NCBI GenBank assembly: GCA_041497195.1
Contig: JBGQGB010000001.1
Coordinates: 279,376-343,375 of the forward strand
Length of the DNA stretch: 64,000 nucleotides
Source of the DNA: Candidatus Doudnabacteria bacterium
Lineage (GTDB): Bacteria; Patescibacteriota; Doudnabacteria; UBA920; 2-01-FULL-46-14
Reading direction: 5' to 3'
Below, in pieces: positions 1 to 64,000 of this stretch (position 1 is the stretch's first letter; each line of letters opens with the position of its first letter). Position numbers and translations under genes: made by a program. Under the pieces are notes generated by a model, which was not told where the DNA came from, did not search any database, and saw only the letters and a program-made list of their open reading frames with translations.

Positions 1-528
1 AAAGAATCCGCTCCAGACAAACCCCCTTTCCTCCTCCCAAGCCTTCACGAAAAATAGCAGACCAAGCAGAGCAAAAAAAATAAACACGCCTTCCAGCAGA
101 CCCAGTCGGCCGGTCCAAACAAAATAATTATTCAGAACCAGCGCCACTGCCGAAAAAAAAGCGATTCTCTCGTTGCCCAAACGCTTGCCGATAAAAAATA
201 CCACCAATATGCTGCCGAGTGCGGCCAAAGCCGAGGGTAGACGCGACACAACTGCCGAGACGCCCAAAACTTTGAAAAAAATATGTTGAATCAAAAAAAA
301 CAACGGCGGGTGATCATGAAACGAGAGAAAAGACCAAGCTGGTCTGTGCCCAAACCATTGCACCGGCGTAGTTTGAACGAGCGAGCCTAAATAATCAAAA
401 TAACCGACAGAACGGAACGCATAGTGCCCGTCATCGCTGAGCATATCGTGTCGGCCCAGGCGGAAAAAAATTAAAAACGCGGCCAGCACCACCAAACCAG
501 TCAAAACCTTGTTCCAGCTGAATTTCAT
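1..528 (-). CDS. Partial (N-terminal part; continues past window start) polytopic membrane glycosyltransferase, GT39/ArnT/PMT-like
   Basis: Minus-strand ORF starting ATG at 526-528 (ATGA overlap with upstream GT4 stop); translation MKFSWNKVLTGLVVLAAFLIFFRLGRHDMLSDDGHYAFRSV...IGKRLGNERIAFFSAVALVLNNYFVWTGR typical of ArnT/PMT-family N-termini; not in ORF track because it runs off the window. Confidence 0.5.
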   Translation of the reverse strand, partial: MKFSWNKVLTGLVVLAAFLIFFRLGRHDMLSDDGHYAFRSVGYFDYLGSLVQTTPVQWFGHRPAWSFLSFHDHPPLFFLIQHIFFKVLGVSAVVSRLPSALAALGSILVVFFIGKRLGNERIAFFSAVALVLNNYFVWTGRLGLLEGVFIFFALLGLLFFVKAWEEERGFVWSGFF

Positions 529-1664
529 ATAGTTTGGAAAATATGCTCCATCTGGGAGGCAATTTTGTCCCAATTATATTTCTGTTCGACCAACTCCCGA
601 CCCGCCCGAGCCAAATTTTCCCGAGAAGCGACGTTATGCAAAAGCCAATCTAATTTTTGCGCCAAATCGCGCGGGTCTTCGGGCTTACAAACCAGACCGG
701 TTACCCGGTCAGTCAAAAAATCAGGAATTCCGCCAACTTCGGTACCAACCACGGGCAAACCCGCTGCCATCGCTTCGAGAAAAGCACTACCCAAGCCTTC
801 CGAGCGGGAAGAACGGGCAAAAATAGTGGCCTGGTGCAAATACTCAGGGACTTTGTCCGGGGCAATTTCGCCAAAAAATTTTATTCGATTTTCCAGATGC
901 AAACCGTTTGCCAAAGCTCTCAAGGTCGACTCTTGCGGTCCCTTGCCCAAAATCCAAAGCTCAACGCGCTTGTCTTGCTGTTGCGCCAGAGCTTCTATCA
1001 AAATATCAACCCCGTTTTTCGGCACCAACCGCGAGACGGTAATAATTCTTACTGGATCACTTGTAATGGCCCTAGCATCACCTGGAGCGAATAATTTCAA
1101 ATCCACTCCATTTGGAACAATATGGACTGGCCCCGCCGCTCCTTCTTTCCTGGCCCAATCGGCCAGGAAAGTGCTGATTGCTTGCACAGCATCCGCGCGC
1201 CGAAACACGCCTTGCCACAGCCGTCTGAATCCGCGGACTTTACCGTGAATGTGTTCGATAGCATCCCCTTCTTGCAAAGTCAACAAAAATTTCAGGCGCG
1301 GGTAGCGCGCTAAAAATAAAGACGCGCCAGCCGCCCCGTAAGCGGCCATGATCGCCCAAACTAATTGAAACGGCTTTTGCTGATGGAGTTTTTTGGCCAA
1401 GCGTGCTGCGAAAAATGGATAAAGATACCGCCCCACGCGACCTCCAAACCCGACTCGATAGACCATCACGTTCCCAATCTGCTCGCGGGCTTTGTGACTG
1501 CGGTCAAAACGACAAGTAATAAGATGAAACTCATAAGACGGCAAACGGTCAGTGATATTCCTGACCGCCAGTTCCGCCCCGCCCACCAAGGGTTCGTAGG
1601 CCACGCTAAAAATTACGGCGCGCAATTTTACCCCGTCGGCAATTTTTGTCGCAGGAAATGCCAT
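525..1664 (-). CDS. Glycosyltransferase family 4 (group 1 GT)
   Basis: 379 aa; C-terminal EX7E-type motif region ...SRSEGLGSAFLEAMAAGLPVVGTEVGGIPDF... Confidence 0.8.
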   Translation of the reverse strand: MAFPATKIADGVKLRAVIFSVAYEPLVGGAELAVRNITDRLPSYEFHLITCRFDRSHKAREQIGNVMVYRVGFGGRVGRYLYPFFAARLAKKLHQQKPFQLVWAIMAAYGAAGASLFLARYPRLKFLLTLQEGDAIEHIHGKVRGFRRLWQGVFRRADAVQAISTFLADWARKEGAAGPVHIVPNGVDLKLFAPGDARAITSDPVRIITVSRLVPKNGVDILIEALAQQQDKRVELWILGKGPQESTLRALANGLHLENRIKFFGEIAPDKVPEYLHQATIFARSSRSEGLGSAFLEAMAAGLPVVGTEVGGIPDFLTDRVTGLVCKPEDPRDLAQKLDWLLHNVASRENLARAGRELVEQKYNWDKIASQMEHIFQTI

Positions 1665-1710
1665 AACTGTTTATAATCAATTTCAAATGAAAGTACAGCT
1701 TTTACAAGGT

Positions 1711-2619
1711 TCATAAATCGTAGGCCTTTTTCAATTCAGCAACGGCCTGGAGGAGGTCCATCTTTGGCTGCCAACCCAGTAGCTGGCGAGCTTTTGTATT
1801 ATCCGCCAGCGTGACTGGGTATTCTCCGAGCCGCTCCTGGATATGAACAACTGGCCCACCGATGAAATGGGCAATTTCATTAATGCTATAGTTGTGGCCG
1901 GAACCGATGTTGATGACTTCTCCGCCGGAAATTTCTTTTTGCCAGGCTAAGACATTCGCTTCAACCACGTCATGGACGTGGGTAAAATCTCGTCTTTGCT
2001 CTCCGTCCCCCACTATCGTCATCGGCTGCTCTTGCTGTCGCTGCTCCAAAAAAATTCCGACTACGGCAGCGTAAGCACCTTCCGTTATCTGCCGTGGCCC
2101 ATAAACATTAAAGTAACGCAGCACGACAGTCGGCAAACCATAAAGCTGGCTGAACAGCTGACAATACATCTCACCGACCAGTTTCTGCAAAGCGTAGGGG
2201 CTGCCGGGATGATTTGATAAATGTTCTTTCAAAGGATAAGCTTTCGGATCTTGTTCGCCATAAGCTGAGGAGGAGGCCGAATAAATCACCTTCTTCACTC
2301 CGGCTTTATGCGCCGCCCACAAAACATTGAGCGTTCCGGTGATGTTGACCTTATGAGTCCTCAAGGGATCGACAATGGAAGGTTGAATCCGGGCGAGTGC
2401 CGCGCAGTGAAATACTGCCTCCACTCCGGTGAAATGGTGCGCGATTGTCTCGAAATCAGAGATATCGGCTTGGATAAACACAGCTTTGGGATTAAGATTT
2501 TCTCGTTTTCCGGTCGAGAGGTCGTCCAAAATTAAAACTTCATTGCCGTCTTGAATGAAGCGGTCAACGATGTTAGACCCGATAAACCCCGCTCCTCCTG
2601 TTACTAAGACTTTGCTCAT
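1711..2619 (-). CDS. NAD-dependent nucleotide-sugar epimerase/dehydratase (GalE-like SDR)
   Basis: 302 aa; N-terminal VLVTGGAGFIGSNIVDR Rossmann motif, YxxxK region (SSSAYG...); 4-nt overlap with upstream gene. Confidence 0.8.
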   Translation of the reverse strand: MSKVLVTGGAGFIGSNIVDRFIQDGNEVLILDDLSTGKRENLNPKAVFIQADISDFETIAHHFTGVEAVFHCAALARIQPSIVDPLRTHKVNITGTLNVLWAAHKAGVKKVIYSASSSAYGEQDPKAYPLKEHLSNHPGSPYALQKLVGEMYCQLFSQLYGLPTVVLRYFNVYGPRQITEGAYAAVVGIFLEQRQQEQPMTIVGDGEQRRDFTHVHDVVEANVLAWQKEISGGEVINIGSGHNYSINEIAHFIGGPVVHIQERLGEYPVTLADNTKARQLLGWQPKMDLLQAVAELKKAYDL

Positions 2620-3419
2620 ATATCTTTTTTTAATAATCCTTGAGAACGCAATTTTTCGTTGAGGGAAATAATCGTCTCAATGAATTTAGCCGGGCTTCCT
2701 TTTTGCTGAGCATACCAAGCAAAAGTTTTGACGTCTTTGGGCAAACACTTTCCGCCGTAACCGCGGTAACCGCCGTGAAGCACGTCAAAGTGTGAATCAA
2801 CTATGCGCGGATCATGGGTCAGGCCTTCTTTTACTTGATCATAATTTGCCCCGATTTTTTGAGCGTAGTCATAAATTGTGTTAGCGAAAATAACTTTGAA
2901 AGCATAGTAACTATTGATTGTGTACTTCACCATTTCCGCAGCCTTTGCTGGAAGAATTTTTTCATAGGGCACCCTTGGTAACATTTGGAGGACCTCATCG
3001 GCGAGTCCCTGGGTCTTACCAGTAAAACCAACCAGTTGTTTGTCAGGATGGGCAAAATCTTCAACCGCTGTCTTTTCCGTGAGAAACTCGGGGCTGAAAA
3101 TTAAATTTAAATCCGGATACATTTCTTGGTACCTGTCTGTCGTGCCCGGAACCACGGTCGATTTAATTATAACGGTATGGTTTTGCGGATCGGAAATGGT
3201 TTTGCTCAAAATCGCCATGGCATCATCCATTTCTTTGAGGTCCGGGCCGTCATGGTATGGCGTGGGGACAGCCACAAAAATAAATTTTGCGCGCATCACT
3301 TCCTCTATCGGGTCAACTGGCTTGTATTTATCATAAATTTTTACCTGACTATAGTGCGCGGCCACGGCCTTGCCCACTGCCCCACCTCCGATCACGCCGA
3401 CGTCAAATTTATTGGTCAT
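2616..3419 (-). CDS. Short-form UDP-glucose/GDP-mannose dehydrogenase-family protein (paralog 1)
   Basis: 267 aa; GVIGGGAVGKAV NAD-binding, STVVPGTT, SPEFL, catalytic GGKCLPKD motif; lacks the usual C-terminal UDP-binding domain. Confidence 0.65.
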   Translation of the reverse strand: MTNKFDVGVIGGGAVGKAVAAHYSQVKIYDKYKPVDPIEEVMRAKFIFVAVPTPYHDGPDLKEMDDAMAILSKTISDPQNHTVIIKSTVVPGTTDRYQEMYPDLNLIFSPEFLTEKTAVEDFAHPDKQLVGFTGKTQGLADEVLQMLPRVPYEKILPAKAAEMVKYTINSYYAFKVIFANTIYDYAQKIGANYDQVKEGLTHDPRIVDSHFDVLHGGYRGYGGKCLPKDVKTFAWYAQQKGSPAKFIETIISLNEKLRSQGLLKKDI

Positions 3420-4236
3420 ATTTTCCTCCGTTCAGCTGCAGATTGGCGGCGCGTCCAGACTCAAATAAAGACATATCGACACCCAGTTTGTTTCCTTCAA
3501 AAATCAGGGAATTTATATCTTTGGGGAAACATTTGCCGCCATAGCCACGGTATTTCTCCGCCACAGTACTTTGGAGGCTTGATTCGGTATGAAAAATCTC
3601 CCAGTGGGTTTTACCGACGCGTTTATCGGATTTGACCGCTTCCTTGACCAATTCATAATCAACACCCGCCGCTTCGCACATATCATAGATCTCATTGGCG
3701 AAAATCACTTGCAAAGCCAAAAAAGTATTCCCCGCGTATTTGATAAGCTCCGCGTCCTGCGATGGTACGATTTTTTGATAAGGAGCCGGGGGCAAAATGC
3801 TCATCAACTCTTCGACCAAGGGATTATTTTTGGTTTTGCTCGTGCAACCCATAATTTGCCGATCGTTTTTAATAAAATCCTCATTCGCGGTTTTATCACG
3901 CAAAAATTCCGGACTGAAAACAAAATTGGCGTGTGGATATCGGTCCTGGTAAGCTTGGGTGCTTCCGGGCAAAACGGTCGATTTTATTACAATTAGCTGG
4001 TTTTCGGCCTTGGTCAGGTGCGAAACTACATTAGCCACCGCATCATCGACCATAGACAAATCAAGTCTGTCGGTAAATGGGGTCGGCACGGTGACAAAAA
4101 TAAACCTGGCAGCACCGGCTTCTTCAATGGTGTCGAATTTTTTGAATTTATCGTAGACTTTGGCGCTGCGGAAAAAATTTTTGACTGCTCCGCCCACCAC
4201 CCCGCCGCCGATAATTCCGATTGTAATTTCTCTCAT
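3409..4236 (-). CDS. Short-form UDP-glucose/GDP-mannose dehydrogenase-family protein (paralog 2)
   Basis: 275 aa; IGIIGGGVVGGAV, STVLPGST, SPEFL, GGKCFPKD; tandem paralog of 2616-3419. Confidence 0.65.
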   Translation of the reverse strand: MREITIGIIGGGVVGGAVKNFFRSAKVYDKFKKFDTIEEAGAARFIFVTVPTPFTDRLDLSMVDDAVANVVSHLTKAENQLIVIKSTVLPGSTQAYQDRYPHANFVFSPEFLRDKTANEDFIKNDRQIMGCTSKTKNNPLVEELMSILPPAPYQKIVPSQDAELIKYAGNTFLALQVIFANEIYDMCEAAGVDYELVKEAVKSDKRVGKTHWEIFHTESSLQSTVAEKYRGYGGKCFPKDINSLIFEGNKLGVDMSLFESGRAANLQLNGGKYDQ

Positions 4237-4289
4237 ATGCTATACTTCATTATGCAGAAAAATCACTGTTTCGTCAACCGTTACCATAA

Positions 4290-5384
4290 ATGAAAATTCT
4301 CTACATAGTAACCCAAGGAGAGATGGGCGGCGCGCAACGCTATGTTTTTGATTTGGCCGCAAATTTAAATAAAAAGGGTATGGAAACGATCGTTGCGTCA
4401 GGCACAGAAAAAACCGAACTGCAAAAACTCCTGACTCTAGCACAAATTCCGGTCCAGACTGTTTCCCACTTGCGCCGCAACATCCATCCCCTTGCGGACC
4501 TCAAGGCGATCCGGGAACTGGCAGGCTTGTATGACAGACTCCGCCCCGACATCGTGCACCTCAACAGCAGCAAGGCCGGAGTTTTGGGGAGCCTGGCGGC
4601 CTGTCTGGCTGGATATCAGAACGTAATTTTTACTGCCCACGGCTTTGCGTTTCTGGAACCGGGCGGGTGGTTAAAAAAACGCTTTTATTTTTGGGCGGAA
4701 AAATTGGCCACCAAATTTCGGGCCCGCATCATCACTGTCTCCGAGTGGGATCGAAACGCCGCTGTCCACGCCAATCTATGCGCCACGGAAAAAATCATTA
4801 CCATTCACAACGGCCTGCGCAGTCCGACTTTTTTGGACCGTGGTGCGGCCAGAAAAAAACTCGGGGCGTTGGCGGGAGAAACCTTTGCCGATTCGGATTT
4901 AATCTTAGGCTCAATTGCTCACGACTACCCGACCAAGGATTTGCCAACCTTGAAGCAAGCCTTCTTGATACTCAACAAAGGTTTCCCCAGACTCAAACTG
5001 GTTATTATCGGCCGCGGCTCACGCATTGGCCCGATCCCGGAAGCATCCCGACTACTGGCAGGTTTTGATGTCTTCGCCTTATCCTCAGCCAAGGAGGGTT
5101 TCCCCTACACTATACTGGAAGCCATGGCCGCTGGCTTGCCGATCGCAGCCACAGCCGTCGGCGGGATTCCCGAAGCGATCACGTCGGGTCGGGAGGGCTT
5201 ACTCGTACCGCCCCACAATCCCCAAGCTCTGGCTCAGGCCATCAAAAAAATTATCGCAGACCCTCAGCTTGCAAAAACTCTCGGAACCAATGCCCGAGAG
5301 CGAGTAAAAAAGTTCGGCGAGGAAAAAATGCTTGCTCAAACAACTGCCTTGTACCAGGAGCTCATTTCCCGCCCTGCTGCTTGA
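4290..5384 (+). CDS. Glycosyltransferase family 4
   Basis: 364 aa; SSAKEGFPYTILEAMAAGLPIAATAVGGIPE motif region. Confidence 0.8.
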   Translation: MKILYIVTQGEMGGAQRYVFDLAANLNKKGMETIVASGTEKTELQKLLTLAQIPVQTVSHLRRNIHPLADLKAIRELAGLYDRLRPDIVHLNSSKAGVLGSLAACLAGYQNVIFTAHGFAFLEPGGWLKKRFYFWAEKLATKFRARIITVSEWDRNAAVHANLCATEKIITIHNGLRSPTFLDRGAARKKLGALAGETFADSDLILGSIAHDYPTKDLPTLKQAFLILNKGFPRLKLVIIGRGSRIGPIPEASRLLAGFDVFALSSAKEGFPYTILEAMAAGLPIAATAVGGIPEAITSGREGLLVPPHNPQALAQAIKKIIADPQLAKTLGTNARERVKKFGEEKMLAQTTALYQELISRPAA

Positions 5385-6066
5385 GCCGATTGAGTTCTTG
5401 CTGGATGCTGGCATTGTTGGGGGTGATGCTCAAAACTTTTTGAAAGGCGGTGATGGCCTGCTGCGTCTTGCCGGCCTCAGCATAAAAACTACCTAAAAGC
5501 GCGTAGAGATCGGCTGATTGCGGATTATTTTTTATCGAATCCAGCAGCAACCCTTCAGCTTTGTCGTCTGCTTTGAGATCCTGGTGGTAGAGATCGAACA
5601 AATTACGGATGGTCGGAATATCTTTGGGGTCGTTCGCCACGGAAATCAAATAATTCTGTTCGGCCTTGTCGAACTCATGCAAATCAAACTGATACAAAGC
5701 TCCCAAATTGGAAAAGGACAATGAATTTTTAGGCCGAATGATATTGGCATAAAGCCAGGCGGTTTCCGCTCCCTGTAAATCACCCAGGTGCTGCTTGGCG
5801 AGGGCGACCTGATTGAGTCCATCCAGGGTATCGTAGTTGGACTGAATGACCACATTCTTGCCGGTTTTAAACTGTTCGAGAAACACGGTTTTCTGCGCGT
5901 CAGTCAATTGCGGCGCATTGACTTTGGGGTCAGCAACAATGCTTTGCTTCATGGCATCCACATCCGGCAGGGCGGATTGTGGGGCTTTACGGAATTCCCG
6001 ATACAAAAAAAACCCAGTCCCAGCCACTAGGACGACCGCCAGCAAGATTTTAATCATTTTAGACAT
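5362..6066 (-). CDS. TPR-repeat protein with N-terminal membrane anchor
   Basis: 234 aa; N-terminal hydrophobic segment ILLAVVLVAGTGFFLY then repeated TPR-like A/Y/L patterning (AWLYANII..., LGALYQF..., LLGSFYAEAG...). Confidence 0.55.
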   Translation of the reverse strand: MSKMIKILLAVVLVAGTGFFLYREFRKAPQSALPDVDAMKQSIVADPKVNAPQLTDAQKTVFLEQFKTGKNVVIQSNYDTLDGLNQVALAKQHLGDLQGAETAWLYANIIRPKNSLSFSNLGALYQFDLHEFDKAEQNYLISVANDPKDIPTIRNLFDLYHQDLKADDKAEGLLLDSIKNNPQSADLYALLGSFYAEAGKTQQAITAFQKVLSITPNNASIQQELNRLKQQGGK

Positions 6067-6095
6067 AGACTCAATTTAGCAAATTTGGCCCAAAC

Positions 6096-6130
6096 AAACA
6101 ACCCCCGCTTTTTATTAGCGGGGGTTGTTT
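6096..6130 (-). terminator. Rho-independent terminator downstream of the large surface-protein gene
   Basis: Perfect 13-bp stem aaacaacccccgc/gcgggggttgttt with T-rich flanks on both strands. Confidence 0.6.
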
Positions 6131-6193
6131 GGTCTTCTACTCTGGCAAGATTTCTTAGGAAATCATATCAGAGCAAGGACTGAAGACTTACTA

Positions 6194-9100
6194 CTATCTG
6201 GACACCGTCACAGATGCAGAAGTCGGGTTCATGCCGCTGACGCGGAAACCATTGAACCACTCTTGAGTGTCGGTAGCAGTTGAAGAACTGTTACCGTAAG
6301 CAAGATCAGACCAGATGAAGTTGTTGGTGGTTGCGCTCTGACCGGAGATACCTGTTGAGGTATTGTTTCCGGTAGTCGCTCCACCAGCAGCATTAGGATA
6401 GACTGCAGTGAATGCGCTGTCGCCAAGCTGGACCGTGGATACGCTGGATCCGCTGACCGAGCCGGAAACGGTTGCTTGCAACTGGTAGGTATTGGACGTA
6501 CCAGCTGGGACGAATCGGAACTGACCGCCGTTAGTGGTGGTCTGAGCCGATGTCGAGAAGAGCAATTTCACATTCGCTACGCTATCTGAGGCCATTGTCG
6601 TGAAGGCGCGCGCGCCATCAGTCGTCAGGTCGACCTGGTTAGAGGTCCCTGGGTTCTCATAGAACTTGTACGAACCGATAGTCAACGTGCCGCTTGGCGT
6701 CGAGGTTGTCACCTGGAAGCTGGCTTTGTAGAAGCCGAGGTCACCCTTCGGATCAGCAGTAACCTTGAACTGATACAGAGTCAAGCCGCTTTGGTTAGCC
6801 AAAGTCGTGCTCGACAAGGAGACTACGCTCCAAGTCGGGACGCTCTTGAAGTCCTGGAACTGTTGACCGGTGAAGGTCCCGGACTTGTTCGCAGCTGACA
6901 ATAAGCTACCTGACGATACGCCCTTGGCGTTGTAATCGTCCTCGGCGACCGTGAAGATAATACCTTGGCCTGAGACCGCGACATTACCGTCGCCGTTGTT
7001 GTTGGTCACCAGGTTGGTATCCACCTTGATACCCAGTTTCTTGCTGCCGCCTTTCGGAATCACGAACTTGCCTTGCAAGCCCTGGAAAGTCACAGCAGTG
7101 GTACTGGTCGGGACAACGGAGGCGATCTGCGTCGAGCCGTCGAACAGGTAGACTGTGGCCACTTGCGTGGTCAGAGTGCCGCCGGTCGAGGCTGTATTAA
7201 CTACGAAGTTAATGTTTTGCAGATCGAGGTCTTCGTTGTTCGACGTAATCAAGAGGTCACCGACATCGACTTTGCTCTGACCACCGGAGAGGAGCTGGCC
7301 TTGAGACGGACTCGAGGCGTCAGCTGCCACCGTCATGGTTCCAGAGGCGACAATCGTCATGACCGCACCGTCGTTGTTGGTCACGCCGGCAGTAACTGAA
7401 GATGCTGTAACAGCACCTGTTGCCACCACTGCGGCGGAACCGTTCAAACCAAACGAGATGGTCTGAGGGTTGGAGCCAGTGACAAAATCACCCTTGAGGG
7501 TCAAAGTCACTTGGGAATTCTTGGCGACTATCACCGGATTCGTCAACGAGATGGTTGACGTAGCCGTTGTCGCGGCAGCGGCGACTGGCTGGACAATCGG
7601 CAACAATTGCGTGCTGCCATTGTACAGAGTCAAGTTTGCCACGTTGGTTTGAATGCTATTGGCCGAGGTTTTGATAACCACGTTGAATTGGGTCACGCGT
7701 ACATCTTCACCCGAGTTAGCCGCATCCAAGATAAAGTTCGCCAAAGTGAATCCGCTCGCACCGACAATCACGGATTGGGCTCCAGGAGTCGCTGAGGTCG
7801 AAACCTTCAACGCAGCAGCCTGGACACTTGCTGTATCCAAACTCACGTCAGAGGTTGGACCAGCAGTGATGCTTTGGTTGGTGACCGTACCCTTTGATGT
7901 CGCCAACGAGCTGGGAGTGCTCAACCGCATCTGGATGGTTGAGGCAGAAGTCACCGAGCTGTTGAGGTTGGCGTTGATCGTGTAGGTATTGGTCCCGACC
8001 GGGAAGATGATCGTGTCAGTGTCAGTCGCGGTATTGGTTGTCGTACTCGCGCTGACCGGACCGCCGATTACATATCCCGCAGGATCAACAATCGTGAAAT
8101 TGGTGATATTGGTCGCGTTCGCACCAGTACCAGAGAAGGTCGCTCCCAAAATCAATTGGGTGACCTGGACCGGTTCCCCTTGGACCGTGGTCTTGAAAGC
8201 ACCGATCGGCTGGTTGTTGACACCAGAGGCGATGTTCAAGTTAGCCAAGACACCTTTCGAGAAGGTGATTGATCCCTTGGAGATGGTCGTGATGTTGCTG
8301 GCATTGGAGAAGAACGGACTGGTCGTGTTCGGATAGGTCGGCAAGATATAGAAGTTGTAAGTCATATCCTGCACCACGATATCCGCCTGCTTATCAACAT
8401 CCAACTCGATATTCCGGCCAGAGCCAGAAACGATATCAAGCGAGAGGTTGAAGTCTTTGTTCGAACCGCGCGCAATCAGAATTGGGGAAGAAAGATTAAA
8501 CACTGCTTCCTTGTTCGTGAGCTGCGAAGCCGTAGCGACGACATTGCCATCGACATAGAGCTTGAGGTTCGCGACATCATTGTCAGCCGAAGTGCCGTTG
8601 TTGTAGAAACGGATGTGGCTGACCTGGACATCATCGGTGCCGCTATTGTTAGTCATCTTGAATGAGGTGACGACATAAGCGGAGGTGCCGACGTTTTGCG
8701 TGGTGGCAGACGGATTTTGGCCGCCTGAGGCCACGGTCACAGTCGCGATTGCCACGTTGCTGTTCATCGTCATGGTGTTGCCCATGATCGGGAACGAAGC
8801 GGACAGGGTCGCGCTGCCAGAGAGGGTCATACCGACGACAGCCAATTGAACCTGATCAGAAGCGTTCAAGGCGGTCGCCATATTGCCAGCCAACATGATG
8901 CTCTTGGTCGTCCCACTAAAGACCGTAATCGCATCATTGAAGGCAGCTTGGTGATTGGTGTTGAGAGATTTCTCATTGCCAATCTGATTGGCCATCCCGA
9001 CTGATGTGTTGGCCGAAACATCCAGCAAGATAACACTGCTGAAGTTGGCGTCAGTCGAAATGCCCATTCTCTGAAGGAGCAACTGACTAACCACGACGTT

Positions 9101-10087
9101 GCCACCGCTAGCAGTCAGGTTCACTTTCGTGAACGGAACGCGAGCCGCGTTCTTGACTACGGTCGCAGCGGCCGGGGTGTCAGAAGCTAGAGACACCGAC
9201 AAGTTTCCGGTCGAGCTGGTGCTCGGGGTCGGAGTTGGAGTCGGCGTTGGGGTCGTGCTGCTTGAGCAAAGATTTGCTACAGCAGTCAGACCCGAGGTGC
9301 TGCCGGATACTGGCATGGAGAAATTAAATCCAAAACCAGTGAAACAGCTAGCAGACGGGAAACCGGCTTTGGTCGTGGCAGTGACATCATAAATGGTGCC
9401 GCTGTCATTAACCAAAGTGCCGGTGCGATAAGTGGCATTGCCTTCGTTGGCAAGGGCCAAATCCGCAGCGTTCGCCGGAACGACGTCAGCAAAGGTCGCG
9501 CCCCAAGACCATAAAACGCCCGGGGAGGGAACACCCATGCGGCCAGTGGCATCGATGTACCACACGGTTCCGCCAGAAACTACGAAAGTTCCTGCCAAGT
9601 GCGCGCTAGAGGTGTCGCCAATGACGCCACCTGCTGGTACGCTGGATAGATTTCCAGAAACGACATTGGCAAAGCTGAAGCCGTTGCCAGTGAAATTAGA
9701 GGCTGAGGTAAAGCCGTGCTTCATTCCGCCAGAAACTTGGTAGACAGTGCCGCCATCATTGAACAGCACGCCGTCGCCCCAGGACTGAAGTCCCTGATCG
9801 GGCAAAGCCAAGTCCGCGGCGTTGGCTGGCACGATATTGGACCAGCTGAATCTGTTGGATTCAAACTTTTCCATTGAATCAATGCCGTTGCGTCCGCTCG
9901 CACTATCATTAATGCGCCAGACGGTTCCGCCAGAAAGCACCAATGTCCCCGCCGGATGAGCTGAGTCAGCGGCTACTGGTAGAACCAGAAACGCGCCGGC
10001 AGCCCACATCACGGTGGAGATTGCTAAACCCGCAGCAAAGACCTTTTTTGCAAAAGATCTATTAGGTTTTTGCATTTTGTGCTCCAT
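6194..10087 (-). CDS. Large secreted/cell-surface protein (S-layer or adhesin-like), Thr/Ser-rich, with (TP)n linker
   Basis: 1297 aa; signal-peptide-like N-terminus; N-terminal alternating ~55-aa repeats (GTLV.SGGTVW...VVPANAADLAL x2; GTLVNDSGTIYDV...GF.FS x2); TPTPTPTPTPS linker; >900 aa of T/S/N/V-rich beta-type sequence; 400-nt AT-rich upstream region. Confidence 0.6.
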   Translation of the reverse strand: MEHKMQKPNRSFAKKVFAAGLAISTVMWAAGAFLVLPVAADSAHPAGTLVLSGGTVWRINDSASGRNGIDSMEKFESNRFSWSNIVPANAADLALPDQGLQSWGDGVLFNDGGTVYQVSGGMKHGFTSASNFTGNGFSFANVVSGNLSSVPAGGVIGDTSSAHLAGTFVVSGGTVWYIDATGRMGVPSPGVLWSWGATFADVVPANAADLALANEGNATYRTGTLVNDSGTIYDVTATTKAGFPSASCFTGFGFNFSMPVSGSTSGLTAVANLCSSSTTPTPTPTPTPSTSSTGNLSVSLASDTPAAATVVKNAARVPFTKVNLTASGGNVVVSQLLLQRMGISTDANFSSVILLDVSANTSVGMANQIGNEKSLNTNHQAAFNDAITVFSGTTKSIMLAGNMATALNASDQVQLAVVGMTLSGSATLSASFPIMGNTMTMNSNVAIATVTVASGGQNPSATTQNVGTSAYVVTSFKMTNNSGTDDVQVSHIRFYNNGTSADNDVANLKLYVDGNVVATASQLTNKEAVFNLSSPILIARGSNKDFNLSLDIVSGSGRNIELDVDKQADIVVQDMTYNFYILPTYPNTTSPFFSNASNITTISKGSITFSKGVLANLNIASGVNNQPIGAFKTTVQGEPVQVTQLILGATFSGTGANATNITNFTIVDPAGYVIGGPVSASTTTNTATDTDTIIFPVGTNTYTINANLNSSVTSASTIQMRLSTPSSLATSKGTVTNQSITAGPTSDVSLDTASVQAAALKVSTSATPGAQSVIVGASGFTLANFILDAANSGEDVRVTQFNVVIKTSANSIQTNVANLTLYNGSTQLLPIVQPVAAAATTATSTISLTNPVIVAKNSQVTLTLKGDFVTGSNPQTISFGLNGSAAVVATGAVTASSVTAGVTNNDGAVMTIVASGTMTVAADASSPSQGQLLSGGQSKVDVGDLLITSNNEDLDLQNINFVVNTASTGGTLTTQVATVYLFDGSTQIASVVPTSTTAVTFQGLQGKFVIPKGGSKKLGIKVDTNLVTNNNGDGNVAVSGQGIIFTVAEDDYNAKGVSSGSLLSAANKSGTFTGQQFQDFKSVPTWSVVSLSSTTLANQSGLTLYQFKVTADPKGDLGFYKASFQVTTSTPSGTLTIGSYKFYENPGTSNQVDLTTDGARAFTTMASDSVANVKLLFSTSAQTTTNGGQFRFVPAGTSNTYQLQATVSGSVSGSSVSTVQLGDSAFTAVYPNAAGGATTGNNTSTGISGQSATTNNFIWSDLAYGNSSSTATDTQEWFNGFRVSGMNPTSASVTVSR

Positions 10088-10505
10088 TGCAAAGATATTG
10101 ATTTAATTGTTCAATTGATACAATCAAATCCAAACCTATTGCAAATTAACTTGATAATTACTCATTTTTAATTCTCGCCCTCGGAAAGATGAGGCTGTCC
10201 TTGACTGGGGTTTTTTAGATTATCGACCTAAAATCTAAAATCCATGCCAAGAAAGGCCTTTTCACAAAGGCTCCCAAATTCAAAAAAATATTGATTTCTC
10301 TTCTCGCTTCATCTGTGCTTTATCAGACGGAGGATTGATAGAAACCGTTACAATATTACGCCACAATCAAACCTTTGGCGCAAGTGAAATTAACCTGCAG
10401 TCATTATATGGGGAAACACAAAAACCAGTCAAATAAGCCAAGTTTATTCAGGCGGAGTTTTTCCTCACCCCACATACGACTTTAGCTAGTGTGGACAAAA
10501 TCCAA

Positions 10506-10531
10506 TGAAAAAAGGCTTATGAAAAGCCTTC
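10506..10531 (-). terminator. Terminator downstream of tRNA-Gly
   Basis: aaaaaaggctt-atgaa-aagcctt hairpin with T-run on minus strand. Confidence 0.45.
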
Positions 10532-10642
10532 TATGGCAGCTAGGCTAATTTTCCCCAAAACTTCTGTCGCGCTATAGTCGTCAGCTAGAGCCAAAAATGA
10601 AAATCTGTTTTGGTCCTTCCATACATAATCTGAGATTGCCTC

Positions 10643-10713
10643 AGCGGGTAGGGAGAATCGAACTCCCCGCATCAGCTTGGAAAGCTGAGGTATTACCACT
10701 ATACGATACCCGC
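10643..10713 (-). tRNA. tRNA-Gly (anticodon UCC)
   Basis: Manually folded cloverleaf: acceptor GCGGGTA/TACCCGC, D-arm GTAT-AGTGGTA-ATAC, anticodon stem TCAGC/GCTGA with loop TTTCCAA, T-arm GGGAG-TTCGATT-CTCCC; CCA not encoded. Confidence 0.8.
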
Positions 10714-10769
10714 TCAGGCAATCACAGAATAACGACTGGGCTTGCCTTGGATTTTTTAGGCAAAAATTC

Positions 10770-11135
10770 CTACCGCCAAAACCGCTCTTTTGGCACCCAA
10801 TAATTTCCGTTTTTCAATTTTACCTTGATCCCCTCTGCTTGTAAACGCCTGGCTTGTTCCTGTTTGGGCACACTCAAGTTCTCAATACTAATCATCCCGG
10901 CCGCATTGACCACCCGATGCCAGGGAATCTTAGTCTTGTCTCCTAACCGGCTAAGCGCAATACCCACCAGCCGGGCGGCGCGCGGACTGCCGGCCAGAGC
11001 CGCGATTTGCGAATAACTCGCAACGCGTCCTCTGGGAATTTTTATAACTGCCGAATAGATTTTCTCAAAAAAATTCATTTGCGCGCGCTGTTTGGCTTTA
11101 CTAAAAGCTAGATTTGGTTGTTTTAAAAAAATCAT
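10770..11135 (-). CDS. Alkyltransferase-like protein (ATL; MGMT DNA-binding domain with Trp in place of the active-site Cys)
   Basis: 121 aa; IPRGRVASYSQIA...KIPWHRVVNAAG: canonical PCHRV of O6-alkylguanine transferases reads PWHRV, the hallmark of ATL proteins; start may be the internal Met (MNFFEKI). Confidence 0.65.
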   Translation of the reverse strand: MIFLKQPNLAFSKAKQRAQMNFFEKIYSAVIKIPRGRVASYSQIAALAGSPRAARLVGIALSRLGDKTKIPWHRVVNAAGMISIENLSVPKQEQARRLQAEGIKVKLKNGNYWVPKERFWR

Positions 11136-11184
11136 TTGTTGGACACTTCAAAGCTTAAAGGATCAGGCCAACCCAATCCTAGGG

Positions 11185-11820
11185 TTACTTGACCAACCAC
11201 TCCACCAAACGGCCGGAGACAAAAACTTCCACTACGGCCGCCAGGAAAAAAAAGACGGCCAGCAGCGGCAGTATCTGCAAATTTTCCTTGAGACTTTGCT
11301 TCAGATTCCCCCAAACACTTTGGGAGCGATCAGGCTTGAACCAAAAGGAGCCCAATTTCAGACCAAAAGCCGCAGCGATCAAAAACGCCGGCAACTCAAT
11401 GATGCCGTGCGGAAAAATCGACAGGAAAAATATCCCGACCCGCCCAATAGTACCGGTACCGATAAACGCGGCCGCCAGAAATCCGACAATGAAAAAATTG
11501 AGGCTGAGGCTCAGCAGCGGCAGCAGTCCGAAAAAAATGCCCAGAAACATTATCAAGCTTCCCACAGTGAGATTGTTCTCGAAAATCCGCAGAGTGGTGG
11601 GAAAATCGAGACTGAAGCTACTGCTGCCTAAGATGTTCTGGAAAATCCCTTCCAAAAACTCCAAAAACTTCGGCAACAGACCTGGGTCAACCGCATAAGT
11701 AAAAATGCCGATGCCTGCAGACAACAAGGCCCAAGCTGCCGCGCGTTTGAGCCAGATCGCATTTTGGTTCAATAATTTTTGGTAGAAATACCAGAGGACC
11801 ATCATAAAGAGGCCAAGCAA
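11185..11820 (-). CDS. Polytopic membrane protein (possibly DUF95/SpoIIM-like)
   Basis: 211 aa, 5-6 predicted TM helices; family label is a weak guess. Confidence 0.35.
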   Translation of the reverse strand: MLGLFMMVLWYFYQKLLNQNAIWLKRAAAWALLSAGIGIFTYAVDPGLLPKFLEFLEGIFQNILGSSSFSLDFPTTLRIFENNLTVGSLIMFLGIFFGLLPLLSLSLNFFIVGFLAAAFIGTGTIGRVGIFFLSIFPHGIIELPAFLIAAAFGLKLGSFWFKPDRSQSVWGNLKQSLKENLQILPLLAVFFFLAAVVEVFVSGRLVEWLVK

Positions 11821-11902
11821 AACCCCATTTGGAAAATGGGGTTCTCACTCATAAACTGCGATGAAACAATCACTCGCATCCGCTCAGTTGACGAAAAAAC
11901 AT

Positions 11903-12568
11903 TTAGCCGCTGGCACAAACCCCGTTGACGCAAGTATCGGGGAAAATGCAATCAAGATTAGTCGTGCAAACCGGCAGAGGCGGTGCCCCGGTATTGCCGC
12001 AACTCCCCTGACCAGTCCCAGCCACACAAGTGCAAGAAGCGGATGAGGCAATCGTGACATTGCACACAAGTCCAGTGGCGCAGCTCCCTGCTGCTGGTGT
12101 GCAAGCTGCCCCCGCGCCGCCCCCGCCGCCGGGACTAGTACTGGTCGCGGTGCTGACTGGCTGAGCCGGAATCGGAGGTATCGGCAAATCCGAAAACGAG
12201 GTCAGGTCAGGATTGATGAGAAAAAGCAAAATGAACGCCACAAAAATAATAATCAGTCCGATAAACGCGCTGGTGAAAGAATCTTTGGCGTTTTCGACTT
12301 GCTGGGAATTGCCCTGGGCGGTCATATACCGGTACCCGGCCAGGACAATCATCAAAAGCGCCAAAAGCGCGCCCAGGCCCAGAGAAAGGGTGTAGATGCC
12401 TTTGATACAGGCGGCTAAACTAGCAGTACCGGTCGTACTAGCCGAACAAGCGGTAATAAAACCAGTGGGTGTCAAGGTGACAGCAGCCGCGACCGTTGGG
12501 TGGAGGGACAAGATTCCAACAACAATCAACAGTAAAATAGCACTGAAATACGACTTTTTGTTTCGCAT
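11903..12568 (-). CDS. Secreted 2-TM membrane protein with Gly-rich spacer and Cys-rich (8 Cys) C-terminal tail; VirB2/TrbC pilin-like topology
   Basis: Start placed at internal Met (MRNKKSYFSAILLLIVVGILSL... signal-like); two hydrophobic helices; GGGGGAGAAC...CTCVAGTGQGSCGNTG...CTTNLDCIFPDTCVNGVCASG tail; ORF-track version extends to 12655. Confidence 0.4.
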   Translation of the reverse strand: MRNKKSYFSAILLLIVVGILSLHPTVAAAVTLTPTGFITACSASTTGTASLAACIKGIYTLSLGLGALLALLMIVLAGYRYMTAQGNSQQVENAKDSFTSAFIGLIIIFVAFILLFLINPDLTSFSDLPIPPIPAQPVSTATSTSPGGGGGAGAACTPAAGSCATGLVCNVTIASSASCTCVAGTGQGSCGNTGAPPLPVCTTNLDCIFPDTCVNGVCASG

Positions 12569-12815
12569 AATCTCGGTTTTGCTTGGGCTGAATTCGGACG
12601 TGTTCAGTATAGTATATTTCCGCTGTTCTAGCCAAACCTGCGACTTCCCTATCAACCGGGGCCAAACTCCGGAAAAAATTCATATCCTAACTGGTCGGGC
12701 TGTCCTTCGACTTCGCTCAGGACTAGCCAATACTTGCAGATATAACCGCCAATTTTGACTACGCTCTGCGGTGAGCTTTTGGCTTCGACCGGGGTCAACT
12801 GAAGTCTCGAGTTAT

Positions 12816-12889
12816 TGGTCGGGCTGCTGGGAATTGAACCCAGTCTACCTGCTCCCAAAGCAGGCGTACTACCGGTATACGACAGCCCG
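12816..12889 (-). tRNA. tRNA-Pro (anticodon UGG), CCA encoded
   Basis: Acceptor CGGGCTG/CAGCCCG, anticodon stem CCTGC/GCAGG loop TTTGGGA, T-arm CTGGG-TTCAATT-CCCAG, 3' ACCA; overlaps and invalidates ORF 12652..12960. Confidence 0.8.
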
Positions 12890-13001
12890 AGGAAACTCAA
12901 CAAGCAGAAATTAAAACTCCTAAACCATTCCTGCAAAAAGCGATAAACCCCCAAGTTCATGGGGGTTTATCGAAAAAGTCATTGCAAAATTCACTGCAAG
13001 A

Positions 13002-13283
13002 TTATGAGCCGCGGACTGCATCCTTGAGGCCTTTGCCAGCTTTGAACTTCGGCACCTTGGTGGCTGCAATCTGGATTTTCTGGGTTGGGTTCTGCGGGTT
13101 CACGCCAGTTCTGGCGGCCCGGTTGGACACTGAAAAACTGCCGAAACCGGTGAGGGTGACCTCACCGCCCTTTTTGAGCTCTTCGGTGACAATATCAATC
13201 ACAGCGCCGACAATCTTTTCGGCTTCGGCTTTGCCCATTGCCGTCTTGGTTGCGACTGTTTCTATAAGTTCCATTTTATTCAT
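13002..13283 (-). CDS. hup: HU-family DNA-binding protein
   Basis: 93 aa; MNKMELIETVA...LTGFGSFSVSNRAARTGVNPQNPTQKIQIAATKVPKFKAGK classic HU signature. Confidence 0.9.
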   Translation of the reverse strand: MNKMELIETVATKTAMGKAEAEKIVGAVIDIVTEELKKGGEVTLTGFGSFSVSNRAARTGVNPQNPTQKIQIAATKVPKFKAGKGLKDAVRGS

Positions 13284-13444
13284 GTAGCTATCCTTTCTTT
13301 TTGAATTAATACTTATTTTGGCTTAATTATAGCATTTTCCTTTTCGCTGGCAAGTATTTTGGCTTTTTTATGAGCAAAAACCTGCCGGAGGGGGCTGGTT
13401 AACGTATAAAAAGCGCTAAGGTAAGGCAAAAAAATACTGGGGCC

Positions 13445-13915
13445 CTAAGTTGCCTGGATTGGGGCATTTTCCGAATTGGGGCTTTCTTTTGCGACTTTTC
13501 CGGCTTCTTCCATTTGCCGGTAAAGAGTGCCCAAAACCCCGTTGACAAACTTGCCGGAAGACTCGCCGCCAAAAGTTTTACCCAATTCCACCGCCTCGTT
13601 GATCGCCACCTTCGGGGGCACTTCTTTGCTGAATTGCATTTCGCAAATCCCGATGCGTAAAATATTCCGATCAGTCACGGTGATCTGATCCAGGGGCCAC
13701 TCCGGCGCGGTTTTCTCTATGAGCGCATCGATTTCTACTTGGTTTTGCTTGACCCCATTGACCAAATCATAGATAAATTTCGGATCGCCGATACCGGGGG
13801 CGAAATTGGCGATATTGCGCTCCGTAATTTTTTCGAGGTCTCCCCTGCCGCCGTTAAAGTCCCATTCGTATAGGGACTGCATGGCAACGGTTCGGCTGAG
13901 GTGACGATTAGCCAT
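13445..13915 (-). CDS. nusB: Transcription antitermination factor NusB
   Basis: 156 aa; N-terminal [13 protein letters not shown] and helical NusB-like pattern; adjacent to rpmF. Confidence 0.7.
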
Positions 13916-13916
13916 G

Positions 13917-14114
13917 TTATTTCGCGGCCTTCGCGGCTACCGCGGTGCCAATGACTGGCCGGCCGCGGTAGTAGCCGCAGGTCGGGCAGACGTCATGCGG
14001 CCGCACCGGACTGCCGCAATTTTTGCATTTGGCCAACTGAATTTTGGCAAGACTGTGATGCGACCGGCGCTGATTGCGTTCGCTCTTGGTTTTGCGTTGT
14101 CTGGGGACGCCCAT
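13917..14114 (-). CDS. rpmF: 50S ribosomal protein L32
   Basis: Start at internal Met: [49 protein letters not shown] matches L32 (MAVPKRRTSKS...CxxCG...H.VCxxCGYY). Confidence 0.85.
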
Positions 14115-14164
14115 ATTTAGGATGAAAAAATCTAATGATACTTCGTGTATTATATCCAAAAGCC

Positions 14165-14200
14165 AAAAAAAAGCAAGCCGGCAAAGGCTTACTTTTTTTG
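14165..14200 (-). terminator. Bidirectional hairpin terminator
   Basis: aaaaaaaagcaagccggcaaaggcttactttttttg: stem flanked by A-run and T-run. Confidence 0.45.
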
Positions 14201-14398
14201 TTTACCACTTCAGCTGCCAAGGAACCTCGTACAGGAGAATCCCGAAATTGCTTTCGGGAAACGAGTAATGAATTACCTTAGCGGACAGTTCTTGCGAACG
14301 ATTACGCTGGGATAATCTATCCTTGACAGCTGAAGTGGGGGAACCGAAAGACAGTGTTGAGCTGTACATATCGGTTCCCGATTGGGGTGCTGAGGGGG

Positions 14399-14848
14399 TC
14401 AGGAGTGAAAAAAACTCGATTTGCCGTGGCTGGGAGTCAGCTCCTCGAGTCGCCGCGCAACGAGGCGGGCGTTCCGGCGGGCGGGAGAAAAATATCGAAT
14501 TACGTCAACCACCACGCCAACGACCCCTCCCACCAGAACTGCGAGCAATAGCGAGCGCCCCGGCCCGTGCGGCCACTGGCGACGAAACACCAACTCACCG
14601 ATTGCATAGAGCAGTGGAACCGCCAGGGTAAACGCGAACCCGCGGATCAGAGTTTTGAGATACGTGCCGAACATCCGGACAAAATCAATGGCAAGGCCGA
14701 TTACAGCGCCGGCCGCAGCCATCAGGCAGAGCCTTACCCATTTTTCCGCTCCCTGGCCAAAATCGCCAAAGAGTCCGACGGCCGCGAAGCACACCGGCAA
14801 TAAAATCGCAAAGGTTAAAACCTTCATGACTTCCCTCAGTTTGAGCAT
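14399..14848 (-). CDS. Hypothetical small membrane protein (4 TM)
   Basis: Start at internal Met MLKLREVMKVLTF..., preceded by AAGGAGG 7 nt upstream; hydrophobic helices throughout. Confidence 0.55.
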   Translation of the reverse strand: MLKLREVMKVLTFAILLPVCFAAVGLFGDFGQGAEKWVRLCLMAAAGAVIGLAIDFVRMFGTYLKTLIRGFAFTLAVPLLYAIGELVFRRQWPHGPGRSLLLAVLVGGVVGVVVDVIRYFSPARRNARLVARRLEELTPSHGKSSFFHS

Positions 14849-14880
14849 TTGATCTCCTCCTTGGAGATTGTGACAACATA

Positions 14881-15039
14881 GGAACCTTATCATTCTAGGT
14901 TCCCACCATTCTGGGTGCAATCCCTCCGGAAGATATGGGCGCTAATAAAAAATATTAACCCTCTCCGGTAAGGTACTTTGATTAGCACCCAGAATGGTGG
15001 GGGCAAGGACGTCGCTCATTTTTGAGTGATGTCCTTGCC
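14881..15039 (-). repeat. Stem-loop-rich intercistronic spacer: 17-bp perfect inverted repeat (14902-14918 / 14985-15001) flanked by two further strong hairpins
   Basis: cccaccattctgggtgc ... gcacccagaatggtggg; ggaacc-N11-ggttcc (14881-14903); ggcaaggac-N20-gtccttgcc (15002-15039) enclosing the stop codon of ORF 15016..15276. Confidence 0.6.
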
Positions 15040-15276
15040 GGTAAAAAGTGAACGTTGACGCGGACCCCGCCTGGCAATACTTTCCCAGATGTGATTCTCT
15101 TTATCCGGAGCTCCTTTGAGCTCCTCAAAAAATTGAATCGCATCTGCCGGGCTGAGCTGCGCTGGAAAAAAAAGAAGTGCAAGCTGGCATCTAACGGACA
15201 ACTCCTTTTCCCTATTCTTTCTCAATGAAGCCTCCTTCATGTTCCGAACTCCGAAATTCACAAATCTAAGATTCAC
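15016..15276 (-). CDS. Hypothetical small protein (weak)
   Basis: 86-aa ORF; internal ATG followed by AAGGAGG; lies between putative rnpB and the IR spacer in a GC-elevated region; coding status uncertain. Confidence 0.25.
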   Translation of the reverse strand: MNLRFVNFGVRNMKEASLRKNREKELSVRCQLALLFFPAQLSPADAIQFFEELKGAPDKENHIWESIARRGPRQRSLFTGKDITQK

Positions 15277-15324
15277 AAACTCTGGAGTGCGGGCGGGAGA
15301 TGAGAAAAAATTTCTTTCACTCCC

Positions 15325-15895
15325 GCCTTATAAATTCTACCCTGAATCGTCCGGGTTATGAAGTATGAGCGGACGATTCTCTCAGTATCATTCACTGAGC
15401 CGCTAGGATTTTAGCGGATCAAGAAATCACATCACGAAGGGCCTGGCATCACCTCGCAGGAAACGCCCATAATTCCTGTGGTATTGTGCCGAAGTCGTGC
15501 CCATCGACGCCCAATCGCGAACCATTCTCTTCAGGGGATCGCGGGATCGCGGGATCGGGCTTGTCCGTGCTCTCCCGCTTGCCAGGAAAAATTTGACGAG
15601 GCGAGGGGCCTGCCGACGTTGCTCGCTCTCTTCGAGGTTGGAAAAAAAGGTAGTCAGCAGCTCCATTGCCTGGGGATTGAAGCTTGCTGGATCGAGGTTG
15701 AGGTTACCGCGCGAGGTATGAATCTTGCGCGGACGTGTGCTTTGCGCATTCCACCGATTGTAACTCGAAATGCTCACCATCAGGACCCCCTTAGTCAATT
15801 TGACTCCATGGCCCGAACTTCCGAAAACAATCCTGGGTACTACACAATTGACTGGATGCAAGGATGAGAGTCTATAGGTTTGAAGGCCAAAAAAT
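15325..15895 (-). ncRNA. rnpB: RNase P RNA (bacterial type) with a large (~200 nt) expansion between the P11/P12 region and P18
   Basis: Minus-strand motifs in canonical order: GGAAGUUCGGGCCAUGGAG (vs P4 GGAAAGUCCGGGCUCCAUAG), GUCCGCGCAAG (P9-like), GGUAACCUCAACC...AGCAAGC (vs GGUAAACUCCACC...AGCAAGG), AUAACCCGGAC (vs ACAGAACCCGGCUUA P4 3' strand); GC-rich; ends approximate. Confidence 0.6.
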
Positions 15896-16239
15896 AAATT
15901 TAAGTGCCTCTCCTGTTATAGGCTCTCAACTCTGCATCCTGGTAGCAGCCAAAATTGTTTCCGGAAGTTATATGGGTCATCCTCCTTCGCTAAAGCCATG
16001 GAAGGATGCCGCTTCGCGGCAAAAAACAAAGACCCACAAGAAATTTTGGAAAGAACAAGTTTATCAAAACTCTGCGGGTCTTGGTTCTGACAGCAAAAAT
16101 CTCCTGTAAACCTTTGCCATCAAGAAATATGCAATTTTTCAAAGAAATCCATTACAACCAATAACCACACAGACTAGCAAAAAAGAGCCTTTTTGTCAAG
16201 ACTCTCGTGAACAATTTGGTCAAATTAAAAACCGCCCTT

Positions 16240-17430
16240 TCAGGCGATTTTGGCCAATTTCTTGATTTCTTTGACTTTATCCAGCCGCTCCCAGGGAAGA
16301 TTCAAATCATTGCGGCCGAAATGCCCGTAGGCGGCGACTTGGCGATAAATCGGGCGGCGCAAATTGAGATTTTTGATAATCATGCCCGGCCTCAGATCAA
16401 ACACTTGATTGATGATTCCAACAATTGCGTCCTCGGCAATTTTGCCAGTCCCGTAAGTATCCACGCGCACGGACAGAGGCTCAGGCACGCCAATGGCGTA
16501 GGCAATCTGCACTTCCAACCGTTTCGCCACCCCGGCGGCGACCAAATTTTTCGCCACATACCGGGCCATGTAGCTGCCGGAGCGGTCGACCTTGGATGGA
16601 TCTTTACCGGAAAAACAGCCGCCGCCGTGCCGGCCCCAGCCGCCGTACGTGTCGACGATAATTTTCCGGCCAGTCAATCCGGTATCTGCTTGGGGGCCGC
16701 CTCTGACGAACCGGCCCGTGGAATTGACCAGGATTTTTGTGTTTTTGTCCAGCAAGTTTTTGGGTATGACTTTTTGGATGACGTGCTTGATGATTTCACT
16801 CTTCAGTCTATCCGGATCAATCTCGGGATCGTGCTGGGCCGCGATCAAGACGGTGTGGACTCGTTTCGGCCTGTCCCCATTGTACTCGACTGTGACTTGA
16901 GATTTTCCGTCCGGGCGGAGACCTTTGACAGTACCGGTCTTGCGGGCAAGTGCTAGGCGGTGGACGAGCTTGTGCGCCAGGATAATCGGCAGCGGCATGT
17001 ATTCTTTGGTCTCATTAGTAGCATAACCAAACATCAAACCCTGGTCGCCAGCACCAAGTTTACTCAAATCCTCTTTGATAATCTCCCCGCCTTTGCTTTT
17101 CTCGTAGGAATCCACCCCGCGGGCAATGTCTCCAGATTGTTCCTGAATCGCTACCATCACGCCCGAAGTTTCCCATTGAAACCCATACTCGGCATTGGTG
17201 TAGCCGATGTCTTTGACCACCTGCCGCACGATTTTCGGGATATCAACATAAGTTTTGGTGGTAATCTCCCCGGCCACCACGCAAATCCCGTTGGTCACCA
17301 GCGCCTCCACGGCCACGCGGCCGCGCGGGTCGGCTGTGAGGACTGCATCCAAAATCGCGTCGGAAATTTGATCGCAGACCTTATCCGGATGTCCCTCCGT
17401 CACTGACTCGGAAGTAAAAAGTTTTTTCAT
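16240..17430 (-). CDS. metK: S-adenosylmethionine synthetase
   Basis: [24 protein letters not shown]..., GGGAFSGKD-like and [16 protein letters not shown] motifs; start set at conserved MKKLF (ORF-track start 17469 overlaps the groEL terminator stem). Confidence 0.9.
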
Positions 17431-17465
17431 AAACCTAATGATATCAGGAGCCCCCTGAGATGTAA

Positions 17466-17490
17466 ACAACCCCCTTGACCGGGGGCTGTT
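17466..17490 (-). terminator. Terminator after groEL
   Basis: cccccggtcaaggggg stem followed by T-rich tract on minus strand. Confidence 0.5.
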
Positions 17491-17519
17491 TTGAATTCGT
17501 ACTTTTGAATTGGAAAATT

Positions 17520-19172
17520 TTAGTAGTCCACTGGGGGCATACCGCCACCGCCGGTTTCTTTCTTGTCTTCAGGCAGATCGACAATCACCGCCTCAGTAGT
17601 GAGAAGCGTGCCAGCCACTGACGCCGCGTTTTCCAGAGCCAAACGGGCCACCTTCAACGGGTCAATAATTCCCGCGCCAAACATATCCACCATCTCCTGT
17701 TTACGGCCCAGAACTTGGGAAAAATCAAAGCCGCGCGGTCCGGAGTCGTTTTTGACTTGTTCCACCAGGGACCGCGGATCCTCTATCCCGGCATTTTGCG
17801 CCATCACTGTCATCGGCGCTAGGAGAGCTTTGCGGACGATCTCGTAAGCAGCTTTGTCTTCTCCCTCCAGATGCTCTAGCTTTTCCTCCAAAACGTTCAC
17901 AGCTTTGACCAAAGCCGCGCCCCCGCCCGGAATAATCCCTTCTTCCACAGCCGCGCGCGTCGCACTGAGGGCGTCTTCGATCTTGGATTTACGATTCTTC
18001 ATTTCCGTCTCGGTCGGCGCGCCGACTTTGATGACGCCGACGCCACCCGCTAATTTCGCCAGCCGCTCTTGCAGCTTTTCCTTGTCAAACTCCGAAGTCG
18101 TCACTTCGAGCTCTTTGCGGATTTGCGCGATCCGAGCGGCAATCGCCTGCTTGTCGCCATTGCCTTGGACAATGGTGGTATGTTCCTTGGTGGCAATGAT
18201 TTTGCGGGCGCGGCCCAAATGCTCCGCCTTGGCACTCTCCAGCTTCAGCCCCAAATCCTGAGAAACGACCTGACCGCCGGTGAGAGTGGCAATATCCTGC
18301 AAGAGATCCTTGCGCCGGTCGCCAAACCCGGGCGCTTTGACGGCCAGGACGTTGAAGGTACCGCGAATTTTATTGACGATGAAAGTGGCGAGCGCTTCAC
18401 CCTCGATCTCGTCCGCGATGACGACCAAGTCCTTCTTGCCGCTTTGGGCCAGACTCTCCAGCAAGGGTAAAATCTCCGAAACCGAAGAAATTTTCTGATC
18501 TGTGACCAAAATCGCCGGATCTTCCCAAACCGCTTCCATGCGGTCGGGATTCGTAATCATATAATGCGACACAAAACCCTTGTCGAAACGCATGCCTTTC
18601 ACAACTTCTTTTTCGATCCCGATGGTCTGCCCTTCTTCGACGGTAATGACGCCATCGTGGCCGACCTCGTGGATGGCTTCGGAAATGAGTTTGCCGACCT
18701 CGGGATCCAGCGAAGCAATGGTGGCGACCTGGGCGACTTCGTCCCGGGTCTTGATGTCTTTTTTCATGCGCTTGAGCGCCCCGACCACGTCTTTGACTGC
18801 TTCCCCGATGGCATGCCGTAACCGCACCGGATTGTGATTGGCTCGACTGTCAGTGAGCATCCGCATCCCCTCATCAATCATGCTTTGAGCCAGCACGGTG
18901 GCAGTAGTGGTGCCATCGCCAGCTTCGTCGTTGGTCTTGTTGGCCACTTCCTGAATGAGGGAAGCGCCGACGTTTTCAAATTTATTTTTGAGTTCAAATT
19001 CTTTCGCCACGGTGACGCCGTCATCAGTGATGATCGGCGAACCGAAACCGCGGTCAATCACCACAGCGCGGCCTTTGGGACCGAGGGTGACTTTGACTGC
19101 GGCGGCGATTTTGTCGACACCAGCCTGGATGGCTGCCCGCGCTTCGGCGCTATATTTGATATCTTTGGCCAT
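17520..19172 (-). CDS. groL: Chaperonin GroEL
   Basis: 550 aa; [12 protein letters not shown]...[11 protein letters not shown]..., C-terminal GGGGMPP. Confidence 0.95.
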
Positions 19173-19194
19173 GATAAACTCCTCTGCTGATTAA

Positions 19195-19473
19195 TTATTT
19201 CTCGACAATCCCCAGGACATCTTCATCCTTGAGGAATTTGTATTGAACTTTGTCAATTTCGATTTCTTCCCCGCCGTATTTGCCAAACACTACGGTCTGG
19301 CCGACTTTCAGATGGAGCTTTTTAATCTTATCACCCGCCCCCAGGGCGATGACTTCACCCTGCTCTTTTTGCTCTTTCTCCGCGCTCTCCGGCAAGACAA
19401 TCCCGGATTTGGTGACTTCTTCGCCGACGTATGGTTTGACCAGAATGCGGTCTCCCAATGGTTTGATTTTCAT
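19195..19473 (-). CDS. groS: Co-chaperonin GroES
   Basis: 92 aa; MKIKPLGDRILVKP... Confidence 0.95.
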   Translation of the reverse strand: MKIKPLGDRILVKPYVGEEVTKSGIVLPESAEKEQKEQGEVIALGAGDKIKKLHLKVGQTVVFGKYGGEEIEIDKVQYKFLKDEDVLGIVEK

Positions 19474-19652
19474 AGGTTTCTCTTTGAAAAAATTAAGAAT
19501 AATTTTTTGGTTTACCCTGCTCCAATCCTAACTATGAATATGCTATGTACCAGTCGTAGCGGCAGCGATGTCCGCGCTTCGCGCTAATTTTACTCAAGCA
19601 AAACGTAACTGGGATTGGGGCGGGGTGAAAAAAAGCACCCAAACGCTTCAGT

Positions 19653-19679
19653 GCTTTCATCCCTCTTGAAATTAAATTA
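19653..19679. promoter_or_regulatory. Degenerate CIRCE-like inverted repeat upstream of groES
   Basis: aaAGCACcC-aaacgcttc-AGTGCTttc: 6/9 matches in each arm to TTAGCACTC-N9-GAGTGCTAA with exact 9-nt spacer, ~175 nt upstream of groES start. Confidence 0.35.
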
Positions 19680-19699
19680 TAGGTGAATTGGCCGGCCTG

Positions 19700-20590
19700 T
19701 CAAGAGCGGGAAAACCCCTGCAACCGGTTTTGAAACCTGGCCAAAACCTTCTGGCCGCGGCTGCCGGGGTGAAACGACAGCTGCATGTCGGAAACAATAA
19801 TGTAATCCTGGAGCTTGATGCGCCGCTTTTGATAAACCCCGGCAATCCAGTTCAGGAGCGGTCCGATGGTAAAATCGAGGACCAATTCCAAAGGCCGCTG
19901 CAGCCGGCTAAACTTGAATTCAAAAAATGGGACCTGCTTTTGCAAAACCGGCTCGTGTAAAAACTCCCGCAACCACTCGTTCGTCTGCCAAAATTGCTGC
20001 ACGACTTCCTGCCCGAGCACTGGCAGCAGACTGGCGTACTCAATCGCGGTATAAAGATTTTTGTCCTGAGTAATGGTGGTGCCAGCGCATAAATAATGGT
20101 TTAGACAAAATCGATTCTGAATGTGCAAACTGTAGCGGCGCTGCCCCAAAACCTGAAAATAAAACGAAACGAGCAAACGCGCCAGCCAAATCCGGTTCTT
20201 TTGGGTAATCACAAACAAATCAATATCCGATTGGGTATTGCTATTCAGTAGCGCCTGCGAGCCGGACAAACTCACGGCCCGTAAATAGGGAAAAAAACGC
20301 AGCCAGTACAAAAATCGGCGGGCTTTGCGGAACCGGCGCAGGGAAATTTTGTAGCGCTCCTGGCGAATGCGCAATAGCTCCTGCCGACCACGCAAAAAAT
20401 AAAACCCGCTCTGCGAATCCACCATGTCCTTTAGCTCAGTCTCGAAAACGGACAGCAAAGTAGAGAAGGAAATGTCCTGGGGTAAATTTTTTGCCACCAG
20501 ATAGGCCCGGACCTCGGTCAAAGTGAGGGGAATGTCCTGGGCGTCAAAAAAGCTCAAAGTTTCGCGCGCACTCTCGGCCAACGGGGTCAT
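19700..20590 (-). CDS. Nucleotidyltransferase-domain protein (Pol-beta superfamily)
   Basis: 296 aa; GSQALLNSNTQSDIDLFVI = GS-x9-SDxD NTase signature after a ~100-aa N-terminal region. Confidence 0.5.
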   Translation of the reverse strand: MTPLAESARETLSFFDAQDIPLTLTEVRAYLVAKNLPQDISFSTLLSVFETELKDMVDSQSGFYFLRGRQELLRIRQERYKISLRRFRKARRFLYWLRFFPYLRAVSLSGSQALLNSNTQSDIDLFVITQKNRIWLARLLVSFYFQVLGQRRYSLHIQNRFCLNHYLCAGTTITQDKNLYTAIEYASLLPVLGQEVVQQFWQTNEWLREFLHEPVLQKQVPFFEFKFSRLQRPLELVLDFTIGPLLNWIAGVYQKRRIKLQDYIIVSDMQLSFHPGSRGQKVLARFQNRLQGFSRS

Positions 20591-20604
20591 GTCTGAAAAA
20601 AAAG

Positions 20605-20955
20605 TTAAGAACCTTGAAAACTACTGGCATCGATTTCTCTCCAATCATCTTCTGCCTCGTTCCACTGGTAGGCTTTGAGGGTGTAGACCAGATCAGTGTC
20701 GGAAAATTTGTATTCCACCCGGGCCGAGTCCCCTTGCCGGTGACTGAAATGAAATTTCTTCTCCTCCATCCGCGGTTTTTTCTGGAATTGCAGCTTGGTC
20801 CGGCCCAACGGGCTTTGAAAAATCAAATACTCTGCCTCGCCTTGCTTGACCTGACCGTCAGCAGTATCAACAATCAAATCCTCAACCCCCTGTTCTTCCG
20901 GAGCAAAATTGCGCTTTATCGTGGTTTTGATTTCTCCCCAACGCTCTAACGTCAT
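20605..20955 (-). CDS. Hypothetical acidic protein, co-operonic with the nucleotidyltransferase
   Basis: 116 aa, 14-nt gap to downstream NTase gene; no recognised motifs. Confidence 0.4.
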   Translation of the reverse strand: MTLERWGEIKTTIKRNFAPEEQGVEDLIVDTADGQVKQGEAEYLIFQSPLGRTKLQFQKKPRMEEKKFHFSHRQGDSARVEYKFSDTDLVYTLKAYQWNEAEDDWREIDASSFQGS

Positions 20956-20965
20956 AAATTTTTAT

Positions 20966-21880
20966 TTACTTCTGGCAGACCGGACAATACGACGAGGTCC
21001 GGCCGCCGAGCTTAATTTTTTCGATTTCACTGCCACAGACATAACAATACTCCCCATAGCGGCCGTAGACCATATGCTTCTTGCCAAAGGTCCCCTCCTG
21101 CCCGTCGATTTGGAAAAAATCCCCCACAGACGAACCACCACGCTTGATTGCTTCCTTCAAAACCTTGGGGATGTTTCTAAAAATTGCTTGCCAATCAGGA
21201 ATACTCAGAGACCGGACCCGGCGGTTCGGACGGATCTTGGCATAATACAAAATCTCATCTGAATAAATATTGCCGATGCCGGCGATCACCCGCGGCTCCA
21301 TCAAAAACTGCTTGATCGAAATACCTGGCCGCCTTTTGGCCTGAGTCTTCAGGTATTGCAGAGTAAAATCTTTGCCTAAAGGCTCAGGGCCATATTCGCG
21401 CAGCTCCCGCACTGAGGGCAGATCACTATCGCGCACCAGCCGCAAGTAGCCAAACTGCCGCATATCATTGAAGTAGAGTTGCGAGCCGTCCGTGAAAGCA
21501 AAAATCACGTGCGTGTATTTATGCGGCAGGCTCAGGCGCGCTGAGCTGTCTGTATTAAAGAGCTTGACCTGTTTCCGCTCGCCTGACGCGGCGAAAATCA
21601 GCTGGCCAGTCATTTTCAGATGTGCCAACAGAGTGTACGGCCCGGCCAAATCAATGATAAACATTTTCGCCCGCCGCTTGATGCTCTTGATCTTTTGCCC
21701 CTTCAGAAGCTTCTGAAAAAGCCCGAGTTTTTTTGTTCCACCACTTCTGATATTGCTCACCACGCCCGGCCCGATCGAAACCATTTTGGGCAGGCGCACT
21801 TGCACTGATCTGATAGTTTTTCCCAAGATAGTTCGCTCCAACCCTCGCTTCAAAGTTTCGACTTCTGGTAACTCCGGCAT
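20966..21880 (-). CDS. mutM: Formamidopyrimidine-DNA glycosylase / endonuclease VIII family
   Basis: Start at MPELPEVE (N-terminal Pro nucleophile motif); C-terminal zinc finger CYVCGSEIEKIKLGGRTSSYCPVCQ; ORF-track start further upstream is an extension. Confidence 0.85.
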   Translation of the reverse strand: MPELPEVETLKRGLERTILGKTIRSVQVRLPKMVSIGPGVVSNIRSGGTKKLGLFQKLLKGQKIKSIKRRAKMFIIDLAGPYTLLAHLKMTGQLIFAASGERKQVKLFNTDSSARLSLPHKYTHVIFAFTDGSQLYFNDMRQFGYLRLVRDSDLPSVRELREYGPEPLGKDFTLQYLKTQAKRRPGISIKQFLMEPRVIAGIGNIYSDEILYYAKIRPNRRVRSLSIPDWQAIFRNIPKVLKEAIKRGGSSVGDFFQIDGQEGTFGKKHMVYGRYGEYCYVCGSEIEKIKLGGRTSSYCPVCQK

Positions 21881-21976
21881 GTTTATCGTGGATAAGGGTA
21901 GTGAGTCGGCAAATCTTATGGTAAAATAATTATACCTTACTCTGCACATTATAAGCTACCTGCTCCCAACTAGTTT

Positions 21977-23485
21977 ATGGAATACCAAACCGTTTACGAC
22001 AATTTGAAACTTCACTATAAAAGCGAGCAGTTGAAGCTGTTTGAACGGGCGTATGAATTTGCCGCCAAAGCGCATGCCGGCCAGACCCGCAAATCCGGCG
22101 AGCCGTATATCACCCACTGCCTGGCAGTGGCCGACTACCTCGGCAACCACCTTCATATGGATGTCAATACTGTGGCGGCCGGACTGTTGCACGACATCAC
22201 CGAGGATACCTCCATAACTTTGATAGAAGTGCGGCGCAACTTTGGGGACCAAATCGCGTTCATGGTCGAGGGGATCAGCAAATTGGGGCAAATCAAACTG
22301 CGCAACCAGAAAGACGAAAACTACATCGAAACCTTACGCAAAATGTTTCTGGCCATGGCCGCGGACATCCGCGTAGTGCTCATCAAACTCGCCGACCGGC
22401 GCCACAACATGCTGACTCTGCAATACCTGCCGGCGGAGAAACAGGACCGGATTGCCCGGGAAACCATGGAAGTCTACGCCCCAATCGCGGACCGCCTCGG
22501 CATGGGCGAACTGAAAGGCGAACTCGAGGACCTGTCCTTTCCCATCATTTACCCAAAAGAGTTTGCCTGGCTGACGGACCAAGTCAAAGAGCGCTATGAG
22601 GAAATGAAAGCCTACGTCCAGCGGGTCCGGGAAATCATCATCAAAGATTTGCAGGAAACCCGGGTGCAATTTTTGGATATTAGCGGGCGCATAAAACATC
22701 TCTACAGCCTTTACCAAAAATTGCTACGGCCGAAATACGACCGGGATTTGAACAAAATCTACGATTTGGTGGCCTTGCGCATCATCACCAAGACCCTGGA
22801 AGATTGCTATACCTGCCTGGGCGCCCTGCACTCGAAATACCGCCCGCTCCCGGGACGGATCAAAGACTACATCGCCTTTCCCAAACCAAATGGGTACCGC
22901 AGCATCCATACCACCGTGTTCGGTCCGGAAAAACGCATCCTGGAGGTGCAAATTCGGACCAACGAAATGCACCAGGAAGCCGAATACGGGATCGCCGCCC
23001 ACTGGGCCTATTCGGAAAAAGGCAAACCCCGCCGCGGGGTGAAGGTCCAGCACGAGCAACTCGACTGGGTCAATCAGCTGCGCGACTGGCAAAAAGAAAT
23101 GGGCACGGATTCGGAAGAATTCTTTGAATCCCTCAAAATCGACTTTTTCAAAAACCGCATCTTCATCTTCACCCCCAAAGGCGATGTCAAAGACTTGCCA
23201 GAGGGAGCCACGCCTCTGGACTTTGCCTTTCTGGTCCACACCAATCTCGGCCTCAATGCCATGGGCGCGCGCGTGAACGACAAAATAGCCAAGCTCTCGG
23301 ACGAGCTGCAAAACGGCGATTTGGTGGAAATCATTACGGGCAAAGAACCGCGCGTGACGCGCGACTGGCTGCGGTTCGTCAAAACCTCCAATGCCCGTGG
23401 CAAAATCCGCGGCTATCTCAACAAACACCAAAAAGGCTGGCTCACCGGCCTGCTGCCGAAGATCCCGTTCATCAATAAGAAATAA
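21977..23485 (+). CDS. rel: Small bifunctional RelA/SpoT-homolog (p)ppGpp synthetase/hydrolase
   Basis: 502 aa; HD hydrolase motifs (HCLAVADYL, LHD), synthetase-domain motifs (ALHSKYRP..DYIAFPKPNGYRSIHT), TGS-like IFIFTPKGDV; lacks long C-terminal regulatory region. Confidence 0.85.
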   Translation: MEYQTVYDNLKLHYKSEQLKLFERAYEFAAKAHAGQTRKSGEPYITHCLAVADYLGNHLHMDVNTVAAGLLHDITEDTSITLIEVRRNFGDQIAFMVEGISKLGQIKLRNQKDENYIETLRKMFLAMAADIRVVLIKLADRRHNMLTLQYLPAEKQDRIARETMEVYAPIADRLGMGELKGELEDLSFPIIYPKEFAWLTDQVKERYEEMKAYVQRVREIIIKDLQETRVQFLDISGRIKHLYSLYQKLLRPKYDRDLNKIYDLVALRIITKTLEDCYTCLGALHSKYRPLPGRIKDYIAFPKPNGYRSIHTTVFGPEKRILEVQIRTNEMHQEAEYGIAAHWAYSEKGKPRRGVKVQHEQLDWVNQLRDWQKEMGTDSEEFFESLKIDFFKNRIFIFTPKGDVKDLPEGATPLDFAFLVHTNLGLNAMGARVNDKIAKLSDELQNGDLVEIITGKEPRVTRDWLRFVKTSNARGKIRGYLNKHQKGWLTGLLPKIPFINKK

Positions 23486-23513
23486 AAAACCGCCCCGTGA
23501 GGGCGGTTTTTTT
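23485..23513 (+). terminator. Rho-independent terminator of rel
   Basis: aaaaaaccgccccgtgagggcggttttttt. Confidence 0.75.
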
Positions 23514-23700
23514 CTGGGCTCTTTCTTGGAGCAGGAAGTTTCAAGGAGGAGATCACTCGTTTGGAGTGAAACTTGAATTTTCCTGCCCCGAGAAAGAGGA
23601 GGAAGAGTAGCGCTTGATGCGTCACTCTTCCTCGGAACACAATTACCTTGAGCCATCCGTCAGGACAGCTCCAGCCGATTTGCATCGGCTCAGCCAGGAT

Positions 23701-23943
23701 TTAGGCGCTAATGCAACCTCGCGCTATTCTCGCTGCGCAAAACAGGCAACTGCCTCTTTTGCCACCGTTGGCCTCCACCCAGGCCCACACTTCGTCATCG
23801 GTGGCTGGGCGACCATCAATTGCCCAGCGCTGTTCTGGCCTCGGACGGCGCGCTTCAAAAACTTGATATTGCACTGGGTGCTCTCGGCGGACTCGCAGCA
23901 TCGACTCATCGGAATCCAGCACGAATTGCTGTCGTACGTCCAT
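23701..23943 (-). CDS. Hypothetical small soluble protein preceded by conserved leader copy 1
   Basis: 80 aa; ATG preceded by GAGGAGGAAAAA; followed by hairpin terminator (ggaagagt-N15-actcttcc). Confidence 0.45.
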   Translation of the reverse strand: MDVRQQFVLDSDESMLRVRREHPVQYQVFEARRPRPEQRWAIDGRPATDDEVWAWVEANGGKRGSCLFCAARIARGCISA

Positions 23944-24040
23944 TTTTTCCTCCTCAAACTTTTGTCCCTGCCTTCCCTGTACGGATAAGGACTTACAAGG
24001 ACTCGCTGCAATCCCCTAAGGGCCTTTTGAAACTTTTTTC
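23944..24040 (-). promoter_or_regulatory. Conserved ~90-nt 5' leader, copy 1 (candidate cis-regulatory RNA)
   Basis: Near-identical to 24431-24530; ends in SD GAGGAGG; predicted hairpin GUCCUU-GUAAG-UCCUU-AUCCGUAC-AGGGA-AGGC-AGGGAC. Confidence 0.55.
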
Positions 24041-24086
24041 AAAGAACCAATTTTCAGACCGCGAATGATTCACGATCTGGAAAAAG

Positions 24087-24128
24087 GTGAGGAAGGCAGT
24101 CGCGAAGTGCATGCGACTGACCTTCCTC
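24087..24128 (-). terminator. Hairpin terminator after small membrane-protein gene
   Basis: gaggaaggcagtcgc-gaagtgcat-gcgactgaccttcctc (15-bp stem, one bulge) followed by T-rich run on minus strand. Confidence 0.55.
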
Positions 24129-24136
24129 ATTGATCT

Positions 24137-24430
24137 CTACAGCCTGCTGTGTACCAGCAGGAGCAAAATCCCGATGACATGGGCGACGAGGTACCCCCCC
24201 GCCATCCTATCTACCCTTGGATATCTTGTCCCGAAGTCCGAAAACCCAAAGGATTGTGACTGAGCCCAAACTCCGATGAGCCGGAACCCCGAAACCAGGG
24301 TGATAAAAGCCCACACACCGAAAAGTACACTCCCAAAGTCTCCGGTGTGGGCGTGGCAAAACAACCAAGCCCAGGCCACAAAAACTCCCACTCCAGCAAA
24401 ATAATAAGCAACTCGACTCTTCGGATTCAT
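24137..24430 (-). CDS. Hypothetical small membrane protein (3 TM) preceded by conserved leader copy 2
   Basis: 97 aa; MNPKSRVAYYFAGVGVFVAWAWLF...; ATG preceded by GAGGAGGAAGG. Confidence 0.5.
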   Translation of the reverse strand: MNPKSRVAYYFAGVGVFVAWAWLFCHAHTGDFGSVLFGVWAFITLVSGFRLIGVWAQSQSFGFSDFGTRYPRVDRMAGGYLVAHVIGILLLLVHSRL

Positions 24431-24530
24431 CCTTCCTCCTCAAACTTTTGTCCCTGCCTTCCCTGTACGGGTAAGGACTTAACAGGACGTGCTGCAATCC
24501 CCTAAGGGCCTTTCGAAACTTTTTCTTGCG
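24431..24530 (-). promoter_or_regulatory. Conserved ~90-nt 5' leader, copy 2
   Basis: ~90% identical to copy 1 over ~90 nt including region upstream of the SD. Confidence 0.55.
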
Positions 24531-25004
24531 GAAAGCGAACTGGATACTTTCTCTTTCGTGCAGCTGTTTCTAAATCAGCTTCCATGCATGGGATTCCGAA
24601 TTTGATCCGGAACGACTATAAATTGAAAATAACCAGATGGCTTTCCGCAAACACTGTCTATTCAGTTGTCAAAGTGCGCTCCTTATCGAAACTCCTCACT
24701 TTCGTTTCGGAGAAAATTGTATAGAGGATGCAAGTCAGCTCTGGAATGCAAAGGGCTAAAACTCCTGTTTTATAAATCCCTGATCCCCGAGCGGCCCTCC
24801 TCTACACAACTCTCTCCTCCAACTTCGCCTGCCTGTGGCAGGCTTCGCTGGACTATGAAAGAAACAAAAACCTCTCCTTGAGGAGAGGCAAAAAAACACT
24901 CTTGAACTACCCCCTACAGCCTTTCTCCTCAGAAAGCCTTGGGCACCAAATTTTCGTCTGCAAAAAAACAATCATTAGCTTAACGACCGAGTATATACCA
25001 AACA

Positions 25005-25031
25005 AAAAAGGCTCATTTTTGAGCCTTTTTT
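25005..25031 (-). terminator. Bidirectional terminator after ndk
   Basis: aaaaaaggctc-attttt-gagcctttttt. Confidence 0.7.
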
Positions 25032-25049
25032 AAGTAATTGTGCTAGTTT

Positions 25050-25646
25050 CTATTTCGGAAAAACTTCATCGTCAGTGCGCTGATAGTCATGCACGGTTTC
25101 GCGGCCAAACCAGTGCTCGATCTCATGCTGGGCTTCTTCTTCTGTTTCCGACGCATGGACCAGGTTGTAGACCGCGCGTTTCTCCCGGTTCGCGACCGCG
25201 GCTGAGTCCACGCTGAAATCTCCGCGAATCGTGCCAAGCATTGCTTCCGACGGCATGGTGTGGCCAGCCAATTTCCGGACCATGGCGACTGCATGCACTC
25301 CTCTGATCACCACTACCACCACTGGGCCGGACGTCATGAATTCCAAAAGCCATTTGCGCACTTGGGGGCCGATTTTTTCCGCTTTGTCCGTGCCCAGCTC
25401 TTTGATGGCGTCATAACCGTACTTCTGGTAAGTCGACAAAGTTTTTTCGCCCAGACGCGTAATCCATGCTTTGTCCTTGGGGTAATGATCGTCCACCTGC
25501 TTGAGTGATGGTTTCATCATCTTGAGGCCCACGACTTTGAGGCCGACCTGCTCAATCCGGCGGACAATCTCGCCGGTGAGCCCGCGGCGGACGCCATCTG
25601 GCTTGATCATCAAAAAAGTTGTTTCTTCGCGCGGATGCGTGGCCAT
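25050..25646 (-). CDS. ndk: Nucleoside diphosphate kinase with ~50-aa C-terminal extension
   Basis: 198 aa; TFLMIKPDGVRRGLTGEI..., active-site NLVHASE. Confidence 0.85.
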   Translation of the reverse strand: MATHPREETTFLMIKPDGVRRGLTGEIVRRIEQVGLKVVGLKMMKPSLKQVDDHYPKDKAWITRLGEKTLSTYQKYGYDAIKELGTDKAEKIGPQVRKWLLEFMTSGPVVVVVIRGVHAVAMVRKLAGHTMPSEAMLGTIRGDFSVDSAAVANREKRAVYNLVHASETEEEAQHEIEHWFGRETVHDYQRTDDEVFPK

Positions 25647-25650
25647 GGAT

Positions 25651-26325
25651 TTATTGTTGGAGAGTCGCTTTTTTAATTATCACTGGCTGCAAAGGTTTGT
25701 CTGTAGCCGGGTCGGTTTTGACCGCGGCAATCTGGTCCACGACGTCCATCCCCTCAGTGACTTGGCCGAACACCGTGTACTGATTGTCCAGTTGCGGCAG
25801 GTCCTGCAAGGCGACGTAGAACTGGCTGCCGGACGAATCGCGGTTGGGATTGACCTGATCAGAGAGCCTGGCCATGGCCACGGAGCCGCGCTTGTGCGGC
25901 AGCTTGATTTCCGCCGGGACCGTGTAGCCAGGCCCGCCGGTGCCGTCGCCTTTGGGATCGCCGCCCTGAATCACAAAACCGGGAACAATCCGGTGAAAAG
26001 TCAGACCATCATAAAATTTTTGGCCGACGAGTTTCTCAAAATTCGCCACTGTTCTCGGGGCGGCAGAGGCGTCGAGGGAAATCTTGATTTGGCCGAGACT
26101 GGTATCGAGGACCACGATGGATGAGTTGGAATTGTTGGCTGGCGTTGAACTAGCCGGTGACTGCTGGGTCAGTGATGCTGGCTGTAGTGATGCTAGCTGT
26201 CCGGTATCAGTGCTATAGGGATTTGTGTTGGCCGGGGCATGGCTCTTGAACATCCCGGAAAAAAATATGCCCCAGACCAGAGCGCCGGCTAACAAAACGA
26301 TTAAAACGATAACCCAATACTTCAT
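25651..26325 (-). CDS. Cyclophilin-type peptidyl-prolyl cis-trans isomerase, membrane-anchored
   Basis: 224 aa; N-terminal TM helix; [31 protein letters not shown] cyclophilin core. Confidence 0.85.
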
Positions 26326-26347
26326 AGATTAAACCTATTATTGCATA

Positions 26348-27238
26348 TTAGCGGGGCCCTTGCAACCCTCCTGACCGCGGCAAAAGCTCGACCCGTTCCG
26401 GAAAAAGCGCAAATGCAACATCGCCGTCCTGGTCTGTGCGCAGAACATGGGCTGGGTGGCGCCCCAAAACGTCGAGTGTTTCTGGAGCTGGCTCACTGGC
26501 AGAATTTTTGCCCACGGAAATCACACTGTAGTCCGGGTGGACCGCGGCCACAAAATCCTCGCCACTGGCGTGACTGGAGCCGTGCTGGGCCACTTTCAAA
26601 ATCTGCGCATCCACAGGCACCTGCCATTGCAGCAATTGGGTTTCCCCGTCCTTGTCCATATTGCTGGCAAACAGCACGTGCTGGTGACCAAAAGATACGC
26701 GACCGACTACTGACACACTGTTGACGTCAGCGGCGGGATCAGCGAAATTGGCAAACAGCGGAGCATATACGTCAAACGTCGTGGAATCGTCCAAATAAAT
26801 TCTCTGCCCCAAGCGCGGGGTGATGATGGGGATATGTTTTTTTGCCAGCAGCCGACGAAATTCATAATAGACGCTGGCACTGGAGCCTACGTCAGACAGC
26901 AACACCTGTTTGACCTCATAACGATTGAGGATGTCCACCAGGCCAGTGACATAGTCTGCCGAGGCGTGGGTCAAAACCAACAGTTCGATGCTGCGGTCTA
27001 AAAGCGGCATGGCCTGACCCAATTTTTCCACCACGGTTTTGTCAGGGCCGCCATCAATCAAGATATCGCTGCCGTGGATAGTGCGCAGATAAATAGCGTC
27101 TCCCTGCCCGACATTGAAAAAATACAAGCGGGCAAACCCCAACGGCCGCATTTGCCAGACGCCAAACCAAATCGCCAGGTTGGCCAAAAGCAAAAGTACC
27201 ACCACGTACCACACTCGGCTAAACTTTGATCCGGGCAT
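26348..27238 (-). CDS. ComEC C-terminal-type metallo-beta-lactamase-fold protein (separate ORF, own TM anchor)
   Basis: 296 aa; N-terminal TM VWYVVVLLLLANLAIWFGVW; FFNVGQGDAIYLRT...ILIDGG typical ComEC MBL start; metal motif reads LTHASADY (degenerate HxHxDH). Confidence 0.6.
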   Translation of the reverse strand: MPGSKFSRVWYVVVLLLLANLAIWFGVWQMRPLGFARLYFFNVGQGDAIYLRTIHGSDILIDGGPDKTVVEKLGQAMPLLDRSIELLVLTHASADYVTGLVDILNRYEVKQVLLSDVGSSASVYYEFRRLLAKKHIPIITPRLGQRIYLDDSTTFDVYAPLFANFADPAADVNSVSVVGRVSFGHQHVLFASNMDKDGETQLLQWQVPVDAQILKVAQHGSSHASGEDFVAAVHPDYSVISVGKNSASEPAPETLDVLGRHPAHVLRTDQDGDVAFALFPERVELLPRSGGLQGPR

Positions 27239-28721
27239 ACTCGAGATAATAGTGAAAATTCTTGTAATACCGATAAAGCCAAACGCCCAGCAGTATTAGC
27301 AGATAATAGATGGGCAGCGCCCACCAATGCATTTGCAGGGATAAAGCCGCAAACGGCAGGTGCGCGAAAAATTGGATAACGCGAATTTGAAACTCGAGAA
27401 ACACCCACGGCAAACTCGCCACCAGATGTCCCAAAGGCAAATAAACTATGCCGGCCAGTCCGGCCACAAAGGCCAAAAGCATGGTATAAGGAATGGTCCA
27501 GAGGATGAGAACATTCACCACAGGTGCGACGATGGAAATCCGATCAAAATAATAAATCAAAATGGGCAGGGTGAAAATCTGAGCCGCCAACGTAGAAGAA
27601 AGGTTGGTACGAAAGCCCAGGACATCAGGGACACGGGCAAACCATTTCTCAAACATCGGCGATAAATAAATGAGCCCCAGCGTCGCCAGAAAGGACAGTT
27701 GAAAACCGATGTCATGGCTCAAAATTTTAGGATTAGCCAGGACCATTATGGCAGCCACAAAAATCAAAGCATTCAGGGACTGGTAAAGCCTACCAAGATT
27801 GAGTGCGAGCACCACCAGCATACCCATGACCGCCGCGCGCACCACTGACGCATCCGCGCCGGTGAGGATGACAAAAGCCAACACCGTGGCCAGGGACAGC
27901 CAAAAGGCGACCCGCTTGCCCCACCACGCTCGGGTTTTCAAAAGATTTCTGGTGATGACCGAGATATTGTAACCGGAGATGACGACGATATGAGAGACCC
28001 CGGCCAAAACCAGGGCGGCTTGGAAATCCTGAGGCAGTGCTCGCTTGAGCCCCAGGATCAAGCCCAAAGCGAGAGCGCTATGCGGTTCGGGCAGGCTGGC
28101 GGACAAAACCTCGACAAATTTGCGCTTGATCGAAAGCAGAAAGGCTTTGACCGGATTGCCCTGTTTTACGGCCAATTTTTCAATCTTGGGAAATCGCACC
28201 ACAGCATAAGTATCAAACCGCGCCAAATAATTTTTGTAGGAAAAATCCGGGGTCTCAAACGGCTCTTCCAGTTTACCGGTAAATTGCAATTTGTCCCCGT
28301 ATTGATACTCCGGATATTTGGAGACATTCAAAAGCACGGCTCCCGTGTAACCCTCGACTCGCATGGTCAGATTGGTCTGCTTGTCGCGCACATCCGGCTC
28401 TTTCACCACGACCCCGGTCAACTCGACCTTTTGCCCAAACAGCCGGCCGACGAAATCGGGCCGATTCACAGGCGAGCTGGTTTTGAGGCGCACTGCCCCA
28501 GCTAGCAAGGTCAAGACCAGGCACGCGATGAGTAAAACTCTTTTGTTTTGCCAGGCCAGGGTCAACAAAATAATAAAAATCATGGCTGTTGCAGCCATGA
28601 CGTAATAATTCAGATATGGCCCCGAGAACACGCCGAGGAGAAAACTGAGACAAAACAAAAGGAATATTTTCGACTTGCCCAATTGCATACTGCCCTTCCC
28701 TTCAGAACAAAAGTCTTGCAA
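27219..28721 (-). CDS. comEC: ComEC/Rec2 competence channel membrane domain
   Basis: 500 aa polytopic; DUF4131-like N-terminal region then Competence-domain-like helices; overlaps downstream MBL ORF by 20 nt in another frame. Confidence 0.6.
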   Translation of the reverse strand: MQDFCSEGKGSMQLGKSKIFLLFCLSFLLGVFSGPYLNYYVMAATAMIFIILLTLAWQNKRVLLIACLVLTLLAGAVRLKTSSPVNRPDFVGRLFGQKVELTGVVVKEPDVRDKQTNLTMRVEGYTGAVLLNVSKYPEYQYGDKLQFTGKLEEPFETPDFSYKNYLARFDTYAVVRFPKIEKLAVKQGNPVKAFLLSIKRKFVEVLSASLPEPHSALALGLILGLKRALPQDFQAALVLAGVSHIVVISGYNISVITRNLLKTRAWWGKRVAFWLSLATVLAFVILTGADASVVRAAVMGMLVVLALNLGRLYQSLNALIFVAAIMVLANPKILSHDIGFQLSFLATLGLIYLSPMFEKWFARVPDVLGFRTNLSSTLAAQIFTLPILIYYFDRISIVAPVVNVLILWTIPYTMLLAFVAGLAGIVYLPLGHLVASLPWVFLEFQIRVIQFFAHLPFAALSLQMHWWALPIYYLLILLGVWLYRYYKNFHYYLEYARIKV

Positions 28722-28726
28722 AATTG

Positions 28727-30007
28727 CTACATTTTCAAAACCCTTCCCAGCTCTTTCTGCTTCACCACCTCCTGCTTGCCCGTGCTCAAATTTTTCACGG
28801 TCGCTTCCTCTTTGGCCGCCTCATTCTGGCCGATCAACACCACAAACTTGATATTCTTCTTGTCCGCGTATTTGAGCTGCTTATCCAATTTCACCGATTC
28901 ATAATAAAACTCAGTCCTGATCCCTGCCAGGCGCAGCTGCCGCGTGACCGCAAGATACCGCTCTTCCAGCGCCTCGTCCAAATTGCAAACCAACACTTCA
29001 GAAGCAGCCCCTGCGCCGACCAGCTCCAACTCTTCGAGTACCGTCATGACGCGGTCAATCCCGAGCGAGCCGCCGACTGCCGGGATTTGTTTGCCGGCAA
29101 ACATGCCGATGAGCTGGTCGTAGCGGCCGCCACCAGCAATGCTCCCGAGCTCGGCCGCATCTGGTGCTGTGATCTCAAAAATCGTCCCTGTATAATAATC
29201 CAGGCCGCGGGCGAGGGTCAGGTCAACTTCATAATTTTTCACTTCCATATCCAGGAGAATTTCCACCAGCTCGGCCAATTCCCCGGCTCCCTTCACCTCT
29301 TCCAGTTTTTCTTCAATGTCAGAAGCATCCTCGAGACCTTGCCCCAGAAACTCAAACAATTTGTCAGCTTGTTTTTTTTGAACCCCGGCTGCAGCGAGTT
29401 CCCCGCGCACGCCGTCCTCGCCAATTTTTTGCAGTTTATCCAAGCTGCGGATGGCGGCCATGGTTTTTTTCGCCTCGATTCCTGAGGCTTTCATCAACCC
29501 GTCCAGCACTTTCCGATTGTTGACGCGGATGATGACATCTCGCAGGCCCAATTCGCTGAGCGCGGCATTGAGGCAAGCGATCACTTCCGCATCAGCAAAC
29601 AGCGACTCAGTCCCAACAATATCAATATCGCACTGGGTAATCTCGCGGTAGCGTCCCTTCTGGGGCCGGTCCGCCCGCCACACTGGCGCGATCTGGTAGC
29701 GTTTGAACGGCATGGCCAACTCATTTTGGTACTGCGCCACCACGCGCGCCAAAGGCACGGTGAGATCATATCTCATGGCCACATCTCGCTCCCCCTGGTC
29801 TTTGAACTGGTACATCAGCTTGTCCCCCTCATCCCCATACTTGCCGGCCAAAATTTCGCCATACTCCAGGGCCGGGGTTTCCAACGGCAAAAACCCGTAG
29901 CGTGCAAACACGCTGCGGACTCTGGCAAATACGTCGGCCCGGGCCGCTGCCTCCTCTGGCAAAAAATCCCGGAAACCTTTGAGGGGTTGGATATTGTCTT
30001 TGTTCAT
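28727..30007 (-). CDS. hisS: Histidyl-tRNA synthetase
   Basis: 426 aa; KGFRDFLPEE, class II motifs, GGGRYD (IAGGGRYDQLIGMFAG), C-terminal anticodon-binding domain. Confidence 0.9.
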   Translation of the reverse strand: MNKDNIQPLKGFRDFLPEEAAARADVFARVRSVFARYGFLPLETPALEYGEILAGKYGDEGDKLMYQFKDQGERDVAMRYDLTVPLARVVAQYQNELAMPFKRYQIAPVWRADRPQKGRYREITQCDIDIVGTESLFADAEVIACLNAALSELGLRDVIIRVNNRKVLDGLMKASGIEAKKTMAAIRSLDKLQKIGEDGVRGELAAAGVQKKQADKLFEFLGQGLEDASDIEEKLEEVKGAGELAELVEILLDMEVKNYEVDLTLARGLDYYTGTIFEITAPDAAELGSIAGGGRYDQLIGMFAGKQIPAVGGSLGIDRVMTVLEELELVGAGAASEVLVCNLDEALEERYLAVTRQLRLAGIRTEFYYESVKLDKQLKYADKKNIKFVVLIGQNEAAKEEATVKNLSTGKQEVVKQKELGRVLKM

Positions 30008-30082
30008 AGATTTAGAATAACATTTTTAATGATTTCGTTCGAATTAAGTAGGGCAAGACTCGGTAGAGTCTTGCCCTCAAGC

Positions 30083-31252
30083 TTACTTACACCCCCCTCT
30101 CGTCATGTCGCACATCCCGCACTCTGCGCACCCTGCTTGGTCAGTGCTCACGACATTATTGCGCAGCATGCATTCCCGTGCAAAATCGGTTATGGCCAAA
30201 AAGTCTTTCCAACCGTAAGACGCGCGGAACGAATAATTGGGCACGTCTTCAAAAAAACGACCAGCGATCGGGTTGACCACGACTCCAAGCTTGGTAATGA
30301 TTTCGATCCCCTGCTTTAGCGTGTTCAGCGGCTCCAAACCGCAAACAAAACAGGAACTGATCTTACCTTCACCAAAAATCTGGAGAGCTTTTTCGAAAGC
30401 CTGTAAGTACAGGTCTCGTGGGCATGCTTCATCTTTGCCTGGGATATATTTTTTACGAGCTGTTTCATCCCATGCTTCAAGATTCATCATAAGCGAATTA
30501 CAGCCCGACCCCTTTAGCATGTGGAGCCAAGACAAATCAGTGGGAGGGGTTATTTCTACAGCTACTCCAGCTGCATTTCCGAATCTTCCTCGAATGGCTG
30601 CCACGACAGGGCTAAGAATCTCCATTCCCCGGCCGGGATGAAACGTCATTCCCCCATTTAAAAGCACTTTCTGCCTCTGCTTCTCGGGAATCAGAGATAA
30701 AGCCTCGAGGATTTGGGTTTCTTTTTTGAGACGCAGCTCTTTTTTATCTGTGCTAAAACGCATGACGCAGAATTGACAGGCGTTTCCGGTATTAAAAAGT
30801 GCACAGTCTTCATATACTGAAGCGGCCACCTCCTCTCCATGAGCAACGAAAACTCTTTCAATGGGGGTCCCGTCGCGTAGAGTTTGCCCATACCATTCAG
30901 GGGTCGGCAAAAGAAGTCCCGAACCGATTATTTTTCCATTTTCAGAAAAATGGATCAGGGAATCTTCGTGCAAACTTAGGGAAATGGGCCGACTAACCAA
31001 TCCATAGATTGGAAAATTAACCGTCGTTCCCCCAACAAGGAGCTTAGCCTTGACGCCCGAGCTTAATCCACCGCGTTTTACCCGATACGGATTTTGCAGT
31101 TGCGCGATCCTGATCGAGGTTTGATTGGTGGCAACTGCTCCCTCACTCAGCAATCTCGCTTTCAAAATATGCTCTTCGGCTTTTGGGTCAAAAATTGGGA
31201 GTGAACTCATTTTTTCCTCCATTTGAAAAAAAATCGCCGACCTCTTGGGCAA
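30083..31252 (-). CDS. Hypothetical Cys-rich enzyme, possibly non-canonical radical-SAM-like
   Basis: 389 aa; CX8CX2C (DCALFNTGNACQFC), NGGM, C-terminal CAECGMCD; no confident family assignment. Confidence 0.25.
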   Translation of the reverse strand: MPKRSAIFFQMEEKMSSLPIFDPKAEEHILKARLLSEGAVATNQTSIRIAQLQNPYRVKRGGLSSGVKAKLLVGGTTVNFPIYGLVSRPISLSLHEDSLIHFSENGKIIGSGLLLPTPEWYGQTLRDGTPIERVFVAHGEEVAASVYEDCALFNTGNACQFCVMRFSTDKKELRLKKETQILEALSLIPEKQRQKVLLNGGMTFHPGRGMEILSPVVAAIRGRFGNAAGVAVEITPPTDLSWLHMLKGSGCNSLMMNLEAWDETARKKYIPGKDEACPRDLYLQAFEKALQIFGEGKISSCFVCGLEPLNTLKQGIEIITKLGVVVNPIAGRFFEDVPNYSFRASYGWKDFLAITDFARECMLRNNVVSTDQAGCAECGMCDMTRGGCK

Positions 31253-31425
31253 ACGAAAAACCCCTGCGCTTGCAGAGGTTCAGAAGATTCAGTATTAACT
31301 CAAAATACCAAACCTAATCAACCTCTCCAAGCGAGGGACTGATATGATGATGATATGTTTTTGCAAACAAATTCTGTATTGTCATGTTAACACGCTAATA
31401 TCAGCTCGTAAAAAAACTTCGTTAC

Positions 31426-31725
31426 TCATCTTCCGGCACGGTCCAGAGCGAGACGGTATCCCCCACGCCCGTGCTTGAGCCAATGCGCTACCCGAGTCAC
31501 CGTCGTGGTGCTCGCTTTGGCTTTGTCCGCCACTTCGAGATAAGATAGACCGCGATCAAGCATTTTGGCTATCTGAAAACGTTCTGCCATCTCTTCTATT
31601 TCGTGAAGGGTCAACACATCACGGAAAAAATCCTCGCAATCTTTTACAGTTTTGAGCTTCAAAACCGCTTGAAAAAGCTCTTTGGTGCTTTCATTTTCCC
31701 AGCCAGAAAGAGTGTCCTGTTGCAT
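31426..31725 (-). CDS. TrpR-like YerC/YecD-family DNA-binding protein
   Basis: 99 aa; ...HEIEEMAERFQIAKMLDRGLSYLEVADKAKASTTTVTRVAHWLKHG matches YerC/YecD signature. Confidence 0.7.
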   Translation of the reverse strand: MQQDTLSGWENESTKELFQAVLKLKTVKDCEDFFRDVLTLHEIEEMAERFQIAKMLDRGLSYLEVADKAKASTTTVTRVAHWLKHGRGGYRLALDRAGR

Positions 31726-31942
31726 ATAAAAGACGTTTATATTTTAGTACCATGTTACTATGTTAACACGCTACTTAACAATTGTCAAGACCAATTTGAC
31801 AGAATCCTCCGGCTTTGCTAATTTGCCCTTAGAAGCAAAAATATGCAGGGAAATCCGAAGACAACCGCAAAATTGCTACCCTAACGGGAAACCGCCAAAA
31901 GGCGGTATTTTTTTAAGCCCTTTTCAATCCTTAGGAGGACTG

Positions 31943-33139
31943 ATGAGTACTCAAGCAATTGCTCGTGGTGTCAACTCTATCGCTGAGCGAAACTTTGATG
32001 GGCCACAACAGCCTACTACTCCAGCAGAACTGAAAAAACCTGCGGCGGAAAAACTGAAGCACCTCATCTCTGCTGATCAATTTACGATCCCGCTCCTGGA
32101 AGAGCTGCACTTGCTCTCCAAAGCAATGGAAGAATTTTTGATGGACCTCCAGGCAGAACGAAACCAGCGAAAACCGGAGACTCGACTCGCCAAAGATCTC
32201 AAAACTCATCGCCAAATCAATATAGGCGGCTTTTTGGAAGAGCGTGGCGTCCGAGGCAAGGTGATGTACTCCTTTTTCTACGAGGAGTCTCTGCGCACTC
32301 GCATGGGATTCGAAACAGGCTGGGAGGATCTCGGCGGAAAGGTTTCTTTCAAAACGACTCAGTCAGGAAAAATCTCCAGCGTTTCGGAAAAAGGGGAAAG
32401 CCTGGAAGACGCTATTCAGGTGCTCTCCTGCAAATCGCCAAATGTCATTGTCTTACGCCATCCCGACGACGACTCAGCTGAACGAGCAGTCCGCGCGCTC
32501 GATGGGGGATCAACATGGGGGTCAACATCAATCATCAACGCTGGAAGTGGCAAAAACGAACACCCCACCCAAGCCTTCGGCGACTGGGATACTCTACGTA
32601 GACTTCTCGGGGAAGTAGACAAAATCAGAATCGGTTTTATGGGCGATCTCAAAAGAGGGCGCACTGTCACCTCGCTTAGTCTGCTACTCAGCCAATACCC
32701 AGGCGTTGAGATGTACTTCATCGCCCCGGAAGTCAATCAAATCTCCCCTGCTTTGCGACAAAAGCTCTGCCAACGAAATATCAAGATTCACGAAATTGAC
32801 ACTGGCTGGCGGCAGCTCCTCGAGAACAAATCTATCGACGTACTTTACCAGACTCGACTCCAGAAAGAAAGATTTGACCCAAACAACAAGCAAGAGCTCG
32901 AAGAAGCCATTCGCTTCCAAGCCCCCTTCACTATTACCCCGGAGATAGGCGAATTGATGAACGAAAACCACATTCTCCTGATGCACCCGCGTCCTATCTC
33001 TGACCTCAAGGAAATCCATCCGGCTTGCGATAAATACCGAATCGCCGCGTACAAAGTCACGCAGATCCAAGCCTGCATACTGGGCAGAATGGCTCTCTAC
33101 TCTAAAATGTTGGGCCCCAAAGGCACAGCCCTCGCTTGA
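31943..33139 (+). CDS. Aspartate/ornithine carbamoyltransferase-family protein with N-terminal extension
   Basis: Start at MSTQAI preceded by TTAGGAGGA; motifs ESLRTRMGFE (STRTR), INAGSGKNEHPTQAFGD (HPxQ), GDLKRGRTV, LLMHPRP (HCLP-like). Confidence 0.7.
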   Translation: MSTQAIARGVNSIAERNFDGPQQPTTPAELKKPAAEKLKHLISADQFTIPLLEELHLLSKAMEEFLMDLQAERNQRKPETRLAKDLKTHRQINIGGFLEERGVRGKVMYSFFYEESLRTRMGFETGWEDLGGKVSFKTTQSGKISSVSEKGESLEDAIQVLSCKSPNVIVLRHPDDDSAERAVRALDGGSTWGSTSIINAGSGKNEHPTQAFGDWDTLRRLLGEVDKIRIGFMGDLKRGRTVTSLSLLLSQYPGVEMYFIAPEVNQISPALRQKLCQRNIKIHEIDTGWRQLLENKSIDVLYQTRLQKERFDPNNKQELEEAIRFQAPFTITPEIGELMNENHILLMHPRPISDLKEIHPACDKYRIAAYKVTQIQACILGRMALYSKMLGPKGTALA

Positions 33140-33296
33140 GCAATTAGGCAACCCTTCGCCCCCGGCGACATCCACTGACTTTTCCCCAAAAAGTCAGCAT
33201 GTCTCCGGGGCTGTTTTTTTTGCAGACAAAATAAATAGGGCCGACTGTGCAGCGCACTGTCGACCCTTGTGAAAAACTGAGTGGATTGTCAGAGAG

Positions 33297-33845
33297 TTAT
33301 CTGTCTTTGATGTTATCGATAGCCTCTCGGAGTCGTGGCCGCTTGATAAGAATCAAGGCCACTGCGGCAACGACAGCGCAAATCAGTGCGTAAAAGAAAA
33401 TATCTGTATACGGTCGATAGAAGGCATTGTAACCATAAATCGCCACGATGCCGGCTCCAGCACTGACCCCGCAAAACGGAAAGACGCCTTCTGCAATTCG
33501 GGACACTCTCCGCGGCCCTAGGTGTATCAGGAGCGTGAATGCCAGCCCGATGCCTCCTGCTGTAAACAGAATCCAAAGTGGCAGTTTTTTCGTTTGCACG
33601 AGGGCGAACATCGCGCCCAGGATCAGCGCTCCGTCGCTCCCGGGATCAAAGAAATACTTGCCGACCTTGGAACGGGCATTAAGCCAGCCGGCGACTAGCC
33701 CGTCCAACGCGTCCGTGATACCGCCAGCCAGCAGCAGCCAAAACGCTACCCCCCATGAATGGTGAAGGGTGAAATAATACAGCGCTGGGGCAATCACTAT
33801 TCCGCGCGTAGTCGAAATCAAATTCGGAATCCACTTTTTTATCAT
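33297..33845 (-). CDS. CDP-alcohol phosphatidyltransferase family protein
   Basis: 182 aa; DALDGLVAGWLNARSKVGKYFFDPGSDGALI = D-x2-DG-x2-AR...G-x3-D-x3-D motif. Confidence 0.8.
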   Translation of the reverse strand: MIKKWIPNLISTTRGIVIAPALYYFTLHHSWGVAFWLLLAGGITDALDGLVAGWLNARSKVGKYFFDPGSDGALILGAMFALVQTKKLPLWILFTAGGIGLAFTLLIHLGPRRVSRIAEGVFPFCGVSAGAGIVAIYGYNAFYRPYTDIFFYALICAVVAAVALILIKRPRLREAIDNIKDR

Positions 33846-33989
33846 TTGTCTCCCCCTTCTATTTCAAACACCCAATCTTACCATGCTTCGGCGGCCGAGT
33901 CAATCACCCGTATTCGTGCATTAAAAAACCTGTTTCGACGAATCGGAACTGGTTTTAAAATGGCTGATCAATTCGTTTCAAATTTCAGT

Positions 33990-34496
33990 CTATGACACTT
34001 TTGCAAAAATTCCTCTCTTTAGCCACAGACTGACAAGTTCATAAGTGCCAAAGAGGACGCCAGAGTAAAATAGATCCCCCAAGAAAGTCCCGCGGAAAAA
34101 CGGCAAGCCGTTGAAGTATGACTCCAGCAGTCCCGCGGCCGTGTGCTGGTACATGGTCCCAAAGGCCCAGACCGCCGCGTTGGTCACCAAAAAAAACAGA
34201 ACCGAACCAAGCATAGTGGCCCCGACAACGCGGCCGAAACTTTTGTCCCTGCGCAGCCACAGTCCCAATAGGCCGGAGACGACAAAACTCAGATACACTG
34301 ACGCCATGACCGCCGGGCTATAAAATCCGATAAAGTAATCGGAAATAAACATGGCCACCAGCGGAATGATGACCGCCCACTTTTTGCCCAAGTACGTGCC
34401 GCCAAAAAGCGCCATCGCAGTGACGGGCGCGAAATTAGGCACGTGCGGCAGCAGACGCAGGAGCACTGCTGCCAAAATCAGAAACCAGGCAAGCAT
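33990..34496 (-). CDS. Polytopic membrane protein, possibly ECF-type S component for cobalamin (context-based)
   Basis: 168 aa, 5-6 TM; first gene of the B12 salvage/nrdJ cluster. Confidence 0.3.
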   Translation of the reverse strand: MLAWFLILAAVLLRLLPHVPNFAPVTAMALFGGTYLGKKWAVIIPLVAMFISDYFIGFYSPAVMASVYLSFVVSGLLGLWLRRDKSFGRVVGATMLGSVLFFLVTNAAVWAFGTMYQHTAAGLLESYFNGLPFFRGTFLGDLFYSGVLFGTYELVSLWLKRGIFAKVS

Positions 34497-34503
34497 TGGC
34501 TAT

Positions 34504-34953
34504 TCATTTGTTAATTTTGTCTATTTTCCATTCTACCACGTCGCCATCATGGAGCTGCAACTGATCAGCACCCACCTGCGAGGCTTGGCCATTGAGGTAG
34601 AGTTTCCAAAAATGCTGATTATCCGGCGTCACTCCGCCGATGCTCTCCACCAGCACGCCGAAACTGTATTGTTTGTAGCCGACCGACGGGTCCAAGGCTT
34701 TGAGAAGTTCAAATGCGTTGCGGCCGTCATGGCCATAGTATTTGACGTAGTCCGCGCTCAGGACCGGGGTACCGTCCGCGTTCTGGATCGTGGGAGTGCG
34801 GCCCAGCACCGGCGGCGGTGTGGATGATGCAGGCGCAGGCGATGGGCTCGGGGTGACTTTCAAAGTTTGGTAAGTGGCGCGGATGTAGAAACCGCCGAGG
34901 ACCAAAACCAAAACAATGAAGAGTAAAATAATGCCTTGGGTAAATCGCTTCAT
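34504..34953 (-). CDS. DUF4430-domain secreted protein (cobalamin-binding-associated family)
   Basis: 149 aa; signal anchor, PS-rich linker, C-terminal ...WKLYLNGQASQVGADQLQLHDGDVVEWK pattern typical of DUF4430. Confidence 0.5.
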   Translation of the reverse strand: MKRFTQGIILLFIVLVLVLGGFYIRATYQTLKVTPSPSPAPASSTPPPVLGRTPTIQNADGTPVLSADYVKYYGHDGRNAFELLKALDPSVGYKQYSFGVLVESIGGVTPDNQHFWKLYLNGQASQVGADQLQLHDGDVVEWKIDKINK

Positions 34954-34968
34954 ATGATAAGTTATTAA

Positions 34969-35484
34969 TTAAAAATCAATGCCCCGCTGGGCCAAAATGC
35001 CTTTGTAATATGGGTGCTTGATCATGTTCATTTCCGTCACCAGGTCGGCGGCGTCAATCAATTTTTTGATGCGTTTGTGCCCAGTCAGGCAGAGATGCAC
35101 TTTTTCCGGTTTGTCGCTGATGAGTTTCAGCAGATCGTCAGCAGTTATCAATTTCGCCTCAATCGCGGAGATGGCTTCGTCCAGAATGACCAAATTGTAC
35201 TTTTTTGATTGCAATGCTTGCCGGGAAAATTCGAGAGCCTTATGTGCGGCGTCTTTGTGTTCACTCAAAGCCTTTCTATCCCCCAAAATGCCCACAAACC
35301 CTTTGCCCATGATCTTGACTTCGACATTGGGTAGACTCTGCAAGATCTTGGTCTCTCCTGACGCCCACTCGCCTTTCACGAACTGCAGAAACAACACCTT
35401 AAATCCTGTCCCTGCTGCCCTGACTGCCAACCCGACTGCGGCCGAAGTCTTTCCCTTCCCATTGCCGATATAAATAATGGTCAT
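34969..35484 (-). CDS. btuR: ATP:cob(I)alamin adenosyltransferase (CobA/CobO/BtuR family)
   Basis: 171 aa; IIYIGNGKGKTSAAVGLAVRAAG P-loop, LVILDE, CLTGH motifs. Confidence 0.8.
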   Translation of the reverse strand: MTIIYIGNGKGKTSAAVGLAVRAAGTGFKVLFLQFVKGEWASGETKILQSLPNVEVKIMGKGFVGILGDRKALSEHKDAAHKALEFSRQALQSKKYNLVILDEAISAIEAKLITADDLLKLISDKPEKVHLCLTGHKRIKKLIDAADLVTEMNMIKHPYYKGILAQRGIDF

Positions 35485-35495
35485 GCCTGTAGTCC

Positions 35496-35966
35496 TTATA
35501 GAATCTGTAAAAGTTCTTTCAGTTCCCGAATAATATATTTCGGCTGGCCAGTCTCATCATTGGGCATCTCACTGGAAAATTTGCCTTTTTGGAGCCAAAT
35601 CGTTACGGAACCATTTCGGTTTCCCCATTTAATTCCTCTGATCACTCTGTCATCAATGATTGCGATTTTATTCGCAGGAACTTTAAAAGTTGAAACAATC
35701 TCCTCAAATAGCTCATCTTTATTTGTGTCCGTTACCATAGCTAGGTCAAATAACTCCCGGAGCGGTGATTTCTCAACCTGATTTTTTCTCTCTTCCAAAC
35801 CTGCATTCGCATGCTCTGTGACAAGCGACAAGGTTGCCAGTTTGTATCCTTTAGCCTTACAGTACTTTAAAACTTCCTCAGATTCGGGAAATTCTTTTTT
35901 AGCATCCGAATCAAAAAGCGTACGACCCCAATCAAAGATAATGGCTTTGATGTTCATAGCCAACAA
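35496..35966 (-). CDS. HAD-superfamily hydrolase
   Basis: 156 aa; N-terminal IIFDWGRTLFD (DxD motif I). Confidence 0.6.
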   Translation of the reverse strand: MLAMNIKAIIFDWGRTLFDSDAKKEFPESEEVLKYCKAKGYKLATLSLVTEHANAGLEERKNQVEKSPLRELFDLAMVTDTNKDELFEEIVSTFKVPANKIAIIDDRVIRGIKWGNRNGSVTIWLQKGKFSSEMPNDETGQPKYIIRELKELLQIL

Positions 35967-35994
35967 GCTACAAGCTAAAACCTACAGCCTGTCC

Positions 35995-38589
35995 CTACCC
36001 GCACTTACTAAACCCGCACATATCGCAAGTCATGCAGCCTTCTTTGAGAGTGAGGCTGGAGCCGCAGTCCGGACACGCTGGCGCGTAGCCGAGATTGGCA
36101 ATAGAGGGCTGTTTGGCTGCCACATATCCATTTGTCGTTTCACCAGAAGTTTCCGGCACTGCGCTATACAAAGTCTCAGCACTGGTGGCGATAATTTTTG
36201 GCGTCGGTCCGGCTCCTTTGGCCGCTGGCAGATTGAGCTCGGTTTGCCCCCGTTTGATATGGTTTTCCAAAACTTGGCCGATGGCGTCGGGCAGCGAATG
36301 AATCGTGCCGCCATTGCTAAACATTATATCAGGGCCTCTAATGCCTTTTAGCTGATCAATGATGTCTGGCAACGACACTCCGGAACGCAGCGCCAGGGAA
36401 ATCAGGCGGCAAATCGCCTCGGTCTGAGCTTGGAAAAATCCGCCCGCCTTGCCCAGCTGGGAAAAGACTTCAAACGCACCATGCTCGTCCTCATTGATGG
36501 TCACAAACAAATTGCCATACGAAGTCCGCACCCGATACGTGAGGCCGCGCATTACGTCTGGCCGTTCCCGCACAATGGCCTTGCGTGTGGCAGCATCGCT
36601 TGCTTGCAAATGGCCATTCATCACTTGAGCAGTCAAGACTTTGGCTGCCGCGTCTGCCACGGTTTCTACCAATTCTGCCTTGCCCTCGCTGGGGGGGGTA
36701 GTGTTCATCGCAGACATGGAGACATGCTCCATGCCTGGAGCGAGGCTTTTGGCTTTGTCCAAATTTTTGTTGAGATTGAGGACCTGCACCTCCCGGCTGC
36801 CGTCGCGGTAGAGAGTGCAGCCTTTGCACCCAAGCTTCCAAGCCAGGATATAACCGTTTTCAATGTCCTGAATAGTGGCTTCATTGGGAAAATTAATGGT
36901 TTTGGAAATGGAATTTTCCACGTACTTTTGGAAAGCGGCTTGGGCCCGGATATGATCAGGGGCCGCAATATCCATGGACACGCGGAACGTGTCTTTGAGA
37001 TCCTGCGGGATACCAGGAATATTTTGCAGGGAGCCTTCGAGGATGATCTTGTCCATCAGTTCCGTACTATAAATCCCGCGGTCGCGCAAGGCTTTCTCCA
37101 AATGTTGATTGACGTAGCGATAAGTATGGCCATCCTTGTCCTGCTTGGTAAACGACAAGGCAAAATTTGGCTCAATGCCCGAGGAAGTATCAAAGAACAT
37201 GGAAATCGAACCAGTCGGCGCCACGGTCGTGACCATGGTATTGCGCCGCTTCACCCCCTGGTCGTGCCAGGTCGACTCGGCCCACAAAGGAAACTCGCCC
37301 TTCTCCGCGGCCAAGGCTACCGACGTGTTGTGAGACTCGTCCTGAATCGTCCGCATGACCACTTCCGCGGTCGCAAATCCTTCCGCCGAATCATACCGAA
37401 TCCCCAGTTGATAGAGCATATCCGCGTAGCCCATCACGCCAAGACCCAAACGCCGGCTGTTTTTGGACATTTCCTGAACCTCTCTGACTGGGTAGTCAAA
37501 CAAATCAATCACATTGTCCAAGAACCGGGTCGACACCATGCTGGTGTGCTGGAGGGCAGCGAGATCCAACTGGCCGTTTTTCACGAAAGCGGCCAGGTTA
37601 ATGGAACCCAAATTGCAAACATCATACGGCGGCAAGCCCTGCTCGCCACATGGATTGGTCGCCTCAATAGGGGTCTTCGGCATCGTATTGTAGCGGTTGA
37701 AGGTGTCAAGGAAGATCACGCCTGGTTCGCCGTTGTGCCAAGCGTTTTGGACGATCTCGTTATAGAGCTCCTGGGCCGTCATATCAAGCTCTTCGATACT
37801 CACCACCACGCCGTGCCGATCCCTGGTAATCCGCCGCGGTTTCATCTTCTCGCCCTTGTACTGGCACAGCCACGGCTCGTTCGGGTGTTCGGTGACAGCG
37901 CGCATAAACTCATCAGTCATGCCCACGGAAATATTGAAATTGCGGATGTCCCCTTCCACCCGTTTGCAGTGGACGAAATCCAAAATATCCGGGTGATCAA
38001 CGGGCAAAATCGCCATGTTTGCCCCATGCCGACCCTGCTGTTTGATGACCCCGAAAGCCTGGTTGTAAACTTGCAAAAAGGAGACCGGGCCCGAGGCCAT
38101 GCCAGCCGAGGCTTTGACATACGTGCCGGCCGGGCGCAGCCGGCCAAAGGAAAATCCCAAACCAGAACCGGCTTTTTGCAAGAGAGCGGCGTCTTTGAGG
38201 GTCTTGAAAATTCCTTCCATGCTGTCCTCTACCGGCAAGACGATGCAGTTGGCCACCACTGGCGAGGGCGCGCCAGCATTGGTGATAGTGCGGCCGGCCG
38301 GAGTAAACTGTTTTTTGGCCAAAAGGTCAAAAAATTCCCGCTCCCATTTTTCTACTTCTCCTTCGGATTTGCCGTAATTTTTTTCCATTCCGGCCACCGC
38401 GTGGGCAATCCGGTGAATCATTTCCGCTGGCGTTTCCTGCGTCCCGTCGTCGCGTTTCACCAGATAACGCTTTTTCATCATCTTCAGAGCGTTTTCCGAA
38501 AATGACTGATTCACTCGCAGTGCTTCTTCGGGAGAAATAAATTTATGCGCTTGGATTTCGACCAATTGGGATTTCTTGCTTGCCCTCAT
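35995..38589 (-). CDS. nrdJ: Adenosylcobalamin-dependent (class II) ribonucleotide reductase
   Basis: 864 aa; active-site NPCGEQGLPPYDVCNLGS, C-terminal zinc ribbon CPDCGSS...CMTCDMCGFSKCG; co-localised with B12 adenosyltransferase and nrdR. Confidence 0.8.
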   Translation of the reverse strand: MRASKKSQLVEIQAHKFISPEEALRVNQSFSENALKMMKKRYLVKRDDGTQETPAEMIHRIAHAVAGMEKNYGKSEGEVEKWEREFFDLLAKKQFTPAGRTITNAGAPSPVVANCIVLPVEDSMEGIFKTLKDAALLQKAGSGLGFSFGRLRPAGTYVKASAGMASGPVSFLQVYNQAFGVIKQQGRHGANMAILPVDHPDILDFVHCKRVEGDIRNFNISVGMTDEFMRAVTEHPNEPWLCQYKGEKMKPRRITRDRHGVVVSIEELDMTAQELYNEIVQNAWHNGEPGVIFLDTFNRYNTMPKTPIEATNPCGEQGLPPYDVCNLGSINLAAFVKNGQLDLAALQHTSMVSTRFLDNVIDLFDYPVREVQEMSKNSRRLGLGVMGYADMLYQLGIRYDSAEGFATAEVVMRTIQDESHNTSVALAAEKGEFPLWAESTWHDQGVKRRNTMVTTVAPTGSISMFFDTSSGIEPNFALSFTKQDKDGHTYRYVNQHLEKALRDRGIYSTELMDKIILEGSLQNIPGIPQDLKDTFRVSMDIAAPDHIRAQAAFQKYVENSISKTINFPNEATIQDIENGYILAWKLGCKGCTLYRDGSREVQVLNLNKNLDKAKSLAPGMEHVSMSAMNTTPPSEGKAELVETVADAAAKVLTAQVMNGHLQASDAATRKAIVRERPDVMRGLTYRVRTSYGNLFVTINEDEHGAFEVFSQLGKAGGFFQAQTEAICRLISLALRSGVSLPDIIDQLKGIRGPDIMFSNGGTIHSLPDAIGQVLENHIKRGQTELNLPAAKGAGPTPKIIATSAETLYSAVPETSGETTNGYVAAKQPSIANLGYAPACPDCGSSLTLKEGCMTCDMCGFSKCG

Positions 38590-38673
38590 AGTGTTTTGCC
38601 TTTAATTATTTGATATTAAAGTTTTTGCAATTCTTTCTTTCCGCCGGAGGCGGATCTGCCTTGGACGGAAAAT

Positions 38674-39120
38674 TTATAACTTCTGAAGTTCTTTCTTGAA
38701 TTCCTCGATATCTTCAAACTGGCGGTAGACTGAAGCAAAACGGATATAGGCGACCGGGTCATACTTCTTGAGCTTTCTCACCACAATAGCTCCGATCTCT
38801 TTGGACTCAATCTTGTTGTCTTTCATTTTCTTCTGGATGTCCTGCTCGATTTCCGAAACCAACTGTTTGAAATCATCGCTGGTGACCGGCCGCTTTTCCA
38901 AAGCTTTGTGCAATCCCGCTTCCAATTTTTCCCGGGCGTACGCTTGCACCGAGCCGTCACGCTTGAGGACCTGCAGATCCAAAATTTCCACTTCTTCATA
39001 GGTGGAAAAACGGAACTGGCAGGATTCGCACTCTCGGCGCCGCCTGATAGACAAACCGTCCGAGGCAACTCGGGAATCAATGACTTTGGTATCATCGTGG
39101 CCGCAAGATGGACAGCGCAT
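38674..39120 (-). CDS. nrdR: Transcriptional repressor NrdR
   Basis: 148 aa; MRCPSCGHDDTKVIDSR zinc ribbon + ATP-cone. Confidence 0.9.
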   Translation of the reverse strand: MRCPSCGHDDTKVIDSRVASDGLSIRRRRECESCQFRFSTYEEVEILDLQVLKRDGSVQAYAREKLEAGLHKALEKRPVTSDDFKQLVSEIEQDIQKKMKDNKIESKEIGAIVVRKLKKYDPVAYIRFASVYRQFEDIEEFKKELQKL

Positions 39121-39282
39121 CGTCGTGGTTTTTAGGAATTAATTAGGCGGACAAAAAAACAGGCGTAGCAAGGAAACGCTTGAGGATGGACCTAATTAGG
39201 GAAAGGACAGCCTAAAAGCGTAAAAAACCGAGGGAATTTTGTTTTTGTCTCAAAGAGCTAGTGGTATGCTCTTGACCAAAAC

Positions 39283-39328
39283 CACTACATATTGTGGTTC
39301 TTAAGCTCAAGATACAACTATATGTTGT
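39283..39328. promoter_or_regulatory. Two tandem NrdR-box-like palindromes upstream of nrdR-nrdJ
   Basis: ccactacatattgtgg (39283-39298) and acaactatatgttgt (39314-39328), centres ~31 bp apart, resembling consensus acaCwAtATaTwGtgt. Confidence 0.6.
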
Positions 39329-39523
39329 TTTGTGTCAAGTTGGCAAAAAGCACTGAAAACAGGCTAAATCCCCTTTGACTCCAGCTTTTTATCCACACAA
39401 ATCCAAAAACAAAAATTGCCTGGCCAAATCAGTCAAGCAATTTATCAGTGTCAAACTATAGCTATTTCATCTTCTTTCTAATGAACGCCGGCCTGCACGC
39501 CGAAATTCCAATGGCAATAACCA

Positions 39524-40672
39524 CTACTTCATCTTTTTCCGAATGAAGGCGGGGATGTCTAGCTCCTCGTGTTCATCGTCGTCCGGTTCATCCAAGCTCT
39601 TTGTCGCAAACACCGGCTCCCTGGTCTTCTCAGTCATGTCTGGGGTGTCTCCAAAACTAAGGGAACTGGTCAAAGCGCTCTTCTGTACTGGTTTCTTGCG
39701 CACCACTTCGTCAAAACCAGTCGCAATCACAGTAATGCGAATTTCATCAGAAAGCTGCTCGTCCACCACGGCCCCAAAGATAATCTTGGCATCGGAATCG
39801 ACACTCCTGGTAATAATCTTGGCTGCTTCGTCGACTTCATACATACCCAAATCCTTGCCGCCTGTAATATTGAACAACACTCCTTTGGCCCCGTCGATTG
39901 AGACTTCTAGAAGAGGGGAATCAATCGCGGCTTTGGCGGCTTCCACGGCCCGATTCTCGCCGCTGCCTTTGCCAATGCCCATGAGGGCCGAACCAGCATC
40001 AGCCATCACGCTTTTCACGTCAGCAAAATCCACATTGATTAGTCCCGGAATGGTGACCAGATCAGCGATCCCCTGCACGCCTTGCCTCAAGACGTCATCC
40101 ACGGTCCGGAAAGCATCAAGCAGGGAGGTCTTTTTGTCGATGATCTGCAAAATCCGATCATTGGGAATCACGATGATGGTATCGACGTTTTCCTTGAGTT
40201 CTTCCAAAGCTTTCTCGGCAATCTCCCGACGCTTGGCCCCTTCGAAAGCAAAAGGCTTGGTCACCACCCCCACGGTCAGAATCCCTTCGCCTTTGGCGAT
40301 CTGGGCCACCACCGGACCTGCGCCGGAACCAGTGCCGCCACCGAGACCGCAAGTCACAAAAACCATATCAGAACCTTTGAGGGATTCCAAAATCTCTTCT
40401 TTGCTTTCTTCCGCGGCCTGCCGACCAGTATCCGGGTTCATGCCAGCGCCGAGGCCTCTGGTCGTCTGCTTGCCGATCTGAACTTTTTTGTCAGCCTTGG
40501 AATGGTGCAGGGCTTGCGCATCAGTATTGATGGCAATAAACTCCACGCCAGAAAGGCCGGCGGTAATCATACGGTGGATAGCATTGTGTCCTGACCCTCC
40601 CACGCCGATGACCTTAATCCGGGCAATTGTCTCAATTTTTGGCTTAATCTCCATATGGTTTCTGTTGGCCAT
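39524..40672 (-). CDS. ftsZ: Cell division protein FtsZ
   Basis: 382 aa; [13 protein letters not shown] tubulin signature. Confidence 0.95.
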
Positions 40673-40744
40673 AATACTTATAGAATAATACTAAAGCTCA
40701 GTACAAAGCGCAACCTGCACCCCACACCAAGCGCGCAGCACAAA

Positions 40745-41998
40745 CTAGGGTAAAAATTGTTTAAAAAACTTTCTTATCCGCTCGACACTGGCATTTTGCA
40801 AAACTTTTTTGGCAAACTGACTCATCCCGGCCATCCCAGGTCTTTTGGTCAGATATTCATCCGCCCACAAAATCAAACCCACGGCTGTGGCATAGGCCGG
40901 GTCATCCACGCGGTCAATGATGGTGGCGATATTTAAAGGAAACCCGATTTGTACGGGTAGGCGCAATTCTTTTTTGGCCAGCTCCACGAGGCCCGGAAGT
41001 TTGGTGCCCGCCCCAGTCAAAATCGCTCCCGCTGGCAACTGTCCGTCGCGGCCCACAGATTTCAACTCCTTGTTGACCATGCTAAAAATTTCCTCGAGCC
41101 GCGCCTGAATAATCTCGGCGAGATGGTGTCTGGAAATATGGCCCTCTTCGTTTTTATCAATTTTAGCCAAATTTATTTCCTCATCCTTCTTGACACTAGT
41201 AGGATTGGCCACCCCATACTCGGTTTTGATGAGTTCCGCGGCATCCACTGAAGTCCGCAGGCCAATAGCGATATCATTGGTGATATGATCCGAGCCGACT
41301 GGCAAAATTGTGGCATGTAACAACTCGGATTCTTCAAAAGCCACCACTCCGGTCGTGCCCCCGCCGAGCTCAATAAGCACCACCCCCAGCTCTTTTTGCC
41401 GCTTGGTCAGCACGGATTGAGCCGCGGCCAGGGGAGCGAGGACCAAATCGTCAATATCAATGCCGGCTTGCATGACGCACTTGGTCAAATTTTTTATAAA
41501 TGGGATAGAGGCCTCAATGATCTGGGTGTCCACTTCCAGGCGAATTCCCGTCATCCCGACCGGGTCTTTGATGCCAGCCTGTCCGTCGACAGTGAAATCT
41601 TTGGGGATGACGTGCAAAATTTCCCGATTTGTTGGAATCTGAATGGCCTGGCTGGCGTCGATCACGCGCACCACGTCGTTCTCGGTAATTTCCCCGTCCG
41701 CCCGCGCAACTGCGATGACGCCGTGACTGCCCAAACTGCTGACGTGCGCGCCCCCGACAGAAACCACCGCATGCTCCGTGGAAATACCCGTCATGCGCTC
41801 AGCCTTTTCCAAAGCAGTGGAGATGGAAGAAACAGCCTCCTCGATATCGACAATCACGCCACGCCGAATGCCGGCTGACGGGGCTTCGCCCACTCCGATA
41901 ATACTCGGCGGCGTGGATTCATTTTCCCGTTTGCCCACGACCACCCGAATCATAGTCGTCCCGACATCCAAACCCACCAAAATTTGATTTGAAGCCAT
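40745..41998 (-). CDS. ftsA: Cell division protein FtsA
   Basis: 417 aa; actin-like VGLDVGTT, GGGTTD motifs. Confidence 0.9.
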   Translation of the reverse strand: MASNQILVGLDVGTTMIRVVVGKRENESTPPSIIGVGEAPSAGIRRGVIVDIEEAVSSISTALEKAERMTGISTEHAVVSVGGAHVSSLGSHGVIAVARADGEITENDVVRVIDASQAIQIPTNREILHVIPKDFTVDGQAGIKDPVGMTGIRLEVDTQIIEASIPFIKNLTKCVMQAGIDIDDLVLAPLAAAQSVLTKRQKELGVVLIELGGGTTGVVAFEESELLHATILPVGSDHITNDIAIGLRTSVDAAELIKTEYGVANPTSVKKDEEINLAKIDKNEEGHISRHHLAEIIQARLEEIFSMVNKELKSVGRDGQLPAGAILTGAGTKLPGLVELAKKELRLPVQIGFPLNIATIIDRVDDPAYATAVGLILWADEYLTKRPGMAGMSQFAKKVLQNASVERIRKFFKQFLP

Positions 41999-42000
41999 AA

Positions 42001-42447
42001 TTAATTCAGTAAGGATTTCACTGTTTGAGACACTGCCGCTCCGTCCGCGCGGCCTTTGAGCTTGGTCATCGCAGCTTGCATGACCTTGCCAAAATCTTTC
42101 GGTCCTGCCGGCTTCAGCTCCTCAATGACTGCTTGCACAGTACTGCGAAGTTCAGTCTCCGAAACCGGTTCGGGCAAATAGGATTGAATAACCTGAACCT
42201 CTGCTTCTTCCTGTGCGACCAAATCATCCCGGGCGCCGGTTTTGAATTGAGCAATGGAATCTTTGTGCTTTTTGACTGAACCCTGCAAAACCGCCAGAAT
42301 CTGCTCATCCGAAAGCTGGCCGTGTTTGGCGATTTCTTGATTGTGAATATCAGCCAGCATCATCCGCGTCACGGAAATCTTTACTCGATCACGGCTCTTC
42401 AAGGCCTCCTTCATATCATGTTCAATTTTTTCTTTGAGTGACGTCAA
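42001..42447 (-). CDS. GatB/YqeY-domain protein
   Basis: 148 aa; helical YqeY-like pattern (KSRDRVKISVTRMMLADI...). Confidence 0.65.
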   Translation of the reverse strand: MTSLKEKIEHDMKEALKSRDRVKISVTRMMLADIHNQEIAKHGQLSDEQILAVLQGSVKKHKDSIAQFKTGARDDLVAQEEAEVQVIQSYLPEPVSETELRSTVQAVIEELKPAGPKDFGKVMQAAMTKLKGRADGAAVSQTVKSLLN

Positions 42448-42470
42448 AACCGATAAAACAATTTTTAGAA

Positions 42471-42725
42471 TTAACGACCGCCGCGACGAGATCCGCGAAA
42501 AACAGGCAATTTACCCATACGACGCAAATTTTCTCGCTCTTCTGCGAGCTCGTTGCGACGCCTGGCACTCTCCCGAATCAGATTGCGGGATTTGCGCGGC
42601 TCGAAAAATTGGATTCTCCGGGCCCGAACCAAAATTCCGCTCTGCTGAATTTTCCGATTGAAACGGCGAAGTAGGCTTTCGAAGGATTCACCATCCTTCC
42701 GCTTGACTTCGACCACAAAATTCAC
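42471..42725 (-). CDS. rpsU: 30S ribosomal protein S21
   Basis: 84 aa; basic, ...SLLRRFNRKIQQSGILVRARRIQFFEPRKSRNLIRESARRR. Confidence 0.75.
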   Translation of the reverse strand: MNFVVEVKRKDGESFESLLRRFNRKIQQSGILVRARRIQFFEPRKSRNLIRESARRRNELAEERENLRRMGKLPVFRGSRRGGR

Positions 42726-42885
42726 CCCCTCAGTTGGATTAAAATAAGTAGTCGCATTATACCACCCTTATCCGCGAACGGCAAATCCACCCCACAGCTT
42801 TGTCCTCAAACAAAAACAAGATACTTGGGATGCATTATCAATCTAGAAACCGAAGCCAACGCCGCAAGGTGGCTTCCTGGTGATT

Positions 42886-44160
42886 CTATTTACCCAAGCG
42901 CTTCTTCACTTCTTCAATAATACGATCGCGAGCAAACACCTCCTGGATGCCGCTGCGCATATCTCGCAAAATGATGGTTTCATCAAGCGCCTCTTTCTGA
43001 CCTATGATCAGCGTGATATCCGTATGCCTGTCGACGGCTTCCTTGAGTTGATTCTTAATGCTGCTGTTGCCCAAAATCGCTTCCTCGGCGCTAATCCCGG
43101 CTTGCTGCAGTGCCCGCTGCAAAAGCAGGGCGGGGCGTGCTGCCATTTCTCCCAAAGGAACCATAAACACTTCCACGTGACTGCCGATTTTTCTTGACTC
43201 CTCAGGTATCAGCTGCCAAAACTTTTCAAAAGAAGTCAAAAAACCGAGCAAGGGCACTTCGCTATCGTGACCTAAATAAACGGCAAAGCTTCCATAATTG
43301 CCGCCGGCACCCAAAATAGTTTTGCCTTCGTTAACTGTGACTCGGAAAATCATTTTTTGCTGCAAGATCTGCAAACTCAGGCTAGGCTTGAGCGTATAGA
43401 CGATTCCCAGGGAGTCGAGAGTTTCCAAAACGCCGACCAGAGTCGCCCGGCAGGACTCATCCAGAAAATCAACGATCTGGGGGGCGTTTGAGAGCAAAGC
43501 CTGGCAGGCTGGGTTTTCACAACGCCAGATCGCCATTGGGTTGGTTTCCAGATCCGAGGCTGATTCAGGACAAAGTTCGTAGTGAACTTTACGCAAATAT
43601 TCCTGCAGCATCCCTTGGTAATCTTTTTGGCACAGCTTGCAGCCCAAACAATTCACCTCCACCACAAAATCTTTGATCCCAAAAGCGTTGAATACCTGGC
43701 TAACCCCGTCAATGAGCTGGGCGTGCGCTAGTCCCGAGTCTTCGCCTAAGATAAACATCCCGAGCTCGTGGGAGCTGGCTAATTTGCCGTCGTTAATTTC
43801 TAGCACCGGAGACAGATAAAACCATTTGGCAACGTGTGGTCCGTGCAATTTGACGTTTCTGGCGTAACGCTTCAGGATGCTCAAAAAATGAGTCGGGTTC
43901 AAAACCAGATCATGTTGAAACCGCCCGTCGGAAACTTCCAAAATTTTGTCTCCAAAATGTCGCTGCAGTTCCGGGTGTTTGACAAAAACAGAACGCTCTT
44001 CGACTGGCGATGGGAGAACCTGCTGGAATCCCAAATTCTCAACTTTTTTCAAAAGATTATCCATGGCCAAATCCTGTGCCACCACTGTGGATTGGGGAAC
44101 CTCGGTCAAAACCGGCTGGCGGACAAAGGTAGCGATATTTTTTTTGCGTTTTAAATTCAT
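42886..44160 (-). CDS. Divergent class-IIa aaRS-like protein (HisRS/HisZ-like paralog) with Cys-cluster insertion
   Basis: 424 aa; catalytic-core-like N-half (LNPTHF~LRPEgT, FYLSPVLEIN~YYxGPvFRyE, GAGGNYG~GGRYD degenerate), C-terminal HGPT-type anticodon-binding domain (VFMVPLGE...LIIGQKE); insertion CLGCKLC...CPESA...CENPAC. Confidence 0.45.
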   Translation of the reverse strand: MNLKRKKNIATFVRQPVLTEVPQSTVVAQDLAMDNLLKKVENLGFQQVLPSPVEERSVFVKHPELQRHFGDKILEVSDGRFQHDLVLNPTHFLSILKRYARNVKLHGPHVAKWFYLSPVLEINDGKLASSHELGMFILGEDSGLAHAQLIDGVSQVFNAFGIKDFVVEVNCLGCKLCQKDYQGMLQEYLRKVHYELCPESASDLETNPMAIWRCENPACQALLSNAPQIVDFLDESCRATLVGVLETLDSLGIVYTLKPSLSLQILQQKMIFRVTVNEGKTILGAGGNYGSFAVYLGHDSEVPLLGFLTSFEKFWQLIPEESRKIGSHVEVFMVPLGEMAARPALLLQRALQQAGISAEEAILGNSSIKNQLKEAVDRHTDITLIIGQKEALDETIILRDMRSGIQEVFARDRIIEEVKKRLGK

Positions 44161-44184
44161 ATCTATCGTGAAGTAAACAACAAT

Positions 44185-44814
44185 CTAGTTCGCTACTGAA
44201 AGTGGTTTGTAAGCCGGTGCTGAAAATTGCCCTAGCTCATTTGTCGGAAAAAGCCGAAACAAAACGCGCCCGACAATATATTTACGATCCAGCGCTCCGA
44301 AGACTCGAGAATCCGAGGAAGACAACCGGTTGTCACCCAACACAAAAAACTCATTCGGCCCGAGCGTGCGGTCAATATTGCCGTAGGTAATATTGTTGTT
44401 AGGCAGATAGCTTTCGTCCAAGGCAATCCCGTTTGGGTTGGCAGCATTGTAGACAGTGACATGTCCATTGTCGATCACTATCCGCTCGTTCGGCAAACCG
44501 ACTATTCGCTTGATGAAGTATTGGGAGGTGTCATTGGGAAATTTCAAAACAATCACCTCGCCACGTTCCGGCTGACGCAAATGATAGGTCATTTCGTCTA
44601 TGATCAAATAATTACCGTCCTGAAAATTGGGTCGCATCGAATCGCCAGTCACTACAAACGGTTGAAACAAAAACCACCGCACTGGAATGATAATAGCGAC
44701 AGCGATGATAAAAACCTTCAAAAAATCAAAAATGAACAAGCCTACCGCCCCTAGAGTACTGCTGGGTTTATTGTGCTCGGGCATTGGGGTTTGCGGCGCG
44801 GTATTTTCTGGCAT
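44185..44814 (-). CDS. lepB: Signal peptidase I
   Basis: 209 aa; VVTGDSMRPNF (Ser box), GDNRLSSSDSRVFG (Lys box region). Confidence 0.9.
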   Translation of the reverse strand: MPENTAPQTPMPEHNKPSSTLGAVGLFIFDFLKVFIIAVAIIIPVRWFLFQPFVVTGDSMRPNFQDGNYLIIDEMTYHLRQPERGEVIVLKFPNDTSQYFIKRIVGLPNERIVIDNGHVTVYNAANPNGIALDESYLPNNNITYGNIDRTLGPNEFFVLGDNRLSSSDSRVFGALDRKYIVGRVLFRLFPTNELGQFSAPAYKPLSVAN

Positions 44815-45021
44815 AATTTTATTTGCAAGCGATGGGACTGAATCAAGCCTCTAGCTTTGCTGCCAAAGCCAAGCCATTCAATCAAGATAACGATACCTTT
44901 ATTTCAAATTTGCTACAGTAAGGTTTACTATAGCACTAAAATAGACTAACTTCAACACCAAAAAAGCGCTATGTAAAACGCGTTTTAAAAAGCTTGGACA
45001 ACAAAAATCCGTAAATTCATA

Positions 45022-45098
45022 TGGTGGACGCAGCTGGACTCGAACCAGCGACCTCTGCAATGTGAATGCAGCGCTCTAACCAGCTGAGCTATGCGTCC
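45022..45098 (-). tRNA. tRNA-Val (anticodon CAC), CCA encoded
   Basis: Acceptor GGACGCA/TGCGTCC, D-arm GCTC-AGCTGGTTA-GAGC, anticodon stem CTGCA/TGCAG loop TTCACAT, T-arm GCTGG-TTCGAGT-CCAGC, ACCA. Confidence 0.85.
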
Positions 45099-45210
45099 GC
45101 ATCTTATATGTATGCCTTTGTTCCTTTGTCCAAAAAACCGCGGTTTTTTGGAATTTTTTTGATCACAATTACTATATCAAATTATCGGAAATTTTGATAT
45201 AATAAAATTC

Positions 45211-46581
45211 ATGCTTGATTCCGTACAATCGCCGCAACACAACCCAGAACCAATCCTGCCGAAAAGGGGTAAATTTCGATTTTGGTTTGCCCTCATCATG
45301 CTGATACTCTTAGGCGGCGGGATTTTCGTGGGCAGCCGCTTGGTCATCTTCGCGCAAAAAATAATCGAAACCAAAAACGGTCCTCTCAGCTTTGGTCAGT
45401 TATTTCTCGGCTCCGACAAAAAACTCACCGGGGAAGACCAAAAGGAAGTGCATATCCTCCTGATGGGCATCGGGGGCGAGGGCCACGACGGCCCGAACCT
45501 GACGGACACGATGATTTTGGCCACTTTGAAGCTGCCGCAAAATTCCCAGGAAAAACTCCAGGTCGGGCTTTTTTCCATCCCCCGCGATCTGGTCGTAAAT
45601 ATACCGGGGCATGATTTCGTAAAAATCAATTCTGCCTTTGCCTACGGCCAACAGGATAATCAAAATCAGGGAGCGGCCCTCGCCACGCAAGCCGTAGAAA
45701 ACCTCCTTGATATCAAAATTCCCTACTACGGGGTTCTGGATTTTCAAGGCTTCAAAAAAGTCGTGGACGACGTCGGTGGGGTCACGGTGAACGTGGACCG
45801 AACTTTTACTGATCGTGAGTATCCGGATGAAAAAAACGGCTATCTCCCACCGGTCACTTTTGAAGCAGGGACACAGACCATGGACGGCGGACGGGCGCTC
45901 GAATATGTCCGCTCTCGCCACGGAGACAACGGCGAAGGCACGGATTTTGCCCGCTCCCGCAGACAGGAAAAAATATTGAAAGCTCTGAAAGACAAAATCG
46001 TCAACTTGCGCGTCCTGATAAACCTGAATCTCATGGACCAGATCCTCAACGATATTGGTGATCACGTACGGACCAATTTGCAGCCTTACGAGATGAAACG
46101 AATTTATGATCTGACTAAAAACGTCAACGATGCCGACATCGCGACCAATTCTCTCGACGTAGAGTCCGGCATCCTTTGCAACCAAATCGACCAGAATACC
46201 GGCGCCTATATTTTGGTTCCGTGCACCGGCTTGTCGGACTATAGCGGCATTCGAAATCTATTTGATAGTCAATTTGTCGCCCATTCGTTCTTGCGGGAAA
46301 ATCCGACCGTAGAAATCCAAAACGCCGGGGGCGACGGACAAATTTTGAAATCGGCCCAAGCCAAAATTTTTCACCCGGACCTCAAAACTACTGTGGGTTT
46401 CTATCGCGGCAAGGTCGCGTATACGCAAAGCATCATCTACGATAATACCGGGGGGCAAAAATTGGAAACCTTGCAATATCTCAAAGACCGTCTGGGAATA
46501 GGCGTCGCCTCTGGGCCTTTTCCTTTCGCAACTAGCACTCAAAATCCGGATTTCGTCATCATCCTGGCTAAAAATTTATAG
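45211..46581 (+). CDS. LytR-CpsA-Psr (LCP) family cell-envelope phosphotransferase
   Basis: 456 aa; N-terminal TM; HILLMGIGGEGHDGPNLTDTMILATL and FSIPRDLVV LCP motifs. Confidence 0.8.
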   Translation: MLDSVQSPQHNPEPILPKRGKFRFWFALIMLILLGGGIFVGSRLVIFAQKIIETKNGPLSFGQLFLGSDKKLTGEDQKEVHILLMGIGGEGHDGPNLTDTMILATLKLPQNSQEKLQVGLFSIPRDLVVNIPGHDFVKINSAFAYGQQDNQNQGAALATQAVENLLDIKIPYYGVLDFQGFKKVVDDVGGVTVNVDRTFTDREYPDEKNGYLPPVTFEAGTQTMDGGRALEYVRSRHGDNGEGTDFARSRRQEKILKALKDKIVNLRVLINLNLMDQILNDIGDHVRTNLQPYEMKRIYDLTKNVNDADIATNSLDVESGILCNQIDQNTGAYILVPCTGLSDYSGIRNLFDSQFVAHSFLRENPTVEIQNAGGDGQILKSAQAKIFHPDLKTTVGFYRGKVAYTQSIIYDNTGGQKLETLQYLKDRLGIGVASGPFPFATSTQNPDFVIILAKNL

Positions 46582-46591
46582 CTTGAAAAAA

Positions 46592-47146
46592 ATGAAATTG
46601 ATCGTCGGATTAGGCAATCCTGGAAAAAAATACCAACAGACTCGGCATAATGTTGGATTTCGGGTTGTCGAGCGGCTTGGCTTAGAAAAAGGGGTAAAAT
46701 TTTATTCAGAACCAAAGTTCAAGGCCAATATTGCCTTACTGACTTCCGAGCCGGAAAAAGTCAGACTGGTACAGCCGTTGACCTACATGAATGCATCCGG
46801 AGAAGCAGTGTCCGATCTCAAAAAATACTACAAATATTCGGACGAAGATATCGTCGTAGTTCATGACGATATAGATTTGCCTTTGGGAAAGATCCGGGTT
46901 TCCAAAGGGGCCGGAACGGCGGGACACCGCGGCATAGAATCAATTTTGGGACAAATGGATAAGTCAAAACTGAACCGCATAAGAATTGGTATCGAAAATA
47001 GAAAAACTCGTCGCGAGATACCCACTGAAATTTACGTCCTGCAAAAATTTACCGCAGCCGAAGAAACAATATTTGAAAATAAAATCATTCCCCTGGCTAT
47101 AGCGGAAATCAAAAAGTTCTTATCAAAAAACGAAACTCCACAATAA
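46592..47146 (+). CDS. pth: Peptidyl-tRNA hydrolase
   Basis: MKLIVGLGNPGKKYQQTRHNVGF...; ORF-track start at 46583 is a TTG, ATG at 46592 preferred. Confidence 0.85.
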   Translation: MKLIVGLGNPGKKYQQTRHNVGFRVVERLGLEKGVKFYSEPKFKANIALLTSEPEKVRLVQPLTYMNASGEAVSDLKKYYKYSDEDIVVVHDDIDLPLGKIRVSKGAGTAGHRGIESILGQMDKSKLNRIRIGIENRKTRREIPTEIYVLQKFTAAEETIFENKIIPLAIAEIKKFLSKNETPQ

Positions 47147-47352
47147 CTTGTGGAGCAGAGTCCGCCTTGAGCGGATAGTGCCCTGTTACCTACCAGCGAG
47201 CGTAAGCCCCTACTGGATAAACCAGTCCTGACTTAACTTGACGGTTACTCATCAGCTCTAGGAGGGATGAAACTGACTTTGGCCACTCGAAGGTAGGTAG
47301 TAAAGCACTATCAGAGAGATATGTTAGCAGTTTTGGGCAGGATTGTCAAGAG

Positions 47353-48441
47353 ATGAACAAAGAGCACATCTATTTTAACGCTTTCAACCAGGTCGGCCAA
47401 ATCGGTTCGGTCCGGTTTCGCAAACTCCTGAATCATTTCCCGGACATGGAAACAGCCTGGCGCGCCCCTATGGGTGAATATTTGAGAGCTGGGCTGGAGG
47501 AGCCGATAGTCCAAAAAATCCTGGAAATCAAGACGCAAATCGAGCCGGAAGCCGAATTTGAAAAATTGCTTAAAAAAGCCGTCACGCTCCTGACTTATCC
47601 GGAAGAGAGCTACCCGAAACTGCTCAAAGAAATCCCCAATCCGCCGATGATTTTGTATATCTTAGGGACGATTCAGGCCAAAGACGAGATGGCAGTCGCG
47701 GTAGTCGGGAGCCGCAAATTCAGCCAGTACGGCCAACAGGTGACGCAGGACATCGTGCGCGACCTGGTGCGCGCCAACATTACTGTTGTTTCCGGTTTAG
47801 CTCTCGGCATTGACGCACTCGCTCACCGCACTGCCGTCGAGTTTGATGGGCGGACCGTGGCAGTGCTGGCCTGCGGCATTGACTCGATCTACCCGGCCAA
47901 CAACCGCGTGATTGCCGACAAAATTTTGCAAGGCCACGGCGCCATCATCTCCGAGTTTCCTCTCGGCACCCCCCCGCTCAAACACCATTTCCCCCACCGC
48001 AACCGGATCATCTCCGGCCTGTCTCTGGGCACGGTGGTGATCGAAGCCGCGCTTGATTCCGGCGCGCTGATCACCGCCCAGCATGCCCTGGAACAAAATC
48101 GCCAGGTATTTGCTGTCCCAGGGTCAATCTACAATCCCGCTTCCGCTGGGCCGAATAACCTCCTCAAAATGGGGGCTAAACCAGTGACGGCGGCAACAGA
48201 CATTCTTGAGGATTTGAATCTGGGACATTTACAACAGGAATTGCTCACTGAAGAAATAGTCGGCGACAATGAAGACGAGCAAAAAATCCTCGCCATCCTC
48301 ACCCGCGTACCCCAACATTTTGACCAAATCACCCAACTAGTGAGCTTGCCCGCTGCCACAGTCGCCGCTAGTTTGACCATCATGGAAATGAAAGGCAAGG
48401 TCCGCAACCTCGGTGCCAATCAATATATCAAGCCTAGATAA
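47353..48441 (+). CDS. dprA: DNA processing protein DprA/Smf
   Basis: 362 aa; Rossmann-like VVSGLALGIDALAHRTA, C-terminal winged-helix-like tail. Confidence 0.85.
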   Translation: MNKEHIYFNAFNQVGQIGSVRFRKLLNHFPDMETAWRAPMGEYLRAGLEEPIVQKILEIKTQIEPEAEFEKLLKKAVTLLTYPEESYPKLLKEIPNPPMILYILGTIQAKDEMAVAVVGSRKFSQYGQQVTQDIVRDLVRANITVVSGLALGIDALAHRTAVEFDGRTVAVLACGIDSIYPANNRVIADKILQGHGAIISEFPLGTPPLKHHFPHRNRIISGLSLGTVVIEAALDSGALITAQHALEQNRQVFAVPGSIYNPASAGPNNLLKMGAKPVTAATDILEDLNLGHLQQELLTEEIVGDNEDEQKILAILTRVPQHFDQITQLVSLPAATVAASLTIMEMKGKVRNLGANQYIKPR

Positions 48442-49468
48442 AAAAACGGTTTTGTTTTTGCTGGCCCTCTTTGGCGCCGGCATTTTTTGGTTCAACCAAG
48501 CCTCCGCGCCGGCTGCGCGACCTTCCTCAAATTTACCACTGGCTGCTGAAACGCCGCGCCGTACCACAGTGCTCTTGACTGGCGATATTATGCTGTCGCG
48601 GAACGTGGGTGCCAAAATAGATGCCGCAAACAATCCCAGTCTGCCATTTCAAAATCTGCAGGATAACTTACAAATTGCTAGCCTGACTTTTGGCAATCTG
48701 GAGTGCCCGCTCTCGGAAAACCCCAATCCTTTGGGTGAAGGGCTGGTATTTCGCTGCCTCGCACGATTTGTTACAGGCCTCGTCACTGCGGGATTTGATG
48801 TCCTCTCGACTGCCAACAATCACGCCCTCGATCAGGGAGAAAAAAATGTAGACTACACCATCGACTATCTCGCTTCCCAAAATATTTTGCCAGTAGGCAC
48901 TGGCCATGACTTTGCCGAAGCGCATGCCGGACAAATCCTGCCGCGCAATGGAATCAAGTTTGGCTTTCTGTCCTATAGCTACACAGCGCTCAATGATGGC
49001 GGCAAAAGCACTAACCCAAAAATCGCTGACTTCAATGACACCCCACAAATGCAAAAAGACGTGGCTGCCCTGAGGGAGCGCACCGACATTGTCATCGTGA
49101 ATATGCATGCCGGGATTGAGTACACCAGACTCCCAACGCCAACGCAGATTAAATTCGCCCATGCCGCGATTGATGCTGGCGCTGACGTAGTGGTGGGCGA
49201 ACACTCGCACTGGATCCAAAATATCGACACTTACCAAGGCAAACCGGTTTTCTACGGCCTAGGGAATTTTGTGTTTGACCAGTCCTGGAGTGAGGAGACT
49301 AAAGAAGGCCTGACCGTGAAACTGAATTTCCAGGGCAAGCAACTCCAGTCCGCTGACTTGCTGCCAGTGATAATCGAAAATAATTTTCAACCACGGCCAG
49401 CGACTGCAAAAGAAACGCAGGCGATTTTACAGAAAATCAGCGCGACTTCGACCATAATCAATTTCTGA
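48413..49468 (+). CDS. capA: CapA/PgsA-family metallophosphatase (poly-gamma-glutamate/capsule synthesis protein)
   Basis: 351 aa (GTG start, overlaps dprA); signal anchor; GDIMLSR, ANNHALD, VNMHAGIEY, GEHSHW, GLGNFVFDQ motifs. Confidence 0.75.
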   Translation: MPINISSLDKKTVLFLLALFGAGIFWFNQASAPAARPSSNLPLAAETPRRTTVLLTGDIMLSRNVGAKIDAANNPSLPFQNLQDNLQIASLTFGNLECPLSENPNPLGEGLVFRCLARFVTGLVTAGFDVLSTANNHALDQGEKNVDYTIDYLASQNILPVGTGHDFAEAHAGQILPRNGIKFGFLSYSYTALNDGGKSTNPKIADFNDTPQMQKDVAALRERTDIVIVNMHAGIEYTRLPTPTQIKFAHAAIDAGADVVVGEHSHWIQNIDTYQGKPVFYGLGNFVFDQSWSEETKEGLTVKLNFQGKQLQSADLLPVIIENNFQPRPATAKETQAILQKISATSTIINF

Positions 49469-49598
49469 TTTGCAAACTTGCTGGTTTGGAATTATTATCA
49501 AAGTGTCCACTTAGCAAAGCTATGATTCACGTCAACAACGCCAATTTAATTTTTACCATCTCCTACAGTACGGGTCGGGCAAATCGTTTGCTTTGCTG

Positions 49599-49645
49599 AA
49601 GTCGGTTTCTTGAACTTGGGGCCGACTTCGGTCGGCTTTTTTTTA
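49599..49645 (+). promoter_or_regulatory. Putative transcription-attenuator: mutually exclusive hairpins ending in a U-tract terminator immediately upstream of 49668 gene
   Basis: gaagtcgg-N16-ccgacttc (49599-49629) overlaps terminator gccgac-ttcg-gtcggc-TTTTTTTT (49621-49645). Confidence 0.45.
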
Positions 49646-49667
49646 TTAGCTTTAATTTTCCAACAAA

Positions 49668-50303
49668 ATGAACAAAATACTCAATCATAATCTAATTTGG
49701 CCTGCTGTATTCATAGCTGCCTCAATCGCCGCCTCCTTCATCCGCTTCACGCCATTCCTAGTTGGCAAACTCAATTTCACGATGTTTGATCTCTACGCGC
49801 CGATCGCGGGCGGATTATTTGGCTCAACACTCGGGGCACTGACAGTATTTTCCACAGCACTTATGAACCTCATAATCCAACACGCTTACAACCCTGCTGC
49901 GTTCTTGCATCTGATTCCCGTCATCTTCGGTGCCTGGTATTTTGGCACGAACAAAAAATTGATAGCCCTAGTTCCCCTGCTGGCAATCCTGGCTTTTTGG
50001 GTCCATCCCATCGGCCGCGCAGCCTGGTATTACCCCCTGTTGTGGATTATTCCTGTGCTATGTGTGTTCTTCAAAGACCGCTCCGTGATAGCCAATGCTT
50101 TGGGAGCAACCCTCACCTCACACGCGGTGGGCGGGGTTTTATGGTTGTTTTTCTTCTCGCCGCCGCCTGCATTCTGGGTGAGTTTGATCCCGGTAGTGAT
50201 AATAGAGAGACTGATATTCACGGCGGTTTCCGTCATAATGTATGCACTAGTCAAAAAAGGCATTCAAATTCTGAAATTATATAAATTATCAACGATCAAG
50301 TAA
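49668..50303 (+). CDS. Polytopic membrane protein (ECF S-component-like?)
   Basis: 211 aa, 6 TM; upstream of CofE-like gene. Confidence 0.35.
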   Translation: MNKILNHNLIWPAVFIAASIAASFIRFTPFLVGKLNFTMFDLYAPIAGGLFGSTLGALTVFSTALMNLIIQHAYNPAAFLHLIPVIFGAWYFGTNKKLIALVPLLAILAFWVHPIGRAAWYYPLLWIIPVLCVFFKDRSVIANALGATLTSHAVGGVLWLFFFSPPPAFWVSLIPVVIIERLIFTAVSVIMYALVKKGIQILKLYKLSTIK

Positions 50304-50314
50304 GATAAACTCAT

Positions 50315-51076
50315 ATGAAATTCATCAAGGTTAAAACCCGGGTGATGCGGCCGCCGAAAGATGACATCTATCAAGTGATTGATCAGTCTCTCCCAAAGCT
50401 GCGCGAGGGTGATATCTTGGTCATCACTTCCAAAGTCTTGGCCATTCACCAGGGCCGCTGCGTAAAAATCCGAGACGGCTCGGACCAAGAAAAAAACCGC
50501 CTCATCATGACAGAGGCGGAGCGGTTCATTCCGTCGAAAAAAACCGCTTATGGTCACGTCCACCTCACCATCAAAAACCACACATTCATAGCTGATGCCG
50601 GCATAGACAAAAGCAATGGCAACGGGTATTACATCCTGTGGCCGCGGAACTTGCAAAAACTCATCCGGGAAATCAGGCAGTATCTCAAAAAACGATTCAA
50701 ACTCAAAAAATTGGGAGTTATCGTCGTAGACAGCCATCTTATCCCGATGCGGGCAGGCATAGTCGGCATAGCCGTTGGTTTTTACGGGCTACATCCACTC
50801 ATCGACTATCGGGGCCAGCCGGATATTTTCGGCCGTAAACTCGAGGTCACACGCTCGAATATTGTCGATTCTTTGGCAGCAATCAGCGTGCTCCTGATGG
50901 GCGAGGGCAACGAACAAACGCCCATACTCATTATCCGTAGCGCTAATTTCATCCGTTTCACTGACAAAAACACTTATAAACAGCTCATCTTCCCCCTGGC
51001 TGAAGACATCTTTTACCCGATCCTCAAAGCCTATCGGCGCAACAAAAGATTTGACAAAAAAACAAAACTGCAGTAA
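50315..51076 (+). CDS. F420-0:gamma-glutamyl ligase (CofE)-family protein, likely folate/other gamma-glutamyl ligase
   Basis: 253 aa; ILVITSKVLAIHQGR, FIADAGIDKSN, ILWP, VVDSH, LLMGEGNEQTP motifs characteristic of PF01996. Confidence 0.65.
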   Translation: MKFIKVKTRVMRPPKDDIYQVIDQSLPKLREGDILVITSKVLAIHQGRCVKIRDGSDQEKNRLIMTEAERFIPSKKTAYGHVHLTIKNHTFIADAGIDKSNGNGYYILWPRNLQKLIREIRQYLKKRFKLKKLGVIVVDSHLIPMRAGIVGIAVGFYGLHPLIDYRGQPDIFGRKLEVTRSNIVDSLAAISVLLMGEGNEQTPILIIRSANFIRFTDKNTYKQLIFPLAEDIFYPILKAYRRNKRFDKKTKLQ

Positions 51077-51087
51077 AACTTAGGCTT

Positions 51088-53262
51088 ATGAGTAAACTTG
51101 TTATAGTAGAAAGTCCAACCAAAGCTAAAACCATTAGCAAATTTTTGGGCAAGGAGTACAAAGTAGAATCCTCCTACGGTCATATTCGCGATTTACCCAA
51201 AAGCAAGATGGGGATTGATATCAAAAACGATTTTGCGCCGGAATACGTCATCCCGAAAGAAGCGCAAAAACGCGTGACCGCCCTCAAAAAACTGGCCAAG
51301 GCCGCTCCGGAGGTCATCCTCGCCACTGACGAAGACCGCGAAGGCGAAGCGATTGCCTGGCACTTGCGCCAAGCTTTGGATTTGTCAGAACAGAAATCCC
51401 ATAGGATCGTGTTCCACGAGATCACGAAATCCGCCATTGAAGAAGCGCTCAAAAATCCCCGCCAAATTGACGAAAAGTTGGTGGATGCGCAGCAGGCTAG
51501 GCGCATCCTGGACCGGTTGGTCGGCTACGAACTTTCCCCTTTCCTCTGGAAAAAGGTCAAACGCGGCCTCTCGGCTGGCCGCGTGCAATCTGTAGCTTTG
51601 CGTCTTGTCGTTGAGCGGGAAAGAGAAATCGAAAAATTCAAATCCCAGGAATACTGGAGCATCGAGGCCAAACTCAAAAAAGAGGATGATCCGGAAACGC
51701 AGGCCTTTGTGGCAAAACTCTCTCAAATTGACGGCAAGGGTGTGAAAAAATTTGATATTGGCACCGCGACTGAGGCGCAAAAAATCGTAAACGCTTTGGC
51801 AGATGCCGCTTATCGAATCACTGACATCACGGAAAAAGAAGCGCGGCGCTTTCCCGCTGCTCCATTTACGACCTCAACGTTGCAGCAGGAAGCTGGGCGC
51901 AAGCTCGGCTTTTCCGCTAAACAAACCATGATGGTAGCCCAGCAGCTTTATGAAACTGGCTACATTACTTATATGCGCACTGACTCGGTCAATCTCGCCG
52001 AACAAGCTTTGCGGCAAGCGCAAGAAGTCATTGTCAAAAAATTCGGTCGAAACTACGCCCTCGCCTCACCGCGCCGCTACAAAACGAAAAGCAAAGGCGC
52101 CCAGGAAGCGCACGAAGCCATCCGCCCCACTGACCTGGCGCAAGAACCAGAAATTTTGGAAGGCGGCCTTGAACCAAAACAAGCCAGACTCTACGACCTT
52201 ATCTGGAAACGCACACTCGCCAGCCAAATGGCTGAAGCGGTTTTTGATCAAACCGCAGTTGATATCGCTGCCCTGCCTGCCGGCAGGCAGGTGGACGCAA
52301 AATATCTTTTCCGCGCCACTGGCCAAGTCGTCAAATTTGAGGGATTCATAAAAGTCTACACCGAGGGCCGCGATGAAGAAGAAACAGATGAACTGCCAGA
52401 AGGCCAACTGCCCAAACTGGAAAAAAATGAGACTTTGGAAAAATTGACTCTCGACCCCAAACAACATTTTACCGAACCGCCCCCGCGCTACACGGACGCT
52501 ACCTTGGTAAAAACGCTCGAAGAATACGGCATTGGCCGCCCGTCCACCTACGCCCCGACCATCTCGACCATCATCGAACGCGGCTATGTGAACCGGCAGG
52601 AACGAAAATTTTATCCTACTGATATCGGTCTGGTGGTCAATGACATGCTGGTGGAAAATTTCCCGGAAATTGTCGATTACCAGTTCACGGCCCAAATGGA
52701 AAAAGAGCTTGATGATATTGCTGAAGGGCAGCTCAAGTGGCAACCAGTTATCAAAAAATTCTACACCCCTTTCAAATCACATCTCGAAGAAAAACAAGAG
52801 ACAGTTGAGAAACATGTGGAAATGACTGACATCCCCTGCCCCATCTGCGGCAAACCCATGGTCAAAAAATTTGGCCGGTTCGGCGCTTTCCTAGCCTGCT
52901 CTGATTACCCGAATTGCAAAGGCACCAAACCGTTGCCGGCTGACGAAGCGATCCAGAAAAAACTCGAAGCAGAAAATGCTGGCAAAACTTGCCCGGAGTG
53001 TGGGCAGGGCCAGCTGGTGGTCAAACGCGGCAAATTCGGCTATTTCCTCGGCTGCAACCGATATCCCGAATGCAAATACATCGGCAAGATCGAAAAAAAG
53101 ACTGGCGTGACTTGTCCGAAATGCAATCAGGGCGAGATCGTGGAAAAACGGACCCGCAAGGCGCGCACATTCTGGGGTTGCAACCGATATCCCGAATGCG
53201 ATTACGCAACCTGGAAATACCCGGTAGCTGAGAATAAAGAAATAAAAACGGAAGAGAAATAA
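51088..53262 (+). CDS. topA: DNA topoisomerase I with C-terminal zinc ribbons
   Basis: 724 aa; TOPRIM LVIVESPTKAKTI, catalytic-Tyr region GYITYMRTDS, three C4 zinc ribbons. Confidence 0.9.
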   Translation: MSKLVIVESPTKAKTISKFLGKEYKVESSYGHIRDLPKSKMGIDIKNDFAPEYVIPKEAQKRVTALKKLAKAAPEVILATDEDREGEAIAWHLRQALDLSEQKSHRIVFHEITKSAIEEALKNPRQIDEKLVDAQQARRILDRLVGYELSPFLWKKVKRGLSAGRVQSVALRLVVEREREIEKFKSQEYWSIEAKLKKEDDPETQAFVAKLSQIDGKGVKKFDIGTATEAQKIVNALADAAYRITDITEKEARRFPAAPFTTSTLQQEAGRKLGFSAKQTMMVAQQLYETGYITYMRTDSVNLAEQALRQAQEVIVKKFGRNYALASPRRYKTKSKGAQEAHEAIRPTDLAQEPEILEGGLEPKQARLYDLIWKRTLASQMAEAVFDQTAVDIAALPAGRQVDAKYLFRATGQVVKFEGFIKVYTEGRDEEETDELPEGQLPKLEKNETLEKLTLDPKQHFTEPPPRYTDATLVKTLEEYGIGRPSTYAPTISTIIERGYVNRQERKFYPTDIGLVVNDMLVENFPEIVDYQFTAQMEKELDDIAEGQLKWQPVIKKFYTPFKSHLEEKQETVEKHVEMTDIPCPICGKPMVKKFGRFGAFLACSDYPNCKGTKPLPADEAIQKKLEAENAGKTCPECGQGQLVVKRGKFGYFLGCNRYPECKYIGKIEKKTGVTCPKCNQGEIVEKRTRKARTFWGCNRYPECDYATWKYPVAENKEIKTEEK

Positions 53263-53303
53263 AAAATTGGGGTGGCGAGGCCAGAGGCTTCGCCACCCGT
53301 TTG

Positions 53304-54683
53304 TCACTGAATTTGTGTGAGTTGTTCGACCGGATAGGCCGTCGGACAAATTCCAGTAAAACAACTGGTACAAAATTCTTGGGGTTTACTTGCTAGGGCT
53401 TTCAACATTCCTTGGAGACTGAGGTAACCTAAGGTGTTAGCCTGGATATATTTCCGCACCGCCTCCGGCGTCGGCTTACTGTAGGCAATCAGCTCCTCGC
53501 TCGTGGGGGTATCAATCCCCCAAAAGCAAGGACTGATGATCGGCGGAGAGCTGACTCGGAAGTGAACCTCGGTGGCTCCAAACTGCCGAACTAGTCGGAC
53601 GATTTGCCGGCTGGTCGCCCCCCGGACAATCGAATCGTCAACCAAGACTACTCGCTTACCTTTGATTGCGTAACGCAACGGATTGAGTTTCAACCGAATG
53701 GTTTCGTCTCGCTCAGCGTCGTCAGGATTAATGAAGGTCCTGCCGACGTAATGGTTACGCACCAGACCTTGCGGAACGAAGCGAATTCCCAACTGTTGAG
53801 CATACCCGTCTGCTGCCGGAACTCCTCCGTCGGGAACCGGTATGACCACATCTGCGCTCGCGGGTTGCTCCCGGGCGAGCTCGCGACCAAGCTGCTCCCG
53901 AGACTCGTAAACCTGACGACCAAAAACCAAACTATCTGGTCTGGAAAAATATACGTGCTCGAAAATACAACGCGCCAGGTGTGGGGCTTTGGCCAAATAC
54001 TTGGATTGGGGAACGCCTGGACCAATTTCCAAAATTTCTCCTGGTTCCAGTTCCCGAACCCGTTCTGCGCCAATCAGGTCGAGCGCGCAGTCTTCGGAAG
54101 ACAGCACGTACGAGCCTTCATACCGCCCCAGCCACAATGGTCGGAAATGGTAGGGATCACAAACCCCGTAGATTGAATCTCCGTGCATGATGACTAGAGC
54201 AAATGCACCCTCCACCGTGGTCAGCGCATAGTAAAGTGCTTCCGAAAAACTCGAGCAGCCAGAGTGGGCAATTAGCTGGAGTATAACTTCGGAGTCACTC
54301 TCGGTTACAAAGGCAGCTCCTTTTTCTCGCTCCAATTTTTGCCGCAGAAATCCGGCATTAGTCAAGTTTCCGTTGTGGGCAAGTGAGACTTCGCCGTAGA
54401 CTGTATGTGTAGTCAAAGGCTGAGCGTTTTTTTTGCAACTGCTTCCGGCAGTAGAATAGCGCGTGTGGCAGATGCAAAACATGCCATCAAGTCCGTGCAG
54501 CACCTCAGTGGTAAAAACGTCGGCCACAAGACCGGTACCTTTAATTTCACAAAAACCCTTGCCCGCTCCGAAGCCAAAGGTTTGACCAGCGCTTTCCTGG
54601 CCTCTGTGTTGAAGACCAAATAACAACCGTTCGCCGAGTCGCGCAGCACGCGGATGATTGTGCACCCCTGCAATTCCGCACAT
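53304..54683 (-). CDS. purF: Amidophosphoribosyltransferase (Fe-S type)
   Basis: Start at MCGIAGV (N-terminal nucleophile Cys); PRTase motif VVLVDDSIVRGAT; C-terminal Cys cluster; ORF-track N-terminal extension rejected. Confidence 0.9.
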   Translation of the reverse strand: MCGIAGVHNHPRAARLGERLLFGLQHRGQESAGQTFGFGAGKGFCEIKGTGLVADVFTTEVLHGLDGMFCICHTRYSTAGSSCKKNAQPLTTHTVYGEVSLAHNGNLTNAGFLRQKLEREKGAAFVTESDSEVILQLIAHSGCSSFSEALYYALTTVEGAFALVIMHGDSIYGVCDPYHFRPLWLGRYEGSYVLSSEDCALDLIGAERVRELEPGEILEIGPGVPQSKYLAKAPHLARCIFEHVYFSRPDSLVFGRQVYESREQLGRELAREQPASADVVIPVPDGGVPAADGYAQQLGIRFVPQGLVRNHYVGRTFINPDDAERDETIRLKLNPLRYAIKGKRVVLVDDSIVRGATSRQIVRLVRQFGATEVHFRVSSPPIISPCFWGIDTPTSEELIAYSKPTPEAVRKYIQANTLGYLSLQGMLKALASKPQEFCTSCFTGICPTAYPVEQLTQIQ

Positions 54684-55026
54684 TTTTATATTATCCCCCT
54701 TTGAGTTGTCAAGCATTTCATTATAACAGATATAAAAAGAAGGGCGAGAACTACAGTAGTTCCCGCCCAGACACAACACACCAGATATCCGTTAATACCA
54801 AGGGATGACTGCCGCCTCTCCGGGAGAAGGTCAATTGGGTAAAGGGTAAATATCCTGGCTTTTCCACCTTTCGCCGCAGCAGCAAACATATATTCCGCTG
54901 CCGCAGTCTCGGACGGGATGTGTGTCAATCCCGACCTTATGGACAAGCAGATGGCCCCGGCCGCAAGGATTGTTCAGGACAAAAACCTCTGGATGTCTAG
55001 TTGGCCGCAACTCTGGATTCACGGTT

Positions 55027-55266
55027 TCACCTCCTCTCAGGCGAGTCGGGCATCCCGGCCGTGGGTACAAAATAGATACTTCTCTCACGGCGCACGGGAG
55101 GCGCGGCGCCCAGTCTGGGTTTGTCGGCAGGGTTGACCGGGTCGGAAACACGGGACTTCTGTGGTAGTTCAAACTCTACAGGCTCGAATTCTACTCCGGG
55201 CCAAAGTGGACTGACCTCACGCACTCGTGAATTCGGTCCTTTCGGCTGGTAAAATCCTCCGCACAT
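55027..55266 (-). CDS. Hypothetical small ORF with strong SD in GC-rich segment (uncertain)
   Basis: AAGGAGG-N7-ATG; 79 aa MCGGFYQPKG...; its TGA overlaps SD (GAGGAGGTGA) and GTG start of an in-line 64-aa Cys-rich ORF (54831-55022); segment also has ORFs in all three frames, so could equally be noncoding/pseudogenic. Confidence 0.25.
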   Translation of the reverse strand: MCGGFYQPKGPNSRVREVSPLWPGVEFEPVEFELPQKSRVSDPVNPADKPRLGAAPPVRRERSIYFVPTAGMPDSPERR

Positions 55267-55358
55267 ATAGAATCCTCCTTAAGGATTTTTTAGGTTCAAT
55301 CCGGAATCAACTCTTGCTGTCAATTCCAGAACAAAACCCAAAAACGCTTACATAAAAA

Positions 55359-55395
55359 AACCTGACCCTTGCGGGCCAGGTTTTCGTTTTTGATT
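55359..55395. terminator. Bidirectional hairpin terminator
   Basis: aaaaaaacctgacccttgcgggccaggttttcgttttt. Confidence 0.5.
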
Positions 55396-55626
55396 TTTGC
55401 TAATAGGCTATCCCCTTAGGCAAAACAAAATTCACCTGAACCCGTGTCAGAGTCTCGGAAATAGAACCAAAAAGAATTGTTCAGATGTATGTTCATGATA
55501 AAAGGATTATATAAGCACTTTATAAATATGTCAAGAAAACCCGGGCTTTTATTATCGGCTCAAGTCTGATATCCTTTTAAATCAGGGTTTTTCCAGCGAA
55601 GCACGCCTCAAACTGCGACCCAAGCC

Positions 55627-56014
55627 ATGAGAGAGGAGATAACGGCTATCTCTCAAAAACTCCAACGCCTTCTTAACGCATATCTTGACCAAGATATTGA
55701 GCAAGAAAACTACCGCTCCGAGAAGGCAGAGCTTCTCTCCCGTAAGAAGTCGTTGGAGGAGAAAATCGCCAATCTCAAGAGAGGCTCTATCGCTTGGCTC
55801 GAACCAATGCGAGAGTGGATAAAAGATGCCTCATTGCTTACCGAAACGGCAACCAATGACGACCTAAGTCATAAAAAGGTATCCCTCCAAAAAATCTTCG
55901 GCTCGAACCTCTTTCTTAAAAACCGTCTTATTGAATTTATCCCCACGCCACCTTACGCCGCGCTCCGCGCGGCACGCAAAAATTTCTCTGAAAATGAGTT
56001 AAGTTCTTTGTTTG
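55627..56014 (+). pseudogene. C-terminal remnant of a large serine recombinase-like gene abutting tRNA-Lys
   Basis: Heptad coiled-coil sequence ISQKLQRLLNAYLDQDIEQENYRSEKAELLSRKKSLEEKIANLK... resembling the C-terminal coiled coil/tail of large serine recombinases; no catalytic N-terminal domain; no SD; ORF reads antisense through the tRNA. Confidence 0.35.
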
Positions 56015-56087
56015 TGGGTCGGGTGGGAATCGAACCCACGACCGTTGGCTTAAAAGGCCACTGCTCTACCGACTGAGCTACCGACCC
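56015..56087 (-). tRNA. tRNA-Lys (anticodon UUU)
   Basis: Acceptor GGGTCGG/CCGACCC, D-arm GCTC-AGTCGGTA-GAGC, anticodon loop CTTTTAA, T-arm GTGGG-TTCGATT-CCCAC. Confidence 0.8.
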
Positions 56088-56243
56088 ACGCGTGATTTAC
56101 GAGCTGCGATTTGTAAAAACCGCTTTAGCAGTTTTCTTCAATCTCTACTCGAATCCCGCTTTCCCCAAAAAATCTTTTACTTTTCGGGGACCCAATAAAC
56201 ACCTGCTTATTATAAAGGGCTTGCTTAAAAACTTCAATCCTTG

Positions 56244-56780
56244 CTATCCCACTTCCTGATTCGCCTTGCGCCCCAGTATCAAAAGCAACGCCACTGGCGC
56301 CAACGCCCAATAAAATAGAGCATTAGCGCCGGCAAAGAGTTGGTTGGTAACGACAGCAAAATGTCTAGTGACTTGGTGCGGTAGGAAGGAAACAATCACT
56401 GCTGTCAAAAAACCGCTTTGCGACAGGGCCAAAAAAATCGAAGGGATAATCCCAAAAGTCTCTGACCCCACTGGGGATTGAAAAATTACTCGCGATAGCA
56501 CCCAAAAAATCAGCACAAACAGAATGCTGAAAACCAGCAGCTTGAACGTATAGATTTCCTGAAACCCAAATCGTTGGGCCAAAGCCAGGGAAAGAAACGG
56601 GGCATATTGTACCAAAACCCAAGCCATGTAGGTCCCTACCAGCATGGGAATGAGCTTGCCCCGAGTCACGAACAGCAGGGTATAGACAATGGTAGCAATC
56701 AACAGAAACAACAAAATCAGCAGGTCTCCTGAGCCTAGTCCCAAATACAGGAAATTTCCCACGCCATCCAAAATTTTCAT
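56244..56780 (-). CDS. CvpA-like membrane protein
   Basis: 178 aa, 4-5 TM; N-terminal ILDGVGNFLYLGL...LLFVTRG resembles CvpA family start. Confidence 0.35.
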   Translation of the reverse strand: MKILDGVGNFLYLGLGSGDLLILLFLLIATIVYTLLFVTRGKLIPMLVGTYMAWVLVQYAPFLSLALAQRFGFQEIYTFKLLVFSILFVLIFWVLSRVIFQSPVGSETFGIIPSIFLALSQSGFLTAVIVSFLPHQVTRHFAVVTNQLFAGANALFYWALAPVALLLILGRKANQEVG

Positions 56781-56802
56781 GAAATTTCAGCTACTGCGGC
56801 GA

Positions 56803-57966
56803 TTATAAATTGTCTTTGACTCGTTTCCAAAAGCTTTGCTCGATTTGCACACTCTCCCCCCCCTCTTCCGCAAGTTTCTGCAAAAGCTCTTTTTCTTTGC
56901 GGGTCAGCTTGGTGGGTGTGACCACGCGCACGGTCACCAGATGATCGCCGCGTTTGTTGCTCTCAAGATACGGCACACCTTTGTCCTTTAAGCGTAAGAT
57001 TTTGCCGGTCTGGGTTCCAGGGGGAATTTTCAAATCAACCTGACCGTCGACAGTATTCACTTCGACTTTGCCGCCCAACGCGGCCTGATAAAAACTGACG
57101 GGGATGTCCGAGCGAATATCAAAACCTTCTCTGCTAAACTCGGGATGCGACCGGACTTTTATCAAAAGATACAGATCGCCGGGCTTACTGCCTCGATACC
57201 CGGCTTCGCCTTCGCCCGTGAGCTTGATGCGCTGATCGTCGTCGATGCCGGGAGGGATGACGACATCCACTTGCTTGTTCATTCTTTTGACGCCCCGCCC
57301 GTGACAATTGCTGCATGTTCGTTCCGGCATCTTGCCAGTTCCTTCGCACTGATCGCAGACCCGGGCTTGCTGAAAACTGCCCAAAACCGTACGCCTATGT
57401 TCTATGATTTGCCCGCTGCCGTGGCACTTCGGGCAAGTAATAATCTTGCTGCCGACTTCTGCCCCGCTGCCGTTGCAGACCGGACAAGTGTCCAGCTTTT
57501 CCAGAGTTAACTGTTTTTCCGCGCCAAACACGCTGTCCAAAAAATCAATAGTGAGCGTCATTTCCAAATCTATGCCTTGGCGGCGGCGGGGTTGCCGGGG
57601 GGTGCCGAAAATATCCGAAAAAATGTCCCCGAAATCAAATTCTATGTTCGAAAAAGGCCCACGCGAATAATTCTGGCCGGGACCGCGCATAAAATCAGAA
57701 AAATCGTTGAACCCGCTGAAACCGCCGAACCCGGGCTGGCCTTGGGCGCGGGCCTGTTCAAAAGTCTGACCGTACTGATCATACTGGCCGCGCTTGGTAT
57801 CGTCGGAGAGAACTTCGTAAGCTTCATTGATTTCTTTGAATTTCTCCGCCTCGCCGCCGCCTTTGTCCGGATGATGCTGCTGCGCCAAACGGCGATACGC
57901 CCTTCTGATTTCGTCTTTGGACGCGCTCTTGCCGACTCCTAAAACATCGTAATAATTTTGGGCCAT
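56803..57966 (-). CDS. dnaJ: Chaperone DnaJ
   Basis: 387 aa; J-domain with HPD, G/F region, four CxxCxGxG zinc repeats. Confidence 0.95.
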
Positions 57967-57994
57967 ACTATTTATCCTGACTTCTCAGGAGCGG

Positions 57995-58744
57995 TCAACT
58001 TTGCACCTGTTGTTTAATCAAATTTTTCTCCAAATCGCAAAAATCCGTGATCACATCCGGAGGGCGCTGGTGCTTGACGTCACCCAGCTCGACGAACTCG
58101 TTCATAAGGCAGCCGGTTTGGATATTATGCTGCAATCCTAATTGATGGCCAAATTCGTGTAGAGAAGTGGACTCTTCATAACTAGACAAAAGATTTGAAT
58201 TTTCGTCAGTCAAATCCCGCAAGGCGTCGCCGAACAAAACAATTCCATACTCCTGATAAGTCAGCCCCAACAAACTGGGATGATCTTTGTCACGGCTCAA
58301 ATACATCAGATAAACTACGGCAGTATCCCCTGAGGTAAAAAAAGTTTGGTACTGCCTCGGGATGGCTTGAATCTGCTCATCAGTCAGAGTCCGCTCATAA
58401 GAAATATCGCGATCAGAGATAATATACGACGTCGGTTTTCCGGTGACTTCCTGGATATGTTTGGCGAGATTATCCAATGCGTCCAGACGAGTGTCCAGAG
58501 CGGTCATTAGGTCAACCTCAATCAAAATTTTCTTGTAATGCCGGCCGAGATAATCTGTCTGGCCGTCACCGTCATAATGGAGACTCAAAATCTGCCGCAG
58601 CGGCTGATATTTATCAAACCAGGCCCGCAAATGCTGGTTGAAATAATCAGTTTGCGGGCCGCGGGCTTCATTTTTGAGCCAAACAAATCCGAACGACAGA
58701 ACGATCACCGACAACAAAAAGACAATTACTAGCGTCCTTTTCAT
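57995..58744 (-). CDS. Membrane-anchored metzincin-type zinc metalloprotease
   Basis: 249 aa; N-terminal TM; [12 protein letters not shown] = HExxHxxGxxH metzincin motif; between dnaK and dnaJ, 4-nt overlap with dnaK. Confidence 0.6.
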
Positions 58745-60579
58745 TTCTTCTCCTCAAACTGGGCGTCCTCTGGCTTTTCGTCCGACTTTTTCTCCTGCTT
58801 GCCCTGATCGGCGGCCTTGCCCGTCTGGGCCTGATTCTGATACATAGCAGCTCCCACCTTTTGAATTTCCTGACTGATAGCGTCCATCTGCTTTTTGATA
58901 ACATCGACATCGCTCCCGTCTTTGGCCTTTTTTAGTTCGGCCACTTTGCCTTCCAAACCAGTCTTGGTGGCAGCGTCGACTTTGTCGCCAGCATCCTTCA
59001 GGGTCTTTTCCACCACGTGAATGAGCTGATCAGCTTGGTTTCTCGCTTCAATCAGTTCCCGGCGCTTCCGGTCTTCCACGGCATGCGCCTCGGCTTCCTT
59101 GCGCATCCGTTCGATTTCCTCTTTCGAAAGATTGGAAGAACCGGAAATGGTAATGTTTTGCACTTTACTCGTGGCTTTGTCTTTGGCCGTGACTGTCAAA
59201 ATCCCATTGGCGTCAATCTCAAAGGTCACCTCGACTTGCGGCACGCCTCTGGGCGCGGACGGAATGCCGTCGAGAATAAACCGCCCCAAAGATTTATTGT
59301 CAGTCGAAAGCGGCCGCTCACCTTGCAAAATATGAATCTCGACCGAAGTCTGGTTATCCGCGGCGGTGGAAAATACCTGCGACTTTGAAGTCGGAATTGT
59401 CGTATTGCGCTCAATCAGCGGCGTGGCCACCCCGCCCATGGTCTCTATCCCCAGGGTCAAGGGAGTCACATCCAAAAGCAAAACATCCTTGACCTCACCG
59501 CCAAGCACGCCGGCTTGCACTGCCGCCCCCTTGGCCACGGCTTCCATCGGGTCCACGCCGCGTTCCACTTTTTTGCCCAAAAAATCCTCGACGAATTTCT
59601 GGACGATCGGCATGCGTGTGGGACCGCCGACCATCAGGACTTTGTCGATGTCTGTGGGGGAAAGCTTCGCATCCGCCAAAGCTTGCTGCACCGAGCTCCG
59701 GCAACGCTCCACGATCGGCTTGACCAATTCTTCGAGCTTGGCGCGGGTAATTTTCATGGTTAAGTGTTTCGGCCCCGACGCGTCAGCGGTAATGAACGGC
59801 AGATTTATCTCCGTTTCCAGAGTGGTAGACAGCTCAATCTTGGCTTTTTCCGCCGCTTCCTTGAGCCGGTTGAAAGCGATTTTGTCCGCACGGACATCAA
59901 TGCCGGATTGTTTTTTGAATTCGGCCGCAATGTAATCCATCAAGACACTGTCCATGTCAGTGCCTCCCAGATGAGTGTCGCCCGAAGTGGAAATGACTTC
60001 AAAAACGCCCTGACCAAAATCCATGATAGTGACATCCAAAGTGCCACCGCCAAAATCAAAAACCAAAATCTTTTGTTCGCCTTGGGCTTTATCCAAGCCG
60101 TAGGCGAGAGCGGCGGCCGTCGGCTCGTTGATAATGCGGATGACCTCCAGCCCGGCAATTTCGCCGGCGTTCTTGGTGGCTTGGCGCTGGGCGTCGTCGA
60201 AATAAGCAGGCACGGTGATGACTGCTTTTTGAATCGGCTCCCCCAGATAAGCCTCGGAGTCTTTTTTGATTTTTTGCAAGATGAATGCGGAAATTTGCTC
60301 GGGCGTATATTCTTTATCAGCTAGTTTGATTTTCTCTTTGGTGCCCATCTTCCGTTTGACCGCATAGGCCGTGCCTTCGGGATTGGTCACAGCCTGCCGA
60401 CGGGCCGGCTCACCGACCAGAAGCTCTCCGTCACGCGTGAGCGCCACGTAAGACGGAAACGCTTTGCCGCCCCCGACAGTCGTACCTTCCGCGGACGGAA
60501 TGATGACTGGCTTGCCACCTTCGAGCACCGCTGCTGCGCTATTGCTGGTTCCGAGATCAATACCAATGATTTTTGCCAT
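58741..60579 (-). CDS. dnaK: Chaperone DnaK (Hsp70)
   Basis: 612 aa; [18 protein letters not shown] motifs. Confidence 0.95.
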
Positions 60580-60584
60580 ATAAG

Positions 60585-61067
60585 TTACTCCTTTCCTTTG
60601 GCCACTTTGACTTTGCTGGGCCTGATTACTTTATCATTTAATTTATAACCACTTTGGATTTCTTCAATGATGATCCCCGCTTCCTGATCCGCTTCCAGAT
60701 GCTCGACCGCTTCATGAAACCGGGGGTCGAATTTTTCTCCCACACTTTTGATTTTCTCCACTCCCATCTCCAGCAAGACTTTCTCCAGCTGCTGGACGAT
60801 CTTGACCACACCTTCGGACCACAGCTGATAGCGTTCATCTTTGGGGGAATGAAATAGAGCTTGCTCCAGGCTTTCCAGAGTTGGGAGGATCTTGACGACC
60901 GTGACTTCCTGAGCAAATTGCAAAAGCTCCTGATCCTCTTTTTCCCGGCGTTTCTTGTAATTTTCAAAGTCTGCAGCCGTGCGTTTCCAGGAATTCAAAT
61001 ACTCCTCGGCCTTGCGCTTGTATTCAGCTAATTCTGCCTCCACGGATTTGTTTTGTTCTCCGGTCAT
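60585..61067 (-). CDS. grpE: Nucleotide exchange factor GrpE
   Basis: 160 aa; coiled-coil N-term, GrpE C-terminal pattern. Confidence 0.85.
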
Positions 61068-61813
61068 ACCTTCAAATTATGCAAATGAACCAAAAAATAT
61101 ACCCCGAGCCCGCTGGATAACAATTTGGAAATATATTCCAAGAGACTGATATTTCTGGCGTATTTCATCCGTTTCGGCCCGACTATGCCGATCACCCCAT
61201 GCTGCCCGCCAGGTAAATTGACTTTGGTCACCACTAGGCTGAAATCCGAAGCCAACGGGATAGGAGCTTCCTTGCCAATAAAGGTTTCGACTTTCTGGAA
61301 ATCCTTTTTTATCAAAGTCTTGCTGTGAGTATCCAATTCTTCGAGAAACCGAGCCAACTCCTTGAGCTCATCCCGTTGCACGTCTTGTTCCATGACTTTA
61401 GCCAGGCCACTGGTAGAAACGCTCTCCGGCAAAAGGGCAAAAGCCGCGCCCTGGGCTTGGTCTGACAAAAGTTTGCTGATACTGTGCCCCAGCTCCAGGT
61501 ACTGACCTTTGAGACGAACCAATTCTTGACGCAACCGCTGCTGTTCGAGGGTGCTCAACTCCAAATGGCGCATGAGCTTGTTCACAAAATACCGATAGCC
61601 CTGGTCAGTCGGCACGCGGCCGGCCGAGGTGTGCGGCTGGGTAATAAATCCGACTTTTTCCAAAGCTTTCATTTCATTGCGTACTGTCGCTGAACTGACA
61701 TCCAGGCGGTATTTTTCCGCCAGGTCTTCTGACCCGACTGGCTCGCCTTTTTGACTGTATTCTTTGACAATGGCGGCCAAAATTTGCCCTTGTCTGCTGG
61801 TAATTTTTTCCAT
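61064..61813 (-). CDS. hrcA: Heat-inducible transcription repressor HrcA (short form)
   Basis: 249 aa; N-terminal winged-helix RQGQILAAIVKEYSQKGEPVGSEDLAEK...; shorter than typical ~340 aa. Confidence 0.8.
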   Translation of the reverse strand: MEKITSRQGQILAAIVKEYSQKGEPVGSEDLAEKYRLDVSSATVRNEMKALEKVGFITQPHTSAGRVPTDQGYRYFVNKLMRHLELSTLEQQRLRQELVRLKGQYLELGHSISKLLSDQAQGAAFALLPESVSTSGLAKVMEQDVQRDELKELARFLEELDTHSKTLIKKDFQKVETFIGKEAPIPLASDFSLVVTKVNLPGGQHGVIGIVGPKRMKYARNISLLEYISKLLSSGLGVYFLVHLHNLKV

Positions 61814-61833
61814 ATCTATCCCTAATTATACTT

Positions 61834-61860
61834 TTAGCACTCAAGTGTGTCAAGTGCTAA
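61834..61860. promoter_or_regulatory. CIRCE operator upstream of hrcA-grpE-dnaK-dnaJ
   Basis: TTAGCACTC-aagtgtgtc-AAGTGCTAA (consensus TTAGCACTC-N9-GAGTGCTAA). Confidence 0.85.
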
Positions 61861-61936
61861 AAATCCCGTTTACAAACGGCTCGGACTTTGCTACAATCGG
61901 TTGTCAGACATGTTGCGCCATAAGGAGGAACATCAT

Positions 61937-62191
61937 ATGTTCAAGTGGCTAGTTGGAGCTGGGACGTTGACTCTGGGTCTGGTGCTCACAGCATGCTGGC
62001 TCCAAATTCGTATCAACCAGCTGAACCGCAAGGTGGGACAAAGCCTCACTGGGGCTGATCCAGCACTAACTGAACGCAGCCTTTCTCTCGAGAAAAAACG
62101 CCGATTTTCTTTCTGGTTAGCTCTGGGCGTTGCGGCTATTACCGCAATTGTGTTTGTGGTGATGACTCTGCACGATCAGCATTTCTTTTGA
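61937..62191 (+). CDS. Small 2-TM membrane protein (paralog A)
   Basis: 84 aa; ATAAGGAGGAACATCAT-ATG; TM1-charged linker-TM2; followed by hairpin terminator (aggcagc...gctgcct + T7). Confidence 0.5.
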   Translation: MFKWLVGAGTLTLGLVLTACWLQIRINQLNRKVGQSLTGADPALTERSLSLEKKRRFSFWLALGVAAITAIVFVVMTLHDQHFF

Positions 62192-62281
62192 ATTCTGTTC
62201 GGACAACGGCCAATCGGGCACGAAAAGGCAGCTTCCCGCATTCAAGGAGGCTGCCTAATTTTTTTATCTAGGCTCCTAGGC

Positions 62282-62343
62282 TCTACAAAATCTTTTTCAA
62301 ATACTGACCAGTATAGGACTTTTTGACCGATGTCATTTCCTCC
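62282..62343 (-). pseudogene. Duplicated 3'-end fragment of uvrA (pseudo-C-terminus)
   Basis: ~60 nt ~75% identical to uvrA 3' end at 62746-62806; translates [19 protein letters not shown] vs uvrA ...[19 protein letters not shown]. Confidence 0.6.
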
Positions 62344-62419
62344 CATCTACATGATAATTGACTTTGCCCCGGAGTTATGATATCTTTATTCTCGAACTAA
62401 ATAAGGAGGAACACATACC

Positions 62420-62668
62420 ATGTTGAATCTATTTCAGCTTCGGTATCTGCTGGTAGATCTGGGGGCTCCATTGCTGGCCATAGCTGTCGTACTATTTATT
62501 ATTGCACAACGTGTTCACAAAGAGCTCTACAAACCGGCTCTCACTCGCGACCAACTTGGCCAGAACTTGAAGCGTTATCAATCCTACGTTCGTGCGTCGC
62601 TGCTTTTCTTCCTGGCTGGCGCATTCTGCCTAACTGTGGAGTTCGCCCTTCTTAAAGGATTGAGGTAG
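62420..62668 (+). CDS. Small 2-TM membrane protein (paralog B)
   Basis: 82 aa; AATAAGGAGGAACACATACC-ATG (13-nt SD-region identity with paralog A); TTGACT/TATGAT-like promoter upstream. Confidence 0.5.
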   Translation: MLNLFQLRYLLVDLGAPLLAIAVVLFIIAQRVHKELYKPALTRDQLGQNLKRYQSYVRASLLFFLAGAFCLTVEFALLKGLR

Positions 62669-62745
62669 ACTCCTTCAGCACCGCCTAAGATGCAAACCAC
62701 CGCGTTCCCAGAATAGGATCGCGGTGGTCATTTTTTTTCGAAATG

Positions 62746-64000
62746 TTATAAAATCTTTTTCAAGTACTGACCAGTATAAGATTGTTTCACGCGGGCGACT
62801 TCCTCGGGCGTGCCCTGAGCGAGCAGTTTGCCCCCTTTGTCCCCGCCTTCCGGCCCGAGATCAATAATCCAGTCCGCATATTTGATCACGTGCAAATTGT
62901 GCTCGATCACCACTACGGTATTGCCTTTATCAACAAGCTTGGTGAGCACGTCGAGTAATCGCTTCACGTCATCAAAATGCAAACCAGTAGTCGGCTCGTC
63001 CAGAATATAAAGCGTCTTGCCGGTTTGGGTGCGCGACAGTTCAGTGGCGAGTTTGATCCGCTGCGCCTCCCCCCCGGACAGGGTCGTGGCAGACTGGCCC
63101 AAGTGCATATAGCCCAGACCGACCAGGGACAACACCTCGAGTTTGCGAAAAATCACCGGCACGTTGCGGAAAAATATTCGCGCTTCGTCCACGGTCATCT
63201 CCAGAACATCGGCAATGGTTTTGCCTTTGTAATGGATGTCGAGGGCTTCTTTATTGTAACGCTTGCCTTTGCATTCTTCGCAGACCACATAAACATCGGG
63301 TAAAAAATGCATTTCGATTTGGATCACGCCATCCCCGGAACAGACCTCGCACCGCCCGCCTTTGACGTTGAAGGAAAACCGACCCGACTGGTAGCCGCGA
63401 ATCTTGGCTTCCTGCGTGGAGGCAAACAAATCCCGAATGTAAGTAAACACGCCCGTATAAGTGGCCGGGTTAGACCGGGGCGTCCGGCCGATAGGGCTCT
63501 GGTCGATATTGATGACTTTATCGATGTTATCCAGTCCCAAAATTTTCTTGTGCTCGCCGGGTGAATCTTTGGCATTATAAAAGTACGAGGACAGGGCTTT
63601 GGCCAAAATATCATTGAGCAAAGTCGATTTGCCCGAGCCCGACACGCCGGTTAGGCAAATAAACTTGCCCAAAGGAATTTCCACGTCCACATTCTGCAAA
63701 TTGTGCTCAGCAGCCCCAATAATGCTCAATTTGCGGCCGTTTCCCGGCCGCCGTCGCAGCGGCACAGGAATCGTCTCCAATCCTGCCAGATAACGGCCAG
63801 TCAGGGAAGTGTGGTTTTTTTTGAGATCAGCCGGCGTCCCAGCTGCCACCACCTCGCCTCCGTGTTTACCCGCCCCCGGACCAATATCCACGACCCAATC
63901 AGCCGCCAAAATGGTTTCCTCGTCATGTTCCACCACAATCACGGTATTGCCCAGATCCCGCAGACTCTTGAGAGTCTCCAAAAGTCTGGCGTTGTCGCGC
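62746..64000 (-). CDS. uvrA: Excinuclease ABC subunit A, C-terminal portion (continues beyond window end)
   Basis: ABC ATPase motifs ([34 protein letters not shown]), C4 zinc finger; ORF-track Met at 63981 is internal to a ~940-aa protein. Confidence 0.9.

Follow-up and report, generated by a model that had tools for sequence, protein, structure and literature searches.

A lineage-specific segment with a second uvrA 3' end and an orphan small-protein gene in a Candidatus Doudnabacteria genome

Comparison of the uvrA–hrcA interval of a Candidatus Doudnabacteria bacterium with that of its nearest relative found (L070, hrcA 75% identical) demonstrated that the segment at approximately 62328–62790 is, as judged from the alignment, a lineage-specific addition relative to L070. 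By the same comparison, the partial copy of the uvrA 3' end beside this segment is evidently the original end of the gene, the end now in use being supplied by the insert. The sole sizeable ORF in the insert, mini2, is an orphan in the database searches made. In the preferred reading, to which we assign a probability of about one half, DNA of the same locus from a diverged relative would have been added to the chromosome and would not have replaced the resident copy (homology-facilitated illegitimate recombination, HFIR, with 3'-end displacement).

The uvrA–hrcA interval

The window, i.e. the whole stretch of 64,000 nt that was analysed, represents positions 279,376–343,375 (forward strand) of contig JBGQGB010000001.1 in assembly GCA_041497195.1. 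Across the region of mini1, mini2 and the uvrA ends, 11 of 11 contigs from NCBI, JGI and Logan assemblies are 100% identical; the region is therefore not a one-off assembly artefact, and none of these contigs is a strain variant lacking the insert. According to Pfam, the neighbourhood contains dnaJ, dnaK, grpE, hrcA, uvrA, uvrC, secG and an SBP. Neither the ORFs nor Pfam revealed a transposase, integrase or recombinase in the 463-bp insert or its neighbouring genes, and no Rfam RNA was found within 61700–62900. The features of the interval are the following.

61064–61813, minus strand: hrcA, 249-aa ORF (Pfam HrcA and WHD_HrcA on the identical protein), heading the hrcA-grpE-dnaK operon; anchor of the locus
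61825–61859, minus strand: hrcA promoter TTGACA-17-TATAAT (12/12 in the promoter scan), overlapping the CIRCE operator
61833–61859: CIRCE operator TTAGCACTC-N9-AAGTGCTAA, read directly from the sequence
61869–61897, plus strand: mini1 promoter-like site TTTACA-17-TACAAT with TG (promoter scan; same hexamers in L070)
61920–61932, plus strand: SD-containing 13-mer ATAAGGAGGAACA of mini1, exact duplicate of 62401–62413
61937–62191, plus strand: mini1, predicted 84-aa two-TM protein (ORF; two hydrophobic peaks; best codon score in the annotated frame)
62226–62265, plus strand: predicted intrinsic terminator of mini1 (fold with 11-bp stem and T7)
62283–62327, minus strand: original end of uvrA, now displaced (14 terminal codons and the TAG stop), adjoining the mini1 terminator as the intact uvrA end of L070 does
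62328–62343, no strand: junction zone, a 9-nt block (2/9 vs the uvrA codons VAR) and then TTCCTC (6/6), with the joint somewhere inside (three-way alignment with L070; codon comparison)
62358–62386, plus strand: mini2 promoter-like site TTGACT-17-TATCTT with TG (promoter scan, 9/12; consensus match only)
62401–62413, plus strand: SD-containing 13-mer of mini2, exact duplicate of that of mini1
62420–62668, plus strand: mini2, 82-aa two-TM orphan ORF (two hydrophobic peaks; best codon score in the annotated frame)
62696–62738, plus strand: predicted mini2 terminator, hairpin plus T8 (inverted repeat; fold z −3.65 on the plus and −5.04 on the minus strand)
62746–62805, minus strand: functional uvrA 3' end, second copy of the repeat (uvrA, 62746–64000, is partial and runs to the window edge)

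The operator of the window corresponds to the CIRCE pattern TTAGCACTC-N9-GAGTGCTAA located 5' of hrcA-grpE-dnaK, and the hrcA promoter/CIRCE region is conserved in L070 and L012. The −35 hexamer of mini1 lies 10 nt from this region. As to function, no more can be said than that mini1 and mini2 encode predicted small membrane proteins and that mini1 is presumably transcribed divergently from the CIRCE-controlled hrcA promoter.

The two copies of the uvrA 3' end

The earlier note described a copy of about 60 nt of the uvrA 3' end downstream of the real one, and this was confirmed. The two copies form a direct repeat (62284–62342 vs 62747–62805) of 59 nt with 78% identity and a spacing of 463. 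Its 29-nt core, AAAATCTTTTTCAA[A/G]TACTGACCAGTATA, with one mismatch between the copies, has exactly two occurrences in the 64-kb window against 0 expected from shuffles, and encloses the 14-nt palindrome ATACTGACCAGTAT. The extent of the copied end is smaller than proposed, however, since solid homology covers only 45 nt (62283–62327, 38/45 matches). It is separated by the 9-nt block at 62328–62336, which matches at 2/9 positions, from TTCCTC (62337–62342, 6/6), which stands in the uvrA register. No other copy or source of the junction block or filler was found in the window. In the remnant, 19 codons are readable on the minus strand, with the stop CTA at 62283–62285; the functional stop is at 62746–62748, and full-length UvrA, as seen on L001/L002, has 946 aa. 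Two short ORFs overlap the remnant: a minus-strand 34-aa ORF called by JGI (62242–62346) lacks an SD, and a 17-aa ORF starts at an ATG created in the remnant, with an SD only 2 nt from it.

In L070, the uvrA–hrcA interval measures 454 bp and consists of a single unit: hrcA, the CIRCE/promoter region, a mini1 orthologue, a terminator and an intact uvrA end. It is collinear with 61833–62327 of the window through promoter, mini gene, terminator and uvrA end, and the window departs from the continuing uvrA of L070 exactly after position 62327. The segment 62345–62745 is absent there: L070 has a single mini gene with a single terminator, and its uvrA end is not interrupted. The remnant adjoins the mini1 terminator just as the intact end does in L070, which points to 62283–62327 as the original end in its original context.

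The differences between the copies have the same polarity. Over the last 15 codons, the remnant carries the state of the relatives (L070, L012, L037 and L040) at 6 of the 7 differing sites, the functional copy at 0 of 7. The functional end shows six silent (or stop-to-stop) changes absent in the relatives and one K/Q change; taken together, the seven differences alter a single amino acid and leave the stop in place (P = 3e-4 for seven random substitutions). Six of its seven changed sites are third-codon positions, and its last 40 codons are an outlier among relatives, in that stretch only, with a third-position identity of 0.43 vs 0.63 among the relatives themselves. Differences specific to the remnant are confined to the side 5' of codon −14, those specific to the functional copy to the side 3' of it. 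The remnant shows 0 changes over 45 nt from the state shared with the relatives; were it free to change at all 45 sites over the same time, the probability of 0–1 changes would be 0.003 or 2e-6 for illustrative means of 8 or 16. The remnant is therefore young, yet the second unit is unalignable with the first in leader, coding region and terminator. The proposal that an insertion or duplication regenerated the uvrA 3' end thus holds as far as an addition, absent from L070, supplies the functional end; a fresh duplication does not fit, since the six polarisable differences are all on the functional copy and the remnant is undecayed.

No mosaic breakpoint was resolved within uvrA, because all relatives are about equally distant (~76–78% at the nucleotide level), and no closer relatives, with hrcA 76–99% identical, were found in genome, metagenome or protein collections. 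The interval differs in nearly every lineage examined, its length ranging from ~320 bp to ~5.7 kb.

The mini1 and mini2 genes

The second two-TM ORF of the earlier note, 84 aa long and with its own terminator, was recovered as mini1, the hairpin and T7 lying at 62226–62265. Its orthologue in L070 is 56% identical over 84 aa (z 44), and a homologue is present in L012/L035 (z 9). The family is fast-evolving, mini1 being 36% identical to the L012 protein vs 73% for hrcA; a protein-database search returned only mini1 itself, and the orthologues were found solely through the genomic context of hrcA relatives. The terminator matches that of L070 at ~35/39 positions (~90%, by eye), one base pair being changed on both sides. 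Judged from these relatives, mini1 is the native gene of the locus.

The reverse polarity has also to be considered, in which the native parts would be the present uvrA end together with the mini2 unit, and the mini1 unit with its uvrA-tail fragment, perhaps with part of the hrcA side, would have come from an L070-like relative, anchored at hrcA/CIRCE. The geometry of an addition works equally from the other side, the well-conserved hrcA/CIRCE region offers a possible anchor, and the remnant is closer to relatives' uvrA ends (39/42 with L037, by eye) than to the functional end of its own genome (36/42). However, the genes found at this position in L070 and in L012 are both of the mini1 type, and a shared KLLAQ motif groups the uvrA body of this genome with L070, so that a native mini1 is more parsimonious; moreover, neither hrcA (<=75%) nor mini1 (56%) is unusually close to any sampled relative. 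We consider this polarity very unlikely.

As described in the earlier note, the bracketed segment contains an SD (62401–62413) and an 82-aa two-TM ORF (62420–62668), namely mini2. A promoter-like site is also present, but as TTGACT-17-TATCTT; in the TTGACT/TATGAT pair originally proposed the hexamers are only 12 nt apart. The mini2 terminator may also end uvrA transcription from the opposite strand. The gene has a GC content of 0.49, the same as that of the genome. It was found in this species only, in a word-indexed search of 5.8 billion clusters and an exhaustive HMMER search of 1.84 billion representatives, and no homologue was detected in IMG/VR or, by BLAST, in phage and plasmid collections. 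For the suggested toxin-, holin- or regulator-like role no support was obtained: Pfam, NCBIfam and PHROGs gave nothing above threshold for mini1 or mini2, PADLOC gave no match, and the sub-threshold hits were to unrelated TM families only.

The two genes were thought to be paralogous, which is not supported by the comparisons made here. BLASTP of the proteins against each other gave no alignment, Smith-Waterman comparison reached z 1.6–1.9, and an HMM of the mini1 family scored mini2 at 1.5 bits, a value equalled by 248 of 2000 shuffles. Coding-DNA similarity amounts to z 3.0–3.1 with lenient gap costs (codon-shuffled nulls) and z 1.0–1.7 with stricter costs. Leader and terminator of the two units are at random-level identity, the 5' region without the SD giving z 0.46, and the terminator stems have no recognisable similarity. 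The near-identity claimed for the SD regions proved to be exact, the same 13-mer preceding both genes and no other site in the window matching it even with two mismatches; L070 and L012 each differ from it at 2 of 13 positions. Beyond this, the genes have in common their architecture and context (84 and 82 aa, two hydrophobic peaks, own terminators, convergence with a uvrA end), a PALT motif at the same position of the loop, and the faint coding-DNA trace. Two further candidates were dropped: a promoter-region homology, TCCCxTxTACA...GACTTTGC, was not significant once the SD was excluded, and a relationship of mini2 to the mini1 family through a frameshift, with a best z of 2.96 (7/500 shuffles) among nine comparisons and uncorrected, was neither consistent nor convincing.

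These shared elements bear on an in-genome tandem duplication of a ~465–480-bp unit (promoter region, SD, mini gene, terminator and the last ~15–20 uvrA codons), after which the distal mini gene would have diverged while selection kept the SD and the functional uvrA end. The parts follow each other in the same order at collinear offsets of 463–481 (uvrA end, terminator T-run, SD 13-mer, GACTTTGC). The identical, window-unique 13-mers, the PALT motif, the lenient-cost coding-DNA signal and the ACT GGT codons common to both uvrA-end copies agree with such an origin, as does the fast evolution of the mini1 family. The ages of the parts do not match, however: leader, terminator and coding region of the second unit are at random level with respect to the first, whereas the unselected remnant has accumulated no change over 45 nt against 6–7 in the functional copy. 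In addition, paralogy is undetectable at the protein level, the coding-DNA trace disappears with stricter gap costs, and the 5' region is not significantly similar outside the SD. A tandem duplication is thus possible but doubtful.

Origin of the added segment and comparison with known systems

An undecayed remnant combined with a changed functional end argues against an old in-place duplication and favours a recent additive recombination, as in the HFIR displacement model described for rhs, cdi and T6SS effector loci (PMC5361080). The incoming DNA would have carried a partial promoter region, SD, mini2, terminator and a uvrA 3' end; one of its ends would have entered by homologous recombination inside uvrA, the other by an illegitimate join ~14–20 codons before the resident uvrA stop. 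As a result, uvrA would end in incoming sequence, the last 15 resident codons would persist beside mini1 as a recent, undecayed and non-functional remnant, and two non-identical small two-TM genes would stand in tandem, each with a promoter-like site, SD and terminator. Among the findings expected under HFIR, the following are seen: the insert is absent from L070 with its undisturbed arrangement, the old end lies beside its original neighbour, and the new end is continuous with uvrA. At the illegitimate joint, where microhomology would be expected, TTCCTC matches at 6/6 positions but is set apart from the solid homology by the 9-nt block.

That the insert is foreign, how it was recombined in, that both mini genes are expressed and any function they may have are inferred. 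Against the foreign origin, the divergence patterns behind it span only 45–60 nt, mini2 does not deviate from the genome in GC content, and no donor lineage carrying mini2 emerged from the protein-cluster, representative or IMG/VR searches. ACT GGT, which no relative examined combines, and the identical SD 13-mers suggest that the donor may have stood near this lineage; this is hard to reconcile with a terminator that is unrelated and a mini2 that cannot be recognised. The 9-nt block followed by a perfect TTCCTC has no account in the additive-recombination reading.

A parallel case was found in another Doudnabacteria lineage (L075/L036). Here, a complete uvrA ending in another tail, LRKILQK*, is followed by a ~3-kb insertion (an RHH-PIN toxin-antitoxin pair and genes of no assigned function), and the old tail of 10 residues is still fused to a sortase-like gene, an arrangement also present in the related L014 (hrcA 91% identical). 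The uvrA identity between L075 and L014, otherwise ~0.85, drops to 0.70 over the last 30 codons, and the junction is at codon −11/−12 vs −14 to −20 in the window. This uvrA-tail remnant is a second, independent one, and suggests that the uvrA–hrcA interval is a hotspot of additive recombination. No integrase, recombinase or transposase was identified in the ~3-kb insert.

The nearest formal version of the "target duplication" named in the earlier note would be a Campbell-type site-specific integration of a small mobile element mimicking the uvrA 3' end, the 463 bp being the element or its decayed remainder. The direct repeats with a core differing at one position, the palindrome in that core, the use of the same site twice independently, and the partition of the differences at codon −14, as a single crossover between diverged 60-nt sites would give, are consistent with this. 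Yet mobility genes are absent from both inserts and from the neighbouring genes, an autonomous element would need more than 463 bp, terminal inverted repeats are missing, the phage, plasmid and IMG/VR collections contain no match, and the different codon of the L075 junction speaks against a fixed core site; such an integration is regarded as highly improbable. In the transposon or IS sense, target duplication is not supported. Target-site duplications of this type are short (about 2–15 bp), initially identical direct repeats. The copies here extend over 59 nt at 78% identity (38/45 in the solid part), with no terminal inverted repeats, transposase or integrase; apart from the terminator hairpin, the only inverted repeats detected were two short palindromes located outside it.

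In the preferred reading, the uvrA locus is a footprint of recombination with diverged DNA. It does not represent a novel type of system; in other respects the rearrangement is small and ordinary, with no new mechanism or function demonstrated. CPR bacteria cannot be cultivated on their own, and how they acquire genes is mostly a matter of inference; uvrA is an essential repair gene. If additive recombination is the correct reading, the locus would offer a clean, datable footprint of such an event with diverged DNA in a CPR bacterium, and a route by which an orphan gene for a membrane protein, restricted to one species and equipped with promoter-like site, SD and terminator, may enter a tiny genome without mobile-element machinery and leave uvrA undamaged. 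A wider proposal, which we consider unlikely, is that the uvrA 3' end is a recurrent integrase-free capture site in Doudnabacteria, where lineage-specific cargo, namely hypervariable small membrane proteins in this genome and a toxin-antitoxin pair with genes of no assigned function in L075, is stacked by additive recombination. In that case, mini1 and mini2 would be alternative "alleles" of a fast-evolving membrane determinant that could act, for instance, in the host-cell or phage interaction of these episymbionts, and both would be kept, like orphan immunity genes, for the advantage of having two variants.

With tandem segmental duplications the locus shares two head-to-tail units with the same order of parts, one of which has a truncated gene fragment at a novel joint. 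It differs from them in that the uvrA fragment, though unselected, has not decayed, whereas the remainder of the second unit no longer aligns; one and the same date of duplication does not explain both. As with islands and prophages residing in the 3' ends of tRNA, tmRNA and protein-coding genes, the target gene is kept intact by a new 3' end from the insert, and a direct repeat results at the far border from the partial copy that was displaced; unlike those, the uvrA insert carries no integrase or any mobility gene and measures only 463 bp, the repeat lacks a long identical core, and the junctions differ between the two cases seen.

For rhs, cdi and T6SS effector-immunity arrays, displacement of 3' (C-terminal) ends by HFIR has been put forward (Kirchberger et al. 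2017, PMC5361080, citing Jackson et al. 2009). In contrast to those arrays, the anchor is a housekeeping repair gene with a conserved tail and not a variable toxin domain, the mini genes are convergent with uvrA and not co-directional immunity genes, only 45–60 nt are displaced, the mini genes show no sign of a toxin-immunity function, and the host belongs to the CPR. As in the arrays, the conserved body of the upstream gene serves as anchor for the addition of a new 3' end with a small gene next to it, the former end is shifted to the distal side together with the small gene beside it and persists there as an "orphan", and the same site is used repeatedly in related genomes with no integrase involved.

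The repeated uvrA end and its surroundings

The uvrA–hrcA region contains two units, each consisting of a promoter-like site, an SD 13-mer, an ORF for a small protein with two transmembrane segments (mini1 or mini2), a terminator and a copy of the uvrA 3' end. The copy beside the mini1 terminator is termed the remnant, and the real uvrA end the functional copy.

Features of the locus (window positions)
58741-60579, minus, dnaK
60585-61067, minus, grpE
61064-61813, minus, hrcA
61833-61859, CIRCE operator TTAGCACTC-N9-AAGTGCTAA, overlapped by a perfect sigma-70-type hrcA promoter
61869-61897, plus, promoter-like site of mini1, TTTACA-17-TACAAT
61920-61932, plus, SD 13-mer ATAAGGAGGAACA of mini1
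61937-62191, plus, mini1, 84-aa ORF
62226-62265, plus, mini1 terminator, hairpin and T7
62283-62342, minus, uvrA-end-like fragment of 19 residues (remnant)
62358-62386, plus, promoter-like site of mini2, TTGACT-17-TATCTT
62401-62413, plus, SD 13-mer ATAAGGAGGAACA of mini2
62420-62668, plus, mini2, 82-aa ORF
62696-62738, plus, strong hairpin and T8 after mini2
62746-62748, minus, stop of the real uvrA end; uvrA runs past the window edge

The duplication of the uvrA 3' end described in the earlier note is real: the copies form a direct repeat of 59 nt with 78% identity, 463 nt apart, and its 29-nt core, differing by one base between the copies, occurs at these two sites only (expected zero). The SD 13-mer is exact at both sites and has no further match in the 64 kb even with two mismatches. 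Both mini-proteins show two hydrophobic peaks, and their annotated frames are the best for codon usage, yet below the long-gene average. Eleven contigs, from NCBI (GCA_041485525.1 and a second MAG), JGI and Logan assemblies, carry the region without a single base difference. Logan assemblies of two samples contain three contigs, identical in sequence to the window, that end or start in the mini1 terminator region (62211-62244, ~29-nt overlap), which could reflect an assembly-graph branch due to strain variation.

The repeat core includes a 6-2-6 palindrome, ATACTG-AC-CAGTAT, arising from the codons TAT ACT GGT CAG TAT; it is perfect in the remnant (62301-62314), reduced to 5-2-5 in the functional copy (62764-62777) and absent from the relatives, where other codons are used. 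A JGI-annotated 34-aa gene (62242-62346, minus) is another frame of the remnant and mini1 terminator, lacks an SD and is probably spurious. Through the altered block the remnant itself gains an in-frame ATG (17 aa), with GGGAGG just 2 nt upstream.

The mini1 promoter diverges from the CIRCE-controlled hrcA promoter (score 12/12), the two standing back-to-back within 61825-61897. Since its -35 element lies only 10 nt from CIRCE, mini1 may share HrcA control, and co-regulation with heat shock is possible.

A single unit in the nearest relative

The hrcA relatives of the window belong to Candidatus Doudnabacteria (Patescibacteria/CPR), and it was placed there accordingly; no relative with hrcA between 75% and 100% identity was found in genome, metagenome and protein collections. 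The nearest one, Logan contig L070 (hrcA 75% identical), alone shares the UvrA motif KLLAQ with this genome. Just one unit is present there, with uvrA, one opposite-strand 84-aa gene and hrcA, in an interval of 454 bp. The 84-aa product of L070 and mini1 share 56% identity from end to end (z 44), the promoter hexamers are those of mini1, and the terminators agree by eye at ~35/39 positions, including one base pair changed on both sides. The intact uvrA TAG stop of L070 follows nine bases past the T-run. In the window the corresponding spacer (62268-62283) is unrelated to these nine bases and consists of an 8-nt sequence repeated in tandem, CTAGGCTC CTAGGCTC.

From CIRCE to 62327 the window follows L070 collinearly, and it then diverges from the ongoing uvrA of L070, which identifies 62283-62327 as the original uvrA end, still in its native surroundings; the functional end, from 62746 onward, runs on exactly like that of L070. 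By this comparison ~463 bp (roughly 62328-62790) were gained in this lineage, and the proposal that an insertion delivered a mini-gene and regenerated the uvrA end is upheld by the single unit and intact uvrA end of L070. Reversed polarity, with the roles of the two copies exchanged, is very unlikely.

Divergence of the two units and origin of unit 2

A further mini1-family gene, convergent with uvrA, is found in L012/L035 (36% identity over 56 aa, z 9); the family is small and fast-evolving, with three lineages (this genome, L070 and L012/L035). Relatives of mini2 were found neither in a 5.8-billion-cluster search and an exhaustive search of 1.84 billion representatives nor in IMG/VR, phage and plasmid collections. 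The two proteins had been regarded as paralogues, a view that the protein comparisons do not support: BLASTP gave no alignment, Smith-Waterman z was 1.6-1.9, and a profile built from the three members of the mini1 family did not separate mini2 from its own shuffles. A PALT motif common to both loops is only suggestive. With the SD and uvrA end excluded, the leaders, terminators and 5' regions of the units are no more alike in DNA than random sequence; the coding DNA gave z 1.0-3.1, varying with gap costs and null model, a faint and inconclusive trace of likeness. Family database searches returned no match for either protein, leaving the suggested toxin, holin and regulator roles without support, and no RNA family was found in the region.

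The uvrA-end copies differ at seven positions within a solid homology of 45 nt. The remnant carries the base of L070, L012, L037 and L040 at six of these and the functional copy at none, one being ambiguous. They affect four codons silently, the stop (TAG to TAA) and one K/Q codon, both states of which occur among relatives; seven random substitutions would spare the protein this well with P = 3e-4. Changed sites thus number seven in the functional copy, six of them third-codon, and none in the remnant. On the premise that the copies were identical at the start in this genome and that the remnant was free at all 45 sites, it would be expected to have changed more than the functional copy; the probability of 0-1 changes in it is 0.003 or 2e-6 for illustrative means of 8 or 16. 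The remnant is therefore young, being unconstrained yet unchanged while the functional copy changed at seven sites, whereas there is almost nowhere that unit 2 aligns with unit 1. One duplication in place cannot be young and old at once.

An old tandem duplication in place would need a constrained remnant, for which no reason is apparent, and is rather unlikely. It is retained because both copies share ACT GGT and the SD 13-mers are identical, whereas two positions are different in that of L070 and two in that of L012, and because of the 9-nt block 62328-62336, which matches the uvrA register at only 2/9 positions although perfect TTCCTC follows; the joint may lie on either side of this block. 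The shared ACT GGT and SD hint at a donor near this lineage, from which a mini2 beyond recognition and an unrelated terminator would hardly be expected.

The two ages are most simply reconciled if unit 2 diverged outside this genome, as the counterpart locus of another lineage, and was recently added; one homologous exchange in uvrA would have provided one end, and a single illegitimate joint at about codons -14 to -20 of the resident gene the other. The target duplication proposed earlier is not supported. Divergence of unit 2 elsewhere is consistent with the last 40 codons of functional uvrA, the sole stretch farther from the relatives than these are from each other (third-position identity 0.43, against 0.63 among relatives).

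A second displaced tail and known systems

Across the clade uvrA adjoins hrcA, and the interval varies in nearly every lineage, from ~320 bp without genes (L018, L074) to ~5.7 kb (L075), containing by lineage a sortase-like gene, a 466-470-aa gene, toxin-antitoxin pairs or uncharacterised genes. The sortase-like gene (Pfam Sortase) is common (L012:5218-5859, L014:3834-4436, L015:4478-5056, L075:7274-7861) and has a conserved motif LLTLQTSYPVGT. The usual sortase active-site motif is TLxTC; if LLTLQTSYPVGT is its putative counterpart, the catalytic Cys would be replaced by Ser in all lineages seen. Within the heat-shock genes, L071:1734-2933 splits the hrcA-grpE-dnaK operon between grpE and dnaK with a GIY-YIG protein, a nucleotidyltransferase-like protein and a 95-aa gene. 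Between dnaK and dnaJ the window encodes a 249-aa protein with an 11-residue zinc-protease motif (57995-58744), kept in position in several relatives, with weak Peptidase_M54/M10 matches in L071 and L073.

L075 (also L036, L076-L078), whose hrcA shares 91% identity with the L014 gene, has a complete uvrA ending ...ASYTGQYLRKILQK*. It is followed by ~3 kb of cargo with an RHH-PIN toxin-antitoxin pair, small membrane proteins and an uncharacterised 243-aa gene that also follows uvrA in L040. After the cargo, an isolated uvrA-tail fragment of 10-11 residues is fused to the sortase-like gene (locus L075:4258-7262; also L036:2217-2255). In L014, uvrA directly abuts this gene with its intact end fused likewise, and the two fusions are 86% identical across 78 nt that include the stop and the sortase start. 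L075-L014 uvrA identity is ~0.85 along the gene but only 0.70 over its final 30 codons, no higher than between unrelated lineages. This displaced tail is independent of that in the window: its junction, at codon -11/-12, is at another position, and here too, as at the window locus, no recombinase gene was found. Homology-anchored additive recombination at uvrA thus appears recurrent, and the same two features weaken the alternative of a decayed site-specific element, which is very unlikely.

Should the uvrA tail prove to serve CPR genomes generally for capture, the finding gains some weight; otherwise it is modest. The event type, 3'-end displacement by additive recombination, is known, and what is unusual here is the host and the gene. 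[quoted passage not shown]
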